Notes: generated by a model from the sequence alone, not told the origin. A stretch of 64,000 bases of DNA from Roseibacillus sp. (GCA_965242925.1 CBDEUM010000038.1:256001-320000); one strand, 5' to 3'; counted from the stretch's first letter, positions 1 through 64,000 are shown. Program-made: numbers and translations.

Positions 1-185
1 GCGAATCCCCGTCGTGCGAGCCTGCAGATGCCTGCCCACAGGGCGCCTGCGACTGGCTTTGGGGGAGGATGAGCGATGCGCCATGAGGATTGATCTTAGC
101 AATTTTTATAAGGGGTTCCAAAATAATTGTGGCCGAGGAGGGAATTGCACTGGAAATGAGCTTCAACCCGGCCTAGTGGTCGCCG

Positions 186-878
186 GTGCCCGAGGAGCCT
201 TTGATTTTAGCCCAGGACGTTCATCGTAGCTACTTGCTGGGGAGGAAAGAAGTGGAGGTGTTGCGCGGGATTGATCTGGAGATCATGCAGGGTGAGCGGG
301 TTTTCCTGTGCGGGGCGAGTGGAGCGGGCAAGACAACCCTGCTGTATACTCTGGCGGGTCTCGAACGACCACAGCGGGGTCGGGTGCAGATTGGAGGAGA
401 AGATCTCTACGGATTATCGAGGAGGGATCAGAGCCTGCTTCGCAACAGTAAGATGGGCTACATTTTTCAGAATTACTATCTCCTGCCCGAACTGACCGCC
501 TTGGAAAACGTGATGATTCCGGGAATGATCCGGTCGCGGAATGTCCGCAGGCGCGCCATTGAACTGCTTGCAGAGGTGGGACTGGAGGAACGCAGTCATC
601 ATCTGCCGGCGGAACTGAGTGGCGGTGAACAGCAGCGGGTTGCCATCGCGAGGGCACTGGTAAACGATCCGGCCATGGTCTTCGCGGACGAACCCACCGG
701 GAATCTGGATTCTCGCAACGGAGGCGAGGTGATGGAGTTGCTCCTTGATTTCGCCGGGAACCTGAAGACCACCCTGGTGGTGGTGACCCACGACCGTAGT
801 CTCGCCAGGTTGGGGGATCGCACCCTGGAGATCCTGGACGGGAAAATGATTGAGGAGGAGACGGATGCGGGGGGGTAG
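186..878 (+). CDS. lolD: ABC transporter ATP-binding protein, LolD/MacB-like
   Basis: Walker A GASGAGKTT, signature LSGGEQQRVAIARAL, Walker B VFADEPTGNLD, H-loop VVVTHD. Confidence 0.8.
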   Translation: MPEEPLILAQDVHRSYLLGRKEVEVLRGIDLEIMQGERVFLCGASGAGKTTLLYTLAGLERPQRGRVQIGGEDLYGLSRRDQSLLRNSKMGYIFQNYYLLPELTALENVMIPGMIRSRNVRRRAIELLAEVGLEERSHHLPAELSGGEQQRVAIARALVNDPAMVFADEPTGNLDSRNGGEVMELLLDFAGNLKTTLVVVTHDRSLARLGDRTLEILDGKMIEEETDAGG

Positions 879-940
879 AACCACCGTCGAGTATTGATTG
901 CAATCCGGCGCGGAGCATCCAAAGTCGCGGTCCGAAATTC

Positions 941-1822
941 ATGGCGCTCAAAATCTGGTATGATGGATCCCTGGTGGACGAAGCGGAGGCGAGGGTCCCG
1001 GTTTTCGACCATGGATTGCTGTATGGTGACGGGGTCTTTGAGGGAATCCGGTTCTACAGTGGACGGGTTTTTCGTCTGCCTGAGCACGTTGATCGGCTTT
1101 TTGCCTCCTCCAGGGCCATCCTGCTGGAACTTCCCTGGTCCCGGGCAGGAATCATCGAGCATATTCTCGAAACCATTCGTGCCAATAACCTCGAGAACGG
1201 TTACGTGCGCCTTCTTGTCACCCGGGGAGTGGGGACCCTGGGTCTCAGCCCGGAGAGCTGTAAGCGCCCTTCCTTGATCATTATTGCGGCAGACATTCAA
1301 CTTTATCCACAATCGGACTACGATGTGGGGTTGAAGGTGGTTACCTGCGTCACCCGGCGTCCCAGCCACACCTCTTTAAGTCCCCAGGTAAAGTCACTGA
1401 ACTATCTCAATAACGTGATGGCCAAGGTGGAGGCTACTAGGGCAGGCGGCCGGGAGGGCCTCATGCTGAACGAGCAGGGTTATGTGGCAGAGTGCACCGG
1501 GGATAACATCTTCATTGTGAAGAACGGCGTAGTCTACACACCACCAGTCTCTGACGGGGGATTGGACGGCATTACCAGAGGGGTTATTTTTGAGCTCGCG
1601 GAGCAATTGGAGGTCACCATCCGGGAAAGAACCATGACCCGGTTCGACATAATGACGGCGCACGAGTGCTTTCTGACCGGGACCGCGGCGGAAGTAATTC
1701 CAGCGGTTGAACTGGATCATCGTCCTATTGGGGAAGGGGGGCCGGGGCCGCTCACAGCTCGTTTTATAGAGGCTTACCGGACTCTTGTTCGCAATTCCGG
1801 CACCCCCATCGGCGGGGAGTAA
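941..1822 (+). CDS. ilvE: Branched-chain amino acid aminotransferase (class IV PLP)
   Basis: DHGLLYGDGVFEGIR, PLP Lys in VKSLNYLNN, ECTGDNIF, LDGITR, GTAAEV. Confidence 0.93.
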   Translation: MALKIWYDGSLVDEAEARVPVFDHGLLYGDGVFEGIRFYSGRVFRLPEHVDRLFASSRAILLELPWSRAGIIEHILETIRANNLENGYVRLLVTRGVGTLGLSPESCKRPSLIIIAADIQLYPQSDYDVGLKVVTCVTRRPSHTSLSPQVKSLNYLNNVMAKVEATRAGGREGLMLNEQGYVAECTGDNIFIVKNGVVYTPPVSDGGLDGITRGVIFELAEQLEVTIRERTMTRFDIMTAHECFLTGTAAEVIPAVELDHRPIGEGGPGPLTARFIEAYRTLVRNSGTPIGGE

Positions 1823-1873
1823 ATCTTGCTTTTTATTTCGAATTTGGGGGGAGCTGCATTAGAGTTCCTCCGC

Positions 1874-2380
1874 ATGCAGTGTGACTTTTGCGAGAAAAAG
1901 GCGACTGTCTTCCTCACTCAGCTGATTGAAGGAGAGATGAAGAAGATGTGCCTTTGTGAAGAGTGCGCTGAGGAGAAGGGGGTGACTGATCCCGCCGGCT
2001 TCTCTCTGGCGGATTCGGTGCTGGGAGGAGAAACTGCTACGGATCCTGGAGACATCATCACAATTTCGGACGACGGAGTGCCGTGTCCGATCTGTGGTTT
2101 TACCTTCAACAAGTTCCAGCAGGTAGGCCGTTTGGGGTGCAGTGAATGTTACAAGACTTTTGCCGACGAAGTCGGGCGCCGTCTCAAGGGGATGCACAAG
2201 GGGACGGTGCATGTGGGTCGGGTTCCCGAGGGTCTTGTGGAGGCTCATGCGCGCCAACAAAGACTTGACCAGTTGCGTGGACGGCTGGAGCAGGCCATTG
2301 CTGCCGAGAATTACGAAGAGGCTGCTGGGCTGCGGGATGAAATCCACGAGGTCGAGAATAGTGTAGTGACGCAGCCATGA
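1874..2380 (+). CDS. mcsA: McsA, activator of protein arginine kinase (CXXC motifs plus UVR domain)
   Basis: Four CXXC motifs (CDFC, CEEC, CPIC, CSEC), C-terminal AIAAENYEEAAGLRDEI; overlaps mcsB start; ATG at 1874 chosen. Confidence 0.9.
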   Translation: MQCDFCEKKATVFLTQLIEGEMKKMCLCEECAEEKGVTDPAGFSLADSVLGGETATDPGDIITISDDGVPCPICGFTFNKFQQVGRLGCSECYKTFADEVGRRLKGMHKGTVHVGRVPEGLVEAHARQQRLDQLRGRLEQAIAAENYEEAAGLRDEIHEVENSVVTQP

Positions 2381-3504
2381 TGCGGTTCTCCACTCTGTTA
2401 AAGCATCCGGCCGACTGGATGACGGGTGCGGCAAAGGGGACTGGCGTGGTTCTGACCAGTCGGGTGCGCCTTGCGCGTAACCTCCACCGCGAACCGTTTC
2501 CGGGGTGGTCCACCAAGGAGCGCCGGGTGGGCTTGCTGGAGCGGGTGAAGCCCGAGGTGGAAGCACTCCCGGAGATGAAAAATGGGTTCTCACAGGAACT
2601 GGACAGTCTGACCTCTCTCCAGAAGCAGGTCCTCGTCGAGCGGCATCTGATCAGTCGTGAGCAGGCCGCGAGGGGTGAGGGAAGTGCGGCCATCGTCAAC
2701 CGCAAGCAGGCTCTGTGCCTGATGATCAATGAGGAAGATCACCTTCGCATGCAGGCTATCCGACCAGGACTGGCCCTGAGCGAGGCCTATGAACTTGTAT
2801 CTTCGATTGGCACCCAGCTTGAGAGCAGCCTCGAGTTCGCCTTTGATCATGAGTTGGGCTATCTGAGTGCCTGCCCCACCAACTTGGGAACCGGCATGCG
2901 GGCTTCTGCGATGTTGCATCTTCCCGGGTTGGTGTTAAGCGATCAGATCGCTCAGGTGCTGCAGGCGGTGGGGAAGCTGCAACTGGCTGTACGCGGTTTT
3001 TTCGGGGAGGGCACGGAGTCTCTCGGGAACCTCTTTCAGGTCTCAAACCAGTCCACTCTCGGGGAGAGTGAAGAGACGATTATTCGGCGTCTTGAGCGTG
3101 TGATTGAGCAAGTGGTCTCCCACGAGCGCAACGCCCGGTTGAAACTTTTCGAAGATGACGCCGACATGGTATTTGATCGGGTTGGACGGGCTTATGGAAC
3201 TCTTCGACACGCGCATATCATCGCCTCTAAGGAAGCTCTCAATCTGCTGTCCCTGCTGCGTCTGGGCGCCGAGTTGGAATTTTTCCCGCCTGAGACGGGA
3301 GGAACCTGCGATTCATTGCTGATGGAGATTCAGCCGGCCCACCTGCAGCTACATTCGGGAAAAAAATTGACTCCTGAACAGCGGGATGCGATTCGGGCTG
3401 AAATCATCCGGACCCGGTTGCAATCGCTCGATCCGCCTGTTATGAGTGAGAGACAAGAGGACGAAGACCGGGAAGACCCTCCTGATACCATTGTTGATTT
3501 ATGA
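2377..3504 (+). CDS. mcsB: Protein arginine kinase McsB
   Basis: SRVRLARN, INEEDHLR, CPTNLGTGMRAS phosphagen-kinase motifs; between mcsA and clpC. Confidence 0.93.
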   Translation: MMRFSTLLKHPADWMTGAAKGTGVVLTSRVRLARNLHREPFPGWSTKERRVGLLERVKPEVEALPEMKNGFSQELDSLTSLQKQVLVERHLISREQAARGEGSAAIVNRKQALCLMINEEDHLRMQAIRPGLALSEAYELVSSIGTQLESSLEFAFDHELGYLSACPTNLGTGMRASAMLHLPGLVLSDQIAQVLQAVGKLQLAVRGFFGEGTESLGNLFQVSNQSTLGESEETIIRRLERVIEQVVSHERNARLKLFEDDADMVFDRVGRAYGTLRHAHIIASKEALNLLSLLRLGAELEFFPPETGGTCDSLLMEIQPAHLQLHSGKKLTPEQRDAIRAEIIRTRLQSLDPPVMSERQEDEDREDPPDTIVDL

Positions 3505-6014
3505 ATAATTTCACCCCGAGGGCGCAACAGGTTCTGGCGCTCGCCCGAAAGGAAGCAGACCGGTTCAACCACAACTATGTGGGTACCGAGCATCTGCTGC
3601 TTGGACTGATCAAACTGGGCCAGGGGGTGGCTGTGAGTGTGCTGGAGCGCATGGGGCTTGATCTGGAGTCGGTGCGCATGGAGGTAGAGAAGCAGGTTGG
3701 AACCGGACCGGATCAGAAGGTCTCCGGTAATATTCCCTACACCCCCCGGGTGAAGAAAGTGCTTGCGCTTGCTAACAAGGAAGCGAAGGCGCTTAACCAT
3801 TCCTATGTCGGAACTGAGCACATCCTGTTAGGCTTACTTCGCGAAGGGGAGGGGGTTGCGGCTCGCGTGCTTCAGACCCTTGGCGTCGATATTCAGCGTA
3901 CGCGTAACGAGATTTTGGCGGAGATCGATCCTAACTTTTCCCCGGAGGAATCTGATGATGAATTCGAAGGTTTTGAGGATGACGAAGAACTGATGGAGGG
4001 GGGCGGTGAAGGCAAGGCCAAGACGCCTGCCCTGCGGGCTTTCGGGCGGGACCTTACAAAAATTGCCCGGGACGGAGAACTCGACCCCGTGATCGGTCGC
4101 GAGACTGAAATCGAGCGCGTGATCCAGATCCTGTGTCGCCGGACCAAGAATAATCCTGTGATGGTGGGCGAAGCGGGTGTCGGCAAGACCGCCATAGTGG
4201 AAGGCCTGGCCCAGGAGATCGGAGCGGGCAATGTACCGGAGATCCTGCGGGAGAAACGTGTGGTAACCCTGGATCTTGCCCTGATGGTGGCGGGGACGAA
4301 ATATCGTGGGCAGTTCGAGGAGCGAATCAAGGCCGTCATGGACGAGATCCGCAAGGTAAAGAATGTCATTCTGTTCATCGACGAGTTGCACACCATCGTG
4401 GGCGCTGGATCGGCAGAGGGGGCAATGGACGCCTCAAATATCATCAAGCCGGCTCTGAGCCGCGGGGAGTTGCAGTGTGTCGGAGCGACCACCCTCAACG
4501 AATACCGTAAGTATATTGAGAAGGATGCCGCCCTGGAACGCCGGTTTCAGCAGGTCAAGGTGGAGGAGCCTTCCGTTGAGGATGCCATCGCCATTCTGCA
4601 GGGATTACAGGACAGGTATGAGCAGCATCACAAGGTGCGGTATTCGCCCGAAGCGGTCGAGTCATCCGTGCGCCTGACCTCACGATACCTGACTGGTCGC
4701 TTCCTGCCGGACAAGGCCATTGATGTGCTCGATGAGTCCGGCGCGCGCGCCCGGATTGCGACGCTGACCCGTCCCCCTGAGCTCAAGGGACTGGAGGGAA
4801 ATATCGAGAAGATCAACAAGGAGAAGGTGGCCGCGATTAACTCGCAGGACTTTGAGAAGGCGGCTTCGCTGCGAGACACCGAAAAGCAGGCCAAGAAGGA
4901 GTTGGAGGATCTCATCGGTTCCTGGAAATCCGAGAGCGAGGAGAAGGTGGTGGACGTCGACGAGGACGACATCATGACGGTGATCGCCAAGTGGACCGGC
5001 GTGCCACTCCAGCGCATGGAGGAGAAGGAGACTGAGAAACTCCTCCGCATGGAGGAAGAACTGAAGCATCACGTGGTGGGCCAGGATGCGGCGGTGGTTA
5101 CCATTTCGAAGGCTCTCCGGCGTTCGCGGGCGGACCTCAAGGATCCGCGTCGCCCAATCGGAAGCTTTCTCTTCCTGGGACCTACCGGGGTCGGCAAGAC
5201 CTATCTGGCCCGTAACCTCGCCGAATTCATGTTCGGCGACCCGGAGGCGCTCATTCAGATCGACATGTCTGAATACATGGAAAAATTCACCTCCAGCCGG
5301 TTGATAGGGTCGCCCCCCGGTTATGTCGGATACGAAGAGGGGGGACAACTCTCCGAGTCGGTGCGCCGTCGTCCCTATTCAGTGGTGCTTTTTGATGAGA
5401 TAGAGAAGGCGCACCCGGATGTCATGAACCTGCTTCTCCAGATTCTGGAAGAAGGCATGATCACGGATAGCTTCGGCCGCAAGATCGATTTCCGTAACAC
5501 CATCATCATCATGACCTCCAATGTGGGGGCGCAGAGCATCAAGCGCCAGACCTCGCTTGGATTTGGAGCGATGAGTGAGGGCCAAGCCGATTTTGAGGGC
5601 ATGAAGGAAAAGATCATGGAAGAGGCCAAGAAGGAGTATAAGCCGGAGTTCCTGAATCGCCTCGACGACCTGGTGGTCTTCAAGATGCTTGAGAAGGACA
5701 GTCTCTCCTCCATCGTGAATCTCGAAATCGACAAGTTTCTGGTGCGCCTCAGGGAAAAGGAGATCGAACTGGAACTGGAGGCCTCGGCCCGCGATTTCCT
5801 CATTACGGAAGGATACGATCCGAACTTCGGAGCCCGTCCCATGCGCCGTGCGGTAGAGCGCCATCTTGAGGATCCTCTGGCGGAGGCTCTTCTTCGGGCG
5901 GAATTCAAGGCAGGTGACTTGGTAACCGTAAGCCATGAGAAGGGCTCCAAGGAACTTTCCTTGGAGGTCAAGCCTTCCAAGCCTGAACCGGACGAGGCAG
6001 AGGTGACCGGCTAG
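3501..6014 (+). CDS. clpC: ATP-dependent Clp protease ATPase ClpC
   Basis: Two Clp-N repeats (YVGTEH), AAA1 [14 protein letters not shown]2 GPTGVGKT, ClpP-docking LGF loop. Confidence 0.95.
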
Positions 6015-6027
6015 CAGGATGGGGAAG

Positions 6028-6082
6028 GATCCCGTGACCGCGCGAAGATATCCATTTTCCCGGTGGCGCGTCGCTGGGGATC
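6028..6082. terminator. Imperfect hairpin between convergent clpC and phoR, possible terminator
   Basis: GATCCC-GTGAC-CGCGC ... GCGCG-TCGC-TGGGGATC complementarity; no U-tract. Confidence 0.3.
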
Positions 6083-6179
6083 GGTCTGGTTCCGTTATTG
6101 CGGGTGGAATCTGTAGATGCGCCCTGGCGTGACCTCAGAGCTTCTCCGATTCAACTGCCCGGCACGGTGGTGTTTTGAC

Positions 6180-7472
6180 TCAGCCTGCCGAGCTTCCTTG
6201 CCCAGGTTGAGAAACAACGGTGGTGGCAGTCTCGGGGGAGTGCTTGTTCTGTTTTTTCCGGTGGATGGTCTGTAGCGGGAGAGTTATTTCAAAGCGGGTA
6301 TCTTCACCAGGGGTAGAGGTCACCTCGATGGCTCCCCCGTGAGCCTCCACCGCCCGGCGGACGATGGAGAGTCCCAGTCCTGTTCCCTTGATCTCTACCT
6401 GGGAGTGATGCTTTTCCACGCGATAGAATCGCCGGAAAATGAAGGGCAGGTCTGCAGAGGGAATGCCTACTCCATTGTCGCTCACCCAGATTGCCAGCCC
6501 GTCTCCGGTTTCTTCCCAGCCAACCTCTACGGTGAGGGGACTATCGGGATTCTGCTTGAGTGCATTATCCACGAGATTGAAGAGAATCTGGGTCCAGTAA
6601 AAGCGGTCGCCCTGTAGACGGAGTTTCGGATTTCCCATCCTGAGTTCTACCGTGCACCCCTGTTCGGTAATCACCGATTCCAGACGTTCCACGACATCCT
6701 GCACGCATCGCTCCAGGCGGAAGGGCTTGAGCTTCAGAGTGCTTGCCTCACCAGATTCAAGGCGCGAAATAATCAGCATGTCTTCCACAATGCGGGCAAT
6801 CCGCCGTCCGTGTTTTCCCATGATCTTGAGAAAGCGCAGTGCGGTGTCGCGGTCATCAAGAAGGTTTCCCTCAATGAGGTTCTCAAGGTATCCGTTAATG
6901 ATGGCCAGAGGGGTGCGCAGTTCGTGAGAGGCGTTGGCGACAAAGTCCTTGCGGACCTGGTCGGTGTGGTGCTCGGCAGTGGTGTTGCGGATCGTGACCC
7001 GGAGGGGACTGTCGGGATCGTCCGGTTCGACGGGTCCGGCATCTACGAGCCAGGCGGTTTCTCCGGCCTGCTCGTGGCTGCCCAGAGTGGCGGATTGCTG
7101 GGAGAGAATGACCTGCGTGGTGACCGCCCGGTGTCCGGTCACTGCTTCACGGATGGGTTCCGCCAGTCGTTCCTCAAGGAAGACTTCATCGAGATGCCGA
7201 TCCACTATGCTGCCCCCGGGGAAGAGTTCTTCAGCGGGGGAGTTGGCGTGGCGGATGATTCCTTTTGGATCGAGCAGGAAGAACGGGTCATTCAGCGCAT
7301 TGAGTAGTCTGCGGCTCTGGCTCTCTCGCAAGACGAGGGCATTTTCGTGCTCTTGCTCAAGGCGTTCTTTTTCCTCTGCAGCCTGTCGGCGCTCGCGAGA
7401 GAGTCGCATGGTGGTGATGACGAGGAGGACCGCCATGAAGGCACAGATAATACCGAGAGAGAGAGGGAGCAT
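6180..7472 (-). CDS. phoR: PhoR-like sensor histidine kinase (TM, PAS, HisKA, HATPase)
   Basis: RKDFVANASHELRTPL H-box, NLVDNALK, DNGVGIP, FYRV, GTGLGLSIV; coupled to a PhoB-like gene. Confidence 0.8.
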   Translation of the reverse strand: MLPLSLGIICAFMAVLLVITTMRLSRERRQAAEEKERLEQEHENALVLRESQSRRLLNALNDPFFLLDPKGIIRHANSPAEELFPGGSIVDRHLDEVFLEERLAEPIREAVTGHRAVTTQVILSQQSATLGSHEQAGETAWLVDAGPVEPDDPDSPLRVTIRNTTAEHHTDQVRKDFVANASHELRTPLAIINGYLENLIEGNLLDDRDTALRFLKIMGKHGRRIARIVEDMLIISRLESGEASTLKLKPFRLERCVQDVVERLESVITEQGCTVELRMGNPKLRLQGDRFYWTQILFNLVDNALKQNPDSPLTVEVGWEETGDGLAIWVSDNGVGIPSADLPFIFRRFYRVEKHHSQVEIKGTGLGLSIVRRAVEAHGGAIEVTSTPGEDTRFEITLPLQTIHRKKQNKHSPETATTVVSQPGQGSSAG

Positions 7473-8152
7473 CAGGTTAGTTCGCGGAGACGATACCCCA
7501 CCCCCCGCATGGTTTCCACCATTCCCGCCTGATCGCCCAGCTTTCTCCGCAGCCTCTTCATATGGGTGTCCAGGGTCCGGCTGTTCACGGCATCACTGTA
7601 TCCCCACACATGGCGGAGCAGGTCGTGACGACTCTGGGGGGTGCCTGCGCGCTCGCTCAGGTACAGAAGCAATTTGAACTCGGTAGCGGTGAGATCGAGC
7701 TCCTCATTGGATAGAAAGAACTTCAAGGTGTTCTTCTCGAAAAGCAGGGGGCCATATTCAAAGCGGGCTGATCCGGGGACCGCTTCGGACCGTCGCAGAA
7801 CGGATTGTACGCGTAGAATCAATTCCTTGGGACTGAAGGGTTTTGTGAGGTAGTCGTCAGCCCCTGCCTCAAGGCCCTGGATACGGTCCTCGGTCTGAGC
7901 ACGGGCGGTCAACATGATGACCGGAGTTCTGTTGGCACGGGAGTCCCGCCGAAGATCCTTGAAGACAGAGAACCCGTCCTTGCCGGGCAGCATGAGGTCC
8001 AGGAGTATCAGGTCCGGTCCCTCCGCCAATGCCAGGTCCAGACCGGAGATGCCATCGTGGGCGATGACAGTGGTGTACCCGGCCCGATCCAGGTTGAATG
8101 CGATAAGTTCCGCTATATCCGGTTCGTCCTCGACAATCAGGATCTTATGCAT
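7472..8152 (-). CDS. phoB: OmpR/PhoB-family response regulator
   Basis: ILIVEDE, LLDLMLP, GADDYLTKPFS, winged helix RTLDTHMKRLRRKL...ETMRGVGY. Confidence 0.8.
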   Translation of the reverse strand: MHKILIVEDEPDIAELIAFNLDRAGYTTVIAHDGISGLDLALAEGPDLILLDLMLPGKDGFSVFKDLRRDSRANRTPVIMLTARAQTEDRIQGLEAGADDYLTKPFSPKELILRVQSVLRRSEAVPGSARFEYGPLLFEKNTLKFFLSNEELDLTATEFKLLLYLSERAGTPQSRHDLLRHVWGYSDAVNSRTLDTHMKRLRRKLGDQAGMVETMRGVGYRLRELT

Positions 8153-8234
8153 GGTCAGGTCTCCGTTACCCTTTCCAGGAAGTGGCACCTTTCTTTAAAT
8201 GTGACGAATGCGTCAGAGACGTCAACGAAGGGCT

Positions 8235-9338
8235 TTACCTTTTGCGGTGCTCCTCATGCCAGTCCTGGTAGACCTGCGGGGAGATCTCCGAGGGTTTGAT
8301 CTCGCTTCGGCCACCCCAGAAGACATTGGTGTAGGATACCGGAATTCCGACCTCTTGGAGGTGGCGATCGATGGAGGCCTTATGCGCCAAGACAGTATTC
8401 TTCTCGGAACCGTGGACCACTCCCATGATGTTCACATTTCCGAATTCGGGTCCAGCCTCCCGCCAGTAGGCATGTGTCATGCAGTGGTGGCGGCCCACCT
8501 CGCCGCCGGCCTCAACTTCCCGTCCCGGGGGGACAGCCCAGTGAAAGAGACCATTAAAGCGTGTCACGCGTTTGCCTGTTCTGGATGGCTTGGCGTGTTC
8601 CAGGAAGGTCGAAAAGCGTCCGATCACTTTCCTGGAATTGAGAATGCGAGCCACCTCAATGAACCGGCCAAGGGAAACCCCCGCCACTTCGGCGCGCCGA
8701 TCCCACGGATTTTCTATGATCTCGTCCGGTTCCAGCTCTTCCTTCATGACCATGAGGACCCGCCATTCTTCCTCGTTCAGTTCCACGGTAGTGGTGGTCA
8801 TCATCTGGGCAGCTTTGTCGATCCGCGCGCCGGGTTCCAGTCCCCTGCGGCGCACATGACCGACTCCAAGGGCGAAGAGGCCTGCGGCGGGCATGAGGAG
8901 GAACTTGTCCGCTCCGACAAGGCGTTGCAGAACTTCACCGTGCTCCTGCAGGGATTGTCCCTGGGGGACCTTGAGAGTGGTCCAGAGACGGTATGCGGAA
9001 CCCGAAACCTCTTCGTCGGTGGAGCGAATGACCACGTGTCCGGAGAAAGGATCCTTCTGGGACATGAAGTCGAAGGCATCATTCAGTCTCTCAGGCGCCA
9101 CTTTCCATGCCACGAGGGCACCGTGAGCCAGTTTGGTGGCCAGCAGGGTTTGACGCACGCGCCTGATAACCCCGGCCTCCAGCATGGCACGGATGCGCTC
9201 CAGAACTGTTTCGAGGGGAACGCCGGATTGATGAGAAATAACGTGAAAGGGTCGCTCCTGAAATCCTTCCACCAGGTCTTCGGATACGGAAAGGATGCGC
9301 GCGTTCGTGGTGTCGTCGTGCTCGGTGGGGATAATCAT
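8235..9338 (-). CDS. Fused siroheme decarboxylase AhbA/AhbB (NirDL/GH-like; two AsnC-like halves)
   Basis: Two HTH plus RAM-like modules: GVIRRV...GALVAWKV...GHVVIR...YRLWTTL and KVIGRFS...NGLFHWAV...MTHAYWR...NIMGVVH. Confidence 0.7.
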   Translation of the reverse strand: MIIPTEHDDTTNARILSVSEDLVEGFQERPFHVISHQSGVPLETVLERIRAMLEAGVIRRVRQTLLATKLAHGALVAWKVAPERLNDAFDFMSQKDPFSGHVVIRSTDEEVSGSAYRLWTTLKVPQGQSLQEHGEVLQRLVGADKFLLMPAAGLFALGVGHVRRRGLEPGARIDKAAQMMTTTTVELNEEEWRVLMVMKEELEPDEIIENPWDRRAEVAGVSLGRFIEVARILNSRKVIGRFSTFLEHAKPSRTGKRVTRFNGLFHWAVPPGREVEAGGEVGRHHCMTHAYWREAGPEFGNVNIMGVVHGSEKNTVLAHKASIDRHLQEVGIPVSYTNVFWGGRSEIKPSEISPQVYQDWHEEHRKR

Positions 9339-9427
9339 GGAGTTCGGGAGCAAATGCGTGTGGAGCAGGTCCTGGGGGACTGTGTGAATTTCTTCGAAAT
9401 TGCGTGACCAATGTGGATGGCTCCGGT

Positions 9428-10747
9428 CTAGTCCGAAACAAATTTCTCACGGATGGCGGCAAGGGCTGTGTCCCGCTCGTGGAGGCGGCCTTCAAGTTGC
9501 TCGATCTGTACGAATTCGAGGATCTCGCTGAAGAGAGGACCCGGGTTGAAGCCGAGGCTGATCAGGTCGTGTCCGCTCACGAGGGGAGGGGGAATAAGGG
9601 GTTCGCTGGCGAACTCATCCGCCTTGGTCTGCAGAAATTCAATGTTGTCCAGCATGCCATGGCTGCTGCTACAGTCCACGCGGTGCAGTTCCAGTTCATT
9701 TTCGTAGGTGGTGCGCGCCATGAAGCGTTTGAGCTTTGCGGTGCGCATGCGCTGGACGTTCATGAAGTTCATGTGGTTGGCCACCATGGAAGATACGTCA
9801 TCGATGATCTGGTTTGAGTAGCGGAGACGCCGCAGGATCTCCTCGGCCATGTGCGCGCCAAGGCGGTCATGTCCACTGTTCCGGATCCGCCCGGTTTCAT
9901 CGACTGTAAAGGTGGGGGGTTTGGCAATGTCATGCAGCATGACGGATAGCGCCAGCTCCAGGGAAGAGCTCTCTCCGAGGAGGTCGAGCATGATCAGGGT
10001 GTGGACATAGACGTCTCCTTCCGGATGGAACTGAGGTGGTTGTTCGCATCCCTTCAGGGCCAGGAACTCCGGAACGATGAACTCCATGAGTCCGCTTTCG
10101 ACCAGGAGTTCCACCCCAAGCCGTCGCGAGGAATGCGTGATGATCTTGTCAAACTCATCCCTGATGCGTTCGGGGCTCACCCGTTGCAGCAGTGAAGCGT
10201 CTGCGCGCAGCGCCTCCCAGGTGGCGGGATCGATTTTGAAACCGGTGTAGAGGACGAACCTCAGAGCCCGCAGGAGACGGAGGGAGTCTTCCTCGAATCG
10301 TGCGCGGGGTATTCCGATTGTTCGCAAGACGCCGGCCTCGAGATCCTTCCGCCCTCCGACGTAGTCGAGAATCTCCCCGCTCATGGGATCCTCGAAGAGT
10401 CCATTGATGGTGAAGTCGCGGCGGCCAGCGTCCTCCTCGGCATTGGTAAAGGTCACGCTGTCAGGATGGCGTCCATCAAGATAAGTGCCGTCCGAGCGGA
10501 AGGTCGCGATCTGAAACTGATATCCGTTTTCGCGAACGATGATCACACCGAAATGAGCACCCACCTCATCGCTTCCGGGAAAGAGATGAAGGATTTCTTC
10601 TGGTCGTGCCGAGGTTGCAATGTCGTAGTCATCGGGTTCCCTGCCGAGCAGGGCGTCCCGAACGCAGCCCCCGGCGAACAACGCCTGATGCCCCGCACCG
10701 GTGAGACGGCGCGCGACAGACTCGGCGGTTTGGCGGAGCGGTTGCAT
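9428..10747 (-). CDS. cca: CCA tRNA nucleotidyltransferase with HD domain
   Basis: AGGCVRD, DYDIAT, EDAGRRDFTING, EDSLRLLRALRF, HPEGDVYVHT, LHDIAKP. Confidence 0.85.
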   Translation of the reverse strand: MQPLRQTAESVARRLTGAGHQALFAGGCVRDALLGREPDDYDIATSARPEEILHLFPGSDEVGAHFGVIIVRENGYQFQIATFRSDGTYLDGRHPDSVTFTNAEEDAGRRDFTINGLFEDPMSGEILDYVGGRKDLEAGVLRTIGIPRARFEEDSLRLLRALRFVLYTGFKIDPATWEALRADASLLQRVSPERIRDEFDKIITHSSRRLGVELLVESGLMEFIVPEFLALKGCEQPPQFHPEGDVYVHTLIMLDLLGESSSLELALSVMLHDIAKPPTFTVDETGRIRNSGHDRLGAHMAEEILRRLRYSNQIIDDVSSMVANHMNFMNVQRMRTAKLKRFMARTTYENELELHRVDCSSSHGMLDNIEFLQTKADEFASEPLIPPPLVSGHDLISLGFNPGPLFSEILEFVQIEQLEGRLHERDTALAAIREKFVSD

Positions 10748-10825
10748 GGAGTTTCCAAAGCATAACCTGGCGCGGGCACAAATGTTATTTTCGAAATCCG
10801 AAGGAAAGGGCATACTGTATGGCAG

Positions 10826-12019
10826 ATGGAGGACATCCTGAGGCTCCCGATCTGGTGCTACTGCATGTTCGTGATGGGAGCCTGCATAGGATCCTATCTC
10901 AATGTGGTGATTTACCGCTGGCCGCGCGAAGGGCTCTCGGTCACGGAGCCCGCGCGGTCGTTTTGCCCGATCTGCAGAAGGGACATTCCCTGGTTCCGCA
11001 ATATCCCGATCGTGACGTGGATCCTGCAGCGTGGGAAGTGTGCCGAGTGCAGGGCGCCCATCGCCTTTCGCTACGTTTTCGTTGAAATTCTGACCGCGGT
11101 GCTTTTCCTCACCGGGTGGTACATCTTTGTTGCCAGTCGTACGCCGATTTCACCTGTTGCGGCAGTCCTGCTGGGAGTTCTCTCCGTGCTCCTGATCTGC
11201 ATTGCCTGGATAGATGCCGATCTCATGGTGGTGCCGGTCGATTTCTGCTGGTGGGGGATGGTTGCTGGGTTGCTGGGGGCCTGTCTCGATCCCGCCCTCG
11301 TGGCGCTGGATGGTGAACCGCAGTTGATGCACTGGTGGCAGGGAGGGGTGCAGGGGCTGTATGGAATGGCTCTTGGATGGGGGGGGCTGGCCCTTGTAGT
11401 CTATCTCGGGAAAAAACTCATGGGGATCAAGCGGTTCGAGTTCTCCCAGGCGCACGAATGGTACCTGCGTGAGCCCGAATCCGAGGAAGAGCAACTGTGT
11501 TTCGTTCTCAAGATGCCCAGGGAAGATATGGAGGGAGAGTTTGAGGAGGACACGTATGCCTGGGGCGACCTCTTTTTCCGCGATTACGATCGTCTTGAGA
11601 TCGAGGGGCACGGCATCCTGAAGGATGGTGAACGAACCAGAGCCACCCGGATCGTCATCAGCCGCGAGATGGTCCAGATGGAGGGCGAGGAATATTCCAT
11701 TGCGGAGATAAAATCTCTGGAAGGCAAGGCCACCCGGGTGATGGTCCCCCGTGAAGCGATGGGCGACGGAGATCCGCCCCTCCTTGGACTGATAGGTGCC
11801 TTCATCGGCTGGCACGGTGTTGTTTTCGCGCTTTTTGCAGCCTGCATCTTTGCCATCCTGTGGGCCATCCCGGCTCGTATTGGGTTTGGACGGCAGTTAC
11901 CCTTCGGGCCCTTCCTGGCCCTGGGTGGCGCGGCCTGGATCTTCGGAGGATGGAGCTTGTGGGAGTGGTATTTCGAATCGCTGGCTGGATTCGGTAATCC
12001 AGAACAAGGAGGAAGGTGA
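10826..12019 (+). CDS. pilD: Type IV prepilin peptidase (A24) with internal insertion
   Basis: GSYLNVVIYRWP, RSFCPIC, GKCAEC, IDAD, AMGDGD, PFGPFLALG. Confidence 0.85.
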   Translation: MEDILRLPIWCYCMFVMGACIGSYLNVVIYRWPREGLSVTEPARSFCPICRRDIPWFRNIPIVTWILQRGKCAECRAPIAFRYVFVEILTAVLFLTGWYIFVASRTPISPVAAVLLGVLSVLLICIAWIDADLMVVPVDFCWWGMVAGLLGACLDPALVALDGEPQLMHWWQGGVQGLYGMALGWGGLALVVYLGKKLMGIKRFEFSQAHEWYLREPESEEEQLCFVLKMPREDMEGEFEEDTYAWGDLFFRDYDRLEIEGHGILKDGERTRATRIVISREMVQMEGEEYSIAEIKSLEGKATRVMVPREAMGDGDPPLLGLIGAFIGWHGVVFALFAACIFAILWAIPARIGFGRQLPFGPFLALGGAAWIFGGWSLWEWYFESLAGFGNPEQGGR

Positions 12020-12071
12020 TCAGGACTTCAAGCCCTCTCCTGCGGGCCTCTGCAGGGCTCCTTTCCGCTAC

Positions 12072-12896
12072 CTACAGGCACAGCCGCCTGAAGATTTCGT
12101 CAAGAGGCATTTGCATTCCGATATAGAAATCGCCGAACTCGCCATAGCGGACGGAGACAGGATCAAAGCGCATCTCGTAGACAATGGCCTTGATGTCGAT
12201 GGTGTCCTTGGCCAGCAGGGTGACGCCCCACTCGGCATCATCAAGACCGGTGGACCCGGTAATCAACTGGAGAATACGTCCGGAGTATTTGCGGCCAGTA
12301 GTGGCGTGCCCCTTCATCAGATTGCGGCGTGCTTCAAAATCCAGGGCGTACCAGTTGTCATCCCCTTGCCGGCGTTTGGACATGGGGTAGAAACAGATGG
12401 CGGGCCAGTCCGGAAGGACGGGGTGGAGCCGGTGTTCCAGGTAGTGGCTCATGCGCTCGTCGAATTCCGTGAGTTTGGTTTCAAACTCCGCCGAGCCCTC
12501 TTCAAGCCCCTCCTCGGCCTTCAGGGTCTCTTCGGCGTACTGTTCCCTGGTTGAGGTGTATTCGGAGCGCTCGGTCTGCGAGAGATAGGAATAGACTGGG
12601 GCAAGGACGTCGATCCCGAGCGAAAGGGTCAGTCGCTTTTCGAAGGTGTTGGCGACCTGCAGGTCCGGAGTGAGCAACATGAATCCGAGGTCGGCCTTGG
12701 GAGTGGCTACCGTGAAGGTCAGGAGCTGGGTGTCGGGCGTGGTGCGAATCTCCTGAACGAGTTCAGTGAAGGCGGTTTTTGCTTCCCGCTTCTCGTTGTC
12801 ATCCAGGATCTGCCACTGGCCGTGATCAATGTGGTAGAAGAGGTGCATGACGTGCCAGCCTTCGCGGGGCACGAGCGGGGATGGAGGTTCGGACAT
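12072..12896 (-). CDS. hemQ: Coproheme decarboxylase (HemQ/ChdC)
   Basis: CFYPMSKRR, NWY, proximal His in MKGHATTGRKY, GLDDAEWGVTL, IVYEMRFD; Gln rather than Arg at the distal position. Confidence 0.85.
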   Translation of the reverse strand: MSEPPSPLVPREGWHVMHLFYHIDHGQWQILDDNEKREAKTAFTELVQEIRTTPDTQLLTFTVATPKADLGFMLLTPDLQVANTFEKRLTLSLGIDVLAPVYSYLSQTERSEYTSTREQYAEETLKAEEGLEEGSAEFETKLTEFDERMSHYLEHRLHPVLPDWPAICFYPMSKRRQGDDNWYALDFEARRNLMKGHATTGRKYSGRILQLITGSTGLDDAEWGVTLLAKDTIDIKAIVYEMRFDPVSVRYGEFGDFYIGMQMPLDEIFRRLCL

Positions 12897-12907
12897 AGGG
12901 GGGGCTG

Positions 12908-13630
12908 TTACCGACGCCTTGGTGATACGCGCATGCGCATGATTTCCTTGAAGTCAGATCTTTTAGGCTGCAAGCCGGATCCTTCCCAGACGATCAGATG
13001 CCAGAAATGAACTTTCTCGGTCAGGTATTCATTATAGTCGCCGAGGTCTTCAAAGCCCCCGGTGGCGTGAATGTCCGCTTTTTTTTCCCCGGTCTCACGG
13101 AAATTCCCGTCTGAGAATGTCAGGGAAATCGGATCTCCTATGAGATCTCCTTCCGGGTTTTCGAAGAAGAAGCGTAGCGATCCCTCATCCGAGGACTTAA
13201 GCATGACTTCGGCAGCCGGGATGAACTTGGTATTGAGCTGCACGGTGATGTCCTTTTCGCGGTCGGTTTCGCGCCAGTAGGTCCTGATATTCTTGATTAC
13301 GACGTTATCGCCCTTGACGGGAAAATCGACATCGTCTGTCGAGCTGGTGTTGATATCGGTTAAGAACATCCTGAGAGCGATGATCATGACTCCTACGAGG
13401 GCCAGTCCCAGGCCGCTGAGCCAGAGGATATCGGTGCGGGAGTATTTGGGGAGAATAGAGGGAGCCGCCTCTTCTGGGGTCGATTCAAGGGAGGGGGGCG
13501 CGTCGAGGGGCCCCTCAGGCATAGAATCGCCCGTTTCGGCCACGAATTGTTCCTCGCCCGGACCCGGATCACCCATTTTGGGGTCAGGCTGAGGGTGGTC
13601 GGTCTTATCCTTGTCTGGGGTGGGTTCCAT
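12908..13630 (-). CDS. Hypothetical single-pass membrane protein
   Basis: Acidic Pro-rich N-terminus, one TM helix (WLSGLGLALVGVMIIAL), globular C-terminus. Confidence 0.7.
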   Translation of the reverse strand: MEPTPDKDKTDHPQPDPKMGDPGPGEEQFVAETGDSMPEGPLDAPPSLESTPEEAAPSILPKYSRTDILWLSGLGLALVGVMIIALRMFLTDINTSSTDDVDFPVKGDNVVIKNIRTYWRETDREKDITVQLNTKFIPAAEVMLKSSDEGSLRFFFENPEGDLIGDPISLTFSDGNFRETGEKKADIHATGGFEDLGDYNEYLTEKVHFWHLIVWEGSGLQPKRSDFKEIMRMRVSPRRR

Positions 13631-13775
13631 CCGGGAGAGGGAAACCTCTAACCGTTTGCTCCGGACTTGACCAGCGTCGAATCGGGGGTCCCAAAATGGG
13701 AAGGGAAAAGGATTGCATCTCCTCGCCTGCTGATCCAAGCAGTGCTTGGATGCTTGGCAGAATCCGTTTAATCCA

Positions 13776-14012
13776 ATGGCAGATCGCGAAGACAAGGTTC
13801 CGGAAAACATAGACGGCAAGTTTTACGTCGACACTCAGTGTATTGATTGCGATCTTTGTCGCGAAACGGCACCGGAGAATTTCAAGCGTGAAGAAGACGA
13901 GGGATACTCCTACGTCTATAAACAGCCCGATAACCAGGAAGAGGAGGACCAGTGCCGGGAGGCTATGGAGGGGTGTCCAGTGGAGGCCATCGGAGACGGC
14001 GAGGGCGACTAG
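13776..14012 (+). CDS. Monocluster 4Fe-4S ferredoxin
   Basis: CIDCDLC ... CPVEAI; 78 aa, acidic. Confidence 0.9.
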   Translation: MADREDKVPENIDGKFYVDTQCIDCDLCRETAPENFKREEDEGYSYVYKQPDNQEEEDQCREAMEGCPVEAIGDGEGD

Positions 14013-14398
14013 GGAGAACTACCCGCCGTCGTGGGCTCGCGCGAGGAGACGCCATTCGAGCTCAGGTGCTCCGGGATTTTCGCGGGGCGGGGGAGCCCCT
14101 TGACCTTGATCGGAACATGAGCACGCCGGCGGATTTGCTCGGCGGGATTTTGAAGAACCTTCGGCTCACGGAGGGGATCGAGGAGAGTCGTCTCCGAAGC
14201 GCTTGGCTTGAGGTAGCCGGTGAATTTGTGGCAAGGCAGACGGAACCGGTATCGCTTTACCAGGGAGTCCTCACCCTTCGTGTCCTGCAGCCATCCATGC
14301 GTTTTCACTTGGAGCAAACCCGGACCCAGCTCCTTCGACGGTTGAAACAGCAGCTCGGTTCCAGGAAGGTTCGCGATGTGCGATTGGTTGTTGGCTGA
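13952..14398 (+). CDS. DUF721/DciA-family protein (start uncertain)
   Basis: LRSAWLEVAGEFVARQTEPVSLYQGVLTLRV...LLRRLKQQLG...VRDVRL pattern. Confidence 0.7.
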   Translation: MPGGYGGVSSGGHRRRRGRLGRTTRRRGLARGDAIRAQVLRDFRGAGEPLDLDRNMSTPADLLGGILKNLRLTEGIEESRLRSAWLEVAGEFVARQTEPVSLYQGVLTLRVLQPSMRFHLEQTRTQLLRRLKQQLGSRKVRDVRLVVG

Positions 14399-14510
14399 CT
14401 ACGGAATTGGATATTCAAACGACAGATATTCCGATGACGGAAGCAGGTGGTCGGGGACTTTGGCAATGGCAGCCTGAATTCCGGATCGCATCCCCAATTC
14501 TGTGAAAGAC

Positions 14511-15518
14511 ATGTTCAGAGCCCTTATTCTCGACTGGTCCGGCACTCTGGTGGATGACTCCGCGCCCACCCTGGCGGCCACTAATGCAGTTCTTGCGCAA
14601 TATGACAGGCAGCCAATGACCTGGGAGCAGTTCCGGGAGAGCTTTCGGTTACCTTATTCGGAGTGGTATGCGGAACATGTTCCCGGCATTTCCCTCAAGG
14701 AACTGGAAGAGCACTTTCGCGTGGCCTTCGATTCATCGGAGCACCCGGTCATCCCTCTGGCGGGCACGGCTGAGTTCCTCCAATGGTGCAGTGAAAACTG
14801 CATCCGACTCTTTGTGCTCACCAGCATGAATACGGATAATTTCAGCCAGCAGCTGCGGGAATTCGGATTCGATAGACACTTTGAGCAAACTTACTCCGGC
14901 GTGATCGACAAACGTACCGTGATCGGGAAGATCATTGCCGAGCATGGACTGGATTCGGCAAAGACCGCTTACGTGGGGGACATGGCACACGATATTGAGA
15001 CCGCCCATGACGGAGGCGTTACGGCGATAGGAGTGCTGAGCGGGTACGATCCTGCTTCGCAGCTGGCGGCGGCCGGTCCCCATTTCCTGTTCTCCTGCAT
15101 CAAGTCGGTGCACGCCCTGCTTCAGGGAAGTTTCCCGGAGGCACGATGTGCCTGTGGGGAGTCGATCGTCATCCGGCGCCTGGCTGTGAGTTGCTTCATC
15201 GGAGTTCCCGAGGAAGAGCGGGCGGAAAGGCAGACTCTTCACCTGACCGTTGAGATTGTTCCAGAGCGAAATTTCGCCAGTCTCTGCGATCGCCTGGAGC
15301 TCACCGTGGACTATGACAAGGTCGCCCGCCGCATAGGAGAATTGGCCGGGGAGCGCCCAAGGAAGCTTATCGAGACCCTGGCGGACGAGGTTGCTCGGAT
15401 GATTCTGAAGGAATTTTCCGCCCGGGAAGTCTCGGTTGAAATTGAGAAGGACATCCTTCCTGAAACCGAGGCGGTTCTTGTCCGGACGCGACGGATGCGT
15501 AAGCCATCGGCAGGCTGA
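14511..15518 (+). CDS. HAD-family phosphatase fused to dihydroneopterin aldolase (FolB)
   Basis: N-terminal DWSGTLVD, LTS, K, YVGDMAHD; C-terminal IGVPEEER..RQ, TVDY, LIETLA, EIEK. Confidence 0.85.
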   Translation: MFRALILDWSGTLVDDSAPTLAATNAVLAQYDRQPMTWEQFRESFRLPYSEWYAEHVPGISLKELEEHFRVAFDSSEHPVIPLAGTAEFLQWCSENCIRLFVLTSMNTDNFSQQLREFGFDRHFEQTYSGVIDKRTVIGKIIAEHGLDSAKTAYVGDMAHDIETAHDGGVTAIGVLSGYDPASQLAAAGPHFLFSCIKSVHALLQGSFPEARCACGESIVIRRLAVSCFIGVPEEERAERQTLHLTVEIVPERNFASLCDRLELTVDYDKVARRIGELAGERPRKLIETLADEVARMILKEFSAREVSVEIEKDILPETEAVLVRTRRMRKPSAG

Positions 15519-15560
15519 TAGCGGACTGCCAAAAGTGTCGTCCTGAGGGGTCCTTGCCCT

Positions 15561-15588
15561 TTGACACTGCATGCAGGTGCTTTAGGCT
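15561..15588 (+). promoter_or_regulatory. Candidate sigma70 promoter of the ECF sigma operon
   Basis: TTGACA-16 nt-TAGGCT ending 29 nt upstream of ATG 15617. Confidence 0.45.
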
Positions 15589-15616
15589 GCAGCGTAGTCC
15601 TTCCCTCTCTGCCAGC

Positions 15617-16204
15617 ATGGCTGAAAAAGTGAATGATCCCGATCAAGAACTCATCCGGCGTGCCCAGGAAGGAGATACCCAGGCTTTCGATGACCTGGTC
15701 ATCAAATACAGCCGCAAGCTCTACGGTCTGGTCTATAACATGACCTCCAACAAGGAGGACACTCACGATCTCCTGCAGGAGATCTTTGCCAAGGCTTACC
15801 GCTCCCTGCGGCATTTCCGCGGGAAGTCTACCTTCTATACCTGGATCTATTCCATCGCGACCAACATGACCCTCAACTTCCTCAAGAAGCGGGGACGGAG
15901 GAGGGGGCTCAGCCTGGACGACGTGGACAGCGGTATTCAGAACGACACCTCCTTCGTGGACCAGGGTCACCGAGCCAATCCCCGTCGCCAGAGCAACATC
16001 CACGAACTTCAAAAAAGATTGAACGAAGCACTCCAGGCTCTGTCTGAAGACCACAGAGCAGTTGTCACCATGTTTGACATTCAGGGAATACCGCACGCTG
16101 AGATCAGTAAGATCCTTGGAGTATCCGAAGGCACAATACGATCGCGTCTTTACTATGCCCATCAGCAACTGCAGGGGCACTTGGAGGACTTCTGGAAACG
16201 ATGA
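15617..16204 (+). CDS. ECF RNA polymerase sigma factor (RpoE-like)
   Basis: DLLQEIFAKAY, FRGKSTFYTWIYSIATN, region 4 AEISKILGVSEGTIRSRL. Confidence 0.92.
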   Translation: MAEKVNDPDQELIRRAQEGDTQAFDDLVIKYSRKLYGLVYNMTSNKEDTHDLLQEIFAKAYRSLRHFRGKSTFYTWIYSIATNMTLNFLKKRGRRRGLSLDDVDSGIQNDTSFVDQGHRANPRRQSNIHELQKRLNEALQALSEDHRAVVTMFDIQGIPHAEISKILGVSEGTIRSRLYYAHQQLQGHLEDFWKR

Positions 16205-16269
16205 GGGTTTGATGACTTTGAGGAACTCCACAAAGAATTCAGGACTCATTTACTAGTTACCCATTATCT

Positions 16270-16650
16270 GTGAACAGGGAATTTCAAGAACTGCAAGAAC
16301 TCCTTGAGGAGCGTGGACAGGGTGTTCCGGGAGACGACTATTTTGAAGGGTTTCTGGCGGACTTCCATCGTCGGCAGCGTCAGGACTTGATGAAGCGTTC
16401 CGCGCGCAGTCTCTTCCTGGAGCGGATGGGAGTCTGGCTGCGGGAGATGGGGGGATCGAAATGGGCCTATGGCGCCGGTGCGGCTTATGTGTTGGTGATC
16501 GCCGGCTTATTCGCCTGGCCCAGGGGCAGAGACAGCAAGGAAGGGATAGAACCAGTCTCGCTGGAGGTGCCGGAACAGAAGACTCTCCACTTCGAAGGGG
16601 AACGCTCCGGGAAGAAGGAGAACGAGCCTCCCAAGGCGACCGAATTCTAG
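16270..16650 (+). CDS. Putative membrane anti-sigma factor
   Basis: Immediately downstream of the ECF sigma; PGDDYFEGFLADFHRRQR then one TM helix. Confidence 0.6.
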   Translation: MNREFQELQELLEERGQGVPGDDYFEGFLADFHRRQRQDLMKRSARSLFLERMGVWLREMGGSKWAYGAGAAYVLVIAGLFAWPRGRDSKEGIEPVSLEVPEQKTLHFEGERSGKKENEPPKATEF

Positions 16651-16720
16651 GTTGTCATCTTTTTGTGGAGTGATGAGTTTGCTCTTCCCCCTCCGAATTA
16701 TCAACGGAGTTTTCTATCGA

Positions 16721-17605
16721 ATGCGAACGGCTGCACTGCCGGCAGTTTTTGTTTGCGCGACGGGAGCGCTCGTGGCCCAGAGTGGAGTGTCTTTTAAGGC
16801 GTTGGAGGGAGGTGGTGCTCCGGTTCAATCCAGCAGCGTATCCCTCGGTGGAGGACGACTGGCAACCATCGCCGTGGTGGGGAGCAATCCACAACAGGCG
16901 ACCATGGAATCGGGCCGGGCGCTCAAGTTCGTCGGGCATGATCCTGCTACCCGGTTGACCGTGCTGGCCGGGCCGGAGGATGACAGCGAGTCGGCTTCTC
17001 TCGGCAGTGCGCTCGGGTTGTTGCCCGGAGAGGCAGTGTATCTTCCCGGTCAGAAGCGGGCCAGCCGGGTGGTGCGCTGGGAGGACACCTTCCAGGGGAA
17101 GGTTTTGCCGGTGGCCCTCCTCCGTATTCACCATCCCCTTCAGGACGCTCCTCTGCCGGGGACTCCGCTGACCAATGCCAGGGGGGAGGTGATAGCTCTC
17201 TGCCATGAGGAGGCTTCCGGATCGGGGAATGGAACCTATGCCTTGCCGGTGGAGGCAGTGCAGCGAATAGAGTTCGATCTCAAGAACTTCGGACGTGTCT
17301 CGCCGTGTTGGATCGGAGTTACTGTCAATGCGGTCAGTCCGGTCCTCGCCCTCGAAATGGTGCGCCCGGACTCACCTGGTGCAGTTGCCGGCCTGAAGCG
17401 GGGCGATATTCTGCTCTCGGTTGGGCGGCGGCGGGTGAGTAACTACGCCGAGGCTCGGAATGCCTTCTACTACCTGATGGCAGGCCGGACTACCAATCTG
17501 ACTCTCCTGAGAGGAACCAGGCGTCTCGACCTGAAGGTTGTTCCCGAAGTGCACCCCGTCTACCGGGCGGAGCAGGATCGGGGGCGAGGCAAACAGGGGC
17601 CTTGA
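16721..17605 (+). CDS. HtrA/S1C-like protein with PDZ domain; catalytic site degenerate
   Basis: Signal peptide, VGHDPATRLTVL, PGTPLTNARGEVIAL, WIGV, DSPGAVAGLKRGDILLSV. Confidence 0.75.
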   Translation: MRTAALPAVFVCATGALVAQSGVSFKALEGGGAPVQSSSVSLGGGRLATIAVVGSNPQQATMESGRALKFVGHDPATRLTVLAGPEDDSESASLGSALGLLPGEAVYLPGQKRASRVVRWEDTFQGKVLPVALLRIHHPLQDAPLPGTPLTNARGEVIALCHEEASGSGNGTYALPVEAVQRIEFDLKNFGRVSPCWIGVTVNAVSPVLALEMVRPDSPGAVAGLKRGDILLSVGRRRVSNYAEARNAFYYLMAGRTTNLTLLRGTRRLDLKVVPEVHPVYRAEQDRGRGKQGP

Positions 17606-17630
17606 TCCGGGATCGAGCAGTCCTGTGCCC

Positions 17631-19031
17631 CTACCTCTCTACCGTTTCATAGTCACCTCCCAGGGCGAGGTGGAGATCGAAGCGGTTCTGGAGGCGTTGG
17701 TTTCGCAACCGGATCAGGGTGCCGCGGGCATTGACGGCCCGGCGCTGGGATTCGAGAATTTCGAGGACACTGGACCCTTCGATGCCGAGACCGAGATCCC
17801 GTTCTGCGGCGGCCTGGGCCTTGCTGGCCTGATCGACCTCGACGAGTAGAAACCTTTCCTGTTCCCGGAGCGAGTGATCGATCTGCAAGGCAGATTCAAC
17901 TTCCCGGAACGCCTGGAGCACACTCTGGGTATAATCGTGTATTACGGACCTGTTGCGGTCGAGGGCAGCCCGTGCCTGGGCACTGGGGGCGCCTCCCTGG
18001 TAGACGGTTTGGGTCAGAGATGATGCGATTGACCAGGTGAGGTAAGCGGGATCGAGAGCCAGGCGAAGTTGCTCAGATCCGGTCCGCCCTGACCCGGTGA
18101 GAGGGAAGGAGGGGAGGAGGTCCTTGCGGGCGGCATCGGCACGCCGGGCCGATGCGTGAATTCGGGAGCGTCCTGCCGTGAGGTCCGGGCGACGGGCCAG
18201 TAATTCCGAGGGAAGACCGACGGGAACCTGTCGTTTGAGATTCGGCAGGTCGGAGGTAGCCTTCAGTTCTCCCGACGGATAGCGCCCGAGAAGGAGTTGC
18301 AGTGCCCGTGCGGCTTCGTTGCGTCGCAGGACCTGACTACGCAGGTTGCGTTCTGCACTTGCCACGTTGTTGCGACCAAACTGGACATCCACGGCCCGTA
18401 GAAGAGCTTCGCGATGGCGTCGGCTGATGAGCGAGAGGCTCTTCTTGAAGTCGGCGAGAGTTTGTTCGGCCAGTTCCACCTGTTGCTGGGCTTCCGTCAG
18501 GTTGACCCATGCCTTGGCGGTGTTGATCGCGAGAGACAGCTGCGCAGAGCGGTAGTCAGCGAGCGCAGCCTCGTAATCGGCCCGGGTGGCGTAATCGAGA
18601 TCGCGGAGGCGACCCCAGACGTCTATTTCCCAACTGGTTGCGAAGGAGAGCCCGTAGGAACCGTTGGAGATTCCCGGGGAGGGGCCAAGTCCGGCGTGGC
18701 TCCGGGAAGTCGTGCCGTTAGCACTGATGCGTGGAAGCCGGGCCGCTCTTGCGGAGATGGTGCTCTCGCGCGTGGAACGTAGCCGGTAAGCGGCGGACTG
18801 CAGGTTGTTGTTCCTCCGAACAGCCTCCCGTACCAGGTTGCTCATGCGGTGGTCCTGGAACTCGGCGAGCCAGCCCGTGGAGATTTTCTCATGTTGTCCG
18901 GTGGAGGCCTCTTTCCAGAGGGAGGGAAGATCGATGGCAGCCTCCCCGGCGGGACGTCTGCCATTCTCCTGTAGTGTGCAACTCGCAAGGAGCAGGACAT
19001 TGGGAGAGAGAAGAAGTAAGAGGCGTCGCAC
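17631..19031 (-). CDS. Outer membrane efflux lipoprotein (NodT/OprM/TolC family)
   Basis: Lipobox LLASC, SWEIDVWGRLR, LPSELLARRPDL, AFREVE, LHLALGG. Confidence 0.9.
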   Translation of the reverse strand: MRRLLLLLSPNVLLLASCTLQENGRRPAGEAAIDLPSLWKEASTGQHEKISTGWLAEFQDHRMSNLVREAVRRNNNLQSAAYRLRSTRESTISARAARLPRISANGTTSRSHAGLGPSPGISNGSYGLSFATSWEIDVWGRLRDLDYATRADYEAALADYRSAQLSLAINTAKAWVNLTEAQQQVELAEQTLADFKKSLSLISRRHREALLRAVDVQFGRNNVASAERNLRSQVLRRNEAARALQLLLGRYPSGELKATSDLPNLKRQVPVGLPSELLARRPDLTAGRSRIHASARRADAARKDLLPSFPLTGSGRTGSEQLRLALDPAYLTWSIASSLTQTVYQGGAPSAQARAALDRNRSVIHDYTQSVLQAFREVESALQIDHSLREQERFLLVEVDQASKAQAAAERDLGLGIEGSSVLEILESQRRAVNARGTLIRLRNQRLQNRFDLHLALGGDYETVER

Positions 19032-19396
19032 GGCGGGAATCTTGGGGCTGAATCAGAGGGATTCAAGGTGTTCCGCAGGTTCCGGCAGTGACCGTAATAT
19101 GCGCGGAAAGATTCACTGTTTCTTTCATAAGGAGAATACCTTGGATTTGAAGCGCTTGGGACTTGTTTAGCTCGCTTACTCAATTAGAATTCCTTCGATC
19201 CGATGCCCCCCCGGAATCGGGGCGAATCGGAGCATTTCCCCCTAATCATCTTCAGCTCTGTCTATTGCAGCAATCAGCTAATCACTTGGATTCCACTCCC
19301 TAAACGTGTGCGCGAGTTTGATTTTGATTCAAGAAACGCTAGATTGACTTTTAGTTCAACTTATCCCCTTTCCTTGCAACTTAGCTAACGGTTCTA

Positions 19397-20242
19397 ATGG
19401 CTGAAGACGTCGATGGCCATTCCACTTCCTTCGCCTCGACAGGGAGGGTGGATCGTTGGTGGGTGGAACCTTTGGTAACGGGAGCCGGTTTTCTTGGCTT
19501 CGTCGTTTACACCACCTGGGCCATGTTTCAAGCAGGTCATTATTGGTCTGATGCCTACCTGTCTCCTCTGTATTCGCCATTGTTTTTCATTGATGAATCG
19601 CTCGAACATCAAGCCCCTTTACATCATGCTTGGTTGGGGGCATGGCCGACGGGATGGAATTGGTGGCCCGATTGGCTGCCAAAATCCCCTGCGATTTTCA
19701 TTCTCGCTGGCCCCCTGGCTTTTCGAATGACCTGTTATTACTACCGCAAGTTCTACTATCGCTCGTATTTTGCATCGCCACCAGCTTGCGCCGTAACTTC
19801 TCTCCCGCAGAAGAAATACAAGGGGGAAACTGCCCTGTTTGTATTTCAGAACATACACCGCTACACCCTGTACATCGCCATAGGCTACATCGTTATCCTG
19901 TCGTATGATGCCTTGATGTCCTTCTTCAAAGGTGGAGACATAATCAATGGTGAGTTCGGAGTGGGAGTGGGCAGCCTTGTTCTTTGCATGAACGTCGTTT
20001 TGCTGAGTGGATATACCTTTGGGTGCCATGCTTTCCGTCATTTGGTGGGTGGTCGCGGCGATTGCTTTAGTTGCTCCGCGGGCAAGGAGCACTTGGGTCA
20101 CAAGGCATGGAAGCAGGTTAGCCGGTTCAATTCCCGTCACATGATGTGGGCCTGGATCAGCATGATCTGGGTGGGGTTCACCGATTTTTACATCCGCATG
20201 GTCTCCATGGGAGTTTTCACTGACTACAACACGTGGAACTGA
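19397..20242 (+). CDS. Succinate dehydrogenase membrane anchor, actinobacterial Sdh1 (Rv0249c-like) type
   Basis: Multi-TM protein; YLSPLYSP, FRMTCYYYRKFYYRSY, PPAC, QNIHRY, GCHAFRHLVGG, RHMMWAW; upstream of sdhA. Confidence 0.8.
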   Translation: MAEDVDGHSTSFASTGRVDRWWVEPLVTGAGFLGFVVYTTWAMFQAGHYWSDAYLSPLYSPLFFIDESLEHQAPLHHAWLGAWPTGWNWWPDWLPKSPAIFILAGPLAFRMTCYYYRKFYYRSYFASPPACAVTSLPQKKYKGETALFVFQNIHRYTLYIAIGYIVILSYDALMSFFKGGDIINGEFGVGVGSLVLCMNVVLLSGYTFGCHAFRHLVGGRGDCFSCSAGKEHLGHKAWKQVSRFNSRHMMWAWISMIWVGFTDFYIRMVSMGVFTDYNTWN

Positions 20243-20246
20243 TTCG

Positions 20247-22082
20247 ATGAGTGTTTCCGAACTGCAGACAATCGAGCACGATGTGCTGGTGGTGGGAGCG
20301 GGGGGAGCGGGCATTCGCGCGGCCATCGAGTCCGCTTCCCAGGGATTGAGTACGGGGTTGCTCTCAAAGTCCTTGCTGGGCAAGGCGCACACCGTGATGG
20401 CAGAGGGCGGGATAGCGGCCGCTTTGGGCAACGTCGATTCCCGGGACAATTGGAAAATTCACTTTCGTGACACGATGCGTGGAGGCAAGTTCCTCAACCA
20501 GTGGCGAATGGCCCAGTTACACGCCGAGCAAGCACCTGATCGCGTGCGTGAACTGGAGGAGTGGGGGGCGGTCTTTGATCGAACCGAGGATGGACTTATC
20601 AACCAGCGCAACTTCGGCGGCCATCGCTATCCACGGTTGGCCCACGTGGGAGATCGCACGGGCTTGGAAATCATCCGGACATTGCAGGATTTCTGCATTC
20701 ACAAGGGAATCGCCACCCATATGGAATGCACAGCTCTGGACCTCTTGCTGGATGATGATGGCAAGGTGGCTGGGTTGTTGGCGTACTGGAGGGAGACCGG
20801 TCGCTTTGTTCTCTTTCGGGCCAAGGCCGTGGTTTTGGCTACCGGTGGTGGCGGGAAGGCTTGGCGTGTGACTTCCAACTCCTGGGAGTATACCGGAGAC
20901 GGACTGGGCATGGCCTATCGGGCCGGGGCCGAGATGATCGACATGGAGTTCACGCAATTCCATCCCACTGGCATGGTCTGGCCTCCTTCGGTGCGCGGCA
21001 TTCTCGTAACCGAAGGAGTTCGTGGCGACGGGGGCATTTTGCTCAACAACAAGAACGAGCGTTTCATGTTCGATTATATTCCGGAGCGGTTTGCTCCGGA
21101 GACGGCCGACACCGAGGAGGAAGCCCAACGATGGCTGGATGGTGACCGGGACGCTCGACGACCGCCCGAGTTGCTGACCCGCGACGTGGTGGCCCGGGCT
21201 ATTACCCGCGAAGTTAAGGAGGGCAGGGGATCCCCGAACGGGGGAGTGTTCCTCGACATTGCATCTCGCCGACCGGCCGACTTCATCAAACGCAAGTTGC
21301 CTTCGATGTATCATCAGTTCAAGGAATTGGCTGAAATCGACATCACCGAGGAACCCATGGAGGTGGGGCCTACCCTGCACTATTTCATGGGGGGCATCCG
21401 GGTGGACGATGATTCACAGGAGACCTGCGTCCCGGGCCTTTTTGCTTCAGGTGAATGCGCGGGTGGGATGCATGGAGCCAATCGCCTGGGGGGCAATTCT
21501 CTGTCCGACCTTCTCGTTTTCGGCAAATTGTCCGGAGACGGCGCTATCGATTATGCCAATAAAATGGATTCCCTTCCAGAGGTGGACGAGGATCGTGTGC
21601 AGGAACTGATGAGAGCGGCAACCGCTCCGCTCAATCGGGAGGAAGGCTCCAATCCCTACCTGATCCAGGAGAAGCTGCAGCAAATGATGCAGCGTTGTGT
21701 CGGCATTGTGCGCAATGCGGAGGATTTGCAGAATGGCTTGGAGGAATTGGAAGAACTTCGCGAGGAGGCGAAAACCGTCAAGGCCCATGCTTCAGCCCAG
21801 TACAATCCGGGGTGGAACGTTGCCCTGGATCTTCCCAATCTGATCATCACCGCCGAGGCGGTCACTCGGGCTGCCCTTGTCCGGGAAGAAAGCCGGGGAG
21901 CGCATACGCGCACCGATTTCGAGGGCGAGCGTGATGAATGGTTGCAGTACAACGTTATCTTGAGCGCTGGCGAAGACGGTCGTCTGGCGGCTAAAAAGGA
22001 AAAACGAGCTGATCCACCGGAAGACTTGGCGGCCATCGCCAATGCTACCTTGGAGGAGTTGGAGGCAGACAACGATGAGTGA
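20247..22082 (+). CDS. sdhA: Succinate dehydrogenase/fumarate reductase flavoprotein
   Basis: GAGGAG, flavinylation site KAHTVMAEGG, QFHPTG, TEGVRGDGG, HYFMGG, HGANRLGGNSL, ESRGAH. Confidence 0.93.
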   Translation: MSVSELQTIEHDVLVVGAGGAGIRAAIESASQGLSTGLLSKSLLGKAHTVMAEGGIAAALGNVDSRDNWKIHFRDTMRGGKFLNQWRMAQLHAEQAPDRVRELEEWGAVFDRTEDGLINQRNFGGHRYPRLAHVGDRTGLEIIRTLQDFCIHKGIATHMECTALDLLLDDDGKVAGLLAYWRETGRFVLFRAKAVVLATGGGGKAWRVTSNSWEYTGDGLGMAYRAGAEMIDMEFTQFHPTGMVWPPSVRGILVTEGVRGDGGILLNNKNERFMFDYIPERFAPETADTEEEAQRWLDGDRDARRPPELLTRDVVARAITREVKEGRGSPNGGVFLDIASRRPADFIKRKLPSMYHQFKELAEIDITEEPMEVGPTLHYFMGGIRVDDDSQETCVPGLFASGECAGGMHGANRLGGNSLSDLLVFGKLSGDGAIDYANKMDSLPEVDEDRVQELMRAATAPLNREEGSNPYLIQEKLQQMMQRCVGIVRNAEDLQNGLEELEELREEAKTVKAHASAQYNPGWNVALDLPNLIITAEAVTRAALVREESRGAHTRTDFEGERDEWLQYNVILSAGEDGRLAAKKEKRADPPEDLAAIANATLEELEADNDE

Positions 22083-22851
22083 GCGTATTTTTAAAGTTTG
22101 GCGGGGCGATGCCGAAGGTGGTGAGTTCAAGGACTATGCCGTTGAGCTGGATCGCGGAATGGTGGTTCTCGATGCCCTCCACTTAATCCAGGCTCAGCAT
22201 GCAGGCGACCTCGCTGTTCGCTGGAACTGCAAGGCCGGAAAATGCGGCTCCTGTAGCATGGAAATAAACGGGCGTCCGCGTCTCAGCTGTATGACGCGTA
22301 TCAATGAATTCGGACCTGACGAAATGATCACGGTGCGGCCCATGAAGACCTTCCCCGTAATCAAGGATCTGGTCACTGACGTCTCTTGGAATTTCGAGCA
22401 GAACAAGCGGATCAAGCCTTTTAAGCCCAAAGAGAAGGATGCCGACGGCAATTACCGCATGAGGCAGCGCGACGTGGAACGAGTGCAGGAGTTTCGCAAA
22501 TGCATAGAATGCTACCTTTGCCAGAACGTCTGCCACGTTTTACGCGACCATGACCGTAAGGACGCTTTTGTCGGACCTCGTTTAATGATTCGCGTGGCCT
22601 CTCTCGAAATGCATCCCCTGGACGTCGAGGATCGCGTTCCTGAGACTCGCGATGAATTTGGCTCCGGGATGTGCAACATCACCCGATGTTGTACCGATGT
22701 CTGTCCCGAGCACATTCAGATTACCGATAACGGCATTATTCCAATGAAGGAACGTATTGTCGATCGCTACTACGACCCTCTCCTCTGGTTGCTCCGCAAG
22801 ATAAGGGGTTCAGGAAAGAAGAAGAAGGCTTCCGCTGAGGCCGAGGACTGA
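22075..22851 (+). CDS. sdhB: Succinate dehydrogenase/fumarate reductase Fe-S subunit
   Basis: CKAGKCGSC...C, CIECYLCQNVC, CNITRCCTDVCP. Confidence 0.93.
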   Translation: MSERIFKVWRGDAEGGEFKDYAVELDRGMVVLDALHLIQAQHAGDLAVRWNCKAGKCGSCSMEINGRPRLSCMTRINEFGPDEMITVRPMKTFPVIKDLVTDVSWNFEQNKRIKPFKPKEKDADGNYRMRQRDVERVQEFRKCIECYLCQNVCHVLRDHDRKDAFVGPRLMIRVASLEMHPLDVEDRVPETRDEFGSGMCNITRCCTDVCPEHIQITDNGIIPMKERIVDRYYDPLLWLLRKIRGSGKKKKASAEAED

Positions 22852-22967
22852 GAATCCACAGGCCAGGAGTTCACGCGCTGGCGTTTCCTTCAAGGGATTG
22901 CTTCGCGAAAGGAGGAAGGCCCTTCCAAATCGGGAAGGTGCGGGCCGGGGGGGTATGGCCTCCGCCG

Positions 22968-24383
22968 TTATTGCTCATTCCCTTCCTTGGGCGGAGGAAC
23001 CGGGATGGGGGGAGTGGTGGCGCTGGGGCGCGGAGGAATGGCGACCGGCGGAGAGACCGCGGTAGCTGAGGGTTTGGTGCCCGCTGCGGTTGGATCCGCA
23101 TTTTCCTCAGGCTTCTCCTTCTTCTTTACGATTTCGTCACGGCCCTTATCCAGACTGCTGATGGCAAAATTAGCGAACTCATAAACACGGGTGGAGAACA
23201 CCTGTTCCAGTTCGAGCTTATACTCCAGGTTCTCCCGATTGGCTTTGAAGAGTTTCTCGGCGTTTTCAGCGTCCTCAGGGGTCTCGCCCTCCTTCTTAGC
23301 CCTCTCCTTGAGGAAGTTGGCCTCGACTTTTACGGTTCCAATATAATTGGAGGAAGGGGGGGGAGGGGCGTCATCGTCATCTCCGGCTTTTTCTTCCTTC
23401 ACGGGAGCAAACTCGAAGGTGTAGCTGAAACCGTCGAAGGTCGTGATGACTGCCTTACGGGACTTGGAGGTGTCCTGCTTCTGCTCAGCTTCCTCCGGAT
23501 CGAGGACATCCTCGAAACGGAGTTTGTCGAAGAGAGACTTGAAGGGGCCGGTTCCGGCGGTGTCCATTTCCTCGTCCTCCTTGAGGCCACCGGTGGAGAA
23601 GTCGCTATTCTCGTCGGCCCGGGTGGCTGTCCAGCCCTTGAACTCCTTGTCATTGGGAGCGCTGAGAGAGAGGCTCTTGATCTTCTTCACCTCGATGAAC
23701 TTGTAGGACAGCCAGGAGGCGGGACTGGAGAGTTGTCCACGACGCTTGTCCGTGTTCTTGGACTCCGCATCGCCGGTTGAGCGGTTGAGGGTTCCAAGGG
23801 CCTTCCAGATGCCCTGAGCTTCAGGGCGTCCTGCGGAACTGCGGACCACGAATCCTCGCGGGGCCCGGGAGGCCACCTCTCCGAATTCTTCTCCCAGGAT
23901 GACGTCTACCAGTTTGTTTTCGTCCTTCCCGGTTACGGAGATCTGTAGTCCCCGGGGATCTTCGGGGTTGTCATCCCCCGCCCCTTTCCTCTCCTCCTGA
24001 TAGGCTTCAGCCTGCTCCTTGTCCTCGGGAGAGAGGAGACCGATCTGGCTGTAGTGCTCCTCTTTGGCGCGAACCTCCAGGCCGATCTTGAACTGGACGA
24101 GGGACTTGAGAAGCTGCTGCACCTCTTTGGGGTTGTCGATGGGATAGTCCTGGCGGTTGGCCACGACCCAGTCGGCCTCCTTCTTCCTGAGGACCACTTC
24201 ATTTTCGGAGTCCTTGATCCGGATTTCCTCCACGTCGTCCTCGCTGAAGGATTTTACGAGGTATTCCCCGATCTGTTCATTGTTAGGACTGAACCGCTCG
24301 GGCGTGTTGAGAAGCATGACCGTGGCCATGATTGTACTGATGGCGGTGACTCCGATCAGAAAAAGAAGGTGTGTGTTCTTCAT
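22968..24383 (-). CDS. DUF4340-like membrane-anchored protein of a Gld-type ABC cassette
   Basis: N-terminal TM, WVV...YP, TFDGFSY motifs; start overlaps gldG-like stop. Confidence 0.65.
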   Translation of the reverse strand: MKNTHLLFLIGVTAISTIMATVMLLNTPERFSPNNEQIGEYLVKSFSEDDVEEIRIKDSENEVVLRKKEADWVVANRQDYPIDNPKEVQQLLKSLVQFKIGLEVRAKEEHYSQIGLLSPEDKEQAEAYQEERKGAGDDNPEDPRGLQISVTGKDENKLVDVILGEEFGEVASRAPRGFVVRSSAGRPEAQGIWKALGTLNRSTGDAESKNTDKRRGQLSSPASWLSYKFIEVKKIKSLSLSAPNDKEFKGWTATRADENSDFSTGGLKEDEEMDTAGTGPFKSLFDKLRFEDVLDPEEAEQKQDTSKSRKAVITTFDGFSYTFEFAPVKEEKAGDDDDAPPPPSSNYIGTVKVEANFLKERAKKEGETPEDAENAEKLFKANRENLEYKLELEQVFSTRVYEFANFAISSLDKGRDEIVKKKEKPEENADPTAAGTKPSATAVSPPVAIPPRPSATTPPIPVPPPKEGNEQ

Positions 24384-27004
24384 TTCGCTGCCGTTTTGAA
24401 TTTACGGGTGATGCCCACTAAAAGTCCGATGATGATGACGAGGGTGGGAGTGAGCAGCATGTTGGTCCATTCGTAGCTATTGATGGCGGCCTGGATCTCG
24501 GCGCGCTGCTGGCGGCTGATCTTGTTTTCATCGCGCTGGAGGTCGCGGATCTTCGTCTCGATCTCCTGGGCCTTCTCGATGCTCTCTTCGCTCTGGCCGA
24601 TGACCATGAGACCGCCACCGATATCGCGGCCCTCCTGTCCCTCTTCCAGGGTTCTGCGGGCTTCTTCAATGGCGGCCTGGATCTTCTGACGCGGCCCCGC
24701 GGCTCGTTCGGCGGCCTTTTCGCGGATGTCGTTGATCACGGTGAAGCTGCGACTGGTGGAATCACGGCCGCGGATATTCAGGAGGTCCTGATCTCCGGCG
24801 AGGTTTTCGACTAGGTTCATGATGAAGTCGACATTGTTGTTGTCACGCGCAGCTCCCCGCTCGGCATCGCCCATGAAGTAGTCGAAAAGCATGTCGACGT
24901 CGGAGATGATGGCCATCACCCCGTCCTCCGTGCCTTCAAGTTGATGGTGGTCCTCTTCCTCGGGTGGGGTGGCGACCTCTTCCTCCGAGGCCGGGGAGGC
25001 CTCAGGGGCCGGCTCTGCCTTCACCTCGGGCTCAGGATTGGCGGCTGGTGCTGGTTTTTCCTCAGCCGGAGCGGGTTCCGGCGTGTCCGGAGGAGAAGCG
25101 GGGGCCTCTTCCTCTGGCTTGGCCTCAGGGGAGGGAGCTTCTCCTTCGGTTTGTCCACAGCCCTCTGGCTCTGAGGCGGGTTCCGGGGCCGGGGCCGGGG
25201 CCGGGGCAGGGGCCGGGGCCGGGGCAGGGGCAGGGGCAGGGGCAGGGGCAGGGGCAGGGGCAGGGGCAGGGGCAGGGGCAGGGGCAGGTTGGGGAGTGTT
25301 GGTGGAATCGGGAGCGCCTTCCGGCAGGAGCGGAGCGTTTACGGGAGGGGTGCTCAGGGCTGGGCTGATAGGCGCGGGAGGAGCTTCTGCTGCAGGATCG
25401 GGCTTGGTGGGATCCTCCTGGTAGGCGGATTTAAATTTTCCCTCGAGGATCACAGCCACGGGATAGCGGTCCGTTTTGAAGTTCGCGGACTGGAAGTTGG
25501 AAGTGACCTGTTCCTGACGGGCGCCCTGACCAAGAAGGATGTGGGCCGCGTCGCCCGGCACGGACTTGGCGCGGTTTGAGGTGCTTACGAGGGTGCGCAT
25601 CTTGAGGCCGGTCCTGGGCTTGCCCACGATGGGGGAGGGGTCCACCATCTGGATCGCAGAGAGATCACGGGTGACGGGATGGTCGGCGGTCAGAGCCTCG
25701 TTCTCGAACTTGGCCATGAGGCCGTTTCCACGGAAGAGCGGTTGGGTGATCATCTGCTGGTCCTGGCGGCTCGGGATCTGCCCAAGGAGACGATTGAGGC
25801 GGAATTCGCGCTGCAGCATCTGATTCAGCGGGCGCTCAAACATGACCGGACGGGAGTACTTCGGGTCATAGAGCATGGGTTGGTCCGTGCCTCCGAGGGT
25901 GACGCCCCAGGTGGAGGTGAGATCATCGAGTCCGGAGCGGTAGTGAGCCCATCCGCTGGTCTCAAAGAGATTGTAGAGATCCTTGTACCACTGAGGATGA
26001 CGGTCCTGCGGGGTCATGGGCAACTTGGCGGAATAGATATCAAAGAACCGTGAGACGAAATGCTGGTTGTCAAGGAAGGCGATGGCCTTCCCGCCATTCA
26101 CCAGATACTGGTCGATCGCATACTGCGTTTCCTTGGAGAGGAGTTCCAGGGTGGTATTGCCCATGGGCGGCATCCCCGGTTGAGGCGACTGGGGCCGGTT
26201 GATCTTGACGGGGTGGACGATGAGGAGGAGATCGAGGCTTGCGAAGGGGTGATCCGTGTCATCGGGTTTCATGGGCCCCACGTCGAAGGGGACGTTGACG
26301 ATCTCGAAATCCCGGGCGAGGTGACGGTAGATTACCGAGGGGGGGCGTCCGGGTGCTCCCATCATTCCCTGTGAACCTCCCAGAGCCATCTCGGTGCCTT
26401 CCAGCAGGCCGATCCTGCGTTTCGATGTGCGGGTGACCGAACTGATGGCCCGGGAGAGCTGGTATTCCAGTTTCTTCTCCAGTTCAGGGTTGAGGAAGGA
26501 AATGGCCTCGATTTTTTCCAAGCTGCTCACGGACAGGCCGAAGTAATACGGCTGACTGGCCCGCTGGTTGTAGTCGTAGTCGTCGAGGTTGGAGCTTTGC
26601 GGCATGTCCATGCGGGGATCACGCTGCTGGATGCCGTCGAGTTCGGCCGCGTCCTGCGCCTCGGAGTTGGGCTTCGGCTCGAAGGCCTGCACCAAGATGG
26701 CTCCGCCGGAGGCCTTGGAGTATTCCTCAAGGAGGTCCTTCACGCGCTTGGAGTAGTCGACGTACTTCTTGGGCAGTTGCACATCATCGGGGTCGCTCAT
26801 GTAAAACCGGACCGTCACCTCCCGTCCGGAGTCCTTGGCCTTCTGGAGGATGGAACGGGTTCCCTCGGTAAGGGTGTAGACATTGCCTTCGGTAGTGTCC
26901 CACCGGGCGGTGGCCACCCGCTTGGCGATCACGTTCAGGGAGGCCACCAACAGGCAGAGGAGGAGGACAACACCCAAGGTCTTCCATCTATCTAATGCTT
27001 TCAT
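24380..27004 (-). CDS. GldG-like ABC auxiliary protein with long Pro/Ala/Glu insertion
   Basis: RWDTTEGNVYTLTEGT, VKDLLEEY, LEYQLSRAI, AIDQYLVNGGK, NLVENLAGDQDLLNIR; TM at each end. Confidence 0.8.
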   Translation of the reverse strand: MKALDRWKTLGVVLLLCLLVASLNVIAKRVATARWDTTEGNVYTLTEGTRSILQKAKDSGREVTVRFYMSDPDDVQLPKKYVDYSKRVKDLLEEYSKASGGAILVQAFEPKPNSEAQDAAELDGIQQRDPRMDMPQSSNLDDYDYNQRASQPYYFGLSVSSLEKIEAISFLNPELEKKLEYQLSRAISSVTRTSKRRIGLLEGTEMALGGSQGMMGAPGRPPSVIYRHLARDFEIVNVPFDVGPMKPDDTDHPFASLDLLLIVHPVKINRPQSPQPGMPPMGNTTLELLSKETQYAIDQYLVNGGKAIAFLDNQHFVSRFFDIYSAKLPMTPQDRHPQWYKDLYNLFETSGWAHYRSGLDDLTSTWGVTLGGTDQPMLYDPKYSRPVMFERPLNQMLQREFRLNRLLGQIPSRQDQQMITQPLFRGNGLMAKFENEALTADHPVTRDLSAIQMVDPSPIVGKPRTGLKMRTLVSTSNRAKSVPGDAAHILLGQGARQEQVTSNFQSANFKTDRYPVAVILEGKFKSAYQEDPTKPDPAAEAPPAPISPALSTPPVNAPLLPEGAPDSTNTPQPAPAPAPAPAPAPAPAPAPAPAPAPAPAPAPAPAPEPASEPEGCGQTEGEAPSPEAKPEEEAPASPPDTPEPAPAEEKPAPAANPEPEVKAEPAPEASPASEEEVATPPEEEDHHQLEGTEDGVMAIISDVDMLFDYFMGDAERGAARDNNNVDFIMNLVENLAGDQDLLNIRGRDSTSRSFTVINDIREKAAERAAGPRQKIQAAIEEARRTLEEGQEGRDIGGGLMVIGQSEESIEKAQEIETKIRDLQRDENKISRQQRAEIQAAINSYEWTNMLLTPTLVIIIGLLVGITRKFKTAAK
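25185..25286. repeat. 17 tandem copies of hexamer GGGGC(C/A), encoding (Pro-Ala)17
   Basis: Counted directly from the sequence. Confidence 0.95.
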
Positions 27005-27028
27005 GTCGACAGAGATATCGTTCGGAGT

Positions 27029-27844
27029 TCAGGCTCTCTTGTTCTGGAGGACAGTGTTGGTGATAAAGAGACAGAGCGCGATGACGCTTACGAAGTAAAA
27101 GAGGTAGCGGAGTTCGATCAGGCCCTTGGAAAAATCCACGAAGGCGGGCATCACGCTGATGGAAGCGAGGAGTTCGCCAATGAAGGAGAGGAAGCGGAGG
27201 CCACTGTCCGCGAAAAAGTCCTGCACCGGGTCGAAGCCGATAATGCAGAGCATCAGGCAGAGGGGAATGGAGACCGCCACACAGATGACCTGGCTGCGGG
27301 TGAGGGCAGAGACCGCGATGGTGACCGCGATGAAGGTGGCGCCCACGAAGAGGCTGCCAAGGTAACCCGAGATGATGGGGCCGTGATCCGGATCGCCCAG
27401 GATGGAAACGCTGATCCAGACCGAAGCAGTGAAGAAAAGGGATGCGAAGAGAAGCACAAAGCTGCCCAGGAATTTCCCGAACACCAGTTCGATGGTTCGT
27501 ACCGGCATGGTGGAGATGAGTTCGATGGTTCCCTGCCGGTGTTCGTCGGAGAGCGTGCGCATGGCGAGGAGGGGGGCATAGAAGGCCAGAACCCAGGGAT
27601 GGTAGAAGAAGAAGAAGTCCTTCAGGGCGGCTTGTTCGCTCTCAATCAGTTCCCGACCGGGCCAGAGAAAGGTGAGGGCGTTGATAGCGACCAGGAAGAT
27701 GAATATCAGCACGTAGGCCAGCGGCGAGGTGAAGAAGGACGTCGCCTCCCGGCAGAAGATGGCCCGGATGTTACTGACGAGAAGAGGCCCCCCGATCAGG
27801 ACGGCTGCGAGAACGAGGATGGCGAGGATTCCGAATGCAGACAT
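27029..27844 (-). CDS. ABC-2 permease, GldF-like
   Basis: FFTSPLAY, LAMRTLSDEHRQGTIELISTMPV, GKFLG, SALTRSQV. Confidence 0.85.
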   Translation of the reverse strand: MSAFGILAILVLAAVLIGGPLLVSNIRAIFCREATSFFTSPLAYVLIFIFLVAINALTFLWPGRELIESEQAALKDFFFFYHPWVLAFYAPLLAMRTLSDEHRQGTIELISTMPVRTIELVFGKFLGSFVLLFASLFFTASVWISVSILGDPDHGPIISGYLGSLFVGATFIAVTIAVSALTRSQVICVAVSIPLCLMLCIIGFDPVQDFFADSGLRFLSFIGELLASISVMPAFVDFSKGLIELRYLFYFVSVIALCLFITNTVLQNKRA

Positions 27845-27869
27845 AACAGCGGAAAGATAAGTGGTTCGT

Positions 27870-28592
27870 TCAGGTGGCGACTTCCGAGGTGGTCAGTTTG
27901 CGGAAGAGTTCCGTCAGGGAACCGGCTCCTTCCGACCGGAGACTCTCGGGACTGCCTTCGGCTACGATCTTGCCCTGGTCAATGATCATGGCCCGGGTGC
28001 AGGAAGCATCGACTTCCTCAAGAATGTGAGTGGAGAAGACGATGGTCTTTTCCTTGCCAAGTTCGCGGATCAGCTTCCGGACTTCGTGTTTCTGGTTGGG
28101 GTCGAGGCCATCGGTGGGTTCATCAAGGACGAGAACTTCGGGGTCATGAAGGAGGGATTGTGCCAGGCATGTGCGATGGCGGTATCCCTTGGACAGGGTG
28201 TCGATGGACTGGTGCACCACGGTTTGCAGGAAGCAGGTTTCGATCACGCGATCGACAGCTTCTTTCCGGGCCAGCCCGGAGAATCCCCGGATGCTGGCGC
28301 AGAAGCGGAGAAAACCGACAACCGTCATATCGGCATAGAGGGGGGCGGACTCGGGGAGGTATCCGATCTTCCGTTTGGCGTCCTCCGGTTGATCTGCAAC
28401 CGGGATCCCGCAGATTTTCACGTCGCCATGGGTGGCGGGGAGAAATCCGGTGATGATCCGCATGGTGGTGGATTTCCCGGCACCGTTCGGACCGAGGAAT
28501 CCAAGGACTTCACCCTTCTCTACCGAGAAGGAGAGGTCATCGACAGCTGTCTTGTGACCAAACTGCTTAGTGAGATTATTGACTTCGATCAT
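27870..28592 (-). CDS. ABC ATP-binding protein, GldA-like
   Basis: GPNGAGKST, LSKGYRHR, LDEPTDGLDPNQ, STHIL. Confidence 0.9.
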   Translation of the reverse strand: MIEVNNLTKQFGHKTAVDDLSFSVEKGEVLGFLGPNGAGKSTTMRIITGFLPATHGDVKICGIPVADQPEDAKRKIGYLPESAPLYADMTVVGFLRFCASIRGFSGLARKEAVDRVIETCFLQTVVHQSIDTLSKGYRHRTCLAQSLLHDPEVLVLDEPTDGLDPNQKHEVRKLIRELGKEKTIVFSTHILEEVDASCTRAMIIDQGKIVAEGSPESLRSEGAGSLTELFRKLTTSEVAT

Positions 28593-28605
28593 GAGTGGTG
28601 ATCGT

Positions 28606-28714
28606 CAGGTCTTAGGTTACAGGTCTTGGGGTTATGGGGTTATGGGGTCCCGATAGTGTTAGCGGTGCTGGGCGTTGAGCGTGCGTCTTAGCGGTGCTAG
28701 GCGTTGAGCGTGCG
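28606..28714. repeat. Intergenic short-repeat tract including a 27-bp direct repeat (2 copies, period 29)
   Basis: TTAGCGGTGCT(G/A)GGCGTTGAGCGTGCG at 28659-28685 and 28688-28714; CAGGTCTT x2 and TGGGGTTA repeats upstream. Confidence 0.85.
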
Positions 28715-28799
28715 CGAATCTTATTCATGTTTTGATGATTTCAAGGGTAAAGTGAGGGATTCGAATTGATGAGAGGGCCAGGACGGGAAAAGGTAGGCC

Positions 28800-29849
28800 G
28801 TGATTCGTGCCTTGCACCTCGTTAACTTTCGCTGTTTTGAGGCCCTGAATCTCGATTTGCCGGGGGGGAGTGCGATTTTCGTGGGTGAGAATGCCCAAGG
28901 GAAAACGAGCCTGCTGGAGGCCATTTGCGTTCTGGTGCGGCTGCAGTCTCCGCGGACGCACCGGATGGGGCACCTGAGGCGTTTCGAAATGGAGGGTTTT
29001 GGAGTGGCCGGGGAGTGTTGGGGAGAGGTGCGGCGTGTCACGCGCGGGGCGGATGGTCTGGAACTGCGGATTGAAGGGGAGGTGGTGGAATCTCAGGGGA
29101 ATTATCTCAGTTCCGGGGGCCTGCTGGTCTGGATGGGAAATGAGGATCTGGAACTGGTAAGGGGGCCGGGAGAGGTGCGGCGACGGTTTCTGGATTTTGC
29201 GGCCGTCCAGCTGGAACCGACCTACCGAAGGCATCTGGCCCGCTACAAGCGAGCTCTCAAGGCCCGCAACCTTCTCTTGAAGGAACGCTTTCCGGACGAG
29301 GAGCAGATTGCCGCCTATACGACCCTCCTGATTGAACATGGCGGGATCCTGCAGCGGATTCGCGCCGCCCTCGTGGAGAAACTCGCCGGTCCCGTAAACG
29401 AGGCGCATTCGGCGGTGAGCGGGAGGAGGGAGGAGGTGGGACTGGTCTACCGGGGAGCGGGGGCCGGGGATCTTGCGGCGACCTACGCCGAGGCTGCAGA
29501 GCGGGAGCGGCGGCAGGGAAAAACGGTTGTGGGGCCCCATCGTGATGATGTGCTTCTGAGCCTGAATGGTAGCGCGGCGGCGGATTTCGGAAGCGAAGGT
29601 CAGCAACGGACCATGGCGCTGGCACTCAAACTGGGGCAGGGCCAGCTTCTGGAGCGAGAGCGGGGGAGCGCTCCGGTTTATCTCATTGACGATATCTTCG
29701 GGGAACTCGACACCCGTAGGCGCAATGCACTGATGGAATTTCTGCCGGTCGATTCCCAACAGTTGATCACCACTACCAGCATTGCGTGGATGGACAGGGA
29801 ATCTCCGCCCCTCTTCCGGGTTGGAGGTGGCATGGTGAGTGCGGAATGA
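28800..29849 (+). CDS. recF: DNA replication and repair protein RecF
   Basis: NFRC, GENAQGKTSLLEAI, RRRFLD, GPHRDD, GSEGQQR, LIDDIFGELD. Confidence 0.92.
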   Translation: MIRALHLVNFRCFEALNLDLPGGSAIFVGENAQGKTSLLEAICVLVRLQSPRTHRMGHLRRFEMEGFGVAGECWGEVRRVTRGADGLELRIEGEVVESQGNYLSSGGLLVWMGNEDLELVRGPGEVRRRFLDFAAVQLEPTYRRHLARYKRALKARNLLLKERFPDEEQIAAYTTLLIEHGGILQRIRAALVEKLAGPVNEAHSAVSGRREEVGLVYRGAGAGDLAATYAEAAERERRQGKTVVGPHRDDVLLSLNGSAAADFGSEGQQRTMALALKLGQGQLLERERGSAPVYLIDDIFGELDTRRRNALMEFLPVDSQQLITTTSIAWMDRESPPLFRVGGGMVSAE

Positions 29850-29878
29850 GCCGGGAATTGACGAAGTAGAAATGTCTT

Positions 29879-30274
29879 ATGAATGACAACCGATCAGATC
29901 TGCGGAAGGTGCTCGACCACTGGATGGAGGCAGTAAACGGACGGGCTCTCGACGACGTGCGGAGACTCTACCGGGAAGACGCGGTAATCGTGCCGACCTT
30001 CGGGAAGGATATTCTCAGTAGCACGGAAGCAATTGCAGCCTACTTCGTGGATATCACGGATGGCAGAGAGCTACGGGTAGTGGTGCGGGATGAGACCGTG
30101 CGGGAGCAGGTGGAACCCGGGTCCTCACAGGTGATCAGCGGGATCTACGATTGGCGCATTCGTGAAGATGGGGAGGAGCAGCGGATTGCGGCGCGATTCA
30201 CCTTTGTGATGGATCCCGGGAGCGAGGGGCCGATTCTGCATCACCATTCATCACGGTTGCCGGGTGAAGGTTAA
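29879..30274 (+). CDS. NTF2/SnoaL-like protein (DUF4440/SgcJ-like)
   Basis: LY..DA...PT, SGIY, ARFTFV, ILHHHSS. Confidence 0.75.
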   Translation: MNDNRSDLRKVLDHWMEAVNGRALDDVRRLYREDAVIVPTFGKDILSSTEAIAAYFVDITDGRELRVVVRDETVREQVEPGSSQVISGIYDWRIREDGEEQRIAARFTFVMDPGSEGPILHHHSSRLPGEG

Positions 30275-30357
30275 CCGGCCCCGGCACCCTTCCTTCGCCT
30301 TTGGCAGGGAAGGAGAGGCTTGAAAAGCGCGGCTGCGTATCAGTCAATGGCCGTGTC

Positions 30358-31143
30358 ATGGCTGATTTTGGTGTAACGGAGCGAACCTACGTAATCGCAG
30401 GTGGGACGACTGGCCTGGGGTTCTCGGCCGCGGAGGCCCTTGTTCGCAATGGTGCGCGGGTGGGGATTGGCAGTCGGTCGGAGGAGAGTGTGGCCAGAGC
30501 GCTGGAGGCTCTGGGGGAGAATGCTGTGGGCCGGAGTCTGAATGCCTCGGACCCGGGATCGGTTGGCGAATTGATTGAACTCACCTGCAAGCAGTTCGGT
30601 GATCTTCACGGACTTTATCACGTGGCCGGGGGAAGTGGACGTTCGGAGGGAGACGGTCCGCTGCACGAGCTCAGCGATGAAGGATGGGACTACACCATCC
30701 GGCAGAATCTCAGCTCCGTGATGCGTTCGAACCGGGCTGCGGTTCAGCGTTTCCGGCTTCAGGGCACGGGAGGAGCCATTCTGAACATGGGCAGTGTGCT
30801 TGGATTTGCACCTTCCCCGCGGCACTTTGCTGCGCACGCCTATGCGGCTTCCAAGGCGGGGATTGAAGGGTTCTCCAAGTCGCTGGCTTCCTACTATGCG
30901 GAGGAGGACATTCGAGTGAATGTTATCGCTCCCGCTCTGGTGGAGACTCCCATGTCGGGACGTGCACGGGAGAATGAATCGATCATGGAGTTTGTCAGGA
31001 GGAAGCAACCCCTGGATGGAGGGCGTATCGGAAGGACCGGAGATCTGGATGGTGCGGTCCTGTGTCTTCTGGGAGAGGCAGGGCGGTTTGTGACCGGGCA
31101 GGTCTTGTGCGTGGATGGCGGTTGGAGTGTGACGGAGGCTTGA
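30358..31143 (+). CDS. Short-chain dehydrogenase/reductase
   Basis: GGTTGLG, NMGS, YAASK, RVNVIAP, TGQVLCVDGG. Confidence 0.9.
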   Translation: MADFGVTERTYVIAGGTTGLGFSAAEALVRNGARVGIGSRSEESVARALEALGENAVGRSLNASDPGSVGELIELTCKQFGDLHGLYHVAGGSGRSEGDGPLHELSDEGWDYTIRQNLSSVMRSNRAAVQRFRLQGTGGAILNMGSVLGFAPSPRHFAAHAYAASKAGIEGFSKSLASYYAEEDIRVNVIAPALVETPMSGRARENESIMEFVRRKQPLDGGRIGRTGDLDGAVLCLLGEAGRFVTGQVLCVDGGWSVTEA

Positions 31144-31153
31144 AGGAAGGATC

Positions 31154-32065
31154 ATGAATTCACTTGGAATCGGCATCGATCTCGGAGGCACGCGTATCAA
31201 GGGGGCGGCCTTTGATCTGGCGAGTGGAGAGATGATTCATGAGGAGGTGGCTCCTGCCCGGGATGGGGAGCGGGAAGGAGATGTGCCTGCTTTTCTGTCG
31301 GAGGTGCGCAAACTGGTTGCCCGTTTCGAAGAGGTGGAGGGCCACGAAAGCGTGGTTGTGGGAGTGTCCTCTCCAGGCTTGGCCAATCGGGCGGCCAGTC
31401 AGATTATATCGATGCCGGGACGTCTGGAGGGCTTGGAGGGCCTGGACTGGCCGGAGGCCCTGGCGCGGCCGGTGACCGTCCTGAATGATGCCCATGCAGC
31501 CTTGATGGGGGAAATCTGGCAGGGGGCGGCGACGGGCGTGCAGAATGTGTTCCTCCTGACTCTGGGAACCGGAGTGGGAGGTGCAATCGTGACGGAGGGA
31601 CGCCTGTTGCGCGGCCATTTTGGCAAGGGGGGGCACCTCGGACACGCTTCACTCGACTTTCACGGTGAGCCCGACATCTGCGGAATGCCCGGGGCACTGG
31701 AGGACATGATCGGAAACCACAACGTGCGGGAACGCTCCGGGGGACGCTACGAGTCGACCCGGGAACTGGTGGAGGCGGTGAAGAAGGGAGAGGAGCATGC
31801 CCTGGAAGTCTGGGAACGCTCGGTCAGGGCTCTGGCAGTGGCAGTGGCTTCGTTTGTGAATGTTCTGGACCCTGAATTGGTGCTGATCGGGGGCGGGATT
31901 TCCGAAGCCTGGGATGAGATCGAGGGACGACTGAAGAACTGGATGGATGAATTTGAGTGGCGCCCGGGCGGCGGGCGGGTTGAGATCCGTCGCGCCGCAC
32001 TTGGCGCCATGGCGGGAGCTTATGGGGCTGCCTATTTTGCAATGCAGCGATACGACAAGGGATGA
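31154..32065 (+). CDS. ROK-family sugar kinase
   Basis: GIDLGGT, LNDAHAA, LTLGTGVGG, GHLGH; no HTH. Confidence 0.88.
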   Translation: MNSLGIGIDLGGTRIKGAAFDLASGEMIHEEVAPARDGEREGDVPAFLSEVRKLVARFEEVEGHESVVVGVSSPGLANRAASQIISMPGRLEGLEGLDWPEALARPVTVLNDAHAALMGEIWQGAATGVQNVFLLTLGTGVGGAIVTEGRLLRGHFGKGGHLGHASLDFHGEPDICGMPGALEDMIGNHNVRERSGGRYESTRELVEAVKKGEEHALEVWERSVRALAVAVASFVNVLDPELVLIGGGISEAWDEIEGRLKNWMDEFEWRPGGGRVEIRRAALGAMAGAYGAAYFAMQRYDKG

Positions 32066-32847
32066 AAGCATGTGAAGATTATCTGCGACTGTGCTCGGAG
32101 CTGCTTACGACGGTGTCCGGTCAAGGTGATGTCATCGACCAGGTGGCGGACAAGTTTGCGGAAACCATCCTGCGGGGTCGCATGGTGCACCTCTTCGGTT
32201 CCGGGCACAGCAGGATCATGGTGGAGGAGATGTGGCCACGCTACGGATCGTTTCCCGGCTGGAATCCCATTGTGGAATTATCCCTGACCTTTCATAATCT
32301 GACGACCGGGGCTAACGGACAACGTCAGGCGATGTACCTGGAGAATGTGCCCGGTTTTGCGGAGCGCATCCTGCGCAACTTCGACATCGCCGCGGATGAC
32401 GCTGCCCTCATCATTTCCTCCAGCGGCACGAGCGTGGTGCCGGTGGAAATGGCTGAAGGATTGCAGGGCAAGGGAGTGGCGGTGGCTGCGATGGTGAGCA
32501 AGAAGCACTCGGTGGCCAGTGTAGCCAAGCGGGAGGATGGCAGGAAACTCCCGGACTTTGCGGATTACCTCCTTGATACCGGAGCTCCGGTGGGTGACGC
32601 GGCAGTGGAGGTAGAGGGCCTGGGAGAGAAGGTCGCTCCACTCTCGACGGTAGGAGGGGTTATCCTGGTGAATGCCATCAAGGCGGAGGTGGCGCAACGC
32701 CTGACAGAGGGCGGAGCGCCTCCCAAGGTGCTCGCGGCGGCCTGCACGGTGGGAGGGGAGCGCTCGACAGAACTCTTTGAAGCTGCCTACGATGAGCACG
32801 CCCGTGGCATGGCCAGACTTTACGAGAACCTTGGCAAGGAATCATGA
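32062..32847 (+). CDS. SIS-domain sugar-phosphate isomerase-like protein
   Basis: LFGSGHS, IISSSG, DTGAPVGDA; ATGA overlap with the ROK gene. Confidence 0.85.
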   Translation: MKACEDYLRLCSELLTTVSGQGDVIDQVADKFAETILRGRMVHLFGSGHSRIMVEEMWPRYGSFPGWNPIVELSLTFHNLTTGANGQRQAMYLENVPGFAERILRNFDIAADDAALIISSSGTSVVPVEMAEGLQGKGVAVAAMVSKKHSVASVAKREDGRKLPDFADYLLDTGAPVGDAAVEVEGLGEKVAPLSTVGGVILVNAIKAEVAQRLTEGGAPPKVLAAACTVGGERSTELFEAAYDEHARGMARLYENLGKES

Positions 32848-33884
32848 AGGAACAACCACTGCGAACCTCGGTAGTCGGGAGTTATCCTTTCCCCGCCTGG
32901 TTGGAGTCGTGTTCGGGGCGCCTCGACGAGTTCGGCTCGAAGGACATCGAGGAAATGCAGGACGATGCCACCGCGGCGGCCATCGGCGATCAACTGCGGT
33001 CGGGGTTGGACGTGATCACTGATGGGGAGCAGACGCGCTTCGATTTCAACCTGAGCTTCTACGGTCACCTGGAGGGGATCTCGCTGGAGGCGGAGTCGCC
33101 GCGCAAGTGGGGGCCTCCTGCTCACGACCAAAGGGGCAAACACGAGGTGTGCGGCGACCTTGCAGCACCGCGGGGACTGGGGACCCTGGAAGAGTTCAGC
33201 CGGCTCAAAAGGATGGCGCCCGAGGGGCAGGCCCTGAAGGTCAGTGTGCCGGGTCCGTTTACGATGAGCGGGCGCCTCCTTCCGGGTGACCGCTACGCGG
33301 ATCGTTTTGCTCTCACCGAGGCGCTTCTGCCCCTTATTCGCAAGGAATTGGAGGATCTGGCGGATGCGGGATGCGAGGAAATCTGTGTCGATGAGCCCTC
33401 AATGAGTTGTTACGGCTACAAGGAGGACACCAGGCGTTTCGTCGACATCTTCAACCGGACCGTGGAGTCGGTTGCGGGGAGGACGCGGCTCTGCACGCAC
33501 TTGTGCTTTGGGAATTTCAAAGGGCATCCGGTGGGATATCGTCGCTACGCGCCGCTTTTTCCGGATTTTCTCGATCTGCATGTTGATGAGTTGCACCTTG
33601 AGATGGCCAACCGGGAATACGCCGAGTTGGAGGTGATCGGCGAGGTGGCCAAACGGATGGATGTGGCAGTCGGGATCATTGATGTGAAAAGCTATCTCGT
33701 CGAAACGCCCGAGATGATCGCGGAAAAGGTGAAGGCCTGCCTCGAACATGCCTCTCCCGAGCGGCTTGTCTTTGCGCCGGATTGCGGTCTCAGCCAGACG
33801 GCCCGGTGGGCAGCGAGGCAGAAACTATGCAACATGGTGGATGGAGTGCGAAGCGTGCGGGAAGAACTCGGGCTCCGGGTGTGA
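32844..33884 (+). CDS. Cobalamin-independent methionine synthase II family (single-barrel MetE-core) Zn enzyme
   Basis: VVGSYP, DVITDGE, DEP, HLCFGN, LEMA, GIIDVK, PDCGL. Confidence 0.85.
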   Translation: MKEQPLRTSVVGSYPFPAWLESCSGRLDEFGSKDIEEMQDDATAAAIGDQLRSGLDVITDGEQTRFDFNLSFYGHLEGISLEAESPRKWGPPAHDQRGKHEVCGDLAAPRGLGTLEEFSRLKRMAPEGQALKVSVPGPFTMSGRLLPGDRYADRFALTEALLPLIRKELEDLADAGCEEICVDEPSMSCYGYKEDTRRFVDIFNRTVESVAGRTRLCTHLCFGNFKGHPVGYRRYAPLFPDFLDLHVDELHLEMANREYAELEVIGEVAKRMDVAVGIIDVKSYLVETPEMIAEKVKACLEHASPERLVFAPDCGLSQTARWAARQKLCNMVDGVRSVREELGLRV

Positions 33885-33887
33885 GGA

Positions 33888-34787
33888 ATGATTGCGCCCC
33901 TGCAAAAGGACGAGGCCCTGTTGGCGGATATTCATTCAGCCGGAGGTGGGGAGGAATGCTTTCATCTCTGGTGGTTGGGACAGAGTGGTTTCCTGCTGAA
34001 GTGGGACGGCCAATTCCTTCTCTTTGACCCCTACCTTTCCGACTCGCTCACACGCAAGTATGCGGAGACCGACAAGCCGCATGTGCGCATGACGGAACGG
34101 GCGATCGATCCCGCGCGACTCGACTTCGTGAACTGCGTGACTTCAAGCCACAATCACACCGATCATCTGGACGGGGACACCCTTGCGGCAATTGCGAATG
34201 CTGGCGACGGAGTCACTCTCGTTCTTCCGGAAGCAAATATCGAGTTTGCCCAGGAGCGTCTGGGTGACGCGCCCATCAAGTATCTGGGTCTCAATGAAGG
34301 CACTCGGAAGGACAGTGGAATCTGGGAAATAGGAGGAGTGTCGGCGGCTCACAATGAGGTGGAGCGGGACGAATTGAATCGATGCCGGTTTCTAGGATTC
34401 CAGGTCGGGTTCGGACCGTTCAGCGTCTACCACAGTGGGGACACTCTTTGGCACGATCGACTGGTGGAGCAGTTTCTCGGGAGAAAACCGGATGTCGCGA
34501 TGCTGCCTATCAATGGGAACAAGCCGGAGCGGAGAGTAGCGGGAAACCTCAATGGGACGGAAGCAGCCATGCTGGCCCGGGCAATCGGGGCCCGGGTGGT
34601 GCTACCCTGCCACTATCATATGTTCACCTTCAACACCGAGGAACCGGAGGAGTTCATGGCTGCCTGTGAGCGACTGGGACAGGGTTACAAGGTCATGCAG
34701 TGTGGCGAACGGTTGACGGTGGAACCGGAGGAGACCTCCTGCGTCCGGGAGAAGAGAGTCTTGCGACCGGAGGATGGGGGGCGATGA
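33888..34787 (+). CDS. Metallo-beta-lactamase-fold hydrolase, UlaG-like lactonase
   Basis: WWLGQSGF, DPYLS, SHNHTDHLD, AAH, YHSGDT, LPING, PCHY. Confidence 0.85.
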   Translation: MIAPLQKDEALLADIHSAGGGEECFHLWWLGQSGFLLKWDGQFLLFDPYLSDSLTRKYAETDKPHVRMTERAIDPARLDFVNCVTSSHNHTDHLDGDTLAAIANAGDGVTLVLPEANIEFAQERLGDAPIKYLGLNEGTRKDSGIWEIGGVSAAHNEVERDELNRCRFLGFQVGFGPFSVYHSGDTLWHDRLVEQFLGRKPDVAMLPINGNKPERRVAGNLNGTEAAMLARAIGARVVLPCHYHMFTFNTEEPEEFMAACERLGQGYKVMQCGERLTVEPEETSCVREKRVLRPEDGGR

Positions 34788-35440
34788 TGGCTCGCATGCA
34801 TCCGGTCTTCGAGCGCCTGGGGGAGAGTCGCCTCGCGGCGGTGGTCATGATTGAGAATGAGGAGCACGCCGTTCCTCTCGCAAGGGCATTGTTGGCTGGA
34901 GGGGTCGCCGCCATGGAGTTGACCCTGCGAACTGATGTGGCCCTGGAGAGCCTGAAGCAGATTGGAATCGAAGTTCCGGAGATGATGGTGGGAGCGGGAA
35001 CAGTCCTAAGAGAAGAGCAGGTTTCAGCTGCGCGGGATGCCGGGGCGGCTTTTGGGGTGGCGCCCGGGACAAACAGGAGAATTCTGGCAGCAGCGAAGGA
35101 CGCCGGGTTCCCGTTTGCACCGGGCATTGCAACCCCGACTGACATTGAATTGGCACTGGAGTTCGATTGTCGGGTATTGAAGTTCTTTCCAGCGGAAGGG
35201 GTGGGGGGACTGAAATACCTCACCAGTATCGCGATACCCTACCGTCAGCTAGGGTTGCGTTATATTCCGCTTGGGGGGGTCCATGAGGGCAATCTCGCAT
35301 CCTACACCACCTCGCCGGATATCCTGGCGGTGGGAGGATCCTGGCTTGCGCCCAAGCCCCTCCTCGACACTGGAGACTGGAAAGGGATCGAGTCCCTCGC
35401 CCGGCGAGCCGTGGCGCTGGTCGAAGATGTGGGGGAGTAG
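34784..35440 (+). CDS. eda: KDPG/KHG aldolase
   Basis: ELTLRT, GAGTV, APG, PGIATPTD, Schiff-base Lys in LKFFPAE, PLGGV, VGGSW. Confidence 0.9.
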   Translation: MMARMHPVFERLGESRLAAVVMIENEEHAVPLARALLAGGVAAMELTLRTDVALESLKQIGIEVPEMMVGAGTVLREEQVSAARDAGAAFGVAPGTNRRILAAAKDAGFPFAPGIATPTDIELALEFDCRVLKFFPAEGVGGLKYLTSIAIPYRQLGLRYIPLGGVHEGNLASYTTSPDILAVGGSWLAPKPLLDTGDWKGIESLARRAVALVEDVGE

Positions 35441-35588
35441 CCTGCTGTGGCAGCCCCATGTTGTGTTCAGTTCTTCCTGCATCTCCCCTGGTGAAACGTT
35501 CCCTGTGCGCTCCAGTCCCTCCCCGTTGATTTGCCTTGCCATCCCGGTTCCTTCGCCGCAATTTCCCCGCCCACGCTTCTTGGCCAGG

Positions 35589-35661
35589 GGCTCGGTAGCT
35601 CAGTTGGTAGAGCAGGGGATTGAAAATCCCTGTGTCGGCGGTTCGATTCCGTCCCGAGCCA
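35589..35661 (+). tRNA. tRNA-Phe (GAA); CCA not fully encoded
   Basis: Acceptor stem GGCTCGG/CCGAGCC, D-arm TAGCTCAGTTGGTAGAGC, anticodon loop TTGAAAA, T-loop GGTTCGATTCC; followed by CCT. Confidence 0.97.
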
Positions 35662-36020
35662 CCTTTACAGTCAACGAGTTAGAGCGGTTCCTTTTGTTAG
35701 AGAGTTTCCGCGGGGCCACATTGGTGCCGAGTTATTGGGGTCTAGACCAAAGATTGGGGAAAGGCCTGGTTTGTTGTTTTGGGGGGGTGGCGGTCAGGAC
35801 AACCGTTATCACCTTCGATGGAAACGCACCCGGTCGCGGTCGTCGGACGTGCCTGCTCTCCCTGAGGGGGCCAACGATGGCATGTCTGCTAGACATCATA
35901 CCGCCGTGATTCCTAGCGCATCCCAGGCGTTGGCGGCAACCGCGTCATTGGGTTTCTCCCGCCCGTGCCTCCGGTCTTTCCACCTTGCCCTGCCCGCAAC
36001 CCACAGCCAAGCTTCCCACA

Positions 36021-37451
36021 ATGAGGAACCAAGGCAGGATTTCACCCCCTTCCGCTCCCTGCACCTCCATCCAGGGAAGCCCTGAAAAGGGAATTCCTGG
36101 CCGTTCTCGAAGTTCCTCTTCAGGTCGATCCTTTTTCTCCGCCTGCGTTCTCGCTTGCTCCCTGCCCGGCGTGGTAGCTGCCTCTCCGTCCTGGAACGAA
36201 TTTCGAGGCTCGAAGGGGGATGGTCACGCTGAAGGCAGCGGCTACCTCACGGAGTTTTCTGGCGAAATTGGGGTGAAGTGGTCGGCACCTATTCCAGGCA
36301 AGGGATGGTCTTCTCCCGTGATTGCCGATGGACGGATTTGGCTGACGACAGCACTTGAACGGGCCGCCACCGAAGCAGAGCGCCAGGCGAGTTTGAAAAA
36401 GGCGAAGACCGATGAACGCGAGGCAAGACAGAAACAGGTGGCGGGAGAAGTTCAGCTGCAGGCGATTTGCTTGGATCAAGCTAGTGGGAAAGTCCTTCAC
36501 GTGATCGAGCTCGCGAAGTTGATGGGGCCAGATCCGATCCATAACTTGAACAGCTACGCGTCACCAACCGCTGTGCTTGATGGCGGGAAGGTTTATTGTC
36601 ATTTTGGAACGTTTGGCACCTTTTGCCTGGATGGGAAGACGGGGAAGAAGCTGTGGGACACTCAATTCAAGATTCATCACAGTGTTGGCCCCGGTAGTTC
36701 GCCTCTTATCTACAAAAACCTGGTGATCCTGATTTGTGATGGGACGGATCAACAATTTGTCGCTGCCGTGGACAAGAACACTGGGAAGACCGTCTGGAAG
36801 AGTGATCGTCCAGCCTTGCGGGCAGCGAGGGGCGAGATGAAAAAGGCCTACTCTACTCCCGTCGTGGTGCGGGGAGAAAACGGGAAGCCCAATCAATTGA
36901 TCTGCATGGGTTCCCAGTGGTTGGTTTCCTACGATCCTCTCACTGGCAAGGAGAACTGGCGATGCGATCACGGCAGTGGGTTCTCGGTAGTGCCTCGTCC
37001 TGTGGTGGGGCATGGCAATGTGTATGTCTGCACCGGTTTTGGAAATCCTCAGCTATGGGCGGTTCGTCACGATGGCTCCGGGGATGTTTCGAAGTCGCAT
37101 GTCTCTTGGACAACGATCAAGCGTATTCCCGCCAAACCTTCTCCCCTGCTGATTGGAGACGAGATCTACGTGATTTCGGATGGAGGCATCGCGAGTTGTT
37201 TCGATGCCAGGAGGGGCGACGTGCATTGGGTGGAGCGGGTGTCGGGAAACTATTCTGCTTCCCCGCTTTATGCGGGAGGTAAGATTTACTTTTGCTCCCA
37301 GGAGGGACAAGTAACCGTGATTGAGCCGGGAACTGAATACAAAGTGGTGTCCGAAAACGATATGGGCGTGGGAATGATGGCCTCTCCTGCCGCGCTCGAT
37401 GGGGATTTGTATATTCGGACCGAGACGCACTTGCTCAGAGTGGGGGGATAG
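36021..37451 (+). CDS. PQQ-like/BamB-type beta-propeller protein (start uncertain)
   Basis: WNEFRG, GWSSPV, NSYASPT, repeated GK.LW blades, YSASP. Confidence 0.85.
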   Translation: MRNQGRISPPSAPCTSIQGSPEKGIPGRSRSSSSGRSFFSACVLACSLPGVVAASPSWNEFRGSKGDGHAEGSGYLTEFSGEIGVKWSAPIPGKGWSSPVIADGRIWLTTALERAATEAERQASLKKAKTDEREARQKQVAGEVQLQAICLDQASGKVLHVIELAKLMGPDPIHNLNSYASPTAVLDGGKVYCHFGTFGTFCLDGKTGKKLWDTQFKIHHSVGPGSSPLIYKNLVILICDGTDQQFVAAVDKNTGKTVWKSDRPALRAARGEMKKAYSTPVVVRGENGKPNQLICMGSQWLVSYDPLTGKENWRCDHGSGFSVVPRPVVGHGNVYVCTGFGNPQLWAVRHDGSGDVSKSHVSWTTIKRIPAKPSPLLIGDEIYVISDGGIASCFDARRGDVHWVERVSGNYSASPLYAGGKIYFCSQEGQVTVIEPGTEYKVVSENDMGVGMMASPAALDGDLYIRTETHLLRVGG

Positions 37452-37538
37452 TGGAGAGGAGACGGATAGGAAGGGTGTCGTCTTGCGAGTGAGCCTGGCC
37501 TCCTGACGTTGAGCCAGAGAAAGACAAAGGAGAACAAC

Positions 37539-38657
37539 GTGAACAGAGCAAATGGAATCAGGATCCTCATCATGAGAGTCCTGTGCGTTGGCATGGTATC
37601 CGGTGTCAACATCAGTGGGGTAGAGGCTGACCAACAACCAGTCACAGAGCCCTGGACTTTCTGCAGTATTCCCGACTTCCTTAACTTCGACATAGACTAC
37701 CCTCAGCAAGGTTGGGAAGATGCGTTGGGGTTTATTCTGAAGTCCATGAAGGATGAGAATCCGGCCTTCGTCATGGTTGCGGGCGACCTGGTCATGGGGC
37801 ACTGGGGGCCGACCGCGAAGGATGTGATGAAGTGGGCTGACAGGTACTACCCGCCATGGGGCAAACGCTGGAAGGATCAAGATCTGAAAGTCTACGCCGC
37901 TCTTGGCGACCATGAGATCGGTGACAATCCGTGGCCATCCTACAAGCTGGTTCCCCATTACAAAGAGGCCTTCCGGCGCCACCTGAAGATGCCCCTGAAC
38001 GGGCCCGAACACATGAAGGGGACCGCGTTCTACTGGGTGCACAAGAATGCGCTGTTTGTGTCCGTGGACGTATTCGAAAAGGGGCGCAGCAAACAGGGGA
38101 CGATCGCAGCAGGAGTGACCGGCGAACAGCTCAGGTGGTTTGAGGAGGTTCTCGGCAATCACCGGGCCAGGGTCGATCATATCGTCGTCATGGGGCATAC
38201 GCCGATTCTGCGACCCGTCCGCAAGTTCAGCTCATCGGGCATGTTGACCGTCAAAGGGCGTGATTCCGCATTTTGGCGGACCATGGTGAAGCATGATGTC
38301 GATCTATATATCTGTGGGGAAGTGCACGCTGTGACCTGTAGGCAGGAAGACGGCATCCAGCAGGTCGCCCATGGAGGTTTGATCGGGCGCACGACGAAAC
38401 CAAACTACATGGTCGTGGTCGTCCATAAAGGCAAGCTTGAGCTTGATCTCAAGGAAATCGATTTGAGCAACGGCACGGGCAGACTCTGGCAGCAGAAGAA
38501 GGGCAACGGCCCCTGGGACACGATCACGATCACCGAGGAACGTAAGAAGGAAGGGTTCACATCAATCGGCCATGTGGGCATCATCAAGCAAGCAGGCAGG
38601 AGATCGTTTGAATCAATAACAGGTTTTTTTGATGAAAAGGACAACCCCGGGAAATAG
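37539..38657 (+). CDS. Secreted calcineurin-like metallophosphoesterase
   Basis: IPD, AGDLV, LGDHE, VMGH, GEVH; AAGGAG before GTG 37539. Confidence 0.8.
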   Translation: MNRANGIRILIMRVLCVGMVSGVNISGVEADQQPVTEPWTFCSIPDFLNFDIDYPQQGWEDALGFILKSMKDENPAFVMVAGDLVMGHWGPTAKDVMKWADRYYPPWGKRWKDQDLKVYAALGDHEIGDNPWPSYKLVPHYKEAFRRHLKMPLNGPEHMKGTAFYWVHKNALFVSVDVFEKGRSKQGTIAAGVTGEQLRWFEEVLGNHRARVDHIVVMGHTPILRPVRKFSSSGMLTVKGRDSAFWRTMVKHDVDLYICGEVHAVTCRQEDGIQQVAHGGLIGRTTKPNYMVVVVHKGKLELDLKEIDLSNGTGRLWQQKKGNGPWDTITITEERKKEGFTSIGHVGIIKQAGRRSFESITGFFDEKDNPGK

Positions 38658-38770
38658 ACGATCTCCTGGCTCTTAACCTTCTGTCATCCGGACTGGTTCC
38701 GGCAGGCGTGCAACCATTGAAGTCTGGCAGGAACCCTCAAGGGGAATGATCTCGGCGTCGATTCCCAGTT

Positions 38771-38829
38771 CGGGTTGGGAGACCGGGTTGGGAGACCGGG
38801 TTGGGAGACCGGGTTGGGAGACCGGGTTG
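38771..38829. repeat. Tandem repeat of 13-mer CGGGTTGGGAGAC, 4 perfect copies plus 7 nt
   Basis: Read directly; intergenic. Confidence 0.95.
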
Positions 38830-38934
38830 TCCGCATCTGCCGCGGGTAAGGGTTGACAGGGTTGGCGTTCCGGCGGGGCCGCATTGACTGCGGGTGAAGT
38901 GTTGCACCGTCGGAAAGGGGCGTTACCCTCGCGG

Positions 38935-39702
38935 ATGAACTTCATTCAAGGAATGGCCATGATGGGATTGATCCTCACCACGGGGTGGCTCGGCGCGCAG
39001 GATACAAAGGTGGAGACTGATGTGGTCAGTCAGTTGGGTCTGGGCTTCGTGGAACTCTTCAATGGGAAGGACCTGACGAACTGGGCTGATGTCAACACTT
39101 CGCCGGAGACATGGTCGGTGAAAGATGGATTGCTGGTGTGCACGGGAAAGCCGATCGGAGTGATGAGGTCGACGAAGAAATACGAGAACTTCATTCTGGT
39201 TATCGAGTGGCGACACATGGAGGCCGGGGGGAATTCGGGGGTCTTTCTCTGGAGCGATGCCCGGCCTGAAGGAAACCGGTTACCCCGGGGGATGGAGGTG
39301 CAGATGCTCGAACTGCAATGGCCCTATATTCACGCCCAGCGAAACGGGAAGCCACGTCACCTGGGCTACGTGAGCGGAGAGTTGTTCGGGGCTGGCGGGA
39401 TGAGGGCGGTTCCCGAGAACCCGCGGGGCAGTCGTAGCATGTCCTATGAGATGCGCTGCAAGGGCAAGGGGGAGTGGAACCGTTACGTGGTGGTGGCGGT
39501 GGATGGAACCGTAAAGCTCTCTATCAACGGAAAGTTCGTCAACGGCATCCGGGAGGCGGATGGGCGGAAGGGCTATCTCTGTCTGGAGGCAGAGGGGGCG
39601 GAGATCCATTTTCGGAGGGTTAGTATCATGGAGCTGCCGGATGGACGGGCGGAAGAGCTCGACATGGTGCTGGGGGGTGAACTGGACGGGAAGAAGGACT
39701 GA
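38935..39702 (+). CDS. DUF1080 (3-keto-disaccharide hydrolase-like) secreted protein
   Basis: [38 protein letters not shown]. Confidence 0.85.
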
Positions 39703-39795
39703 GTGGATTGGGCCGGGGCGATCGCGCCATCCTCAAGGGGAAGCAGCAGGGCCAAGAGAATCAGGAATAATTTATGCATTGCTGTGCGGGAAGGA

Positions 39796-41886
39796 TTATT
39801 TCCTCTTTAAGTCGCTGACTTTTTGACGGAGTGTCTCCAGTTTGCCTGCAAACTCAGGGTCATATTCCTTCAGTTGACGGGAAAGCCACGAGTCGGTTTC
39901 AAATTCACCGAGGAGGGTTTCCATTCGGCTGATCTTGCGCTCGATCTGGGCCTTGGCATCTCCCTTGTTCAGTTCCTGCTCGAGGGCTGGAAGATCTATC
40001 TGCATTTGTGCAATCTTGCGCTCGACTGCCTGGCGTTTGGCCTTTTCCCGCAAAACCTTGATTTTTTCCTCACTGGCCTGCTTGGCTTCCGGGGAATAGT
40101 TCATGCCCTCGGGAATGGGCCAGTTGTCAGTCCGGAAGGTCGGAACAGGGATGCGTTCGCGACCGACCAGATTGCCGGTGGGCCAGTTTGCCCAGCCATA
40201 GCGCGCAGCCACCGGTTCCTTTACGAGGTCACTGCTCAATTCAATGCACCATTTATTGTCTACCTTGGATTCGCGTGCCTTGGCCGGGTGCCAATGACGA
40301 TTGTCGCCTGCAATGATAAAGCCCTGGATCGGCGCCTTGCCTTCACGCGGCATCGGCAATACCTGCCAGGCGGCATTGTTCTCGATGTGCTTCCAGCGAT
40401 CATGGACAACCGGGTCCTGATCAAAGTAGAGCAAGAGCTTGCCGTCCTTCGTTTTCATTTCCGTGAAACGGTTTCCGCGGTGGACTACCTTTTTGTCATA
40501 GACGTTGGCCAGGGCCCAGAGTGAAGCGTATTCGGCCACCGGTAGTTTTTCAGCGGGGTGAATGTAGGAATTGCCGGTAGGATAAGTGGCAATCATGCCC
40601 GCATTCGGGTCGTCCTTGAGAGCGCGACGCTGGATGTCGCGAATAATGGCATAGCCTTCGGCAACAACGGCTACCTCGGGTTCAATCCCGAAAGTTCCCC
40701 AGCCGGGCTGGCTGATACAGCCGAAGGGTAGGGTGTCATCACCGAATGCCTTACGGAAGGAAAGCGGCACCTTCGGGAAGGTGGACTCATAGCGTGTCCA
40801 GCGCATGAAGTTGTTGTTCTCGCCCTGATAGTAGAGGACACCACGGAGGCCCAGTCGGCGAATGGGCATCACGGTCGCATTAAACAAGCCGGCTGGTGGA
40901 CTCCATCCGGCACGGGCATCGCCGGGTTTCTTGGGCAGTCGCAAACGGGGCTCTTTTTTTCCCTCAGCCCTGGCCCTGGCAACCCTGGGGCCGTGTTCCT
41001 TGCGCGCAGTATCACAGTCCTTTTCCCATTGTTCCATCAACCCGGCAACCTGTTTTGGGTCATCCCAGATGGCGGTCTGTGCATCGTGCTCGGCAAGCAC
41101 GGTTTTCATGAGGTCTCCCCCGATGCTGTCCAGTTCCTCGCGCAGGCACCATGTCTGGCCCAAGGTGCCTCCGCGGGCGACATTGATGATCCCGACAGGC
41201 ACCTTCAGGTAGCGGTGGAGGAAGGTGCCGTAAAGGTAGGGAACTGCAGAGAAACGAAGCGCGGTTTGAGGAGAGCATGCCTGCCATTGGATTTTTTTAC
41301 GCACGTCCGGAAGGGGCTTGTACCAGGAATCCTCCCATGCAATGTAGCGCAGTCCGGGAAAATCAGCGGAAGCAGCTTCACGGTCCTTGCGGTTGAAATT
41401 GCTCCAACCCATGTTGCTTTGCCCGGCGCAGAGCCAGATCTCCCCGATAAGCACATTCGCCACCACCGCCATCTGCGTCCCGGACTCGGCGATGAGCCAG
41501 GTGGGCTGGAAACTGGCCTTTGCGGAGGGGAACTGCACGCTCCAGCGACCATCTTTACCGGCCTGGGTCTTGAGGGTCCGGGTCTCCAGCCTTGGGGGAT
41601 TCTTTTCCACATACTGCATCGATACCGTGTAGCCGTCAGGGTCTTCGTCGGCATCGGAGTTCCCACCAGTCTTCTCCGCAGCCGACCTCCCAGCGGCGGC
41701 ATCCTGGGTCATGGTAATCTTCACTTCAGCATTCGGCTTGGTCCATCCCCACAGGGTGATGGGTTTCTGCTGCTGCAAGACCATGTGGTCACTGATGATC
41801 CTGGCGAAACGAAGGGCTTCCGCATCCTGCGCAGTAGCCTGCGAGGCAAGTGCCATTACGATAAAAATAGAGAAAATAAATTTCAT
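39796..41886 (-). CDS. Sialate O-acetylesterase-family (SGNH) secreted esterase
   Basis: DHMVLQQ, GEIWLCAGQSNM, PVGII, YQGENN, IHP, ARYGW, FRTD. Confidence 0.85.
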   Translation of the reverse strand: MKFIFSIFIVMALASQATAQDAEALRFARIISDHMVLQQQKPITLWGWTKPNAEVKITMTQDAAAGRSAAEKTGGNSDADEDPDGYTVSMQYVEKNPPRLETRTLKTQAGKDGRWSVQFPSAKASFQPTWLIAESGTQMAVVANVLIGEIWLCAGQSNMGWSNFNRKDREAASADFPGLRYIAWEDSWYKPLPDVRKKIQWQACSPQTALRFSAVPYLYGTFLHRYLKVPVGIINVARGGTLGQTWCLREELDSIGGDLMKTVLAEHDAQTAIWDDPKQVAGLMEQWEKDCDTARKEHGPRVARARAEGKKEPRLRLPKKPGDARAGWSPPAGLFNATVMPIRRLGLRGVLYYQGENNNFMRWTRYESTFPKVPLSFRKAFGDDTLPFGCISQPGWGTFGIEPEVAVVAEGYAIIRDIQRRALKDDPNAGMIATYPTGNSYIHPAEKLPVAEYASLWALANVYDKKVVHRGNRFTEMKTKDGKLLLYFDQDPVVHDRWKHIENNAAWQVLPMPREGKAPIQGFIIAGDNRHWHPAKARESKVDNKWCIELSSDLVKEPVAARYGWANWPTGNLVGRERIPVPTFRTDNWPIPEGMNYSPEAKQASEEKIKVLREKAKRQAVERKIAQMQIDLPALEQELNKGDAKAQIERKISRMETLLGEFETDSWLSRQLKEYDPEFAGKLETLRQKVSDLKRK

Positions 41887-42086
41887 TTCTGTTCTGTTAG
41901 GATTGTCTGCAGGTTTGCGCGGTATTCGCGAACCGGTTTGGCGATTGGCCGTCGTGCAGCCTTTGTGCTGCTGCTGGGCACGCTCCTGGAAGTGGCATTT
42001 GTTTCAGGCGAGGCCTGGGGAGATTCCTCCTTCTTTCCGCAGCCGGCCACAAACAATCCAATGACAACTGGAATCAGCGCTTTCAT
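41883..42086 (-). CDS. Small lipoprotein (67 aa), possibly a truncated remnant
   Basis: MKALIPVVIGLFVAGC lipobox; TGA overlaps ATG of the esterase. Confidence 0.6.
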   Translation of the reverse strand: MKALIPVVIGLFVAGCGKKEESPQASPETNATSRSVPSSSTKAARRPIAKPVREYRANLQTILTEQK

Positions 42087-42198
42087 CGTTGATGAGAATC
42101 CTACCTCGGCGTTCTGATTCAGAGAAGCCCGGTGGGTTCTTACTTCGATCCCGTTGGTTTCGACAAATCGTCGGAGATAGAAGGTCGATCGCCTGTGC

Positions 42199-44994
42199 TT
42201 AGTCTTCGCCCGCGCTTTTCCGGGGGTCGGCGGCATTGTAGAGGTCCTGAACGTCCTGTTCGTTCAGTGCCCGGCCGAAAAGTGCGAACTCCGCGAGGGC
42301 GCCCTTCAGAGGGGCAAAGAAGTCGCTGCGGGCCCCGAGAAAGAAGTCCTTTGACTGGCCGGTGGTTGGTTTGATCTCCCCGTTGATTTCGAGGTGCCCA
42401 TTCAACCACGCCAGCACGCGTTGATCCTTCCTGACAAAGACGACATGATTCCATTTGCCCACCGGGATCACGGTCTTGCCGATAAGGACGTCGTCGGCTT
42501 CGTTGCCGTTGAAAACGAGGAGTTTCCCGGGATAGCTGTTTCGGTAGAGGCCCCCGATTCCCAAATGGTCGCCAGGGGCCTGCGGGTTTCCATGCGGACC
42601 GCGGGAAAAAAGGTAGGCTGTTACCGGACGAGTCCGGATTGGAAGGTCGTTCCGGAACCAGAAGGAGGCAGAGTATTCGGTGTCGAACGATGGAAGGGTT
42701 CCCCGCATCCGGCCGGCGTCGCACCCGGCCCGGGCCTCAGGGTTGAATCGAATCAGTCGTTCGACAGAGAGTCCTTCGGGCTTGTGATCGAGCTTGTGAT
42801 ACAGAAGGGGATTCTTGTCTCGGATGGCTGCCGTATGGTGGGTTGGCCACCCGGGGGGCAGGGTGCGGGCGGCGGCGATCCGCTCGACCTGCCTGCGTGC
42901 GGCTCGCTTCTTGGCGATCCCAGAACGTTCCCATAGTTTCCGGCAGTCGGGAGGCGTGAGGGCCCGGTCCCATACGGCGATTTCGTCCAGTTTGCCCTCC
43001 AGCCGTTCACCAAACCGGAGAGAAACCGGTTTCGATGGCGTGAACCTGGCCTCAAGTTCCGCCCGCAGTTCTCCATTGAGGTGGACTTGGAGCTGCTCCT
43101 TTGCCCGGACGAGGATAACCATGTTCCATTCGTCGGCGGGGAGGGAGGTTGATCCGTTGAGCTCGCCAAGGGACAACCGGCTCTTGTGATCAGCGCCCTG
43201 CCGGACAATGAGTTCCTGACCCGAGGGAAGGCGGACAAGGCAGCCCTCACGCTCAGAGGCGCCACTGCGCTCGCCCAGCCAGTACCACAAGGCCACCGTG
43301 AACTCCGATGGGAGCGGCAAGTCGGATTCGAGATGTCCGTCCACGAGGTGCATGGCCCGATTTATTCTCCCCCTCGCGTTGAGAGGAGAAGGGGTCAGGG
43401 CCTGCTCTTCGGCACAACCCGACCCGCTGCCGACTCCCGGCAGGTAGCGGGCAACTTTTCCATGAACGCGCAGGGCAGGGTGGTCGAGTTCGTGGTTGGC
43501 CCTGGCGGTTTGCCCCCCGAGGTCGTCGAGGGGCCAGTGGGCTCGCACACCCGTGTCCCGGTAGGCGTTGCTGGAGAGGACTTCAGCCTTTCTTGGTTTC
43601 CCCGCCACCTGCTCGAGTCCGCGAAGGAGGGTATCCACGATCCGGGATTCGGAGCTGATTTCGAGGCCGGCCGTCCGGGCGGGCCAGGTCGTGTATCCGC
43701 CGAGGGTGTGTTGTTCCCGCGGTGGGATGTAGCCTTCCGCGCCATTGGCGAGCTCGATGTTGATCTGACTCTCAAGGGGAGAGTGCACCTTCAATTTCAA
43801 CCCGGTGAGAGCGTAGACTTCATTGGGGAGAGTGGCGATGCCCAGGCCGCCGATGCGGATCGATTGCATCTTGAGCTCGGCCTTGGGACATTCGTGCAGG
43901 ATGGAGGCCTCCATGGCGTAGATGTCCTGCTGGGAGCGGGGGAGGGCGCCCTGCAGGCGGGTCAGGCGATCCCGGGCCCAGGCGAGGCGTTGTTCTTCGG
44001 GACGGCGCCAGTCGAGGACGAGTTTCTGTTCAACCATCCCGAGGGGCAGATGGTCGTGCCACCGGATTGCTCGATAAGCGCGCATGGCATATTGAGCGAC
44101 CTCGGCTGAATACTGATCCATGGTCTGTCTTCCGCGCGCAGCGCCGTAGTCCATCCACATCAGGTCTCCGCTCGTGCCCTGCGAGATCATGGCCACGAAG
44201 GGGCCCTCACTGGAAGGTTGGCCCAGGTTGTGCGCGATGTGCCGGCAGAAGGCTCCGAAGTAGTCTGCGGAGAGGAGCCCGGATCCATAATAGTGTTGCG
44301 AATAGTTGGCGAAGAGGGCGAGCGGCCTGCCGTGGGGGGTTTGCACAGCGAAGAGGCTCAGTTCTGGATCCACCGGGCCGGAGGGTCCGATCACGTTTGA
44401 ACTGAGGTGTCCGGGATGCATGTTGGCGTGAATGTTCCGCACTCCGAAGGGATCGGTTCCGGTGCGATCCAGTCGGAAGATCCAGCGCCGGTTGTGGGTG
44501 TGCTCCCAGTCGTCAATGGAGGCCCACCCGATGCGGGCGGGTTCGAGTCTGTTCAGAGCCTCGATCATGCACTCCGCGATCTTGCCGGGGAGCCATTTCG
44601 CGTAGTCCGGGTCCATCCGGCTCCCGAGGCACCCCATCGCGGCGGGGGCGCTGTGGGTGTGGGTGGCGGAGACCATCATCCTGGCAGTGGATAGCCCGGT
44701 CTTCCGGTGAACCTCTTCCTTTGCCTTGTCGATCAACTCCCGCGGCACCATGCAGGTGTCGACCACGCAGAAGATGATCTTTGTTTCGCCGTCATCCAGG
44801 GCGACGCTGCGGGCAAAGAGGGGATCGAGGACGCGGGTGGCCGAGCGCTCGGTGAACATCCCGTTGACCCGGACCGGATAAGCGGGCGGAGAAATGTCGA
44901 CCGCGGACGAGCCGGCCTGGAATTCCTGTTTTGCCCACACGCTGCCGAACAGAAGAACCCCGACGAGGGCTCGTCTCATCATGGATGAAACCAT
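42199..44994 (-). CDS. Neutral-ceramidase-like amidohydrolase domain plus two LamG domains
   Basis: SATHTHSAP, QGTSGD, PNEV, LANG..GYIP; LamG-type EGKLDEIAVWDRAL and GALAEFALFGRAL. Confidence 0.75.
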   Translation of the reverse strand: MVSSMMRRALVGVLLFGSVWAKQEFQAGSSAVDISPPAYPVRVNGMFTERSATRVLDPLFARSVALDDGETKIIFCVVDTCMVPRELIDKAKEEVHRKTGLSTARMMVSATHTHSAPAAMGCLGSRMDPDYAKWLPGKIAECMIEALNRLEPARIGWASIDDWEHTHNRRWIFRLDRTGTDPFGVRNIHANMHPGHLSSNVIGPSGPVDPELSLFAVQTPHGRPLALFANYSQHYYGSGLLSADYFGAFCRHIAHNLGQPSSEGPFVAMISQGTSGDLMWMDYGAARGRQTMDQYSAEVAQYAMRAYRAIRWHDHLPLGMVEQKLVLDWRRPEEQRLAWARDRLTRLQGALPRSQQDIYAMEASILHECPKAELKMQSIRIGGLGIATLPNEVYALTGLKLKVHSPLESQINIELANGAEGYIPPREQHTLGGYTTWPARTAGLEISSESRIVDTLLRGLEQVAGKPRKAEVLSSNAYRDTGVRAHWPLDDLGGQTARANHELDHPALRVHGKVARYLPGVGSGSGCAEEQALTPSPLNARGRINRAMHLVDGHLESDLPLPSEFTVALWYWLGERSGASEREGCLVRLPSGQELIVRQGADHKSRLSLGELNGSTSLPADEWNMVILVRAKEQLQVHLNGELRAELEARFTPSKPVSLRFGERLEGKLDEIAVWDRALTPPDCRKLWERSGIAKKRAARRQVERIAAARTLPPGWPTHHTAAIRDKNPLLYHKLDHKPEGLSVERLIRFNPEARAGCDAGRMRGTLPSFDTEYSASFWFRNDLPIRTRPVTAYLFSRGPHGNPQAPGDHLGIGGLYRNSYPGKLLVFNGNEADDVLIGKTVIPVGKWNHVVFVRKDQRVLAWLNGHLEINGEIKPTTGQSKDFFLGARSDFFAPLKGALAEFALFGRALNEQDVQDLYNAADPRKSAGED

Positions 44995-45134
44995 GACAGA
45001 GCTTATGCCCCGCCCCCATTCGAGCCAATGTCGAATGTCCGGACTTTCCGGGGTGGGGGGAAGCGGTGATGAGCCGACTTTTTACAACCTGCTCAAGCAG
45101 GTGGTCGCTGGAATGTAAAAGGTGTCGCTCGGCC

Positions 45135-46682
45135 TCAATCCTTGAGGAGGGTGAGATCCTGGGAGGGCTTCGGGTACTTCTTTTTGGCAATGTAAGCCTT
45201 GGTTTCGGCAACCATTTCTTCTGTTACCACGAAATGATAGTTCCGGTAGTCCTTGAGCTTGATCTCTCCGATGTAGAAGAAGCCCCACTTCTCGAAGAAG
45301 TCGGTGAGGTCCACCTGTCCGACGTCACAGCAGATCCGGATAAACTGGAACTGGTTCCGGATGGAGTCGTTTCCCCGTCCGGCATCGGGACGGTTGCGCA
45401 TCTCCTCCATGACATCGGGATAAAAGTCGGGCTTGCCATTGCGAAGGAAGTAGAGGTGCAACTGCCAGAGGGGAACGAGGCGATTGAATACATCAGGATC
45501 CTGCAGGTAGGAGATCCGGGGATCTGACTCGATGATCTTCTGGCGGGCCTTGGCGTAATTCTTCTGCCCGGTCAACCGACTCTCGTTCCCCATCTTTCCG
45601 CGGGTGTACATCGAGAAGATATTGCAACTCACCTCGGTCATGCCTCCCCAGGTGATCTGGGGGCGCAGTTGCAGCACGTGACCCGCTTCATGGCAGAAGC
45701 CCCAGCAGGGATCTCCCTTGGTGACCACGTCCGGGTTCGCAACCATGCGCATGGTGCCCTTGTTCCCGAAGTAGGCGACGCCATCGCGATCCCGGAACAT
45801 GTAGTAGTTGTAGTTCACACGTGCCAGGATCCGGTTGGGCGGAATCTTCTTGTACTTCACCAGTCCCAGCACGGTGTAGTGATGACGCAGCATGATGTCG
45901 TAATTGTTGATCAACTCCACGCCCTTGCCGCGGGTGTGGACCTTGAACCACTCCACGGGGTAGGCGACCTGGATGTGTTTGCCGCGGGCATCGAGGATTG
46001 GGCTCACCGCATTGTCGAGGAGGCGGTTCCAATCGTCGTTGTCATGCCTGGCGACATCAAAGTAGCCATTGACTTCTCCGGTGGGAAAATGGACCGGCAC
46101 GGCCGGGGCTTTTTCCGGATGATCGTCGTAGTAGCTGAGGTAGACGAGACCGCCTTTTTCAACCTCGATGACATTCACTCCGGGTTGGAGACCGATCACT
46201 TGGCGTTTCAGGCCCCATCCGTTCGGGTCCTTGGAGGGCTCAATCCCGGGAGCGGGCTTGCGCATCCAGTCAGGTACGAGAAGGGAGAGTTTCCGGCCTC
46301 CAGAATCACCCGCCAGGACCACATGCTCTCCTTTGCCCAGATGAATTCCGGTGATGTTTTCGTAGCGACTGAAACCGTCCCCGAGTTTGATGGTGCGTTG
46401 CAGGGCCTGGGGAGAGGGGTAGGCCCTGTAGGTGGTGGCTCGATAGGTTGCGTCGTAGTTGCCGCCGAGAAGTTGCCCGGCCACATTCTTCAGCAGTTTG
46501 CTCCTGAACTGGGTCAGATCCTTCTTCTGCACCTCCTTCTTCAACTTCCGGCAGCTCTTGTCCGTAAAAAAGGAGGTGTCGGCCCTGAGGGCCTCGGCAT
46601 TCTGGGCGGCTCCGGACGGGAGTGCCCCGAGGGCCAGGAGAGCGAGCAGGAATAACGAACCAGTTGATCTTCGGGAGGGCAT
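45135..46682 (-). CDS. M60-family metallopeptidase (glycopeptidase/mucinase-like)
   Basis: Signal peptide, ENITGI, WGFCHEAGH...WGGMTEVSCNIF gluzincin motif, DLTDFFEKWGF. Confidence 0.88.
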   Translation of the reverse strand: MPSRRSTGSLFLLALLALGALPSGAAQNAEALRADTSFFTDKSCRKLKKEVQKKDLTQFRSKLLKNVAGQLLGGNYDATYRATTYRAYPSPQALQRTIKLGDGFSRYENITGIHLGKGEHVVLAGDSGGRKLSLLVPDWMRKPAPGIEPSKDPNGWGLKRQVIGLQPGVNVIEVEKGGLVYLSYYDDHPEKAPAVPVHFPTGEVNGYFDVARHDNDDWNRLLDNAVSPILDARGKHIQVAYPVEWFKVHTRGKGVELINNYDIMLRHHYTVLGLVKYKKIPPNRILARVNYNYYMFRDRDGVAYFGNKGTMRMVANPDVVTKGDPCWGFCHEAGHVLQLRPQITWGGMTEVSCNIFSMYTRGKMGNESRLTGQKNYAKARQKIIESDPRISYLQDPDVFNRLVPLWQLHLYFLRNGKPDFYPDVMEEMRNRPDAGRGNDSIRNQFQFIRICCDVGQVDLTDFFEKWGFFYIGEIKLKDYRNYHFVVTEEMVAETKAYIAKKKYPKPSQDLTLLKD

Positions 46683-46745
46683 GACGCAGCGTTCCCAGTC
46701 GAGCCTTCGTAGTCAATACACGAAGCCCGGGAAGCGGTGGTTTTA

Positions 46746-48338
46746 TCAGTTGGCCTTTACGAGAACGTTGTCGAGGTAGAAGCCGGCGAAGCTTTGGGGA
46801 ATCGACTCGTTGCTGACGAAGCGAAATTCGATCCGGACCTTTTTCCCGTTGGCGGAAGTGGGCAGGAGGACGGGATCCGAGGCATCCCAGACGGCGTCGT
46901 TCCACTCAATGGCACTCACGAACTCCTCGATCAGGGCATCATTGTTGTCCGCGTCAAGCACCCGGATTGAGGCGGCGTCACCATCACCTTCCGTGTCCCG
47001 CCATTGATGATAGGTGAGGGTCGCTCCACTTGCTGGAACGGAGATGACGGGAGTGATGAGGGCAATGTCCTGTGAACTGGTGTAATCGCCGGCGATATTG
47101 GTTCCCACGCAATAGGGGATACTGTGGGCGGCAAGGGGTCCGAACAGAGTGTCAGTGGGAACGCCAATCTCCCAGGCGGTGGTGTCCGCTCCGGTAGTTG
47201 TCCAACCTGGTGGGAGAGCGGCGGCGCCATCGAAGTCTTCACTCAGCAAGGTGCCGGCGACCTCTTCCACAATGGCGAAAAAGCGCCGTGGGCCGACGAG
47301 GTTTACTCCAGTTAAAGTGTTGCTGCCCGTGCCTGATTCGGGAATGTTCTGAAAGAGATTCACCCCATCGTCATAGGTCGGCCAGGCGGAGGGAGAGGTC
47401 GTGAGGTCCGTGCTGCTGACGAGATCGTACTGTTTGTCAGCCTGGCTATTCCAGGAGAAGTCAAGGAGTCCGTTGCTCCGGGTAACCTTCAGGAGGATCT
47501 GGCCGGCGGGTGCTCCATTGCCAGGGCCGGGGAGATAGCCGAATGAAGTCACGGGTCCCTGCGAATCGTCGACCGTAGTGTTGTGATAGGTGGACCAACC
47601 GAAGGCATCATCAGCGGGAGGATTGGGACTCTCAATGATGAAGGTTCCGCAGAGGCCAGCGAAGGAGAAGGGGTTCATTCCATTTCCGATCAACTGGGCG
47701 TTGTGATTCTTCTCAAATTGCCACACCGCAGTTCCGTCGGAAAGGGCGAGGGAATCATCGGTGCGGGAGGGAGGGCCCCAGAAAAAGACGGTGGGTTGGA
47801 ACGTCCAGTAACCCGGGACATTGTAGTCGATGGGGTCGTGGAATTGATTGAGGATGGGGTCCGGGTGTCCGTTGGTAAGGAGCCAGGCGCCGCCTACGCC
47901 GTGGGAGGGGCTGTTCTGCCAATCGCGATGATTGGCCCAGCCGTCCAGCCCCTTGTAAGCCATGGGGCTGCCCCACCAGTGCTCGAGGACGTCTTCGGCC
48001 CCGGTCTCGGTATAGTTTCTGGCCGCCATGTTCGTAATGGTATCGGCGTTGCTGACCCAGAAGGAGACATCGCGGGTCCATGACTTGTTTCCAGTTACGA
48101 GGTCATACCAGTACTGGTAGTCTCCATCGGGAGCCATGGTGAAACCAAGAAACTCAATGCGTGCCACCGAACGGTGGTTCGAGTCGGAGGGATCGTATTT
48201 GATGGAGTTGGTCCCCTCCAGGGCCATGACCTCGTCCAACAAGGGAAGGGCATGGGATTGTTGTCCGCTGGCAAGAAAAAGGCAGGTCATGAGGACGGCC
48301 GTAGCCAGAAGGGAGGGACGGCAGGGTCTGGCAGGCAT
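46746..48338 (-). CDS. Secreted hypothetical multi-domain protein with C-terminal MAM/cleaved-adhesin-like domain
   Basis: Signal peptide ending SHA, aromatic-rich N-domain, LLSEDFDG...LITPVI...RIEFRFVS...GFYLDNV. Confidence 0.7.
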   Translation of the reverse strand: MPARPCRPSLLATAVLMTCLFLASGQQSHALPLLDEVMALEGTNSIKYDPSDSNHRSVARIEFLGFTMAPDGDYQYWYDLVTGNKSWTRDVSFWVSNADTITNMAARNYTETGAEDVLEHWWGSPMAYKGLDGWANHRDWQNSPSHGVGGAWLLTNGHPDPILNQFHDPIDYNVPGYWTFQPTVFFWGPPSRTDDSLALSDGTAVWQFEKNHNAQLIGNGMNPFSFAGLCGTFIIESPNPPADDAFGWSTYHNTTVDDSQGPVTSFGYLPGPGNGAPAGQILLKVTRSNGLLDFSWNSQADKQYDLVSSTDLTTSPSAWPTYDDGVNLFQNIPESGTGSNTLTGVNLVGPRRFFAIVEEVAGTLLSEDFDGAAALPPGWTTTGADTTAWEIGVPTDTLFGPLAAHSIPYCVGTNIAGDYTSSQDIALITPVISVPASGATLTYHQWRDTEGDGDAASIRVLDADNNDALIEEFVSAIEWNDAVWDASDPVLLPTSANGKKVRIEFRFVSNESIPQSFAGFYLDNVLVKAN

Positions 48339-48598
48339 ATTCCAGCAGTTTAGGCCGAGCCCGGCAGTACTCAATCTGAAGAGCACAGAAAAATCCCGGG
48401 CATCCCGGGAAGCAGCAGATTGTCCCTCAGCCTGTTCCCCGTGGTAGGGGAGGGGAGTGGGACCGGAAGGCTTTAATGAGGGACTTTTATAAACCTTCAC
48501 TTTTCAGAAATAATGGGCAGGATATTACGTATCTACAGAGGATGCGAGCCCGTTGAGGGCAATCTCGACAGCTCTTTAGATCACCCACCCATCAAATA

Positions 48599-49054
48599 AT
48601 GAATATGAGAATGACCAAAGGAATAAATTTGCCCGCTGCTTTGCTCTTCAGTTTGTTGGTCCCTTTCCTGACGGCGTCCCTTGCCGCCGCCGAGGTTGAC
48701 GAGACTCCGCTTGAGAAGGAAATGGCGACAATCAGCACGGCCTACAAGCAGTTGGGTCGGCAGGCCCGCAGGGAGGCTTACGACTTTGCGCGACTTACCC
48801 CTCTTTTCACGAAGGCGAAAGCAGCGGTGGAGAAGAGCGTGTCTCTGGTGCCGGCGAAGATCGAGAAGATGACCGGAGCAGAAAAGGAGAAAGCCTTGGA
48901 AGGTTACAAGAAGGGAATGGCAGCACTACTGGGAGAAATCGATGCGGTGCTGACCAGTTGCAAGGCCAAGGACGGGACCAAGCTCAAGGCGGCCTATGAG
49001 AAGCTCAAGGAGATGAAGAAAACGGGGCACGAGGAACACATCGACGACGAGTAG
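48599..49054 (+). CDS. Periplasmic cytochrome b562-like four-helix protein
   Basis: Signal peptide, LEKEM near the mature N-terminus, KKTGH near the C-terminus, helical, no CXXCH. Confidence 0.7.
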   Translation: MNMRMTKGINLPAALLFSLLVPFLTASLAAAEVDETPLEKEMATISTAYKQLGRQARREAYDFARLTPLFTKAKAAVEKSVSLVPAKIEKMTGAEKEKALEGYKKGMAALLGEIDAVLTSCKAKDGTKLKAAYEKLKEMKKTGHEEHIDDE

Positions 49055-49084
49055 TCCGGCCCCTCTATTCTACAAAACAATCTC

Positions 49085-49121
49085 GGGTCAGGTTTCCTTC
49101 GGGAAGCCTGGCCCTTTTTTT
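49085..49121 (+). terminator. Rho-independent terminator
   Basis: GGGTCAGGTTTCC-TTCG-GGAAGCCTGGCCC followed by T7. Confidence 0.9.
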
Positions 49122-49311
49122 GTGATGATGGAGACTGCCCATCCCTGCCCCGATTCCTCACGGGACCAGCGTGGATGGTTGCCTCTGGGAGGTTGCGGGT
49201 GAATCTGGTGACAGGAAGGACGGTCAGGCACCCCGGTGACAGCGGGGAGGCCTTCATTCCAGGAGGAGGGCAGTCGCTATCTCCCGATTCGCGGCGAGGC
49301 CAATTTCAAGA

Positions 49312-52300
49312 TTACCGCCTGATCACCTGGAGGCGCAGGAATTCCCGGTTGCGGGAGCCAATTGGGAACGCCGATCGGTAGGTGTAGGTGGCTGTGCCGT
49401 CCCCGTGGTTCTCGATGGAGACAAGGTGGGTGTCCAGGGAGTTCCAGTTCTGGAGATCGGGGGAGATCTCTGCGCGGTAGAGAGCTTCGTCAGCAGCAAG
49501 GTTTCGCCTGAAGGAGATGTCGAGATGGTTCCGGAGTCCGGCCCCCCCTTCGTTGAGGCTCGTCAGTCCGAGGGTGATGACCGGATCTTCGGCGGGTTCA
49601 GTGTCACTGCTTCCGGTCGCAAATTCAAAGAAGGCGGAGCGCCCGTCCTGATCCGCGTCGATCCCGGGATCGCCTGCGAATGGAACCGAATCATCTCCAC
49701 CGGGGGCCCCTCCCAAGGCTACGCTGGCGCGCCAGTTCCCGGGAACCGAGTGATCGGGGTTGCTGGTTGGTGAGGAGAGGACCAGGGAGAATCCCAGTCC
49801 GTCGGGACTGGGGGGCCAGGGGAGGCTGTCACCGTAGATGAAGCGCCGGATATCCCTGTCATCCTGTCCCTGGAGGGCGATCTCCTCTCCGTTATTTGAG
49901 AGATTCCCAGCAAAAAATCCAGGTGCGATTGTGATGCCTTCGGAGGGATAGGTTTCGGCGAAGACGGCCTCGTTCCTGGCGATGACCACGCGCTGGAGTG
50001 GAGCGAGGACGAACCCCGCGGGAAACTGGTAGGTAATGCCGGCGTCGAAATGGACATCAGTCAGGTCAATGTCCCCCGTGGGGCTGATGTTCATCAGTTC
50101 GATGTACTCGGAATCCTCGCTCGCTCCGATCGGGTTGTACATGATCTCGGTGATTGCCAGGTTTCCGGGAGAGGCGGGTGTGCCCACAATAAAGGAAGCC
50201 TCGGTCAGGGCAGACCACTCCGAGTCATGGAATATCCGGGCCTTGACCGTTTCGGTCCGGGTGAGGGTGATGGGGGCGGGAGGATCGCTAGGCTTGAAGC
50301 CCGAGAGGCGGACATCAAGGCCGAGGTCTCCACTTCCGGTGCTGGACTGGTGTAATTCCACCGCCAGGAGATTACTCCCCTCTACCAGATCCCCCGGGGT
50401 TAACGGATAATCGATGGTGTAGATGTTGCTTTCGTTGCTTCCGGATTGTCCAGTTGAAGCCAAGGTGCTGTATGCGACCGTGCCGGCGGGCATGTTGGTA
50501 CGGCCGATCTCGCGCCCGTTGAGGTAAAGAATGGCTCCATCATCGCGTTTCACGTCCGCGGTGATCCTGATGAAGGAGTTTGCGTCGGTAGCGATGAAGC
50601 TTTTCCGGAAATAAATGGTAGGATGACGATTTCCCGAGGGGCCAATATCAACGATGGTGGCGAGCGATTCGCCTGAGATATCCGTGGTGCTGTCGCCCCC
50701 GAGCATGGCCGGTCCGGCTCCCCAGGCGGCATCGTTGAATCCGGGATGCTTCCAGTCAGACGAACTGTAGGAGGCATGACCCACCACCACGTTGCTGGCA
50801 CTCAGACTGGATCCAGCGTCGAGGTAGTGCCAGTCTGCAGCCTCAAAATCGAGCAGGGTGTCCAGTCTGATGCCGGTTGGAAGTGATTGTGCGGTTGGGT
50901 TGACGGATCCTCCCTGCTGACGGGGGTCTGAGCCATCGAGGGTATAGTGAATGGTGCCCTCCGCTCCGGTGATATTGAGATCAAATCCGTCAGGAACGAC
51001 TCCGCCAGACTGGCTTAGAATGGGTGCATCAATACCGGGAAAGAGATCATTGGCACGCAGTTCCCGGATAGTGGAGCGGCTGTCGTTCTGGTCGTGCAGA
51101 GTGGGGATGTAGTTATTGATGACGTTGTCGCGTTCCACCACCCAGTGCTGTTCGCGGGTGAAATAGATCGGGTTGTTGACGGTGGGTGGGTGGTAGTCGG
51201 CATTGATATCACGGGACGATCCGGGGGTGTTTCCGTAGGGTGTGGTAGCCTGAGTGTCACCCCAGCGAGCTGACTCGGCCACGATGGCCTTGTCGATCCG
51301 GTTGGCGAGTCCGAGGTATCGGTCTATGGAAGCCTGTTCACTCAGAGCCCCTTCGTTGAAGAGGTGCTTTTGTACGCGGTCCGCGAAGAGCATGCGGAAT
51401 TCAGCGTTTCGACGCAGTCGCTGGAAGGGTGCGCCTGCCCCACTGGAGCTGCCGTAGCGGTTCCAGGAGAACTTATCGAGGACGATCTCCTGATCCCAGC
51501 ACCAGAAGCGGTATTTACCATCGCCACTCCTGATATTGGCGGCGGCGTCACCATTGTGGTGCGGCCAGTCCTCCGAATCGGCATAAAAGTGGAGGAGCAT
51601 GTAATCCGCGAAGTTAACTACATCGAGGTAATTCTTGATGGAGTTGTAGACCCTGTTGTCCGCAATGTTGCCGTTGGCGATACTCATCATCCGGTTCCAG
51701 CGGGATCCGCCCCCACTGAGATCCTTGTTGACCTCCCAGTCCTCCTTCGCGCCGCCGAGGTGTTCAGCCCAGAAGTTGTCCTCTAGGCGCTCGGTGAGGT
51801 TATGGAGGCCGAAGTAGAGCCCATTGACGTAGAGATGGACGAAATTCCCGTGGCTTGAGGGCTGCCCCATGTCCCGCAAGCTCTCTTTCATCCAGACGTC
51901 GCGGATATACTGGGAATCATTCGGGCGGTAGCGCGAACTGCCCCAGGAGACAAGGCCCCAGGAATCGGTGAAGCAGGCGCGCAGGACGAGCTTGTTGAAC
52001 CGGTCGACCGGGGATTCCGGAAAGAGGGGGTATTCCAGACGCCCAGGCCCGCCAAATTCAGTGGTGAAGGTCACGCGAAGGGAATGTTTCTGCATGCGGT
52101 AGGGACGACGACTGGCATTCCCATGAACCTCGATCTTGGCGTCGACCTGGAATCCAGGTTCCCCGTCGGGACGAATATACTCAACGGAACAGGGGCGTTC
52201 GAAACGGCTTTGCGGGTTGGAATACATGCCGGTGTCGGGCGAGGAGTTGTCGTTGAGAAAATCGGACGGCTTCATCGCGATCGAGACCGAGGGAATATCG

Positions 52301-54618
52301 AGGAGGGCTTCCGCTACGCTGTAACCCGGGAGCGTGTTGTTGACGACGCGCCGGTCCATCGCGTAATCGGCAGGCACGATGGATCCGGCATCGGAGCTGT
52401 AGTTCCAGTCGGTGGGCCAGCCGCGCGGGGCCGCAGGTTGCCGGGCGACTCTGTCGACGAAGATATACGTCTGGGTGTCTGTGTTGGTCGAAAGCCAGTC
52501 CGCCTTGTAGGCGACTGCGCGCAAGGTGGTGGTGGTGTTGATGGAGACCGGTTCACTGTAGATCGTGCCACGGGTAGGCGATGGTTTCGAGCCGTCGGTG
52601 GTATAGCGGATGGAGGCGTCGCGGGAATCGCTGGAGATGGAGACTGAGATCGGGGCGCTGTAGAATCCGCGATCGACATCGAATCTGGTGTCCTTGACTA
52701 CCCCCGGGAATCCGTTCCCGTTGGCAGCCCCGGGGGTAGGGGGACTGAAGAATCGAGGGGACCCGGTGTCGGCCTGTGAACCGTAGGAAATGTCGGTGAA
52801 CTGCCCGGGGAAGGAGGGGTGGAAGGCGTCATCGATGGTCGCGCCGTCCGGGCGCACGATGGCAAGGTATTCACCGACGGCCTCGAGCTTGAAGTTGGTA
52901 TGCGGATTTCCTTCGGGATCGACCTGGTTGATCCCGGAAGCGAAGACCACGAGGTAGTCATTTCCGGAGATGACAACGTCCGGGAATGCCCACTTGGTGA
53001 GGTTGTCGGGATCGTCGGTCAGGTAGTAGGAGTTGAGATTGAGCGCGATGGGATTGGGGTTATAGATTTCGATCCAGTCCTCGCGGGTGTCGAATCCGTC
53101 CCGCAGGCCGGTTCGATTGCCTGCAAGGATCTCGTTGATAACGAGAGGGAGGAGGAGATCGGGGAAGTTGGCCGGATTGTTCGGGTCAGAGCCCCCGTTG
53201 ATTTCAACCGGATCGCCGAAGCCGTCCCCATCGCTGTCGACCATGTTGGGGTTGGTGAGATGTCCGTTGTCGAGCGAGATTTCAGTTGCATCATCAAGGC
53301 CGTCCCCATCGGTGTCCCTGAGGAGGGGGCTGGATCCGGGATTCGTCGCTCCATTGAAGACTCCGCTCCCGTTTTCGAGGTCGTCGTTCAGTCCGTCGCC
53401 ATCCGTGTCACTCCTGACAGGGTTGCTGCCGAGGGTCTGCTCCTGCAGGTTGCTGAGGAGGTCGCCGTCATTGTTGCCGACTCCCGTGGCGGTGGTGACG
53501 TTGCCGAACCAGGTGAGTTCCCATCCGTCATCGAGGCCATCGAAATCGGAGTCGTTGACCAGTTCCAGGGGGAAGGCCTTCTGGTAAGTGTGCCCGAGGA
53601 GATCGGTAGTCTGCACCCGCACGGAAAGGATTGTCCCGGCGGCAAAGGTAGTGAGGTCACGGTTGGTGTGGAGTTGATCGCCCACAATGTCGAACTCTCC
53701 ATTGTGATTGTCCCCGGCGCCGGGGATCAGACTGTATGTGAAGGAATCCCCGGGGGTGATATCCGTGGAAGTCAGGGTTCCGACCACGGTTCCCACGATG
53801 GCACTGTGCGAGATCGTGTTACCGGAAAGGGCGAGGTCGGTAGGAGAATCCGGAGGACTGGTCTGGGTGATTTCGAAGCCGTTAATGACCGCGAACTGGG
53901 TGTGGACCGAGGTGGTCGACAACGGGATCACACGCAGGATGAGGTCCTGCCCGGGCATGGCCTGGAAATCAAATTCAACGGTGGAAGGCAGGGTTTCGGG
54001 GTGGGGACCGCCATAGGTCTGAGCGCTGGCAGGATTGCCTCCCGGGGAGCTATCGGTCTGCCGGAAGGCACCCCCTGCTTCCGGGCCCTCCACCAGGGTA
54101 TAGGAGCCGCCTCCATTGGTGGAATACTCGACCAGGAAGAGCCCGTTCATGTGCTCGGTATCATGATGGAAGGAGCGCCAGTGATAGGTCGCAGCCGGCA
54201 GGTTCTCGAGGGTGAAGGTGATTCGGGTGGGGGTGCCGTTCACGCCGTCATAGTCACCATTCCCGCCATTGCCGCTGCGGGTGTCGACTCCGATCCAGTC
54301 GGTGACGAGGTCCAGTTTGCTCCCGGTCCAGTTCCCGTCGTTGCCGCTGCCGCGGTCAATCATCTGTTGCACGCGTCTGTCGCTGGAGTCCGGGAAATCG
54401 ACCGTAAGGGAGATGGTGGTTCCGAAGATGCTGTAGTCACGGGGAGAGAGGAAATCGGAGGTGCTCTCATGGGCCGCGTCGTAGGAATGGTAGCCGGTCT
54501 CGGGGTGCGGTCCTCCGTCATTGCTGGTTGAATTGAAGTCGATGAAGAACTGGGCGGAGCAAGGTGAGGCATGGGCGGCGAGCAACAGGATGCCTAGGAT
54601 GGGTTTGCGGAAGTTCAT
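49312..54618 (-). CDS. Large surface protein: cadherin-like, Ca-binding DxDGDG repeats, lamin-tail domains, Fn3-associated, CotH kinase
   Basis: DTDGDGL repeats, VINEILA...DWIEIYN, IRYTTDGS, HLYVNGLYFG, DWP, WDQE, ITEIMYNP, C-terminal REFLRLQV. Confidence 0.85.
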   Translation of the reverse strand: MNFRKPILGILLLAAHASPCSAQFFIDFNSTSNDGGPHPETGYHSYDAAHESTSDFLSPRDYSIFGTTISLTVDFPDSSDRRVQQMIDRGSGNDGNWTGSKLDLVTDWIGVDTRSGNGGNGDYDGVNGTPTRITFTLENLPAATYHWRSFHHDTEHMNGLFLVEYSTNGGGSYTLVEGPEAGGAFRQTDSSPGGNPASAQTYGGPHPETLPSTVEFDFQAMPGQDLILRVIPLSTTSVHTQFAVINGFEITQTSPPDSPTDLALSGNTISHSAIVGTVVGTLTSTDITPGDSFTYSLIPGAGDNHNGEFDIVGDQLHTNRDLTTFAAGTILSVRVQTTDLLGHTYQKAFPLELVNDSDFDGLDDGWELTWFGNVTTATGVGNNDGDLLSNLQEQTLGSNPVRSDTDGDGLNDDLENGSGVFNGATNPGSSPLLRDTDGDGLDDATEISLDNGHLTNPNMVDSDGDGFGDPVEINGGSDPNNPANFPDLLLPLVINEILAGNRTGLRDGFDTREDWIEIYNPNPIALNLNSYYLTDDPDNLTKWAFPDVVISGNDYLVVFASGINQVDPEGNPHTNFKLEAVGEYLAIVRPDGATIDDAFHPSFPGQFTDISYGSQADTGSPRFFSPPTPGAANGNGFPGVVKDTRFDVDRGFYSAPISVSISSDSRDASIRYTTDGSKPSPTRGTIYSEPVSINTTTTLRAVAYKADWLSTNTDTQTYIFVDRVARQPAAPRGWPTDWNYSSDAGSIVPADYAMDRRVVNNTLPGYSVAEALLDIPSVSIAMKPSDFLNDNSSPDTGMYSNPQSRFERPCSVEYIRPDGEPGFQVDAKIEVHGNASRRPYRMQKHSLRVTFTTEFGGPGRLEYPLFPESPVDRFNKLVLRACFTDSWGLVSWGSSRYRPNDSQYIRDVWMKESLRDMGQPSSHGNFVHLYVNGLYFGLHNLTERLEDNFWAEHLGGAKEDWEVNKDLSGGGSRWNRMMSIANGNIADNRVYNSIKNYLDVVNFADYMLLHFYADSEDWPHHNGDAAANIRSGDGKYRFWCWDQEIVLDKFSWNRYGSSSGAGAPFQRLRRNAEFRMLFADRVQKHLFNEGALSEQASIDRYLGLANRIDKAIVAESARWGDTQATTPYGNTPGSSRDINADYHPPTVNNPIYFTREQHWVVERDNVINNYIPTLHDQNDSRSTIRELRANDLFPGIDAPILSQSGGVVPDGFDLNITGAEGTIHYTLDGSDPRQQGGSVNPTAQSLPTGIRLDTLLDFEAADWHYLDAGSSLSASNVVVGHASYSSSDWKHPGFNDAAWGAGPAMLGGDSTTDISGESLATIVDIGPSGNRHPTIYFRKSFIATDANSFIRITADVKRDDGAILYLNGREIGRTNMPAGTVAYSTLASTGQSGSNESNIYTIDYPLTPGDLVEGSNLLAVELHQSSTGSGDLGLDVRLSGFKPSDPPAPITLTRTETVKARIFHDSEWSALTEASFIVGTPASPGNLAITEIMYNPIGASEDSEYIELMNISPTGDIDLTDVHFDAGITYQFPAGFVLAPLQRVVIARNEAVFAETYPSEGITIAPGFFAGNLSNNGEEIALQGQDDRDIRRFIYGDSLPWPPSPDGLGFSLVLSSPTSNPDHSVPGNWRASVALGGAPGGDDSVPFAGDPGIDADQDGRSAFFEFATGSSDTEPAEDPVITLGLTSLNEGGAGLRNHLDISFRRNLAADEALYRAEISPDLQNWNSLDTHLVSIENHGDGTATYTYRSAFPIGSRNREFLRLQVIRR

Positions 54619-54710
54619 CAGGGGGTCCTCAGGAACCTAGCGGCCTGGTGGGGTAATCGCAACTTTTCCGGGGCGCCGCTTCCGCGCCTTGCCCCCTCAT
54701 CCAGAATATG

Positions 54711-54738
54711 AAAAAGGCCGGCGGGAAGCCGGCCTTTT
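54711..54738 (-). terminator. Rho-independent terminator after the PEP-CTERM gene, potentially bidirectional
   Basis: AAAAAGGCCGGC-GGGAA-GCCGGCCTTTT. Confidence 0.85.
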
Positions 54739-54765
54739 GAAGGATCGATTCTGTTCGATCAAGGG

Positions 54766-55638
54766 TTAGCGACGACGCCGGGCGAGCAGGCCCAGCCCGA
54801 TCAAGCCCAACAGAGCGGTCGAGGGCTCAGGAACGGCGTTGAGGGGAGTCGCGAAGTCGATGGCGTTGATGAGCGCCTGAGTGCCCGCCGGAGTCATGTT
54901 GGCGAGATCGTTTGCGCCGTTGTTGCCGGCGTTCGGGTCATTGTCCGTGTTGAAGAGGAGGCGAATTCCCGGGAAGGTATCCACATCCGCAGCGGCGGGA
55001 TTACCCGGGGCGGATCCGATGGACCAGTAGGCAGCGAGGGTATCACCTCCCACGGTCGCCAGAATGGTCCCCCCACCAAAGGCGGTCGACCCTTGTCCGA
55101 GACCATTGAAGTTATCGGCGGCCGCGGCCACCGCGGAGAGCAAGTCGTGCGAGCCAGCCGCCAGACCAAGGATGGATGCCCCACCAGCGGTCACGAGTGA
55201 CTCATCACCGCCGATCTGCTGACCTGTCGTCGTGCTGCTGCCGTGCCAGCCCATACGATTGCCGTTCTGGCGCACGGTGTAGCTGGTTAAGCTGACCACC
55301 GGGATGGTGAGCGAGTTGTAGCCGGAAGCGTCGAAGTTGTCGTAATGGCCGCTCGACAGGGATCGTCCAATGACCACGACATCGGCGGCACCGCCACCCG
55401 CAAATGCTCCCGTCCCATTGAGGGCGTCCTGAGTTCCGGCGGCATTGAAATTTGCCCAATTCGAATGCCGGATCTCGGTCACATTGGTAAAATTGGTGGA
55501 GAGGAAGGTTTCGATGTTCCCCGCTGAGTCTGCTGGAACCAAGTCGGAGAGCATGATGACCAATGCCGAGGACGGAGCGGTGCTGAGGCCGAGGACGAGT
55601 AAGGATGCCAGGGCGCCAAGTTTGTTGTGGATCTTCAT
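54766..55638 (-). CDS. PEP-CTERM sorting-domain protein
   Basis: Signal peptide; ends VPEPSTALLGLIGLGLLARRRR. Confidence 0.92.
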   Translation of the reverse strand: MKIHNKLGALASLLVLGLSTAPSSALVIMLSDLVPADSAGNIETFLSTNFTNVTEIRHSNWANFNAAGTQDALNGTGAFAGGGAADVVVIGRSLSSGHYDNFDASGYNSLTIPVVSLTSYTVRQNGNRMGWHGSSTTTGQQIGGDESLVTAGGASILGLAAGSHDLLSAVAAAADNFNGLGQGSTAFGGGTILATVGGDTLAAYWSIGSAPGNPAAADVDTFPGIRLLFNTDNDPNAGNNGANDLANMTPAGTQALINAIDFATPLNAVPEPSTALLGLIGLGLLARRRR

Positions 55639-55815
55639 GAGAGTGGTGATTCGCGCTGAGTGAGATGACAAAAACCGCAGAGATTAGTCAAGGAATACTC
55701 AGAGCCTTTAGCTTTCCAAACCCTTAAAGTTTCCTGACTGGAAATGCAAGACATGTGATCAGGTGGCCGGGAGCAAAGAGAAACCCGCTGTTTACCGGGT
55801 CAGGGGGCACAGTGC

Positions 55816-56748
55816 TCACTTCCGGAGGAGGGTGCTCAGCATCTCCGAGGTCACCGCGAGGGAGATTTCCAGGCTATCGCGTGAGATGCGCCGCAGATTG
55901 TCCGCCTCGGTGTGCCACCAGCCAAACTGACTGAAATCGCCGATGACATCGATGGTGGGGATGCCGGCATTGTTGAGTGCGACGTGGTCGTCCATGATGG
56001 GATTGAGGCTCCTGGTGAAGCGATCCAAGCTGCTGGTTTTACGGGCGGCGTCCAGGAGGGCGTCCTCAAGGAATGATGGAGTGTCGGAAGGATAACGGAT
56101 TTTCAGATCCTTGTGCCCGATCATGTCCAGGATGATTCCAAATGAAGGGCTTCTGGCGGCGGTGCGCCAATGCTGCGCGTAATGCCTGCTCCCGTAGAGA
56201 CCATCACTGGGACTGATGTTCTGCCCGAAGGCTTCCTCACCATCGAAGAAAACGAGTTCGATCCGGGAAGCTTTTCCGGGGTCGTCCCGGAGCTGGCGGG
56301 CTAACTCGAGGATGACGCCCACCGCGGAGGCCGCATCATCAGCCCCGATGAATCGTCGGCCGGGGTAGAACTTGGAATCGATGTGGGCACCAAGCAGGCC
56401 GTCGATCTGATCTTCGGTGGCGGACCCAAACCGGGCGATGAGGTTAATGAAACGCAACTGCTTCCCAAGGGGGGCTACCTGCTGGGTGAAGGGCTGGGGA
56501 GTGACGGTCCATCCGATCTGTTCCAGTTGGTCCGTGATGTAGGCACGTGTATTCTTGAGGGCGGCCGACTCGGTGGGGCGGGGGCCAAAGGAGAGGATTT
56601 CGCGGGTGTGGGCGTAGGCCGCACGCGCGCCCGTATGGGCGCGTTCGGGGGGGAGTTTGGGTTTGTTTTTCCTGCAACCCGGAAGGAGGCCGCACATGAT
56701 TGGAGCGGCGAGCAGGGAGAAAAGGGCAAAAAAGAGTCGGCGGTTCAT
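55816..56748 (-). CDS. M28 peptidase/glutaminyl cyclase-like lipoprotein
   Basis: GAHIDSK, GADDAAS, FDGEEA, LDMIG, DDH, WHT. Confidence 0.85.
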   Translation of the reverse strand: MNRRLFFALFSLLAAPIMCGLLPGCRKNKPKLPPERAHTGARAAYAHTREILSFGPRPTESAALKNTRAYITDQLEQIGWTVTPQPFTQQVAPLGKQLRFINLIARFGSATEDQIDGLLGAHIDSKFYPGRRFIGADDAASAVGVILELARQLRDDPGKASRIELVFFDGEEAFGQNISPSDGLYGSRHYAQHWRTAARSPSFGIILDMIGHKDLKIRYPSDTPSFLEDALLDAARKTSSLDRFTRSLNPIMDDHVALNNAGIPTIDVIGDFSQFGWWHTEADNLRRISRDSLEISLAVTSEMLSTLLRK

Positions 56749-56781
56749 GGGGTTGCTCCGCGCTTGCAGGCCCGAAGAAAC

Positions 56782-57726
56782 CTACAGGTCCTCGGTCGAT
56801 ACTCCCAGAACATCCAGGAGTCGCCCCAGATCGTCATTGCCGTAGTATTCCAGTTCGATGCGCCCCTTCTTAGGGGTGTGGGAAATGGAAACGTGGGTGG
56901 TAAAGTGCTCCCGCAAACGGGAGGTGAGGGAGCGAACCATGGCCTCCGTTTCGGGGTCATTGGTCTTGGGGCCTTTCCCAGACTCCGATCCGTTGCCGGC
57001 CTGCAGCTGCTGCACCAGTTTCTCGGTAGCCCGCACGGTGAGGCGCCGGCGCATCACCTGTTCCGCGATTTCACGTTGCTCTCGCTTTACCTTGATCCCG
57101 AGGATTGCCTTGGCGTGTCCGACCGTGATGAGCCCGTCAGCGACAAATTTCTGGATGTCCTTGTGCAGGTCAAGGAGTCGCATGGAGTTGGCCACCGTGG
57201 CGCGGGACTTGCCCACGCGTTTGGCGATTTCGTCCTGCCTCATGTCGAACTCCTTGGCGAGTTTGACATACCCGTTGGCTTCTTCGATGGCGTTGAGATC
57301 CTGGCGTTGCAGGTTTTCCACCAGGGCCATTTCGAGAACCTCGCGGTCACTGGCCTTGCGGACGATGACCGGAACGGTTTCCAGTTCGAGCTTTTGACAG
57401 GCACGCCAGCGGCGTTCTCCCGCGATCAGTTCGAACTTGCCCCGCACCCGGCGCGTGATGAGAGGTTGGATGATCCCGTGAGCCCGGATCGACTCAACCA
57501 GTTCCTCCAGATTGCTTTCAGGAATGTCGCCGCGTGGCTGGAGCGGACTCTTGACCACGTCAGTGATGGCGACCTCGCTTACTTCCGATCCGGGTTCCTT
57601 GTCGTCCTTGCTCTTGGCGCGCTTTTTCGCTGTCGAAGCAGATCGGTTGCTTTTTGCCGGGGCGCTTTTCGTTGTCGGCTTCCTGATGAGGGCCCCCAAT
57701 CCTTTTCCTAGCGCCTGTTTCGCCAT
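56782..57726 (-). CDS. parB: Chromosome partitioning protein ParB/Spo0J
   Basis: ALGKGLGALI, GIIQP, LIAGERRWRA, ENLQRQDL, HTH GKSRATVAN. Confidence 0.93.
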   Translation of the reverse strand: MAKQALGKGLGALIRKPTTKSAPAKSNRSASTAKKRAKSKDDKEPGSEVSEVAITDVVKSPLQPRGDIPESNLEELVESIRAHGIIQPLITRRVRGKFELIAGERRWRACQKLELETVPVIVRKASDREVLEMALVENLQRQDLNAIEEANGYVKLAKEFDMRQDEIAKRVGKSRATVANSMRLLDLHKDIQKFVADGLITVGHAKAILGIKVKREQREIAEQVMRRRLTVRATEKLVQQLQAGNGSESGKGPKTNDPETEAMVRSLTSRLREHFTTHVSISHTPKKGRIELEYYGNDDLGRLLDVLGVSTEDL

Positions 57727-57931
57727 GTCCGGCGAGATTAGGCCAGACCCTCCGGCAAGAGCAAAGCTCATTTCGTCATTTAATCTAACAGGGGTTTGAA
57801 GCCCTGGTCGGGCTAAGGAGGAGGTTCCCCATGAGGGAGGAGTGAATTTTCCGGATGATTCCATTGGGGGGAGGTTCCGTCCCCGGGGCTGGAGCTTGAC
57901 GACTGGCTTCCCCTGTCCCAGAAATACCCCC

Positions 57932-58567
57932 GTGAGGAGTGTTTTGTTGTCCGTGCTGATTGCGGCCTTTGTGGTGGGAGACTTTCGACAGGCAGCGGCC
58001 CAGGGAGATGGCAGGGTGCCGCAGTCCGTGCTGGACCAGGCTGAGGTGGCTACGCGGGCAATGGGCCAGCAGGTGCTGCAGGGAAATTTCAGGATTACCC
58101 TGGAGCGCATGTATCCCCGCTGGAAAAAGCGGGCCGCCAAGAAGCTCCAGGGAGGGCAGGTTGAGTTGGCCAGACGCCTTGCCGAAATCCCCAAGGAGAT
58201 GGCCAGGCAGGGGATTTCCATGCTGAATTACGAGGTCCGGAAACCGACCAGTGCCCACGAGGTGGTCCTGTTGCGGGGAGAGGATAAGGAGGGTCAACCG
58301 ATCAACATGTATCTTGAATGGCTGGTCTTCGTTCCCACCCGGGCGGAATACCGCGTCATTGATCCAAAGACCCGTTTACCGAGAAAAATTGAGACTCTGG
58401 GGTTTCAGGTCGCGGTGAACAAGAAAGGGACTCCCGACTGGCACTTCATAGACGGACGGAATTGCAGCATCGCAGACCTGAGAAGTTTTTTTCCCAGCCT
58501 TCCTAGGGATCAGAAGCTCCTCGGGTTGCCTCAAGTTGGCGGAGGAGAGATACGACGGGAGCCTTGA
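57932..58567 (+). CDS. Secreted hypothetical protein
   Basis: Signal-peptide-like start, WHFIDG motif, fills the gap between parB and the SET gene. Confidence 0.65.
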   Translation: MRSVLLSVLIAAFVVGDFRQAAAQGDGRVPQSVLDQAEVATRAMGQQVLQGNFRITLERMYPRWKKRAAKKLQGGQVELARRLAEIPKEMARQGISMLNYEVRKPTSAHEVVLLRGEDKEGQPINMYLEWLVFVPTRAEYRVIDPKTRLPRKIETLGFQVAVNKKGTPDWHFIDGRNCSIADLRSFFPSLPRDQKLLGLPQVGGGEIRREP

Positions 58568-58621
58568 TCCCGGTGATCAGGAGGAAGTAGAACTGAACTC
58601 GATTAGCGCTACAAGAGGATC

Positions 58622-59236
58622 ATGGGAAAATCGAAGAAGGCAGGGTCGAACACCAGAGGGAAGGGGAAGAAACTGAAAAAGGCGGCCCGCCTCCGGCGCC
58701 AACTGGAACAGTTGATGGAGCGGGCAAAGAGCGAATACTGCGAAGTACGGAACTCGGACATTCATGGCACGGGGGTCTATGCGTCAAAGCCAATACCTTC
58801 GGGTAAGCGCATCATCGAGTATATCGGAGAAAAGATCGACAAGGAGGAGAGCGAAAAGCGTGCCACAACTCAGATGGAGCATGCCGAGAAGACTGGGGAC
58901 GCAGCAGTCTACATTTTCACCCTGAACAAGAAGTGGGATCTCGACGGAAACGTCTCCTGGAACACGGCCCGTCTCCTGAATCACTCCTGCGCTCCCAATT
59001 GCGAGGCATGGATAGAGGAGAATCAGATCTTTCTCTATGCCCTGCGGGAAATCGATACGGGGGAGGAGCTCACCTTTGATTACGGGTTTGATATCGAAAA
59101 TTATGAAGATCATCCCTGCCTCTGTGGAAATGATGACTGCGTGGGCTACATCGTGAGCCGGGACAACTGGCCGGAACTCAAGGAGCGACTCGCCGAAAAA
59201 GAAAAGGCCGAGGGAACGGGGGCAATCGCAAGTTAG
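58622..59236 (+). CDS. SET-domain protein-lysine methyltransferase with post-SET
   Basis: IHGTGVYA, IIEYIGE, RLLNHSCAPN, ELTFDYG, CLCGNDDC. Confidence 0.92.
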   Translation: MGKSKKAGSNTRGKGKKLKKAARLRRQLEQLMERAKSEYCEVRNSDIHGTGVYASKPIPSGKRIIEYIGEKIDKEESEKRATTQMEHAEKTGDAAVYIFTLNKKWDLDGNVSWNTARLLNHSCAPNCEAWIEENQIFLYALREIDTGEELTFDYGFDIENYEDHPCLCGNDDCVGYIVSRDNWPELKERLAEKEKAEGTGAIAS

Positions 59237-59256
59237 AGAAGAAAGGAACCCACCTG

Positions 59257-59595
59257 GTGACCGCGAGGCGATCGATTACCACTTTTGAAAGCCGGGTGTA
59301 TGCCGTCCTGCGGGAAATTCCACAGGGGAAGGTGGTTACCTATGCAGCCTTGGCCCATCATCTCAATTGCCGCTCGGCCCAGGCGGTAGGGCAGGCGCTC
59401 AAGCGCAACCCGTTTGCGCCGGAGACACCCTGTCACCGTGTGATCCGGACAGATGGATCGTTGGGTGGCTATTCCGGAAAGCGTCGGGGTGTGCGGGTGG
59501 AGCGCAAGCGACGAATTCTTGCGGGGGAAGGCGTGGTATTTGACGAGGCGGATCAGCTCTGTGATTCCAGTCGGCTCTGGAGCTGGACAGATTGA
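59257..59595 (+). CDS. MGMT-family methylated-DNA--protein-cysteine methyltransferase, single domain
   Basis: IPQGKVVTY, AVGQAL..NP, PCHRV, LGGY. Confidence 0.88.
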   Translation: MTARRSITTFESRVYAVLREIPQGKVVTYAALAHHLNCRSAQAVGQALKRNPFAPETPCHRVIRTDGSLGGYSGKRRGVRVERKRRILAGEGVVFDEADQLCDSSRLWSWTD

Positions 59596-59635
59596 CGGTT
59601 GGCAGAAGGCGGGCAGGGACTATGCTGACCGCGCC

Positions 59636-60694
59636 ATGCGATCCCTCACCCTTTTCCTCCTCCTTGCCGTCTTCTGCCCGGTAGCGGGCAGGGCCGGAAC
59701 CCCGGAGGCGGCCGCTCAAATCAGGAACGAGTATGAAGCGGCGGTCCGGATCTGGGCTCAGAAACTGGCGGTTGCGGATTCCCAGGCTCAACGCAATGTC
59801 TGGAAGAACCGCCCCGGGTCATCGGACTATGGTGCGCGCATGTGGATGGAACTGAAGGATTCCCTGCGCACGGACTGGACCATCGAGTATTGCGTCTGGC
59901 TCCTGGAGCGCGCCCCTGTTTTTGCAGCGGAGACTGACTCGGGAGAGTCGCGGTCGCGCGCGCAGTTCATCATACAGTCCCTCCAGCGTTTCCACCTCAA
60001 GAGTCCCAAGATCGGAATGCTCTGCCTGGCTTTGACCAGCCAGCCTGATCGCTCCATTCTCAAGGTGATTGAGACGGTCGAGCAAGAGAATCCACACGAG
60101 GAGGTCCAGGGTCAGGCGTCCCTCGCGATCGCGATGCTCCTGAAGGGGCTGGGTGATGATGCGGTAATCCTGGAGCGGCGGATTCGCAATCTGCGACGGG
60201 CCATCATCAAGGCCCATGAGGTGAAGGTGGGGGATACCACCGTCTCCAAGTTGGCCATGGATGAGATTTTCGTGATTCAGAACCTGGTCAAGGGGAGGAC
60301 TGCTCCCGATGCCATCGGGCGGGACTCGGCAGGGGAGCCCTTCAAGTTGAGCATTTTAAAGGGCAAGGTGACTGTGCTGGCTTTCTGGCATACCAGTATG
60401 CGCGACGCTGAGCGGGGTCTGGGCCTTTTACGTAAGCTGCATGAGCAGCACGGAAAGCGTGGGATGAATCTGATCGGGGTGACCTCCGACTCCCGGGAGG
60501 TGCTGCGTAGTCTGCGAGCCAACGGGACCATCCCTTGGCGGAATCTTTCCGATGTAGACGGGCGGATCCACTCTCAGTATCGGGTGAGAGATCTTCCCCT
60601 GGTTTACGTCCTGGATGCCCAGCGGAAGATCCGCTACATCGGCGGCCCCGGGTCTTTCGTAGATCTGACGGTAGAAGGAATGCTCGCCGAGTAG
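59636..60694 (+). CDS. Secreted TlpA/redoxin-fold protein lacking CXXC
   Basis: GRTAPD, LKGKVTVLAFWHTSM, LIGV, IPW, LPLVYVLD. Confidence 0.75.
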   Translation: MRSLTLFLLLAVFCPVAGRAGTPEAAAQIRNEYEAAVRIWAQKLAVADSQAQRNVWKNRPGSSDYGARMWMELKDSLRTDWTIEYCVWLLERAPVFAAETDSGESRSRAQFIIQSLQRFHLKSPKIGMLCLALTSQPDRSILKVIETVEQENPHEEVQGQASLAIAMLLKGLGDDAVILERRIRNLRRAIIKAHEVKVGDTTVSKLAMDEIFVIQNLVKGRTAPDAIGRDSAGEPFKLSILKGKVTVLAFWHTSMRDAERGLGLLRKLHEQHGKRGMNLIGVTSDSREVLRSLRANGTIPWRNLSDVDGRIHSQYRVRDLPLVYVLDAQRKIRYIGGPGSFVDLTVEGMLAE

Positions 60695-60706
60695 AGGGCG
60701 GGTTCT

Positions 60707-61993
60707 TCAGGACTGGCAGGGAGATTTACCCGGCTCTGGTTCCTGTTCGCGGGTAGCGGGATCCCAGATATAGCGGGTAAAGAGAACCTTCACAGAGGCC
60801 GTGAGAGGGATCGCGAGGAGGGCGCCCAGGAATCCGCCCAGGACAAGGGACCAGAAGAAGATCGAGAAGATGATGGTCATGGGGTGGAGCCCCACCTTGT
60901 CTCCGATGATCTTGGGTTGGACAAAGAGTCCATCGATTTGCTGGACCACGAAGAAGATGGCGAAGACCAGGGCTGGGTGCTGCCAGTCGCCATACGTGGC
61001 CACCGCGATGATCATGGCCGGAATGAGGGTCACCAGGAATCCGATGAAGGGCATCACTCCCAGGATGGCGAGGGCAAGGCCAATCACAAAGGCGTAGGGG
61101 AGCCCGATCATCCAGAGAAGGAGACCGGTGAGGAGGCCGTCGATGATGCTGACAAGGACCTGGCCACGGAAGAAGGCGATGAGGTATCCGTTCATCTCGC
61201 CGAGGGTTGCGACGACTTCGCGCTTCAGGTTGGATTCACGCAGGGGTACGAAGTGGCTCCAGCGGCTCTGAATGATGGCGGCCTCCTTCAAAAAGAAGAA
61301 GAGGTAGACCGGGACGAGGAGAAATCCGAGGGCGTAGCCGATGAAACCAAAGACCTTGCCGGCTCCGCCTTCAAGCCAGTTGAGCCCTGTGGTCAGGAGA
61401 TCCTCGAGATTTTCGGTGGCCCAGTGCCAGCCCTTGCTTTTTCTGAGATCAAATTCGCCGGCATCCTGGCCTGGAATCCACTTGGGAAAATTCTCGAGCC
61501 AGTCGTCATAGTTTGCGAGTTGCTTCTCTTGTGAGGGATCGGCTGAAGATGTGGCGGGCTCTTCTCCTGTTTCATGTTCGGCCAGAGCCTGATTGGCCAG
61601 GGGGCGTAACCAGGGTGTGGTGCGGATATGCTGGACCAGATTGCTGGCCAACTGCTCCCGCTTTTCGAACAGTTCCCCGGCCTGAGAGGCGATCTTGGGG
61701 CTTATTACCAGGAGCGTGGATCCCAGGAGGATGGCGGAACCGGCAAAAACGGATAGGATGGCCCGCAGGCGAGACAGGCCCTTTTCCTCCAGTTTCACCA
61801 CCAGAGGATTGAGGAGATAGGCGAGGATGCCGGCTACCGCCAGGGGAACGAGAACCGGTTGAAGATAGGTGAGAGTTCTACCGATGAGAATGACGAGGCC
61901 CACGAGGAGGGCTCCAATCACCGCGATGGCAATGCCAGTCAGGGCAATCCAGAGAGCGCGGCGCTGAAAGTCGGTTGGGAACTGGTGGAGCAC
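60707..61993 (-). CDS. AI-2E family transporter
   Basis: LAYLLNPLV, FFRGQ, PFIG, QPKIIGDKVGLHP, LGALLAIPL. Confidence 0.9.
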   Translation of the reverse strand: MLHQFPTDFQRRALWIALTGIAIAVIGALLVGLVILIGRTLTYLQPVLVPLAVAGILAYLLNPLVVKLEEKGLSRLRAILSVFAGSAILLGSTLLVISPKIASQAGELFEKREQLASNLVQHIRTTPWLRPLANQALAEHETGEEPATSSADPSQEKQLANYDDWLENFPKWIPGQDAGEFDLRKSKGWHWATENLEDLLTTGLNWLEGGAGKVFGFIGYALGFLLVPVYLFFFLKEAAIIQSRWSHFVPLRESNLKREVVATLGEMNGYLIAFFRGQVLVSIIDGLLTGLLLWMIGLPYAFVIGLALAILGVMPFIGFLVTLIPAMIIAVATYGDWQHPALVFAIFFVVQQIDGLFVQPKIIGDKVGLHPMTIIFSIFFWSLVLGGFLGALLAIPLTASVKVLFTRYIWDPATREQEPEPGKSPCQS

Positions 61994-62218
61994 AGGCAGT
62001 TCAAAGAATTAGCAATCCGGGGAACAGGGGGCGATGAGAAAGTCGGGAAAGGCTGGGGGTCAGTCCGACAGGAGGAACCGTTCAGGGTATGACCGTTCCT
62101 TCATCCGCCGTTCGGAGTATTTGAGGGGAAAGGATCCTGTGTGGAGCTATTCAAGGGCCGCAGAATTCAAATCACACGAACCGGGAAGATCGGGAATGTC
62201 TGGCGGATGACCTAGTTG

Positions 62219-63094
62219 CTATCCGTTTCTGGTCACGCGGTCGAGCACGCCATTAACGAAGCCGGGAGATTCAGTGGTGCCGAAAGCACGGGCGAGTTCG
62301 ATGGCCTCGTTGATGGCTACAGCGGTCGGAACTTCGTCGTCGAAAAGGAGTTCGTATGTGCCGAGTCGGAGGATGGACCGGTCGACCCTGTCCAGTCGCT
62401 CAGGGGAGTAGTTGTCTACCACCGCGGCCAGTTTCCGGTCGATGTCAGCGAGATGTCGGTGCAGATCATGATAGTAGGATTCGATGCGCGAGGTGGTGTG
62501 AGCAAGATCCGTCTCGGCCCGCGCCACGGATTTCAATTCGGGCAGCGTCGTGAGGTCGTCGCCGAGGGCAAGGGAGAGGCGTTCACTCACGGGTACGATC
62601 TGTTCTCGCAGAACCAGAGCTTCGTCGTGCAGTTGCTGGAGGGCGGGGAAGTGTGGATTGGTGGCGCTCACCCGGGTTGCCGCGGAGAGAGCAGCGCGAT
62701 TGCTCCGTTTAGCGCCTTCCATACTCTCCCGGAGGCGGGTGACATCCTTGTTGCCTTTGAGTTCGTGACGCAGGCCATGGAGGAAGGTGCGGAGGTTTTC
62801 CTCCTCCTCGCTCCAGGATTTGAGGTCCCTGTTCATCTCGTCGGCCCCATCGGCGGGATCGAGTTCTTCGAGGGTGAGCAGGAGAGGGGAAAGACCGGCG
62901 ATGATCTTCTCCCGGCCTTGCTGGAGATGCACTATGGCCCTTGCGCGAGCTCTCGTGGACCTGTCCCGGGTCGACTCCAGGAGCAGCGACAGGATGGCGG
63001 GATCCGGCGCATCCGGGAGTTCATCTGCGGGGCCCAAGGCATAGAGGAACTGCACAACCGCCTCGCGTATACGGCGACGGGAAGTGTCAGGCAT
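62219..63094 (-). CDS. nusB: Transcription antitermination factor NusB with large internal insertion
   Basis: [47 protein letters not shown]; follows ribH. Confidence 0.88.
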
Positions 63095-63596
63095 CTTTTG
63101 GCTGGGTGCGAAGCGATCCTCCGCGGTCAAGTTCGGAGAAGATCTCCACCATGGAGGTGGCAGCACGAGCGGCTTCGATTCCGCGGTTTAGTTCGTCACC
63201 CAGACAACGGACGTGGGCCTGCGCTTCGTCCGCCACCAGAAGCACTTCATTGATGACCGGGGTAGTGTAATCGAGGGAGAGTTGCTGGAGGGCATCGATA
63301 ACGCTGCGGGCTACCAGATCGGCGTGGGCGGTTTCGCCTTGGATGATGACTCCGAGGGCAATCGCACAAATCGGTTGTTCAAGTTCGAGTAGAGACTTGA
63401 TGACAACCGGGATCTCAAAGGCACCGGGCACCCGGATCAGGTCGACCCGGGCCTGTGGCAGGAGCTCGCTCAGTTCCTCGATCGCGTTATCAACGAGTCC
63501 GTCGCTGTAAACCTCGTTGTACTTCGAGGCCACGATGGCGAGTTTGTTGTGCTTGGCATTGAAGATGCGAGGCTTCCGGGAGATTTCTAGAGACAT
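63087..63596 (-). CDS. ribH: 6,7-dimethyl-8-ribityllumazine synthase
   Basis: [28 protein letters not shown]. Confidence 0.92.
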
Positions 63597-63725
63597 GACG
63601 AATGAACCTTAGGATCTAAGAGATGGATGCTGAATCGAAAATTCAGGGAATTGTAGTGCGGCTTCCTGGGGGGTGACACGTGACGATTTCGTCACAGGCC
63701 TCGCTGCTCTCATGGAGGGCCTTTC

Positions 63726-64000
63726 CTACAGGCGATGGCCGAGTTTGTCGCGTTTCGTTTCGAGGTAGCGGCGGTTGTCGGGATTGGGCTCGGAGCGGAT
63801 CAGCACCTGATCGACGATTTCCAGTCCGTATCCCTCTAAACCCACCACTTTCTTCGGATTATTAGTGAGCAGGCGGATCTTGCGGACACCGAGGTCGTGG
63901 AGAATCTGGGCCCCCATTCCGTAGTGCCGAAGGTCGGACGGGAACCCCAGTCTTTCGTTAGCCTCCACCGTATCAAGGCCTTTCTCCTGGAGCTTGTATG
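63726..64000 (-). CDS. ribBA: GTP cyclohydrolase II (RibA/RibBA) C-terminus, truncated by window edge
   Basis: [39 protein letters not shown]. Confidence 0.88.

Follow-up and report, generated by a model that had tools for sequence, protein, structure and literature searches.

A conserved six-gene operon of Roseibacillus sp. with a NagS-like SIS protein and a MetE-core zinc enzyme, proposed to serve catabolism of a substituted sugar

A six-gene operon in a 64,000-nucleotide stretch of Roseibacillus sp. DNA (GCA_965242925.1 CBDEUM010000038.1:256001-320000; "the window" hereafter means this whole stretch) is proposed to encode an Entner-Doudoroff-like route that breaks down a substituted sugar, O-methylated in the likeliest case. 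From the gene linkage and conserved residues that we observed, we infer every reaction and substrate of this route; it is possible, if short of probable, that the SIS protein carries out an elimination and that the MetE-core enzyme transfers a methyl or alkyl group to homocysteine from an intermediate of the pathway. Six open reading frames on the + strand form the operon, at 30358-35440 of the window:

30358-31143, + strand, SDR oxidoreductase (Pfam adh_short_C2)
31154-32065, + strand, ROK sugar kinase (PF00480)
32062-32847, + strand, SIS protein of the UPF0309/PRK02947 family, NagS-like (PRK02947 over cut-off)
32844-33884, + strand, MetE-core zinc enzyme (PF01717)
33888-34787, + strand, metallo-beta-lactamase-fold (MBL) hydrolase, UlaG-like (PF12706/PF13483)
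34784-35440, + strand, KDPG/KHG aldolase (Eda; TIGR01182 over cut-off)

The gaps between these genes, in order from SDR to Eda, are 10, -4, -4, 3 and -4 nt, and each overlap (32062, 32844, 34784) reads ATGA; the ORF coordinates thus confirm the co-oriented arrangement, with three 4-nt overlaps and gaps of 10 and 3 nt, given in a preliminary description of this DNA. A possible alternative SDR start, TTG, lies upstream at 30301. Also upstream on the same strand are recF and a SnoaL-like gene (gaps of 29 and 83 nt), which accompany the operon in only 9 of the best 80 loci, and a tRNA-Phe gene is found downstream at 35589. Promoter and terminator scans of the locus gave chance-level results only. 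In RNA runs, contigs with 99-100% identity match parts of 30814-34370 (X1) or scattered pieces (X6, X7 and X8); as these contigs may hold DNA, the matches were not taken as transcription, and shares were below 0.2 in 13 of the 14 RNA-listed holders. A protein atlas returned only family names.

The association of the MetE-core gene with its neighbors is conserved. Among the best 80 of 501 confirmed genome loci, orthologs of SIS were found nearby in 42, MBL in 38, ROK in 35 and SDR in 31, while the best 80 of 460 confirmed metagenome loci included SIS in 54 and MBL in 48. Where at least 5 kb upstream and at least 3 kb downstream were available, a SIS or MBL ortholog was present in 34/47 genome and 20/20 metagenome loci, demonstrating linkage beyond chance. 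MetE-core is separated from SIS at 38 of the best 80 of the 501 genome loci, and SIS was found elsewhere in 34 of those 38 genomes. MBL, ROK and SDR were detected in 51, 46 and 43 of 53 carrier genomes, though these counts are not independent, the 54-genome set having been hand-picked among carriers (38 whose locus has no SIS and 13 whose locus has it, plus G066, G165 and G153) and consisting largely of drafts and largely of a single order. Of 300 genomes sampled from one phylum, 2 carry the MetE clade and those same 2 alone carry the SIS ortholog. A second MetE-like gene was rejected as a partner on its differing distribution (11/300 genomes, G066 and G165 not among them). The MetE-core clade thus travels with SIS, ROK, MBL and SDR genes, linked or, if unlinked, in the same genomes. 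Linkage and co-occurrence support the earlier proposal that these genes form an uncharacterised pathway for a modified sugar, and indicate that it is conserved.

Eda was present in 0/80 metagenome loci (best 80 of 460) and 13/80 genome loci (best 80 of 501), 12 of them close kin, and is attached to the module in three separate settings: the source lineage, an Eda-PTE fusion in G165, and Deinococcus. In 10 of the best 80 of 460 metagenome loci, PurU separates SIS from MetE-core, which is a one-carbon hint; all of these loci fall in one 34-tip subclade and perhaps stem from one insertion. The nearby glycoside hydrolases vary from locus to locus (GH26, GH28, GH38-like, GH94) and so give no pointer to the substrate.

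The operon had been described as having no dehydratase, which is true by family label only: a family search of the six proteins found no IlvD/Edd or enolase-type dehydratase, while the SIS protein, at 237.5 bits on PRK02947 (cut-off 135), has as its only solved relatives 3CVJ and the dehydratase NagS (9EOL; E 2e-20, 76.5 bits for NagS). Elsewhere in the genome, which is 89.9% complete, no Edd over cut-off was found and three IlvD/Edd-family genes are present. NagS (SCO4393) is a GlcNAc-6P dehydratase of Streptomycetaceae that also accepts ManNAc-6P and for which H53, R64, E94 and D179 are described as essential (PMC12680351). All four are kept in 82/82 SIS orthologs (H49, R60, E94, D179), and equivalents of NagS S54, S119 and S121 are also present in the SIS protein. 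At the substrate contacts, M91 replaces NagS S91 and Y61 replaces A65 in 82/82 orthologs, and the N228 position holds A, C, N, V or G, with N in 6/82. The features that identify NagS itself (S91, N228, at least 58.7% identity, Streptomycetaceae, a dmdR1 neighbor) were not found for the SIS protein. Because the essential residues are all kept and two substrate-contact positions are changed, the SIS protein is likely the "missing" dehydratase, acting on a substrate other than that of NagS. Dehydratase chemistry outside Streptomycetaceae is unproven, as three distant NagS homologs with 26-36% identity failed to dehydrate GlcNAc-6P in PMC12680351. NagS and the SIS protein share the UPF0309 SIS family and the essential residues, but NagS belongs to a branch for signalling and toxicity that lies next to dmdR1 and is continued by NagA, whereas the SIS protein lies in a catabolic operon with a kinase, SDR, lactonase and aldolase. 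Its structure predicted without an alignment had a pLDDT of 35.

We propose, from its sequence and context, that the MetE-core protein is a putative homocysteine-dependent demethylase of a pathway intermediate, in a clade of its own. It is a single barrel of 346 aa (AlphaFold pLDDT 89) whose model is closest to MesD 3RPD (TM 0.82, 25% identity), and it keeps the zinc ligands H219, C221, E253 and C314 without an N-terminal barrel, as first described. The homocysteine-binding residues S13, E62 and D183 are also in place; S13, E62 and C221 are kept in 160/160 orthologs and the other four in at least 97%. Since these residues are present in almost all MetE-core relatives in the set used for a quick tree, they are ancestral and no special sign of a pathway role. 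The clade is tight in this quick tree (support 99; members about 64-99% identical).

The protein fell under the cut-off of 9/9 NCBIfam methionine-synthase models matched. A two-barrel MetE carries a folate-binding barrel at its N-terminus, is at least 676 aa long and scores over the TIGR01371 cut-off of 929.95, as against 346 aa and 61.6 bits here. The core methionine synthases MesA-D and split MetE resemble MetE-core in their single catalytic barrel and in the zinc and homocysteine sites, all of which it carries, but MetE-core scores under all matched model cut-offs, no folate half was found in the genome, and the protein occurs in aerobic lineages and is tied to sugar genes. In split MetE the folate-binding subunit is separate and nearly always adjacent (PMC7857596); MetE-core scores 205.7 bits on PRK04326 (cut-off 406) and is itself the sole PF08267 match in the 89.9% complete genome. 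MesD is described as having about 72% identity to ACIAD3523 and MesX (DUF1852) in the genome (PMC7857596), compared to 25-27% identity to MesD and 127.3 bits on PRK09121 (cut-off 392) for MetE-core; MesX gave 0 matches in the genome, but control genomes were equally silent. A MesD-like protein of locus L254 scores 582 bits on PRK09121, and an "xecA1" label there sits on the MesD-like gene. On PRK00957, which we take to be the MesA model, MetE-core reaches 86.1 bits against 258. MesA shows about 40% identity to MTH775 and is described from methanogens only (PMC7857596), versus Verrucomicrobiota and Planctomycetota for the named MetE-core carriers. Hosts of MesB and MesC possess the Wood-Ljungdahl pathway; MesC has His as second zinc ligand and Gln for Glu484 (PMC7857596), where the MetE-core clade has Cys221 and Glu62.

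Checks for metH and full metE found MetH in the source genome and in 20/20 carriers tested, and no full MetE over cut-off in the genome. Together with the conserved linkage to and co-occurrence with sugar genes, this agrees with the earlier view that the protein is not a housekeeping methionine synthase. Among the roles offered for it, methyl or alkyl removal is the best fit, as the residues that bind homocysteine are conserved; making the 2-keto-3-deoxy intermediate is less supported, given that the SIS protein keeps the NagS residues and that module versions without MetE-core retain SIS, with the aldolase in Deinococcus.

For the SDR, none of the best 25 NCBIfam models was over cut-off; S146, Y162 and K166 are kept in 40/40 orthologs and R40 in 39/40, and it belongs to a module-specific subfamily, is probably NADP(H)-dependent and is proposed to be a C1 dehydrogenase. 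The ROK kinase is below all 12 NCBIfam cut-offs, and its solved relatives include N-acetylmannosamine and N-acetylglucosamine kinases; a PfkB-type ketohexokinase-family kinase takes its position in two genomes, G066 and G165. The MBL hydrolase, a putative phospho-lactonase, has 3BV6, UlaG 2WYL and 6HRG as solved relatives and the HxHxDH metal motif in 77/77 orthologs, with 46.9 bits on the UlaG L-ascorbate-6P lactonase model PRK11709 against 306. Eda scores 215.1 bits on TIGR01182 (cut-off 156.05) and was the sole copy found in the genome (single tblastn match).

The same SDR/kinase/SIS module occurs on plasmids of Bacteroidota and Deinococcus, where MetE-core and MBL are replaced by an FAD oxidoreductase and a lactonase of the phosphotriesterase type. 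The Deinococcus version also has KDPG aldolase and an FGGY kinase, and its SIS protein too keeps the four essential NagS residues; neither MetE-core nor an annotated dehydratase was found in 25 kb around the module. The plasmid search gave no MetE-clade member (best match 33%), an absence that applies to plasmids only. The FAD oxidoreductase is a PF12831 flavoprotein that matched no solved relative, and we know of no function for this family. It occurs together with MetE-core in 7 loci and in G165, so the two are not strict alternatives. In P0436, the phosphotriesterase of the module (53% identity) forms a fusion with a sister MetE-core. G033, which has no MetE-core, combines the SDR and kinase with another tail.

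In the demethylation route that we favor, the ROK kinase would phosphorylate a terminal hydroxyl, as its family suggests, and the NagS-like SIS protein, by its catalytic residues, would remove the C3 hydroxyl across C2-C3; with a C2 methoxy group the product would be an enol ether, an analogue of the 6P-chromogen I of NagS. The SDR would then oxidise C1 to a lactone, which would make the O-methyl group a much better leaving methyl. MetE-core, in which the residues for binding homocysteine are present, would take this methyl onto homocysteine as a zinc thiolate, yielding methionine and a 2-keto-3-deoxy lactone phosphate. MBL would open the lactone and Eda would split the KDPG-type product, releasing pyruvate and an aldehyde phosphate; oxidation, methyl transfer and lactone opening may run in another order. 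In other phyla, the FAD oxidoreductase may stand in for the methyl transfer and the phosphotriesterase-type lactonase for MBL. A 2-O-methyl sugar would be the simplest substrate; that the exact one is a 2-O-methyl aldose is doubtful. Points against demethylation include the G033 layout, the ketose-type kinases (Khk, FGGY) in the kinase slot, which suit an isomerase SIS, and the recycling of methionine that would be required if demethylation onto homocysteine ran in bulk.

Modified Entner-Doudoroff routes ending in KDPG aldolase share kinase, dehydrogenase, lactonase and Eda with the operon, which differs in having no Edd, IlvD or enolase-type dehydratase and in a proposed SIS elimination that precedes oxidation. 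Betaine-homocysteine methyltransferase couples demethylation to methionine synthesis. The glycine betaine system MtgBCD is described as doing the same (PMC12478193). In both, as proposed here, the methionine cycle of aerobic bacteria receives a methyl group from a catabolic substrate, but they rely on a cobalamin protein or a different fold, with N-methyl donors, in contrast to a cobalamin-free MetE barrel and a presumed sugar donor. The epoxyalkane:CoM transferase XecA/EtnE is a MetE-fold zinc enzyme that alkylates a thiol in a catabolic pathway. It acts on epoxides with coenzyme M; no alkene monooxygenase or CoM genes were found among the scanned neighbors of MetE-core. It is also doubtful, to the same degree as the exact substrate, that MetE-core is a fifth folate- and cobalamin-independent methionine synthase family, with an O-methyl sugar as methyl donor after a NagS-type enol-ether step, working without oxygen, P450 or corrinoid, sending the carbon skeleton to Entner-Doudoroff cleavage and having its job done by the PF12831 flavoprotein in other phyla.

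Unlikely, but foremost among the alternatives, is an amino-sugar route in which SIS, like NagS, dehydrates the phosphate of an N-acyl-hexosamine, oxidation and hydrolysis fall to SDR and MBL, and MetE-core, without homocysteine, binds a 2-amino-aldonate or enamide in its amino-acid site and frees ammonia or the amide to give KDPG. The NagS substrates GlcNAc-6P and ManNAc-6P, the amino-sugar kinases related to ROK and sialate acetylesterase-family genes near some loci fit this route, and a 2-amino-aldonate, as an alpha-amino acid, could use S13/E62/D183. However, the His/Cys/Glu/Cys zinc site of MetE activates thiolates, the NagS contacts S91, A65 and N228 are replaced, no NagA-type deacetylase was among the recurrent neighbors scanned, and the FAD oxidoreductase versions are left unexplained. 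The inactivity of distant NagS homologs on GlcNAc-6P (PMC12680351) also counts against it. Ranking lower is a sugar-amino acid or sugar-thiol conjugate (Amadori, opine, or homocysteine/cysteine thioether) as substrate, with SIS or MetE-core cleaving the link and MetE-core binding the amino-acid part through its kept site. Opine and fructoselysine pathways do combine an oxidoreductase, a kinase, an SIS deconjugase and Gfo/Idh/MocA proteins, and Gfo/Idh/MocA genes were found at 10/80 and 19/80 loci (best 80 per set), with a nucleoside-symporter-like MFS gene in some, but the source genome has no Gfo ortholog and the SIS protein matched no solved deglycase. SAH hydrolase is present in the genome, so S-ribosylhomocysteine need not be made, and its salvage, considered separately, was lowered for this reason.

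More improbable still is SIS as an aldose-ketose isomerase on a polyol/ketose-to-aldonate route, with MetE-core as the dehydratase that makes the 2-keto-3-deoxy acid, the third of the roles first offered. SIS proteins are mostly isomerases or binders, ROK can give way to a kinase of the ketohexokinase family or an FGGY kinase, and IlvD/Edd is missing from the operon and Edd over cut-off from the genome; against this stand Deinococcus, with Eda and SIS and neither MetE-core nor an annotated dehydratase in 25 kb, the kept homocysteine residues, and the three IlvD/Edd-family genes that could serve from elsewhere. Least likely of all, in our view, is that MetE-core serves as an ordinary back-up methionine synthase, independent of cobalamin, which takes its methyl from a general cellular donor and simply rides along with the sugar genes. 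Its zinc and homocysteine residues are complete, it sits apart from SIS in 38/80 genome loci (best 80 of 501), full MetE was not found in the genome, and MesD is described as co-occurring with MetH in 75% of genomes (PMC7857596). Yet the partner genes remain in the genome after the operon breaks up, MetE-core and SIS share the same 2/300 genomes, a sister MetE-core is fused to the lactonase of the module, and neither a folate-binding half in the genome nor a cobalamin-binding domain among the scanned neighbors was found.

Full-text searches, with subscription papers mostly outside their reach, found no literature describing the module. In PMC12709175, 2'-O-methyl nucleoside catabolism is called largely unexplored, with hydrolases releasing methylribose, and PMC12680351 leaves open the substrate of UPF0309 SIS proteins outside Streptomycetaceae. 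The operon gives a testable context for three little-understood families, namely these SIS proteins, the PF12831 flavoprotein and the MetE-core clade. If true, the favored route explains the disposal of methylated sugars by Verrucomicrobiota, Planctomycetota and Bacteroidota that degrade polysaccharides, and ties it to methionine supply. Direct tests are possible in cultured carriers of MetE-core (Brevifollis gellanilyticus, Prosthecobacter fluviatilis, Verrucomicrobium sp. and Humisphaera borealis) and of the flavoprotein version (Haliscomenobacter hydrossis, Persicobacter psychrovividus and Deinococcus aetherius). The large MetE-core clade is currently annotated as methionine synthase.

Re-reading bore out the six co-oriented genes of the preliminary description, with their plus strand, family assignments and gaps of 10, -4, -4, 3 and -4 nt. 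The operon and two of its genes are as follows:

30358-35440, plus strand, operon encoding SDR, ROK kinase, SIS protein, MetE-core, MBL hydrolase and KDPG aldolase (Eda)
32062-32847, plus strand, SIS protein
32844-33884, plus strand, MetE-core, a 346-aa single-barrel MetE-fold zinc protein

The window corresponds to G000:C38:256001-320000. Operon GC (0.603) matches that of the genome (0.601), and the nearest named loci among the best 80 of 501 genome loci belong to Roseibacillus and other Verrucomicrobiales. Upstream on the same strand, recF and a SnoaL-like gene (28800-30274) lead into the operon in this lineage only; because they accompany it in just 9 of those 80 loci, all close kin, they were left out of the module. 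A tRNA-Phe(GAA) gene (35589-35663) begins 149 nt past the aldolase stop, and an ABC transporter operon (22968-28592) holds a minus-strand gene (24380-27004) whose product contains a long Pro-Ala repeat and, labelled from the sequence alone, is a GldG-like ABC accessory protein.

The structure model of MetE-core (pLDDT 89) is one barrel, best matched by the MesD structure 3RPD (TM 0.82), and nine NCBIfam methionine-synthase models match the protein, each far under cut-off. Alignment to 3RPD and to residues named in PMC7857596 showed that it keeps the homocysteine residues S13, E62 and D183 and the zinc residues H219, C221, E253 and C314. These are invariant or near-invariant across 160 homologs; most more distant MetE-core proteins also keep them, so they point to retention rather than specialisation. 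The clade itself is compact: full-length relatives fall from 66% to 46% identity in a 50%-cluster library, a quick tree gives it a support of 99, and those of its members that carry names come from Verrucomicrobiota and Planctomycetota. An automatic 'xecA1, 2-hydroxypropyl-CoM lyase' label has been given both to a MesD-like gene (L254:6019-7044) and to a clade member (P0423) and is therefore unreliable. The source genome has a second MetE-core (L083:8636-9661, on G000:C14) from another undescribed clade, 25–29% identical to the window protein and keeping the zinc and homocysteine residues; its neighbours are a sulfatase gene on one side and a sodium:solute symporter gene on the other, and a gene of the enolase superfamily lies close by. 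This type is present in 11 of 300 phylum genomes, and at locus L136 its ortholog lies immediately upstream of the module. More distant MetE-core proteins are fused to a PfkB kinase (P0249), Kelch repeats (P0167) or a domain with precomputed PF00285 (P0438).

The SIS protein matches the PRK02947/UPF0309 family model; 3CVJ and SCO4393 (NagS) are the only relatives of the protein with solved structures. According to PMC12680351, NagS dehydrates GlcNAc-6P to 6P-chromogen I, with H53, R64, E94 and D179 essential and S91 and N228 important. In the printed alignment, the window protein has H49, R60, E94 and D179 at the essential positions, all kept in 82/82 orthologs, which also all replace S91 by M91 and A65 by Y61; N228 is retained in only six. 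With catalytic residues retained and contact residues altered, the alignment suggests chemistry similar to that of NagS on another sugar phosphate. The preliminary description had found no dehydratase; its family assignments stand, but the SIS protein, a NagS relative with the four essential residues, is a candidate that probably fills this role. Two loci (L256:15460-16221 and L199) carry a second, divergent UPF0309 SIS gene (37–39%) within the module.

The suggested linkage of the MetE-core clade to SIS, ROK, MBL and SDR genes holds at the loci, and the partners stay after the operon breaks up. Among the best 80 of 501 genome loci, matches to window proteins were found for SIS in 42, MBL in 38, ROK in 35, SDR in 31 (29 at E 1e-30, two weak paralogs) and Eda in 13. 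Metagenome loci (best 80 of 460; many on short contigs), retrieved with a Humisphaera-labelled protein as query, matched SIS in 54, MBL in 48, Gfo/Idh/MocA (Gfo) in 19, SDR and ROK in 16 each, and Eda in none. With long flanks (at least 5 kb upstream and at least 3 kb downstream), SIS or MBL was held by 20/20 metagenome loci versus 34/47 genome loci. We also picked 54 genomes from carriers (38 without SIS in the locus, 13 with it, plus G066, G165 and G153), mostly from one order and mostly drafts, so that counts are not independent: SIS was still present elsewhere in 34 of the 38 genomes with broken operons, and 53 carriers held MBL in 51, ROK in 46 and SDR in 43. Across 300 genomes sampled from the phylum, members of the MetE clade and SIS orthologs above 60% occurred in G066 and G165 only (29–34% SIS relatives in 11 others), and MBL and SDR each in those two plus one other genome. 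G066 and G165 belong to one family, so their co-occurrence represents one or two events, not many.

Versions of the module exist in other phyla. Three of 37 plasmid records with a match, from Spirosoma, Haliscomenobacter and Persicobacter, carry SIS orthologs of 61–65%, arranged as SDR, (ROK), SIS, PF12831 FAD oxidoreductase, phosphotriesterase, (Gfo); on these plasmids, no MetE-core or MBL was found within 36 kb. A Deinococcus aetherius plasmid encodes a sugar ABC transporter, FGGY kinase, SDR (35%, same motifs), FAD enzyme (55%), phosphotriesterase (41%), Eda and a SIS retaining the four NagS essential residues. Of 54 Verrucomicrobiota genomes, only two carry the FAD enzyme, and the phosphotriesterase is confined to these two as well; neither gene was found in the source genome. 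G165 carries all parts (SDR, Khk-type kinase, SIS, FAD enzyme, MetE-core, MBL and an Eda-phosphotriesterase fusion), besides two Gfo genes, MFS and GH26, and in protein P0436 the module's phosphotriesterase (53%) is fused to a sister MetE-core. These gene sets identify SDR, kinase and SIS as the core, completed by a lactonase (MBL or phosphotriesterase) together with either MetE-core or the flavoprotein as an additional enzyme. In three settings Eda is attached as well.

If one step on the way to a 2-keto-3-deoxy acid can be carried out by either a zinc-thiolate methyltransferase fold or a flavoprotein, that step would most simply be methyl removal. From chemical reasoning and family knowledge, with the substrate inferred, NagS-type elimination would turn a 2-O-methyl sugar phosphate into a stable enol ether, oxidation to the lactone would activate the methyl toward homocysteine attack, and lactonase then Eda would complete the route. 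This scheme would assign each gene a role in both module versions. In 10 of the 80 metagenome loci (best 80 of 460), PurU separates SIS from MetE-core, a hint of one-carbon balance that may nevertheless reflect a single insertion. Against methyl removal, the kinase slot can hold ketose-type kinases, flavoprotein and MetE-core are at times found together, glycosidases near loci point to no single substrate, and genome G033, in which no MetE-core or SIS ortholog was found, has a UroD-like protein alongside the SDR and kinase.

Other readings all appear unlikely. An amino-sugar route, which would keep the substrate near that of NagS, is the least improbable of them; three distant NagS homologs gave no GlcNAc-6P turnover in PMC12680351. 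Cleavage of a conjugate is slightly more doubtful. We give somewhat less credence still to MetE-core acting as the dehydratase, SIS being the sole shared dehydratase candidate among Eda-bearing versions, and least to a passenger methionine synthase. Looking for metH or full metE elsewhere, as had been proposed, revealed a source-genome MetH in two pieces (frames of 368 and 952 aa, G000:C38:81367-85016), a split also seen in several relatives; neither full MetE nor a separate folate-binding half was found there, and MetH scored over cut-off in 20/20 carrier genomes examined.

In outline, the proposed pathway would combine a modified Entner-Doudoroff route with elimination of the NagS type and thiol alkylation of the core methionine synthase type. 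In a class comparison covering MetE, split MetE, MesA, MesD, NagS and UlaG, MetE-core fell within none of the first four, nor SIS within NagS or MBL within UlaG. The module is a real, conserved pathway and apparently undescribed so far, no published description having been found in a literature search of partial coverage.

A variant cluster was also seen (L255:1-7858, G033:C131); it has a regulator, the module's SDR, a Khk-type kinase, a different PF12831 flavoprotein, a 712-aa protein without NCBIfam match and a UroD/MtaA-like protein about 60% identical to one inside the module in L144. On Rhizobium (L247) and Sinorhizobium (L248) plasmids, MBL relatives (38–39%) belong to a different sugar cluster, also uncharacterised, whose other genes encode an FGGY kinase, SDRs, a cupin isomerase, SIS, DeoC and Eda. 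At loci L018 and L020, the glycine cleavage genes gcvT and gcvP directly follow the module, past a Gfo gene.
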